A DNA stretch of 20,000 nucleotides from Occultella glacieicola (lineage in GTDB: Bacteria > Actinomycetota > Actinomycetes > Actinomycetales > Beutenbergiaceae). The notes under the pieces were generated by a model. The model searched no databases. It was not told where the DNA came from and saw nothing but the letters and a program-made list of their open reading frames with translations. The stretch is from NCBI RefSeq assembly GCF_004353825.1, contig NZ_SMNA01000010.1:179897-199896 (forward strand), written 5' to 3'. Below are positions 1 through 20,000 of this stretch, piece by piece. A program made the position numbers and the translations under genes. Within the stretch, counting starts at the first letter, position 1. The number at the start of each line of letters is the position of its first letter.

Positions 1-570
1 CCAGACCGAGGCCAGGATGATCGACGGCATCGCCCAGGTGGGGTCGGTCCACCAGCCGGGCTCCGGTAGCCCGATGGCGCCGAGCACCGTGTTGACGAGG
101 CCGTTGGACGGGCTGAGCAGCCACTGCCAGACGAGGGCCACCACCACCCAGCTCGTCACCACGGGCAGGAAGTACGCACCGCGCAGGAACGCGATGCCGG
201 CCATCGCCCGGTTCAGCGCGAGGGCCAGGCCGAGGCCGCCGATGTAGACCAGCGGGAGGTAGCCGAGGATGTAGGTCGCGGTGTTGGCGAACACGTCCCA
301 GGTGCGCGGGTCCGCGAGGAGCTCGCGGTAGTTCTCCAGGCCCACCCACTCCATCGGCGAGATGAGGTTCCAGTCGTGCAGGCTCACCCAGGCCGAGGAG
401 ATCATCGGCACGAGGGTGAACGCGGTGAGTGGGATCGCGCTGGGGAGCAGGAACAGCAGCGCCCAGCCGAGGGTGCGCCAACCACGCCGTCGGGTGTTCG
501 TGCGCTTCGGACTCGCGGCCCTGGGATCGGAGCGGGGTCGGCTCGCCACGGGTGCCGGTGCGGTGCTCAT
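1..570 (-). CDS. Carbohydrate ABC transporter permease (MalF/UgpA-like), 5' part; runs off the left edge
   Basis: Not in the ORF track. Manual translation from ATG at 570 gives MSTAPAP...WALLFLLPSAIPLTAFTLVPMISSAWVSLHDWNLISPMEWVGLENYRELLADPRTWDVFANTATYILGYLP...LALALNRAMAGIAFLRGAYFLPVVTSWVVVALVWQWLLSPSNGLVN. The VGLENY and YFLPVV motifs are typical of CUT1 permeases. The ATG overlaps the ROK stop (ATGA, 567-570). Confidence 0.93.
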   Translation of the reverse strand, partial: MSTAPAPVASRPRSDPRAASPKRTNTRRRGWRTLGWALLFLLPSAIPLTAFTLVPMISSAWVSLHDWNLISPMEWVGLENYRELLADPRTWDVFANTATYILGYLPLVYIGGLGLALALNRAMAGIAFLRGAYFLPVVTSWVVVALVWQWLLSPSNGLVNTVLGAIGLPEPGWWTDPTWAMPSIILASVW

Positions 571-1790
571 CGCATCGCCGCCGCACTGCCGGTGTGCAGG
601 CGGGCCCGGATGAGCCGGCCCTGGTCGCCGCTTGCGCCGGCCGCGTCGAACGGGGTGTGCAGCACCAGCGCCGCGGCCCCGGCGGCCCAGCGTTCGTCCG
701 ACCAGGACTCGACGGCGAACGGGAGGCTGCGGCGGCTCGGCAGCAGGTGCCGGCGGAACGCCCGCTCGAACGACTCCTCCCAGTGCGGCCAGCAGTCCGT
801 GCCCTCGCCGAGCAGGACCACGATCTCGGGGGCCACGGTGTGCACCACCCCGGCGAGCGTGCGCCCGAGCAGGGCGCCGGCGTCGGCGAACACGACTCGG
901 GCGGCGGCGTCACCGTCGTCCGCGGCCTTACGCAGGGCTGCCTTGCCGCTGCGTGGCCCGATGGCCCCGGCGGCCTGCGCCGCGCGCACGAGGGCTTCAT
1001 CGCCGATGAAGGCCTCCAGGCAGCCGGTGTTGCCGCACCCGCAGACCGGGCCGTCCGCCGCCACCGGGAAGTGGCCGATCTCGCCGGCGCCGCCGTCGGT
1101 GCCGCGGTGCAGGTTTCCGTCCACCACGATGCCGCAGCCGATGCCCCGGCCGATCGTCACGATGAGCGCCGAGTCGTGGGCGCTGGCGGTGCCGTAGAGG
1201 CGTTCGGCCACGGCGAGGGTGTTCACGTCGTTGTCGACCAGGACCGGCAGGTCGAGTGCGCGGCGCAGGAAGGTGCCGACCGGGACCTCGCGCCAGCCCA
1301 GGGTGGGTGCCTGCACCACGCCACTGGCCTGGTCGTCCACGGTGCCGGGCACACCGACGCCGATGCCGAGGAGCAGGCCGTCATAGCGGTCGATCGACGC
1401 CGCGAGCAGGCGGGCCAGCACGTCCAGCGCGTCGGGGCTGGAGGGGTCGAACGGTTCGTTGAGGATGTCCCGGACCGCGCCGTCGAGACCGACCTGGACC
1501 GTCGTCACGTGGTCCGCGGTCACCTTCGCGCCGATCGCGCCGACCCCGGCGCCGTCCACCAGCCCGAGCAACTGCGCCGGCCGCCCGCCGCCGGAGGGCA
1601 CCACGTCGAGTTCGGTGATCACGCCGAGACTCAGCAGCGACTTGGTGACCTGGGTGATGGTCGCCGGGCTGACCCGCAGGGCGCGGGCGAGCTGGGCCCG
1701 GGACATCGGCCCCTTGGCACCCAGCGCGGCAATGACACTCGCCGGCCCGAGCTCTCCCCGGTCCGGCAGTGACGTCCGTGTCCCAGTCAT
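567..1790 (-). CDS. ROK family transcriptional repressor (N-terminal HTH plus ROK sugar-binding domain)
   Basis: HTH segment MSRAQLARALRVSPATITQVTKSL; ROK motifs GIGVGVPG, VDNDVN, GRGIGCG, GEIGH, CGCGNTGCLE. Start placed at ATG 1790 (AAGAGG just upstream) rather than GTG 1823, which abuts the predicted -10. Confidence 0.95.
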   Translation of the reverse strand: MTGTRTSLPDRGELGPASVIAALGAKGPMSRAQLARALRVSPATITQVTKSLLSLGVITELDVVPSGGGRPAQLLGLVDGAGVGAIGAKVTADHVTTVQVGLDGAVRDILNEPFDPSSPDALDVLARLLAASIDRYDGLLLGIGVGVPGTVDDQASGVVQAPTLGWREVPVGTFLRRALDLPVLVDNDVNTLAVAERLYGTASAHDSALIVTIGRGIGCGIVVDGNLHRGTDGGAGEIGHFPVAADGPVCGCGNTGCLEAFIGDEALVRAAQAAGAIGPRSGKAALRKAADDGDAAARVVFADAGALLGRTLAGVVHTVAPEIVVLLGEGTDCWPHWEESFERAFRRHLLPSRRSLPFAVESWSDERWAAGAAALVLHTPFDAAGASGDQGRLIRARLHTGSAAAMR

Positions 1791-1809
1791 GACACCTCTT
1801 CGTTCGCGA

Positions 1810-1853
1810 CTTAATTTAGCCACATATTAAGAGGACGGATCGACCTACGTCAA
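1810..1853 (-). promoter_or_regulatory. SigA-type promoter of the ROK/ABC operon, overlapped by an AT-rich inverted repeat (probable ROK operator)
   Basis: Minus strand reads TTGACG (1853-1848), N18, TAATAT (1829-1824). The inverted repeat CTTAAT-N10-ATTAAG (1810-1831) covers the -10 and the likely start site and stands out in GC-rich DNA. Confidence 0.75.
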
Positions 1854-1978
1854 CGGCTGTCACTCGTGAGACGCGAGCTGGGTTGAGCCCGTGCTCCTGG
1901 TCACGCGGCCCGTCCTGACCGTCGGCGATCCGCACGGCTCGCGCCGACGCGACTCCGTTCGTGCGCCGGCACCATTCG

Positions 1979-1993
1979 TAGGATGAGCCCGTG
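1979..1993 (+). promoter_or_regulatory. -10 element with probable leaderless start
   Basis: TAGGAT (1979-1984) lies 6 nt before GTG 1991, with no SD sequence. This is the typical actinobacterial leaderless arrangement. Confidence 0.55.
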
Positions 1994-2386
1994 GCCGCAC
2001 GCACCCCGTCCGTTCGGACGCGCAGAGTGATCCAGGCCGTGTGGATCGTCGGGTTCGTCTTCGGCACGAGCACCCACGTCGTCGACCTGGTGGTCAGCGG
2101 AATGGATGTCTACGCGGGCTTTCCCACGGGGGTCCGCCTGTTCTGGACCTCGCTGACGGTGCTGGATGCCGCCACGGTCGCGCTGATCGCGGTGCGACGG
2201 CGCGCAGGTGTGATTCTCGGGGTCGCCGTGATCCTCACCGACATCGCCGTGAACTGGACCATGTTCGCCACGCGTGGCGGCTTGGCGCCCTTCGGTGTGG
2301 TCAACCAGGCGCTGTTCGCCGTGTTCATCCTGGGCACCATGCGCGTCCTCTGGACGTGGTTCGAGCGGCCACCGCCCGCCGAGTGA
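1991..2386 (+). CDS. Hypothetical integral membrane protein (about 4 TM helices)
   Basis: 131 aa with hydrophobic stretches VIQAVWIVGFVFG, LFWTSLTVLDAATVALIAV, GVILGVAVILTDIAVNW and ALFAVFILG; GC-rich third codon positions. Confidence 0.75.
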   Translation: MAARTPSVRTRRVIQAVWIVGFVFGTSTHVVDLVVSGMDVYAGFPTGVRLFWTSLTVLDAATVALIAVRRRAGVILGVAVILTDIAVNWTMFATRGGLAPFGVVNQALFAVFILGTMRVLWTWFERPPPAE

Positions 2387-2489
2387 CGCCGGCACGGTCG
2401 CCGTGTTGGTCCGAGGCTTGCCTCTACGATCTCGAGGACGGCCTATTCGGCCGGTGCAGGGCCGCGAGGCGTGAACGAGATGGAGCGAG

Positions 2490-3197
2490 ATGAGCGACAG
2501 ACAGCTGGTATTTCGAGACTCGCAAGGACACCAGCGCTCGTTCACGATGGGCGATCGCGACCACCTGAAGTTCTCCAAGGCGTTCGACACCTTCCTCAGG
2601 AAGCATGTGAGCGAAGAGAACTCGACCTTTCGTCTGGAACGCGTGCTCACCGACGAGGTGATGGTCATCGAGACGTCGCTCGGCATCATCGGTCGCGTGC
2701 GAAACGGTGACAGTCCCGAGGCCACCTACCGCCGCTACGAGCGGCGCACCGACGGCGCCGAGCTGCAGTTGCGCTTCGCCTTCCGCGGTTACGAGGCTCT
2801 CGACGCGCACGGCCCGTGGGTATCGGATCGCGAGACGCTGCTTCCGGACGACTCGTTCGAGAATCTCGAGCTCGCCTGGGCGCGGGAGTTGGACAGGCGC
2901 GAGCAGCGACGCCGGGAGATCGCCGCGATGCCGAAGCTCGACAAGAAGGCGCTGAATCAGTTCTGCAGGGCCTGGGCGGACACTGGCTACAACGAGTACG
3001 TGAGCGACTCCGAGGTGTACTACGTGCTGTTCGACGGCCGAACGCTCGACGAGGCGGGCGCGGCCCGGGACGAGCTGCTGACGGCGATCGAGACTCTGGG
3101 CCTGGCCCTCGTCGAGCCGCAGGCAGGCGCCCCCGCCGGTGAGGTGTGGGTGCGCTCCGATCCGCGTGTCGATCTTGAGCTCGAGAAGTGGGCCTGA
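2490..3197 (+). CDS. Hypothetical protein
   Basis: 235 aa, globular composition, GGAG upstream of the ATG, plausible codon usage. No family recognised. Confidence 0.75.
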   Translation: MSDRQLVFRDSQGHQRSFTMGDRDHLKFSKAFDTFLRKHVSEENSTFRLERVLTDEVMVIETSLGIIGRVRNGDSPEATYRRYERRTDGAELQLRFAFRGYEALDAHGPWVSDRETLLPDDSFENLELAWARELDRREQRRREIAAMPKLDKKALNQFCRAWADTGYNEYVSDSEVYYVLFDGRTLDEAGAARDELLTAIETLGLALVEPQAGAPAGEVWVRSDPRVDLELEKWA

Positions 3198-3277
3198 GCC
3201 TCCATCCACCAAGGAACCGGGCGCTGTCCTTCACGCCTCGGGCGGTTTCGTGAACGGATGCGTGCGAGGCTCGGTAC

Positions 3278-4273
3278 GTGTACGACCAACCGTTCGTCGG
3301 CGAGCCCTCTACCGACCCGGCTCTGCTGAGGACCCTGGCGGCCGCGGGCCTGCCAGGAACCGGACGCTTCCTTCGCAAGGCCGGCTGGGTCAGCCGCGTG
3401 TGGGTCGGCGACGAACACGTCGTGCGACTGAACAACGACGAGCGGTTCCGCGACGCGTATCGCCACGAGGCAGGCGTTGTCGACCTGCTCGCCGGCAGCG
3501 AGGTTCCACACGCCCGGATCCTCGCCCACGGCGACGGCCCGGACGGGCCGTGGTACGTCTCCGAACGCCTGCCCGGCCGGACCCTGTACGACGCATGGCC
3601 GGCGGCGGACTCGCGCACGCGTCAGGCGATGATCGAGAGCCTCGGCTCTGCGTTGCGCGCCCTTCACCGCGTCCCCGTGCCGGCCGACCTGCTGCCGCCC
3701 TGGCTGACCGACGCCCTCTCCGGCAAGCCGTGGCCGGCGTTCCACCCACCCGTCGTGGGTGCCGCGGTCCAGCAGGTCGAGGCGGCCAGGCGACTGCCCG
3801 GTCAGGACGCGCGCCTGCTCGCGGACGTCGCGGACTGGATCCAGGAGCGGCTGGCGTTGTTCGTCGCCGACGAACCCGTCCTCGTCCACGGTGATCTCCA
3901 TGGATCCAACGTGATGGTCGACCAAGGGCGCGTCACCGGTCTGATCGACTTCGCGGAGGCGCTGGCTCAGCCGGCGGATGTCGAGCTCGACACGATCCTG
4001 CGCTGGTGCGCGAAGGCCCGGGAGTACCCACCCACCCCCGACGAACAGGGGCTCGACGAGACCACCCTCACAGACGTCCCCGGGTGGTTGCACGGCGCGT
4101 ATCCGGAGCTGTTCGCGCGCGAGCACCTGCGCGAGCGGTTGAACTTCTATGACATGTACGGGGAGCTCGCGCTCTACGCACACCACCCCCAGCCCGACGT
4201 TCGGGAGGCGGCGAAGGACCGCATCGCTCGCCTGCTCGCCGGCCGCAACCATCTGGATGGACTCGTCTGGTAG
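3278..4273 (+). CDS. Aminoglycoside phosphotransferase (APH)/choline-kinase-like phosphotransferase
   Basis: Catalytic motif VLVHGDLHGSNVMV and metal-binding GLIDF; hinge segment ERLPGRTL. Substrate unknown and start codon uncertain. Confidence 0.88.
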   Translation: MYDQPFVGEPSTDPALLRTLAAAGLPGTGRFLRKAGWVSRVWVGDEHVVRLNNDERFRDAYRHEAGVVDLLAGSEVPHARILAHGDGPDGPWYVSERLPGRTLYDAWPAADSRTRQAMIESLGSALRALHRVPVPADLLPPWLTDALSGKPWPAFHPPVVGAAVQQVEAARRLPGQDARLLADVADWIQERLALFVADEPVLVHGDLHGSNVMVDQGRVTGLIDFAEALAQPADVELDTILRWCAKAREYPPTPDEQGLDETTLTDVPGWLHGAYPELFAREHLRERLNFYDMYGELALYAHHPQPDVREAAKDRIARLLAGRNHLDGLVW

Positions 4274-4410
4274 GCGCGGCCACACGGGATCTGACCTGCG
4301 CCCGAGTCCGGGCTCGCACTCCCGCGCACTCCCCGGTGGCCGACGTCCGCCGTTGCCGCCACAGTGGCATCCGTAGGGCAAGGACCCTCGAGGCGATGCG
4401 GAGGTGCGTG

Positions 4411-5403
4411 ATGGCGCGATCGATCTGGACCGGTGCGTTGGCGTTCGGGTTGGTGAACGTGCCCGTGGGCCTGTACTCGGCCACCGAGGACAAGACGATC
4501 CACTTCCGCCAGTTCGCGAAGGGCACCTCCTCACGGATCCGGTACAAGCGGGTCAACGAGGACACCGGCCGGGAGGTCGACTACGAGGACGTCGTCAAGG
4601 GCTACGAGCTGGACAACGGGGAGTACGTGCTCCTCGACCCGGACGAGCTCGACGAGATCGCACCCGGCCGCTCGCGCACGATCGACATCACCGACTTCGT
4701 CGACGCCGAGGACATCGACCCCATCCACTACCAGAAGACCTACTACCTGGCGCCGGCGAACGAGAGCGCCGAGCGCGCCTACCGGCTGCTCACCGCCGCC
4801 ATGGAGAAGACCGACCGGATCGCCGTCGCGAACTTCGTGATGCGCTCCAAGCAGTACCTGGCCGCCGTGCGCCCGCACAACGGGGTCCTGACGCTGGAGA
4901 CGATGTTCTTCGCCGACGAGATCCGCGACCCCAAGTCCGAGCTGCCGCGGGTGCCGGCGGCGCGCAAGCCCGGCGACAAGGACCTGAAGATGGCGACGTC
5001 CCTGATCGAGTCCATGACCTCGGAGTGGGATCCCGCGAACTACGTCGACACCTACCGCGAGAAGGTCCTCGACCTGGTGCAGGCGAAGGCCAAGGGCGAG
5101 GGCGTCGTCACCCCGAGCGACGCCGAGGAGGACGAGGGTGGTGGCGTCATCGATCTGATGGAGGCGCTGCGCAAGTCGGTCGAAGCATCCCGTCAGCACA
5201 AGGCCGGCAACCGCCATCAGGCCGGTGGGCTCGAACGCAAGACCAAGGAGTCGGGCGACGCACCGGACGTGGCGGCGAAGTCGAAGAAGGAGCTGTACGA
5301 CCTGGCGAAGGACTACGACATCGACGGCCGCTCGCAGATGACCAAGGAGGAACTCGCTGACGCGATCACCCAGGCGGCCAAGACCCAGAAGAAGGCCTCA
5401 TGA
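4411..5403 (+). CDS. ku: Non-homologous end-joining protein Ku with C-terminal HeH/Rho-N-like extension
   Basis: MARSIWTGALAFGLVNVPVGLYSATE, VKGYE, YQKTYYLAP, TLETMFFADEIR, YVDTYRE and VIDLMEALRKSV are bacterial Ku hallmarks. SD GGAGG precedes ATG 4411. Tail: KSKKELYDLAKDYDIDGRSQMTKEELADAI. Confidence 0.97.
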   Translation: MARSIWTGALAFGLVNVPVGLYSATEDKTIHFRQFAKGTSSRIRYKRVNEDTGREVDYEDVVKGYELDNGEYVLLDPDELDEIAPGRSRTIDITDFVDAEDIDPIHYQKTYYLAPANESAERAYRLLTAAMEKTDRIAVANFVMRSKQYLAAVRPHNGVLTLETMFFADEIRDPKSELPRVPAARKPGDKDLKMATSLIESMTSEWDPANYVDTYREKVLDLVQAKAKGEGVVTPSDAEEDEGGGVIDLMEALRKSVEASRQHKAGNRHQAGGLERKTKESGDAPDVAAKSKKELYDLAKDYDIDGRSQMTKEELADAITQAAKTQKKAS

Positions 5404-5615
5404 CCAGCCCCACCTCCGCCGTCACCACGGCTGCCGTGCCGTGTTGCGGTTCGGCGCACCTGCGCCACTGCCACGGCACCTGGATCGTGCACGCCGACGA
5501 GACCCAGTCCTGTTCCGATCCCGGGTGCGGCACACCCGGTGAGGCCCACGCGCTCATCATGGTCTGCGCCGACCTGGAGCCAGGATGCCGATGCCTGCCA
5601 GCGGCCGAGGCGTAG
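5400..5615 (+). CDS. Small Cys/His-rich putative metal-binding protein, translationally coupled to ku
   Basis: ATGA overlap with the ku stop. 71 aa with 8 Cys and 5 His (CC...HLRHCHGTWIVH...CSDPGC...H...C...CRC). Confidence 0.7.
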   Translation: MTSPTSAVTTAAVPCCGSAHLRHCHGTWIVHADETQSCSDPGCGTPGEAHALIMVCADLEPGCRCLPAAEA

Positions 5616-5758
5616 TCCCGGATGTCCCGACCGCCGGGTGCCTCGAACGCTCGGCGCGCGCACCAGCCGCGTTGCTGGCAGCCTCGGTTCAGAGCCGGGC
5701 GGCCCGCCGAGGCACCTCCCAGGTGCCGGCCGCCGGCAGGTGAGGGAGGTCGCTGGCG

Positions 5759-6001
5759 ATGCCACGCGGAGACGTCGAGACGTTCCATGAGGACGGGCAG
5801 TGGAAGAACCGCCGCGAAGGAACCGAGCAGGCGTTCAGCATGCACGAGGACAGGGACGAAGCGATCGCGGTCGGGCGCGAGGAGGCACGCACCGGGGGCG
5901 TGGACCACGTCATCAGGAACGACGACGGCACGGTCGGCGAACGGTCGAGCTACGGACCCGATCCGCGCGATGCCCAGGGTCCCCGCGACATCCACGGCTG
6001 A
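5759..6001 (+). CDS. DUF2188 family protein
   Basis: GQWKNRREG...HEDRDEAIAVGREEAR...HVIRNDDGTVGERSSYGPDPRD matches the DUF2188 pattern; SD GGGAGG upstream. Confidence 0.85.
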   Translation: MPRGDVETFHEDGQWKNRREGTEQAFSMHEDRDEAIAVGREEARTGGVDHVIRNDDGTVGERSSYGPDPRDAQGPRDIHG

Positions 6002-6075
6002 TCCCGGTCTCGGTGTCCGCGCCGTCAGACGTTCGGGTCAGCGGATGCGGTGACTCCCGGGTGCCTGCCGTCGGT

Positions 6076-6091
6076 CGCTTCCGCGGAAGCG
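6076..6091. terminator. Perfect palindrome between the convergent DUF2188 and panB genes; possible terminator hairpin
   Basis: CGCTTCCGCGGAAGCG is self-complementary and lies 4 nt past the panB stop. It has no U-tract. Confidence 0.35.
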
Positions 6092-6095
6092 CCCC

Positions 6096-6956
6096 TCACT
6101 CCCAGTACGCGTGCTCCCGCGCCGGGAACGTCCCGGCCCGAACCTCGGTGGCGTAGTCGGCCGCGGCCCGCTCGAGCTCGGCCCCGATCTGCGCGAACTG
6201 CTTCGCGAACCGTGGCGCCCAGCCGCCCATGCCGGCCATGTCCAGCCAGACCAGCACCTGCCCGTCGCAGGAGGGACCGGCGCCGATCCCGATGGTCGGG
6301 ATCGCAAGGATCTCGGTGGCCCGGGCCGCGACCGGCGCGGGCACCATCTCGAGCACGATCGCGAACGCACCGGCCTCCTGCAGCGCGAGGGCGTCCTCGC
6401 AGAGCAGTTCGGCGGCGTCCTCGCCGCGGCCCTGGACGCGTTTGCCGCCGAGGACGTTCTCCGACTGCGGGGTGAACCCGAGGTGCCCCATCACCGGGAT
6501 GCCGGCGGAGGTGAGCAGCCGCACGTGCTCGGCCACCCGGGCGCCGCCCTCGAACTTCACGGCCTGCGCCCCGGTCTCCTTCATCATCCGGACCGCGGAG
6601 GCGTGGGCCTGCGCGGGGCTGGCCTCGTAGGACCCGAACGGCAGGTCCGCCACCACCATGGCGCGCTTGGTGGCCCGGGTCACCGCGCGGGCCGCGGGGA
6701 TCAGCTCGTCCATCGTCACCGGGATCGTGTTGGCGTGGCCGAGCATGTTGTCGCCCATCGAGTCCCCGACGAGCAACATGTCGATGCCGGCGGCGTCGAA
6801 GATCCGCGCGGTCGCCGCGTCGTAGGCGGTCAGCATGGTCAGCCGTTCACCGGCTTCCTTCGCGGCCTGCACGTGCTGCACGCGCACCCGCCTGGGCTTG
6901 TCCCCTCCCACCGGGGGTAGTGCGGACTTCGGCGAGGCAGGGGTCTCCTGTGACAT
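6096..6956 (-). CDS. panB: 3-methyl-2-oxobutanoate hydroxymethyltransferase
   Basis: LTMLTAYD, LLVGDSMG, VVADLPFGSY, AVKFEGG, MGHLGFTPQS, PTIGIGAG, DGQVLV. Confidence 0.98.
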   Translation of the reverse strand: MSQETPASPKSALPPVGGDKPRRVRVQHVQAAKEAGERLTMLTAYDAATARIFDAAGIDMLLVGDSMGDNMLGHANTIPVTMDELIPAARAVTRATKRAMVVADLPFGSYEASPAQAHASAVRMMKETGAQAVKFEGGARVAEHVRLLTSAGIPVMGHLGFTPQSENVLGGKRVQGRGEDAAELLCEDALALQEAGAFAIVLEMVPAPVAARATEILAIPTIGIGAGPSCDGQVLVWLDMAGMGGWAPRFAKQFAQIGAELERAAADYATEVRAGTFPAREHAYWE

Positions 6957-6966
6957 GCAGTCAAGC

Positions 6967-8616
6967 CTAGTCCGGCTCGGACTCGGAGAATGCGTTCGTG
7001 ATCGGCAGCCGCCGGTCGCGCCCGAACGCCATCGCGGTCACCTTCGGCCCGATCGGGTACTGGCGCCGCTTCCACTCGGCCCGGTCCACGAGCCGCACCA
7101 CCGTCTCGACCGTCTCCTCGTCGAACCCGGACGCGAGCAGGTCCTCGCGCCCGAGCGCGTTCTCCACGTAGGCGTCGAGCACGTTGTCCAGCAGCTCGTA
7201 GTCCGGCAGCGACTGGTCGTCGCGCTGCCCGGGTCGCAGCTCGGCCGACGGCGGCTTCGTGATCGAGTTCTCCGGGATCGGCTCCACCTCGCCGCGGTCC
7301 AGGGCCCTGGCGTTCCGGAACCGGGCCAGCTCCCACACCCGCGTCTTGGACACGTCCTTCAGCGGCGCATACCCCCCGACGGCGTCCCCGTAGATCGTGG
7401 AGTAGCCCACCGCGAGCTCGCTCTTGTTGCCGGTCGCGAGTACCAGGTGCCCCTCGGCGTTGGACAGCGCCATCAGGATCACTCCACGCATCCGTGCCTG
7501 CAGGTTCTCCTCGGCCGTCCCCGAAAGATCCAGCTCGCCCTGGAACGCGGACACCATCGGCGCGATCTCCTGCACGCGGTAGTCCAGCCCGATGCGTTCC
7601 GCCGTATCGAGAGCGTCCGACCGGGAGTGGGAGGACGAGTAGACCGACGGCATCGACACCCCGACCACGTTCGCCGGCCCGACGGCGTCCGCCGCGATCG
7701 CGGCCACCAGCGCCGAGTCGATCCCACCGGAGAGCCCCAGCACCACCGAGCGGAACCCGTTCTTGGAAGCGTAGTCCCGCAGTCCGAGCACCACCGCGTC
7801 ATACATCTGCTCGGTGTCGTCGGCCCGCCGCGCGAACGAGGAGTCCCGGACCGCCGTCTGCCCCGGGGCAGACACGTCGAGCACCGCCAGGTGCTCGACG
7901 AACGTCGGCGAGGACGCGAGCAACTCGCCGTCGACATCCACAACGAACGATCCGCCGTCGAACACCAGATCGTCCTGACCCCCGATCAGGTTCACGTACG
8001 CGACCGGGGCGCCCACCTCCCGGGCCCGTTGCGCCGCCAGGCGCACCCGCAGCGGCGCCTTGCCGCGCTCGTAGGGGGAGCCGTTGATGACCAGGAGCAG
8101 GTCGAGGCCCTCGTCGGTGAGCTGCTCGACGGTGCCGCCGTCGCGCCAGATGTCTTCGCAGATCGCCAGCCCCACGCGCTTACCCGCCACGTCCACCACC
8201 ACCGGGTCGTTTCCGGAGGCGAAGATCCGGAACTCGTCGAACACCCCGTAGTTGGGCAGGTGGTGCTTCGTATAGTGCGTCACCAGACGCCCCTGGTGCA
8301 GCACCACCGCGGTGTTCGTCGGCCGCCCGTCCGCGGCGGTGCCCAAGGCGCCGAGGACCACGACGGCGTCGCCCGCCCCCGCCGAGACCAGCTCACCCGC
8401 CAGCGCGGACAGCCGTGCGGCCGCCGAACGCTGGAACGACCCCCGCACCGCGAGGTCCTCGATCGGGTACCCGGTCAGCACCATCTCCCCGAACGCGATC
8501 AGGTCCGCGCCCTCGGCCGCGGCGGCGGAGGCGACCCGCAGCACCGTGGCGGCGTTGCCGTCCAGGTCGCCCACGGTCGAATTGGTCTGGGCGAGTGCCA
8601 CCCGAATGCTCGTCAT
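6967..8616 (-). CDS. nadE: Glutamine-dependent NAD+ synthetase (CN-hydrolase plus synthetase domains)
   Basis: Nitrilase-fold motifs FGEMVLTGY, KHHLPNYGVFDE and ICEDIW; synthetase motifs GLSGGIDS, ENLQARMRG, TGNKSELAVGYSTIYGD, KPPSAELRPGQ and EWKRRQ. Confidence 0.98.
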   Translation of the reverse strand: MTSIRVALAQTNSTVGDLDGNAATVLRVASAAAAEGADLIAFGEMVLTGYPIEDLAVRGSFQRSAAARLSALAGELVSAGAGDAVVVLGALGTAADGRPTNTAVVLHQGRLVTHYTKHHLPNYGVFDEFRIFASGNDPVVVDVAGKRVGLAICEDIWRDGGTVEQLTDEGLDLLLVINGSPYERGKAPLRVRLAAQRAREVGAPVAYVNLIGGQDDLVFDGGSFVVDVDGELLASSPTFVEHLAVLDVSAPGQTAVRDSSFARRADDTEQMYDAVVLGLRDYASKNGFRSVVLGLSGGIDSALVAAIAADAVGPANVVGVSMPSVYSSSHSRSDALDTAERIGLDYRVQEIAPMVSAFQGELDLSGTAEENLQARMRGVILMALSNAEGHLVLATGNKSELAVGYSTIYGDAVGGYAPLKDVSKTRVWELARFRNARALDRGEVEPIPENSITKPPSAELRPGQRDDQSLPDYELLDNVLDAYVENALGREDLLASGFDEETVETVVRLVDRAEWKRRQYPIGPKVTAMAFGRDRRLPITNAFSESEPD

Positions 8617-8693
8617 GGCACGGAAGCCTACGACTCACCTGACATGATGGTCCCGGCACCGGCGAGCACCGGAAACACAGACGGGAGCAGTGC

Positions 8694-10028
8694 ATGGACA
8701 GGCAGCAGGAGTACGTGCTTCGAGCGATCGAGGAGCGTGACGTCCGGTTCATCCGACTGTGGTTCACCGACGTGCTCGGCGTGCTGAAGTCGGTGGCCGT
8801 GGCCCCGGCCGAGCTCGAGGGCGCGTTCGCCGAGGGCATCGGCTTCGACGGCTCCTCCATCGAGGGCCTGGCCCGCGTCTCCGAGTCCGATCTGGTGGCC
8901 CGCCCGGACCCGTCCACGTTCCAGGTGCTGCCCTGGCGCGGCGGCAAGCACGGCACCGCCCGGATGTTCTGCGACATCCTCACCCCGGACGGTGAGCCGG
9001 CCGCCGCGGACCCGCGCAACGTGCTCAAGCGCGCCCTGGCCAAGGCCGCGGACGCCGGGTTCACCTTCTACACCCACCCCGAGATCGAGTTCTACCTGTT
9101 CCACCCGCAGGAGAACGAGACCGACCCGCTGGTCCCGATCGACACCGCCGGCTACTTCGACCACGTCGCCCGCGGCCAGGGTCACGACTTCCGCCGGGCC
9201 GCGATCACCCTGCTGGAGTCGATGGGAATCTCGGTGGAGTTCTCCCACCACGAGGCCGGCCCCGGGCAGAACGAGATCGACCTGCGCTACGCCGACGCCC
9301 TGTCCACCGCGGACAACATCATGACGTTCCGCTCGGTGGTCAAGGAGGTATCGATCGAGCAGGGCTTCGTCGCCTCGTTCATGCCGAAGCCGATGGCCGG
9401 CCAGCCCGGCTCGGGCATGCACACCCACCTGTCTCTGTTCGAGGGGGACACCAACGTCTTCCACGCCCCGGGCTCGAAGTACGGGCTGTCCACCACGGCC
9501 CGCCAGTTCATGGCCGGGCTGCTGGTGCACTCGGGGGAGATCACCGCCGTCGCCAACCAGTTCGTGAACTCCTACAAGCGCCTGTGGGGCGGGCAGGAGG
9601 CCCCGAGCTACAAGTGCTGGGGCCACAACAACCGGTCCGCGCTGCTGCGGGTGCCGATGTACAAGCCGGGCAAGGGCCAGTCCGCGCGGATCGAGTACCG
9701 CGGCATGGACTCCGCGGCGAACCCCTACCTCGCGCTCGCGGTGCTGCTGCGGGCCGGGCTGAAGGGCATCGAGGAGGGCTACGAACTGCCCGAGGAGGCC
9801 GAGGACGTCGTCTGGGAGCTGTCCGACGGCGAGCGTCGCGCCCTGGGCATCGAGCCGCTGCCGGGCAGCCTGGAGCAGGCCGTGGAGGCCATGGAGCGCT
9901 CCGAGCTGGTCGCGGACACGCTCGGGGAGAAGGTGTTCAACTTCTTCCTCGCGAACAAGCGGCAGGAGTGGACCGACTACCGGGCGCAGGTGACCCCCTA
10001 CGAGCTGGCCCGCGTCGGCCTGATCTGA
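8694..10028 (+). CDS. glnA2: Glutamine synthetase family protein, actinobacterial GlnA2 type
   Basis: N-terminus MDRQQEYVLRAIEERDVRFIRLWFTD, FDGSSIEG, HHEAGPGQNEID, FMPKP..GQPGSGMHTH, NRSALLRVP, RIEYR. It has VVWEL where GlnA1 has the adenylylated NLYDL tyrosine motif, and sits directly upstream of glnE as in mycobacteria. Confidence 0.93.
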   Translation: MDRQQEYVLRAIEERDVRFIRLWFTDVLGVLKSVAVAPAELEGAFAEGIGFDGSSIEGLARVSESDLVARPDPSTFQVLPWRGGKHGTARMFCDILTPDGEPAAADPRNVLKRALAKAADAGFTFYTHPEIEFYLFHPQENETDPLVPIDTAGYFDHVARGQGHDFRRAAITLLESMGISVEFSHHEAGPGQNEIDLRYADALSTADNIMTFRSVVKEVSIEQGFVASFMPKPMAGQPGSGMHTHLSLFEGDTNVFHAPGSKYGLSTTARQFMAGLLVHSGEITAVANQFVNSYKRLWGGQEAPSYKCWGHNNRSALLRVPMYKPGKGQSARIEYRGMDSAANPYLALAVLLRAGLKGIEEGYELPEEAEDVVWELSDGERRALGIEPLPGSLEQAVEAMERSELVADTLGEKVFNFFLANKRQEWTDYRAQVTPYELARVGLI

Positions 10029-10125
10029 GGATGAACCGCTTATTCCCGACGGCGCAGGGTCGCCCGGGCGGTCGGGTCGCCTCGTGCGCGGGTCCAGACG
10101 GGCACGCGTCCGTGAGCGGATCCAG

Positions 10126-13100
10126 GTGAGCAGGGCGCCGTCGCTGAACGCGACGCTGGCGCGCGCCGGCTTCGCCGACGCCGCACGCGCCGCAGACCTG
10201 TGGGAGTCGCCGTTCCTGGCCGGGGTGCTCGCCGCCTGCGAGGCGGGCGCCGCGCCCGACGAGACGCCCGGCACCGCCTCCACGGCCTTGATCGGCGACG
10301 TCGCCCGGGCCGCCGACCCCGACCTCGCGCTGCTCTCCTTGGCCCGCCTCGGCGAGGTCGACCCGGACCGGGCCGCACGGTTGACCCAGGTGCTCGCGGA
10401 TCCGGCCGGCGCCCGGACCAACCTGATCGCCGTGCTCGGGGCGTCGGTGGCCACGGGGGACTGGCTGGTCGCCCACCCGGGCGACGTGGAACTCGTGCTG
10501 CGCCCCCGCGGCGGCGTGGCCGCGGACCCGGCGAACGTGCGCGCGCTGCTGCTCGAATCGGTCGGCGCGGACCCGGACTCGGCCGTTCCGGTCGCGTCCG
10601 TACGCGCCAGCGACGGCTCGCTGAACGAGATGCGCCGTGCCTACCGTCGCGCCCTGCTGACCATCGCCACCGAGGACCTCACCGCCCACGACCCCGAGGC
10701 GTTCCTGCCCGAGGTCGGCGCCGCCCTGGCCAACCTCGCCGCCGCCGCGCTCGAGGCGGCCCTGGCCCTGGCCCGCGCGGAACTGACCGACCACGGCGCC
10801 GGCGTGCGCCTAGCGGTCCTCGGCATGGGCAAGACCGGCGGCCGGGAGCTCAACTACATCTCCGACGTCGACGTCATCTACGTCGCGGAACCGGTCGACG
10901 GGGCCGACGAGGCGGACGCCCTGCGGGTCGGGACGAAACTCGCCGCCACCCTGGCCCGGATGTGCTCGATGCCCGCCCGCGAGCCAGCCCTGTGGGAGGT
11001 GGACGCCGCGCTGCGCCCCGAGGGCAAGAACGGCCCACTGGTGCGCACCCTCGCCTCGCACGTGTCCTACTACGAGCGCTGGGCCAAGACCTGGGAGTTC
11101 CAGGCTTTGCTCAAGGCCCGGCACGTGGCCGGCGACGCGGACCTGTCCGTCGACTACCTCGCCGCGACCCGCCCGATGGTGTGGGAGGCCGCCGGCCGGG
11201 AGAACTTCGTGGAGGACTCCCAGGCGATGCGCCGCCGGGTCGAGGACAACGTGCCACCCGCGGAGGCGGACCGGCAGATCAAGCTCGGCCGCGGCGGCCT
11301 GCGGGACGTCGAGTTCACCGTGCAGCTGTTGCAGCTGGTGCACGGCCGCACCGACGAGACGATCCGGTCCGCGAACACCCTCCGGGCGCTGGCCTCGTTG
11401 TCCGCCGCCGGGTATGTGGGCCGTGACCACGCCGCCGAACTCGCAGCCTGCTACCGGTTCCTGCGCGTGCTCGAGCACCGCGTCCAGCTGTACCGGATGC
11501 GCCGCACCCACCTGCTCCCGACGTCCGAGGATGGCCTGCGCCGCCTGGCCCGCTCCATGGGCCGCAACCCGCTAGGGGACGTGCCCGACGCCAACGCCCT
11601 GATGCAGCGCTGGCAGGCCACCCGCCGCCGGGTCCGCCGCCTGCACGAAGACCTCTACTACCGACCCTTGCTGCCCGCCACCGCGAGCCTGTCCGCCGAC
11701 GAGGTCTCCCTCGACCCCGAGGCCGCGAAAGCCCGCCTGCAGGGCATCGGCTACCGGGACCCGGCCGGCGCGTTGCGGCACATCAAGGTCCTCACCGAGG
11801 GCATCTCCCGCCGCGCCGCCATCCAGCGCCAATTGCTGCCGGTGATGCTCGGCTGGTTCGCCGAGGGCCCCGACCCCGACGGCGGCCTGCTCGCCTTCCG
11901 CAAACTCTCCGAGGAACTCGGCGGCACCCACTGGTACCTGAAGATGCTCCGCGACTCCGGTGCCGCCGCCGAGCGCTTGGCCACGCTGCTGTCCTCCTCG
12001 AAGTATGTGGCCGACTCGCTGATGCGCACCCCCGAGGCCGTCGCCTGGCTCGGCGACGACCGCGAACTCACCCCCCGCACCCCCGAGGCCCTCGCTGCCG
12101 CCATGAACGCGATGCTGCTGCGCCGCGACGACCCCACCGACGCCGCCCAGGCGGTCCGGTTCCTGCGCCGCCGAGAACTCACCCGCGGCGCCATCGGCGA
12201 CGTCCTCGCCGACGTGCCCGTGACCACCTGCGCCGCGGTGATCTCCCCGGCCGCGGACATGGCCCTGCAGGGCGCCGTGCGCATCGCCACCCAGACCGCG
12301 ACGGCGGAACTGGGCCTGGACGCGGACCCGTCCCGATTCCTCGTGGTAGCCATGGGCCGCCTCGGCGGCGCCGAGATCGGCTACGCCTCCGACGCGGACG
12401 TCCTCTTCGTGCACGACCCGCGCGACGGCGCCGACCCGAAGCAGGCCCAGGACTGGGCGGTCCTGGTCGCCACCACGATCGCGTCCCTGCTCGGCAAGAC
12501 CGGCCCCGAGCCGGTGCTGCCAGTGGACTCCCAACTCCGCCCCGAGGGTCGGCAGGGCCCCGTGGTGCGCACCATCGACTCCTACGCCGAGTACTACCAG
12601 CGGTGGGCCCAGGGCTGGGAACGCCAGGCTCTCCTGCGCGCACGTTCGGTGGCCGGCGACAACGACCTGGGGGAGCGGTTCACCTCACTCATCGACCCGC
12701 TGCGCTACCCGGCCGACGGGATCGACCTCGCCGAGATCCGCGAGCTGCGCCGGATCAAGGCGCGGGTGGAGTCCGAGCGCCTGCCCCGCGGTGTGCCGGC
12801 CACCCACCACCTGAAGCTCGGCCGCGGTGGCCTGAGCGACGTGGAGTGGACGGCCCAGTACCTGCAGTTGTGCCACGCGGGCACGACCGAGACCCTGCGA
12901 ACCACGTCGACGCTGGAGGCGCTGGCCGCGGCCCGGGACGCGAACCTGATCACCGACTCCGACGCCGAACACCTCACCGCCGCCTGGGAGCTAGCCACCC
13001 GGCTGCGGAACGCGATCGTGCTCAGCACCGGGCGGGTGAGCGGGCAGAAGGTGGACGTGCTGCCGTCCGAGCGAGGCGAGCTCGCCGGGGTGTCGAGGCT

Positions 13101-13200
13101 GCTCGGCTATCACGCTGGGCACGCCCGGGACCTGGAGGAGGACTGGCTGCGGACAGCACGGCAGGCGCGGGTAGTGATGGAGCAGGTGTTCTTCGGGTGA
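10126..13200 (+). CDS. glnE: Bifunctional glutamine synthetase adenylyltransferase / adenylyl-removing enzyme
   Basis: Two nucleotidyltransferase domains: MGKTGGRELNYISDVDVIY / LRPEGKNG / KLGRGGLRDVEF and MGRLGGAEIGYASDADVLF / LRPEGRQG / KLGRGGLSDVEW. Start uncertain (in-frame GTG 10126 preferred over 10084). Confidence 0.97.
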   Translation: MSRAPSLNATLARAGFADAARAADLWESPFLAGVLAACEAGAAPDETPGTASTALIGDVARAADPDLALLSLARLGEVDPDRAARLTQVLADPAGARTNLIAVLGASVATGDWLVAHPGDVELVLRPRGGVAADPANVRALLLESVGADPDSAVPVASVRASDGSLNEMRRAYRRALLTIATEDLTAHDPEAFLPEVGAALANLAAAALEAALALARAELTDHGAGVRLAVLGMGKTGGRELNYISDVDVIYVAEPVDGADEADALRVGTKLAATLARMCSMPAREPALWEVDAALRPEGKNGPLVRTLASHVSYYERWAKTWEFQALLKARHVAGDADLSVDYLAATRPMVWEAAGRENFVEDSQAMRRRVEDNVPPAEADRQIKLGRGGLRDVEFTVQLLQLVHGRTDETIRSANTLRALASLSAAGYVGRDHAAELAACYRFLRVLEHRVQLYRMRRTHLLPTSEDGLRRLARSMGRNPLGDVPDANALMQRWQATRRRVRRLHEDLYYRPLLPATASLSADEVSLDPEAAKARLQGIGYRDPAGALRHIKVLTEGISRRAAIQRQLLPVMLGWFAEGPDPDGGLLAFRKLSEELGGTHWYLKMLRDSGAAAERLATLLSSSKYVADSLMRTPEAVAWLGDDRELTPRTPEALAAAMNAMLLRRDDPTDAAQAVRFLRRRELTRGAIGDVLADVPVTTCAAVISPAADMALQGAVRIATQTATAELGLDADPSRFLVVAMGRLGGAEIGYASDADVLFVHDPRDGADPKQAQDWAVLVATTIASLLGKTGPEPVLPVDSQLRPEGRQGPVVRTIDSYAEYYQRWAQGWERQALLRARSVAGDNDLGERFTSLIDPLRYPADGIDLAEIRELRRIKARVESERLPRGVPATHHLKLGRGGLSDVEWTAQYLQLCHAGTTETLRTTSTLEALAAARDANLITDSDAEHLTAAWELATRLRNAIVLSTGRVSGQKVDVLPSERGELAGVSRLLGYHAGHARDLEEDWLRTARQARVVMEQVFFG

Positions 13201-13332
13201 ACTTCGGGACACGAGAGCCCCTCTTGGGCGGCGTGCGTCCGATGCTTGATGGCCTAGGTGTACATCGAAACCTCCAAAAGGTACCCTTTGGTTGTGTGAT
13301 CGAATCCAGTTGAACTCGTGCGATCCTCAAGA

Positions 13333-14208
13333 TCAACGGCGGTCGGTCTTAGCGAAGTAGCCGACGAGCGCGGGCGCAAGCCCGGTTTCGTCAACGAGCT
13401 GCCTCAACGGCATGCGCCCAGCTACAGCAAGTTCAACCGTGCGTTCGCTGCCGCTCTTGTCGTAGGCGGCATACCCGACCGAGACCAGCATCTCGATAAA
13501 TCGGATTGCGGCCTGAGGGTCTTTCGCGGACGCGCCCCGTTGAGTTAGGCCCATATGCTGCGACGCGCCGCCTTCGCACAGCCTTCTAGCGATTTTTCGA
13601 GCGATGTCATAGTGTGGGTGCGCCATTGCGATATAGAGCGGATCCACCGATGCCACTAAAGCGCCACGTGATGCGAGTAACCCCATAGCTCGCTCCTTTG
13701 AGTACTCGACGCCAGACACGCGTAGCGAGAGTCCTGGTTCCAGCGTGCGGAAGTCGGCTCCCGCAAGGAGACTGTCGGTGAAATCCACGTCCAGGAGACT
13801 CGCTGACGAAAAGTCGACGCCAGAAAGGTCCGCTTCGGCGAAAGAGACGCTTTCCAGCCAAGCGCCCGAGAATTGTGACTTACGGAGGTCCAGTCGTGCC
13901 AACTCGCATTCTATGAGAACTGTTGCTCGAAACGAACGCGATAAGGATCCGCCAGTGCCAGCAAAGAAGTCAAGGCGCTCCAATCGGCAGTGGTCAAATG
14001 TGCCGTAGTGTCCGATAAGCGTTGTCAATAGTTCCTCGCTACTTAGGAGCCATCCTTCCTTACGCGCTTTCCATAGCAGCGCGAAAGATGTCGCCAACTC
14101 TCCTGGTTCGAAAGATGCCCATTGCTCGGCGAGGTGTGCGGAACACTCATCTAGGAATGCCGAGGTCTCGCCAGCTAGAAAAGCTTCCATAGTGTCGGTA
14201 ATTCTCAT
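13333..14208 (-). CDS. Pentapeptide-repeat protein with putative C-terminal winged-helix-like domain; possibly the frameshifted C-terminal part of the NACHT protein
   Basis: Repeats LARLD LRKSQ FSGAW LESVS FAEAD LSGVD FSSAS LLDVD FTDSL LAGAD FR. ATGA overlap with the NACHT ORF; visibly AT-richer than glnE. Confidence 0.8.
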   Translation of the reverse strand: MRITDTMEAFLAGETSAFLDECSAHLAEQWASFEPGELATSFALLWKARKEGWLLSSEELLTTLIGHYGTFDHCRLERLDFFAGTGGSLSRSFRATVLIECELARLDLRKSQFSGAWLESVSFAEADLSGVDFSSASLLDVDFTDSLLAGADFRTLEPGLSLRVSGVEYSKERAMGLLASRGALVASVDPLYIAMAHPHYDIARKIARRLCEGGASQHMGLTQRGASAKDPQAAIRFIEMLVSVGYAAYDKSGSERTVELAVAGRMPLRQLVDETGLAPALVGYFAKTDRR

Positions 14209-15851
14209 GGGTTTGGCGCCTTTCCGGCCTGAAGGCTCGACAGTAGGTACTCTACAACCAGGAACTCACGCAAACTGTTGTGCGAGAACCTCCACCCCTC
14301 TTTTCCGCCTGTGGTCACCCTAGTAAGGGTGGCTGACGACCTAAGGTCAGCATAGAGGGTTTGGCGATCCCCTTCCCGTTCAGATTGGGGCAGCCGCTCG
14401 AGTCGGGCCCGAAATTCCAAGTTGATGAGGTCCATGAAATCGGATTCATTAAAGAGCGATATGTCCGAATTGCTGAGGCGGAGAGCCATTCGATGCAGGA
14501 ATCGGCGCCTCGACTCCACTGGCATCCCGGGCGAACGTCGCCGATCGCGCAGCATGAGTTGGTCCACGATCAGGCGGTAGCATTGGTACTCGGTGACGGA
14601 GTCCATGCCACTCGCTGCCGCAGGGCCAGTTGGCTGCTCGGACAACTGGTCGGCCAGATCGACGAGGTAGGAAATGATGACTGGCTTGCCTCCGAGGAGG
14701 CGTGCTCCTTCGTCGCTTGGTCGAGAGACCTTATTCAATAGACCCAGAACTACCGCGCTCTTATCGGGATCACCGGATAACTTGCGGGCCACGAGAGCTT
14801 CAGTCTGGGCGCGATCCAAGTCTTGCAGTCGTCGCTCGCTCCGATCGACGAACTGACGCTCGAAGAGTTGATCGAGTGCAGCCTCCTTAGCATACTCCAC
14901 CGCAGCAATGCCGGTCTCCTCAAGCGATGAGTACAGCGTTTCGAGCACGCGAAGTTCTTCTGCTTCGGAGAAGTAGTTGGGGCGACTGGTGAGAATGCCC
15001 TTGGCACCATGACGTCCCAACTGAGCCAAGGTCTCCAGGCAGACGCGCCGTTCCAGTAGGTGCATGTACTGTGCCATTTCGTCGTATCCGTCAAGGAGTA
15101 GTACGACTCTCCCCCTGCTAATAAGGGACTCGAAGAAGTGTAGGGGCACGTGACTAAGATTGTTGTCGTCGAGGAACTTGTGAAGAAGGGATGCGACGTC
15201 AAATTGCTTGGTGAAATCGCGGAGCTCTATTCGGACGGGAATTGGACAGCGTGGATCGGACTTGTTCTTCTGCATTAGTTCCCGAAGGAGCATCTGGGTG
15301 AGCGCCGTCTTTCCGGTGCCGTACTCACCAACGACTATAAGCCAGCCCGGGCCGGTGGTTTCGTCTTCGACCCAGGAATGGAGAGTTGCTAGCGCCGGCT
15401 CCAACCGAGTGCCAAAGTCGAACTGCGGGGGTTCGTAGACGTCCGCAAGTCGCAGGAGCTCTTGGGCGAGATCGCCCTCGGAGAGGACGGCTCTTTGATA
15501 AGGGTGAAACTTCTCGAAGCGCGACGCGAGGGTTTCGTACGTAAGCAGTTCTACTCTAGCCGGTGCACGCTCGCGAACAGATTGCGTAAAACCGTTGGTG
15601 GAAACGATTACGAACGCGCATCCAGGATGTTGTTCATTGCATGCGTAGTATTTAGTAAGGTCTTTTCCCAGTTTGGTCGCGTCGACCTTTTCAGTGGTTA
15701 CCTCGATAAAGACTGGGCCAGCGAAGGGGTCTCCAATGCGCTCTGCCTTGAGATCAACGCTTGCGCTCTTGACCATTAGTGGTCCCGTGACGTCGTAGCC
15801 GTTAAGTCGAAAGAGCTCCGCGACGGCCGACTCGGCTTCCTCTGGTAGCAT
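14205..15851 (-). CDS. Mrr-like restriction-endonuclease-fold domain fused to a NACHT (STAND) NTPase
   Basis: Walker A GEYGTGKT, Walker B VVLLLDGYDEM, ILTSRPNYF, GKP, winged-helix motif FSHNSLREFL. N-terminus ESAVAELFRLNGYDV...VDLKA...FIEVT...VIVSTNGFT...VELLTYETL. SD AGGAGG precedes ATG 15851. Confidence 0.9.
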   Translation of the reverse strand: MLPEEAESAVAELFRLNGYDVTGPLMVKSASVDLKAERIGDPFAGPVFIEVTTEKVDATKLGKDLTKYYACNEQHPGCAFVIVSTNGFTQSVRERAPARVELLTYETLASRFEKFHPYQRAVLSEGDLAQELLRLADVYEPPQFDFGTRLEPALATLHSWVEDETTGPGWLIVVGEYGTGKTALTQMLLRELMQKNKSDPRCPIPVRIELRDFTKQFDVASLLHKFLDDNNLSHVPLHFFESLISRGRVVLLLDGYDEMAQYMHLLERRVCLETLAQLGRHGAKGILTSRPNYFSEAEELRVLETLYSSLEETGIAAVEYAKEAALDQLFERQFVDRSERRLQDLDRAQTEALVARKLSGDPDKSAVVLGLLNKVSRPSDEGARLLGGKPVIISYLVDLADQLSEQPTGPAAASGMDSVTEYQCYRLIVDQLMLRDRRRSPGMPVESRRRFLHRMALRLSNSDISLFNESDFMDLINLEFRARLERLPQSEREGDRQTLYADLRSSATLTRVTTGGKEGWRFSHNSLREFLVVEYLLSSLQAGKAPNP

Positions 15852-16156
15852 ATTGCCTCCTGGTTATCCGGCGCTCAGTCCAAATGGCGGCGGTCGCATG
15901 CTGTGGTTGACAATGCATACCTTAGCGTCCGGGACGTGTCATGGGGCAGTCACGGTAGCGTGTCTTTGTGGATCTGACGCCGAGCGGGTCAACGGCCTCT
16001 GATGGCTGGGGAATTCGTACGTCGCCCATCCACTTGGCCTGGACGTGCCTGACGCCCCGCCGCTTGACAAGACCTCACAAGTCCTTGCAGCTCGATGGGC
16101 TCGGTGTCCTTCCGAGTTGAGTGCAACAATGTGGAGGAGCGCGGTCGCCGAGTTCT

Positions 16157-16685
16157 CACATTGTCGACCCCGCGGACTTGCTTGGCGCGGCCCGTCCGGA
16201 CCTGACGCGGTCGTTGCTGTTTGCGATGTCTGGTGGGTGGTCTCCACCGATGCCGATGTCCTCGTTGGCGCTGAGTGTGGGGGCCGCTGACCGCAGCGGT
16301 TGGCGCATAGGTGCCGCTACCGGACACCCGAGTCGGCGCTGTCGGTGTGGTGGTCCGCAAACTGCGCCAGGGCACGTGGTTCCCCCAGCGGCTTCTGCAG
16401 CGCTCCGGGCGGGATGAGACCGCGCTGATCACCGTCGCGCCTGACTCTTGTTCGCAAGCGTGTCCAAGATGCCGAATGGACGAGTTGGACAAGACCCTGT
16501 GGATCGATTCACTGCCGCGGTCGTAGTCGTCCCGGAAGACCGCGGACCGCGGACCTGGAAGCGCACGGTGAGCGGTTGCGTCAACGACCTCGAGGTGCGG
16601 CCGTGGCGCCGTTCACGTTGGTGGTCGCGGACGCGCTCACGATATGGATCCGCGAAGGCAGGCACCGGGTTCATCAAAGCCATTG
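16157..16685 (+). pseudogene. Degenerate IS256-family (IS1081-like) transposase remnant, N-terminal part
   Basis: Pieces across shifting frames: HIVDPADLLGAARPDLTRSLL / STDADVLVGAECG* / DTRVGAVGVVVRKLRQGTWFPQRLL...ETALITV...RMDELDKTLWIDSLPRS* / ADLEAHGERLRQRP...PFTLVVADALTIWIREG. These are colinear with actinobacterial IS256 transposases. Stops at 16288-16290 and 16524-16526. Confidence 0.88.
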
Positions 16686-18740
16686 GTCACACCAGGGGGC
16701 GTCCCACTCTGTTGAACCGGTCGACCCGAGGTCTAGGGTCGACCGCGCGACGATGGTGCCGTCGTCGACCGCGAGCCAGAGCAGCAGGCGAGCGGTACCC
16801 TCGAGCGCGGTGAGCGCAACCTCAACGACCTCGGTCACGACGAACGGATCCACGGTCAGCGCCACCGGCTCGATCGCCGACGTCGGTACCGCCTCCGGCC
16901 ACGGTGACAGCAGCGGCGCCCACCCCGCGTGCAGGGTGCCCTGGATCGGGGACGCGCCGTGGTGCGATGCCCGCACCGGCAGTCGCAGGAGCGCCCCCAG
17001 CTCGAGCGCGACGTCTACGCCCGGTTCCACCGGCACCACGTCCAGGATCACCACCGCCTCGGCGTTGACATGTGCGGGGTCGATACCGAGCAGGTCCTTG
17101 CGGGTCCGGTCGGCGTAATACAGGTCGGCCATCTCGTGCTCGACGTCGGTCAGCTCGGTGTAGACGTAGCCGCTGAACGCGTCGTGCCGGCGCAGTTCCT
17201 GGGTCTGCCACTTCAATTGCCAGCCCCGGTCGGTACTGGTGTGCCCAGCACCGTACTCACTGTTCAGGATCGGCAGGGAGGCGCCGATGAGCTCGGGCGT
17301 CGCCCACAGTTGCTTGGTGAGGTGCTCGTCCGCCGCGAGGGTCACGGGGAAGTCCTGCCGGTGTCCGGCCAGGCCTGCTACGAGGTCGGCCCAGGTGGCG
17401 AAGTCGTCGGTGTAGATGTGCCAGTCGACGATGTCGGTCTTCACGTGGGACCAGCCGGAGTCGTCCACGATCGGGCGGGTGGTGCCGAGCGCGGCGAGCA
17501 GGTCGTAGGCGCGGGCCGTCGCCCCCTGGTACTCGGGGCGCGCCTCCACCTGCCAGTCCAGACCCCACTCCTCGTTGTACAGACCCCAGATGACGATCGA
17601 GGGGTGGTTACCGTCCCGGGCGACCATCACCGGGATCTGCGCCTCGAATGCCTCGATCGCCGCCGCGCTGTACCTGCTCGTGCTGGCCGGCTCCTCCCAG
17701 ACGAGCATGCCGAGGGTGTCGGCCCAGTGCAGCCAGCGCGGGTCCTCCAAGCGCAGATGCTTGCGCACCATCGTGTAGCCGGCCTCGCGGGCCAGTTCGA
17801 GGTCGCGGCGGAGCGCGTCGTCGGTCCGGGCAGTGATGCCCGACGGCGGCCAGTAGCCCTGGTCGAGCACAGCCCGCGGGGCGATGCGTACGTCGTTCAG
17901 GAAGATCTTGTCGCCCTTGGTCTCCACGCGTCGCAGGCCAGTGGTCGCCACCACCCGGTCCACGCCGTCCGCACTGTGCACGGTCACCTCGACCCGATAG
18001 AGGTGTGGGTCCGCAGGCGACCAGAGCCTGGGGGAGTCGGGGGTCAGGCTCGCCCGGAACGAGCCGGCGTCGGTCGGCGTGGCGACGAGCGCGCTACCCG
18101 GTCCGCTGTCCGCATCGTCCAGCAGTCGCAGATCTACCCGGGCGTCCGCGGCGTGCGGGCCGGTCACCTCAACCTCGGCCTCGATGCTGGCGAGCGACTC
18201 CCCGCGCAACCGGATGGCTGAGGCCGCGGTCGCGGGCCGCGACTCCAGCCACACGGTCTGCCAGATCCCGGAGGACGGCGTGAACGCGACGCTGTCGTAG
18301 TCGTCGCGGGGCATGGACCGCTGCTTGCTGTGCGGGATGAACCGCTTGTCCAGGGGCGCCTCCACATGCACGCGCAGTTCGTTCGCGCCGTCGATCAGCG
18401 CGTCGGTGACATCGAACTCGAACGGCATGTACCCGCCCTCGTGGCTGCCCACTTCGGTCCTGTTCACGAACACCGTCGCCCGGTGGTGCACCGCGCCGAA
18501 CCGCAAAATGGTGCGGGAGCCGGCCCACGCCGTCGGGACCTCGAACTTGCGACGGTACGTCGCACGATCGAGCCAACCCCGCTCGACGCCGGACGCCCGG
18601 GTCTCCCACGCGAACGGTACGACGATGCGCTCGGGCCAGCCCCCGCCGTCGGGCACGGGAGCGCCGGGCGCGAAGTCCCAGGTGCCGTTCAGGTTCAGCC
18701 AGTGCTCGCGGACCAGGTCCGGGCGCGGGTACTCGGGCCT
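16674..18740 (-). CDS. Glycoside hydrolase family 2 (beta-galactosidase/beta-glucuronidase-like), lacking its native start; probable pseudogene
   Basis: The frame stays open upstream of GTG 18656 as RPEYPRPDLVREHWLNLNGTWDF, a canonical GH2 N-terminus. Motifs LRFGAV, HEGGYMPF, SGIWQTVWLE, WSPADPHLY, LDQGYWP, acid/base WGLYNEEWG, nucleophile NSEYG. There is no ATG/GTG/TTG between the in-frame TAG (18767-18765) and RPEYPRP. Confidence 0.88.
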   Translation of the reverse strand, partial: RPEYPRPDLVREHWLNLNGTWDFAPGAPVPDGGGWPERIVVPFAWETRASGVERGWLDRATYRRKFEVPTAWAGSRTILRFGAVHHRATVFVNRTEVGSHEGGYMPFEFDVTDALIDGANELRVHVEAPLDKRFIPHSKQRSMPRDDYDSVAFTPSSGIWQTVWLESRPATAASAIRLRGESLASIEAEVEVTGPHAADARVDLRLLDDADSGPGSALVATPTDAGSFRASLTPDSPRLWSPADPHLYRVEVTVHSADGVDRVVATTGLRRVETKGDKIFLNDVRIAPRAVLDQGYWPPSGITARTDDALRRDLELAREAGYTMVRKHLRLEDPRWLHWADTLGMLVWEEPASTSRYSAAAIEAFEAQIPVMVARDGNHPSIVIWGLYNEEWGLDWQVEARPEYQGATARAYDLLAALGTTRPIVDDSGWSHVKTDIVDWHIYTDDFATWADLVAGLAGHRQDFPVTLAADEHLTKQLWATPELIGASLPILNSEYGAGHTSTDRGWQLKWQTQELRRHDAFSGYVYTELTDVEHEMADLYYADRTRKDLLGIDPAHVNAEAVVILDVVPVEPGVDVALELGALLRLPVRASHHGASPIQGTLHAGWAPLLSPWPEAVPTSAIEPVALTVDPFVVTEVVEVALTALEGTARLLLWLAVDDGTIVARSTLDLGSTGSTEWDAPWCDQWL

Positions 18741-19881
18741 ATGAGCGCAGGTGATAGCTTGCGACTAGGTCGGGTCGTTGCGACAACTGCGTTTCGAGGC
18801 GACTATCGGCCCAAAGCTCGATGAACGGGAGCCTCCCATCGGCGTTGTGCTTCTCGATAATCGCCACTGCGTCGGTGGTGAAACGCCCGCTTGTCGCGAT
18901 CACCAAAGTCCGAACGACTGGTGGCTCCCAAAGCGGCAGGGTGGCCAACGTGTTCGTGATGTCAGACGGGGCGACAGACTTCGATGTCCAGTGCTTGGCC
19001 TGCATGATGACCCGCTCGGTTCGCGTTGTACCGCCGTCATCCCTGATGACGCGCTCCGCGGACAGATCACGCCCCCGATCAGGTGCGCGGGTCTTCATCA
19101 ACCACTCGACGTTCTGGTAGCTGGGAAAGCCCCGCAGAAGGTCAAACAGCAGGCGCTCGAAGCCGTCGTCGTCAAGGGCAGTCCAGTTGAGGCCGATGCT
19201 TGCACCACCTGCCGGTTTCGCAGATGCAGCGACACCGAGGTCCACTGCTGGCACCGGCAAAGGGTCCGACTCGGAGAGACTCGCGGCTTCAACGTCGGCC
19301 CGTACAGATGGCCAGTCCATCTCGGCGATGTCGTGCCAGTCGTGCCCCTGGCTGAAACGGAGATGCCGGTGAAGATCGCCCCATCGTCCCTTTCTGTCAG
19401 TGGTGTCGCCGAGCAGCCGTTCGATCTCGCTGATCGACTCCTCCACCACTCTTGTTTGGGGATCGTCCATACGATCGGACGAGTCTCGCGCAATAGAATC
19501 TGTGATCTGGGCAAGCGTCGCATTGATCGTCGACACGAGGTCGTCGAGGCGATCGTGGATCGCCCGGCGACGCGACTGAGCGAGCTTGAACCTGTACTCA
19601 TCGAGCTGGTGGCCCGGCTTCTCCAACTCGTTCATGAGGGCGAAGACGGGCTCGCCGATCTCGAAGTAGTCGATGAAGGACTGCCCCGCCTCGTCTATGT
19701 CGGGCAGCTCCTCCGTGACCGTGAACCCGTCGATCGGAGGCAGGCCGGCGAGCAGTGGCGTCCATGCCCGACGTAGATCCTCGTACTCTCGATTCGTACC
19801 CCGCTGAGGGCTCGACGGGATCATCGGCTCCGCACGGTCCCAGATCGCTTGGAGCTTGGCAAGGTTCGCTGCAGAACGGTC
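18739..19881 (-). CDS. Mrr-type restriction endonuclease with long N-terminal helical domain, 5'-interrupted by IS3
   Basis: C-terminal motifs FERLLFDLL...DRGRDL...IMQAKHW...LVIATSGRFT...IELW (Mrr_cat D..QxK). The frame extends upstream of ATG 19824 as DRSAANLAKLQAIWDRAEP right up to the IS end. Confidence 0.85.
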   Translation of the reverse strand, partial: DRSAANLAKLQAIWDRAEPMIPSSPQRGTNREYEDLRRAWTPLLAGLPPIDGFTVTEELPDIDEAGQSFIDYFEIGEPVFALMNELEKPGHQLDEYRFKLAQSRRRAIHDRLDDLVSTINATLAQITDSIARDSSDRMDDPQTRVVEESISEIERLLGDTTDRKGRWGDLHRHLRFSQGHDWHDIAEMDWPSVRADVEAASLSESDPLPVPAVDLGVAASAKPAGGASIGLNWTALDDDGFERLLFDLLRGFPSYQNVEWLMKTRAPDRGRDLSAERVIRDDGGTTRTERVIMQAKHWTSKSVAPSDITNTLATLPLWEPPVVRTLVIATSGRFTTDAVAIIEKHNADGRLPFIELWADSRLETQLSQRPDLVASYHLRS

Positions 19882-20000
19882 GGGACTGCTGCACGAGAAG
19901 GTGACAGTTCCTAGTCACGCCGCCAGGGCGACGTTGTTGGTCATGATGGTCTCGAATTCGATAGGCGTCAATCGACCGAGCCGGGCCTGGCGGCGTCGAC
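19882..20000 (-). mobile_element. Right end of an IS3-family insertion sequence (transposase C-terminus plus terminal repeat); continues beyond the window
   Basis: Minus strand 19998-19915 reads RRRQARLGRLTPIEFETIMTNNVALAA*, typical of actinobacterial IS3 OrfB ends. It is followed by CTGTCACCTTCTCGTGCAGCAGTCCC (19907-19882), the presumed terminal repeat. Confidence 0.88.

Follow-up and report, generated by a model that had tools for sequence, protein, structure and literature searches.

A putative two-gene NACHT system in Occultella glacieicola with a conserved cut between its nuclease-NACHT half and its sensor-like half

INTRODUCTION

Whether from an animal, a plant, or a bacterium, an NLR switch as a rule carries its NTPase and its sensor on one chain. 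In bacteria, bNACHT proteins, of which 25 clades have been published, are often antiphage and encoded by solitary genes, and a D[GAS]hDE Walker B signature is given for them (Kibby et al., bioRxiv 10.1101/2022.07.19.500537). The same preprint lists pentapeptide repeats among the sensors, together with "hybrid" sensors composed of repeats and a small C-terminal domain; pentapeptide repeats are unnamed in its domain legend for the bNACHTs tested, and the word "split" is absent from its main text. The fused family described below is possibly listed in the tables or figures of that preprint.

The Avs proteins (Avs1 to Avs24; Lee et al. 2026, PMC13581612) form a second point of comparison. The sensor clustering of this STAND survey left out C-terminal regions shorter than 400 aa, and the word "pentapeptide" was not found in its text or in seven supplements. 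In connection with Avs7/Dsr1 it refers in passing to "split proteins", so that split STANDs have a precedent. Here we describe a locus in which the nuclease-NACHT half and the sensor-like half of a bNACHT-like protein are encoded by separate, overlapping genes.

RESULTS

The two-ORF unit and its composition

We analyzed a stretch of 20,000 nucleotides from Occultella glacieicola (contig NZ_SMNA01000010.1), referred to here as the window. It contains two ORFs directly downstream of a glnE-like gene (Table 1). The GC content of both ORFs is 0.56 to 0.57, compared with 0.71 for the contig, and their GC3 values are 0.63 and 0.60, compared with 0.94 to 0.97 in glnA and glnE. This composition marks the unit as foreign and suggests that it was horizontally acquired. 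No second copy of the system was found in the genome of the organism, and neither att-like repeats nor a sigma-70 promoter was detected above chance.

TABLE 1 Positions of the two-ORF unit, its predicted domains and motifs, and the neighboring host gene in the window
Feature	Position	Strand	Description
ORF1	14205..15851	minus	548 aa; restriction-fold nuclease domain, NACHT module (NBD, HD1, WHD), and one predicted docking helix
AGGAGG ribosome-binding site of ORF1	15856..15861	minus	4 nt ahead of the ATG; read in the sequence
Mrr-like PD-(D/E)xK-fold domain	15507..15851	minus	ORF1 residues 1-115
Walker A, GEYGTGKT	15306..15329	minus	ORF1 residues 175-182; G175, G178, G180, and K181 invariant in 120 sequences
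Walker B and NACHT signature, VLLLDGYDE	15078..15104	minus	ORF1 residues 250-258; DGYDE (254-258) fits D[GAS]hDE
FSHN motif of the NACHT winged helix	14277..14288	minus	H524 invariant
Last helix of ORF1	14214..14279	minus	ORF1 residues 525-546; docks among the first helices of ORF2 in the complex model
GGAAAGG purine run inside the end of ORF1	14219..14225	minus	Candidate internal ribosome-binding site, 10 nt before the ORF2 ATG
ATGA stop-start overlap	14205..14208	minus	Joins the end of ORF1 and the start of ORF2; conserved fission point
ORF2	13333..14208	minus	291 aa; HD2-like helices, pentapeptide beta-helix, linker, and winged helix
HD2-like helical domain	14011..14208	minus	ORF2 residues 1-66; M7, F10, L44, and W46 nearly invariant
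Short pentapeptide beta-helix	13741..14004	minus	ORF2 residues about 69-156; net acidic
C-terminal winged helix	13381..13650	minus	ORF2 residues 187-276; near-invariant K205, Q217, G220, Q223, R224, G225, G264, and R265
glnE-like host gene	10084..13200	plus	Context, outside the system; its 3' end marks a variable defense cargo site

ORF1: a restriction-fold domain joined to a NACHT module

Residues 1 to 110 of ORF1 matched the Pfam family Mrr_cat with an E value of 5e-4 and a score of 20.6 bits, 0.4 bit under the cutoff of 21. In the predicted model of ORF1 (pLDDT 87.5), the N-terminal domain aligned with AF1548 (Z 14.1, rmsd 2.4, 112 residues aligned) and with the Pyrococcus repair endonuclease 2vld (Z 12.7, rmsd 2.3, 101 aligned). 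All 120 sequences share D33, E50, T52, K60, D64, and K67. The catalytic-looking motif reads D33..E50-x-T52; the usual lysine is absent, and the threonine is found in every sequence. The invariant K60 and K67 are possible stand-ins for the missing lysine. A third polar or acidic residue changes place within the family: 11 of the 120 sequences, including ORF1 itself, have E/Q7 with S31, and the other 109, among them most of the fused relatives, have E/Q31 without E, Q, or D at position 7. The swap is found in the clade of split proteins described below and, separately, in the fused protein P0107 outside that clade. Because this residue alternates between positions 7 and 31, we infer that the nuclease active site has been maintained.

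A NACHT match covers ORF1 residues 171 to 311 (E value, 1.9e-9; PF05729, 38 bits against a cutoff of 26.7), and the Walker A and DGYDE motifs are near-invariant across the 120 sequences. Residues 113 to 548 of the model aligned with residues 100 to 473 of NLRC4 (Z 22.4, rmsd 4.1, 339 aligned), showing an NBD-HD1-WHD fold. H524 is likely the equivalent of NLRC4 H443. Foldseek matches of ORF1 include Avs4 and Avs3.

ORF2: a short beta-helix between helices and a winged helix

ORF2 was modeled with a pLDDT of 95.8. Pfam pentapeptide matches fall at residues 93 to 154, and read in register, the repeat comprises about 13 regular units (residues 89 to 153) after one degenerate turn. The model of this region resembles pentapeptide structures (Z about 10 to 12) and forms a right-handed quadrilateral beta-helix. 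Residues 187 to 276 matched winged helices of the MarR/PadR type with a best Z of 8.9 (rmsd 4.2, 84 aligned), where values near 8 are middling.

The length of the beta-helix is nearly fixed, at 85 to 93 aa in 127 sequences, and domains cap both of its ends. It is short and capped, and a role as a spacer therefore fits better than a role as a rod of the MfpA/Qnr type. The net charge of the beta-helix ranges from -1 to -12, with a median of -6, and is acidic in all 127 sequences; in the same set, no winged helix carries a net negative charge, and the median is +5. Within the split clade, the winged helix is without several of the arginines. Mean entropy is 2.37 for the repeat and 2.03 for the winged helix, the conserved repeat positions face mostly inward, and conservation within ORF2 is highest in a patch on the winged helix. 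Conservation and charge make the basic winged helix the likelier sensor, although this is a guess.

No feature match for the winged-helix region was found in the Atlas, where the structure clusters were unnamed or MarR/PadR, and a viral fold search returned generic pentapeptide and winged-helix matches. A word search for the winged helix in longer proteins returned 0 of 741 candidates; it also missed known fused relatives and is thus uninformative about other fusions.

A sequence-only reading of the window had described an AT-richer two-ORF unit with an effector-NACHT-sensor layout, consisting of a restriction-fold N terminus, a complete NACHT module, and a sensor half ending in a domain of about 100 aa carrying a winged helix-turn-helix. 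The composition, motifs, and structural alignments bear out this description in each of these parts. Pentapeptide repeats are also present, but the earlier count of about 10 was slightly low.

Two halves of a family that is mostly fused

Among 8,000 candidates, 326 ORF1 homologs were found at an E value of at most 1e-10. In the list of 120 matches, 100 are at least 800 aa long, and nearly all of these are annotated with pentapeptide repeats. A profile built from stand-alone ORF2 proteins aligned with residues 558 to 851 of a fused protein (prob 99.7). These alignments indicate that ORF1 and ORF2 are the halves of one family of about 855 aa, which is a single protein in most bacteria, as had been suspected from the window itself. 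When 95 loci, some of them redundant, were fetched, 56 were fused, 7 ran past the junction to the end of the contig, 3 were split at the position seen in the window, and 4 were short or otherwise truncated; the remaining 25 lacked the motif and represent distant NACHTs or cut contigs.

The cut is conserved

The 10 top-scoring rows, which comprise the window and nine relatives at 57 to 83% identity, end exactly 27 residues after FSHN. Cellulomonas flavigena and Micromonospora yasonensis (names as given by the sources) are among the nine. The stand-alone ORF2 relatives are 285 to 301 aa long. Ten of 11 such partners start at the same methionine, and the eleventh is annotated to start six residues later; in the fused proteins, this column is a methionine in only 3 of 99. 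The sensor half is thus carried on a separate chain in the window and in the split clade and on the same chain in the fused relatives. The ORF1 alignment ends at NLRC4 residue 473, which we take to be the start of HD2, and the cut in the modeled structure falls at the border between WHD and HD2.

The four split junctions available as DNA have three geometries, ATGA (twice), TGATG, and TAG-CG-ATG, with offsets of -1, -1, +2, and +5, and no slippery site is shared among the four. A purine run lies 8 to 13 nt upstream of the ORF2 ATG at all four loci, in a comparison that had no shuffled control, and the duplex energies of these runs are -3.9 to -7.2 kcal/mol, likewise without a control. Synonymous differences are near saturation, with pS values of 0.72 to 0.82 in all six pairs of these loci. 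For the same pairs, pN is 0.15 to 0.31 for ORF1 and 0.24 to 0.45 for ORF2. The two genes are intact and evolve under purifying selection, and ORF2 has a conserved start of its own.

We built a tree of the NACHT region, omitting three proteins without the motif and duplicate rows. The 10 split rows and a partial fused protein, P0124, form a clade of 11 (support, 100/100), in which P0124 is sister to the split protein P0009 with moderate support (90/77). A single split clade was not rejected (p-AU 0.24). P0072, for which we had the protein sequence alone, belongs to a different clade and ends at this column too. The shared stop column, the shared new methionine, the varied junctions, and the saturated synonymous sites indicate that the split is old and has been kept.

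Modeled reassembly of the two halves

A complex model of ORF1 and ORF2 scored 0.67, compared with 0.00 for the best of three controls; of 157 solved complexes, 116 attained the score mark used, as did 2 of 215 mismatched pairs. The runs shared at least 89% of contacts, with a partner pLDDT of at least 86. In the modeled interface, ORF1 residues 525 to 546 are packed into ORF2 residues 1 to 44 in a hydrophobic helix bundle formed by V533, L536, L537, and L540 with M7, F10, and L44. Among split members, the interface columns are conserved above their neighbors (0.74 versus 0.58 for ORF2; 0.81 versus 0.75 for ORF1). The model shows that the two chains are able to restore the fold of the fused protein, with the last helix of ORF1 inserted among the first helices of ORF2. 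Because it was built on alignments mostly of fused relatives, and because the halves of split genes tend to pass such a test, it speaks for feasible reconstitution rather than for binding.

Genomic context and distribution

In three of three congeners, the sequences part ways no more than 30 bases from the glnE stop, and each carries a different cargo. Of 17 ORFs picked from this cargo, 13 match PADLOC models at an E value of at most 1e-5. The strong matches are to PglW (1.9e-132), a type IIG RM protein (1.8e-246), a DruE-like helicase (1.1e-84), and DRT9 (1.5e-177); others are to an NsnA-like protein and to HNH and OLD-like proteins. These matches identify the site after glnE as a defense hotspot of the genus.

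We also sampled 230 ORFs lying no more than 5 kb from one of 30 family loci and 150 of the 153 ORFs of 20 actinobacterial control stretches, using single HMM matches and our own gene caller. PADLOC matches at an E value of at most 1e-25 occurred at 4 of 30 family loci and in 3 of 20 controls (p = 1.0); after generic kinase and ABC ATPase matches were removed, the counts were 3 of 30 and 0 of 20 (p = 0.27). Pfam searches with the 121 nearest ORFs returned mostly housekeeping genes, with defense-type domains at three loci, and revealed no conserved partner gene. Conjugation, recombinase, transposase, SRAP, or portal genes adjoin 8 of the 30 loci, a count for which no control was run. The expected colocalization with defense genes thus holds for the hotspot of the genus, but no clear enrichment was seen at the sampled loci of the family, which by its own standard tells in part against the sequence-only reading.

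No further carriers were found among 60 relatives, 35 genomes of the taxonomic family, and 400 genomes of the order, or among 274 other genomes of the genus of another carrier. The protein family is rare, patchy, and scattered in taxonomy. A search of 72,556 plasmids and 50,697 phages returned no relative, and a motif search for the split clade returned 0 viral contigs.

DISCUSSION

On balance, we favor the interpretation that the locus encodes, on two chains, what is otherwise a single-gene bNACHT protein, and that its product is most likely an anti-phage nuclease that acts by abortive infection. A role in phage defense is probable from the resemblance to bNACHT and Avs proteins, and the same work is our guide to the ligand, the oligomer, and the phenotype. 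Stop-start translational coupling would supply matched amounts of both chains, and the last helix of ORF1 would then enter the first helices of ORF2, as modeled, to rebuild the fused fold. By analogy with NLR and Avs proteins, the complex would rest in a closed, ADP-bound state. ORF2 would bind a phage-derived ligand, for which the likeliest site is the winged helix, conserved and basic as it is; the ligand could be nucleic acid or the acidic surface of a protein, and the fixed-length beta-helix would serve as a spacer. Nucleotide exchange would lead to oligomerization, which would bring the nuclease domains together, and the joined domains would degrade DNA, so that the infected cell would be killed or arrested. 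A hyperactive bNACHT has been reported to be rescued by mutation of its nuclease site (bioRxiv 10.1101/2022.07.19.500537).

A bolder extension, which we put forward as a doubtful speculation, is that the HD2 and sensor half now acts in trans, at once a receptor and a brake that can come off, with a winged helix on a pentapeptide arm to sense phage nucleic acid. The joint between WHD and HD2 might have been broken more than once, in a transition from NLR to toxin-antitoxin, and would offer a natural chassis with swappable sensors.

Alternatively, ORF2 could be a detachable inhibitor in a toxin-antitoxin-like guard system, in which ORF1 alone, lacking HD2 and the sensor, is self-activating and is freed when a phage causes shut-off, proteolysis, or capture of ORF2. 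In its favor, HD2 and the sensor help to hold NLRs closed, and the cut lies at the WHD/HD2 border. The persistence of the split through saturating synonymous divergence and the identical stop column of P0072 in another clade also speak for it. Yet the predicted hydrophobic helix bundle suggests stable cofolding, a toxin-first gene order with coupling yields no excess of inhibitor, and the fused P0124, inside or beside the split clade, implies that both forms work. We consider this alternative unlikely.

It has also been proposed, in the sequence-only reading, that the beta-helix is a DNA mimic of the Qnr/MfpA kind, serving as bait for a phage DNA-binding protein and thereby tripping the NACHT switch. 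This proposal concerns only the sensing step, and the uniform acidity of the beta-helix keeps it alive. MfpA and Qnr are long dimeric rods, in contrast to the roughly 13 domain-capped repeats of fixed length found here. ORF2 scored 24.1 bits against the Qnr family cutoff of 240 and 19.3 bits against the MfpA cutoff of 360, its conserved repeat positions face mainly inward, and conservation peaks on the winged helix instead. A decoy role is not borne out by these features, and we regard it as improbable.

If the target were plasmids or other DNA, or if the winged helix belonged to an operator-binding regulator, the system would not be antiphage at all. The lack of island enrichment in the sampled loci, the adjoining mobile-element genes (again, counted without a control), and the resemblance of the C-terminal fold to MarR/PadR regulators would fit such a role. 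Against it, the STAND survey (PMC13581612) counts it as a criterion for defense when a NACHT module carries a conserved nuclease-fold effector, and the rarity, the scattered taxonomy, and the hotspot after glnE point the same way. We judge a non-phage role to be quite improbable.

Programmed -1 frameshifting could in principle yield a fused protein from the two genes. ORF2 lies in the -1 frame at all four loci, and an A-AAG tetramer occurs shortly ahead of the stop at two of them; but the loci have no slippery site in common, the methionine start is conserved, and ATGA and TGATG are ordinary coupling overlaps that fall in the same frame, so that frameshifting is very hard to credit. A recent break, pseudogene, or assembly error, which the predominance of fused relatives might suggest, is refuted for the split clade by the same stop column at 57 to 83% identity, the differing junction sequences, and two full-length frames with pN well below pS, and has almost no claim on our belief for the window.

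A lineage that has long kept two chains permits clean tests of autoinhibition, with either half alone or with swapped sensors, and with no need for an engineered cut. Also of interest are its atypical nuclease site, where an acidic residue migrates between positions, and its sensor type, which at about 300 aa was below the length cutoff for sensors in the 2026 STAND survey (PMC13581612).

How does the locus compare with known systems? PADLOC 2.0, NCBIfam, and the PDB contained no full-length match to a named system, and PADLOC and NCBIfam gave only weak partial matches. No Avs model of PADLOC 2.0, a release that predates the later Avs families, matched at an E value of at most 0.1. A search of solved structures with a family profile of 37 sequences matched only pentapeptide proteins. 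Full-text literature searches, which left most subscription papers uncovered, returned no account of the family or of the fission. The sequence-only reading could name no characterized system of this layout; this holds for full-length matches but not for the sensor class, which the bNACHT preprint lists in pentapeptide and hybrid form (bioRxiv 10.1101/2022.07.19.500537).

Several described systems share parts of the architecture. The nuclease domain has the fold and the D..E core of Mrr-like PD-(D/E)xK endonucleases (AF1548, NucS type), but E-x-T replaces their E/Q-x-K, K60, D64, and K67 lie on the next helix, and the third acid alternates in position. The beta-helix resembles that of Qnr/MfpA (Z 10 to 12) and shares the net negative repeat, but it is much shorter, is embedded between domains, and falls far under the family cutoffs. 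It also resembles Hailong HalA (Z 7.7, rmsd 3.6, 122 aligned), from which the locus differs in having no channel domain. Like CARD-NLR/LypABC, this is a rare, multigene, NLR-like system, and that system lies outside defense islands; there, separate protease and effector genes whose products are joined through CARD contacts are described (PMC13236601), whereas here the effector is fused to the NACHT module and the sensor half is detached. The effector-STAND-sensor logic and the nuclease effectors activated on oligomerization are shared with Avs proteins, whose sensors are described as mostly TPR-like and at least 400 aa long (PMC13581612); the sensor half here has 291 aa and consists of a beta-helix and a winged helix. 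The closest likeness is to bNACHT proteins, in the D[GAS]hDE Walker B, the WHD histidine, the N-terminal REase effector, and the lack, as a rule, of companion genes (bioRxiv 10.1101/2022.07.19.500537); the difference is that the sensor here is a separate gene. A NACHT protein with a pentapeptide sensor thus belongs to a catalogued class; the new element is the old fission that detached the sensor.

A defense hotspot after glnE

The 3' end of glnE (window 13200 onward) is a defense hotspot in Occultella. In three congeners, at the loci L102, L103, and L104, the cargo found after glnE includes genes for BREX-type PglW, DRT9, and HNH and OLD-like proteins, as well as a type IIG restriction-modification gene accompanied by a DruE-like helicase and UvrD. 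Four unnamed ORFs in this cargo are candidates for further defense genes.

The cargo that carries ORF1/ORF2 in the window probably contains a second nuclease-type defense gene, which encodes a 361-aa protein. The Mrr_cat match of this protein had an E value of 3.5e-6, over the cut-off, and PADLOC returned no match for it. The GC content of the gene is 0.62, and the composition of the neighboring glycoside hydrolase gene is close to that of the host. The final 119 bases of the window (19882-20000) are identical to the end of contig C13, and similar stretches are found on contigs C18 and C2. Because the assembly breaks at this repeat, the island may extend further.

Genes in the window and unnamed ORFs at the congener loci L102 and L104
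Feature	Position	Strand	Description
361-aa protein gene	window 18739-19824	-	C-terminal Mrr_cat domain, helical N-terminal part
Glycoside hydrolase family 2 gene	window 16674-18656	-	Sits between both nuclease genes
Unnamed ORF	L102:3713-4579		Cargo at glnE 3' end
Unnamed ORF	L102:4548-6020		Cargo at glnE 3' end
Unnamed ORF	L104:5319-5993		Cargo at glnE 3' end
Unnamed ORF	L104:14228-14998		Cargo at glnE 3' end

Unusual members of the ORF1 family

The homolog P0072, 556 aa long, shares its end column in the alignment with the split clade but is placed in a separate clade made up of fused proteins; it might represent an independent fission. The member at L027 (10001 onward) continues for 727 residues beyond the FSHN motif of the NACHT winged helix, compared with approximately 325 in the family, which suggests an extra C-terminal domain or read-through. 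At L017 (10001-11080), the match is confined to residues 9-363, and the member is placed after a carboxyl transferase gene. A long open frame lies upstream at L015. The fused member at L030, whose frame is interrupted before FSHN, is possibly located in a prophage; a lambda-type portal gene is nearby. At L054, Mrr and SIR2-HerA genes come directly after another fused member.
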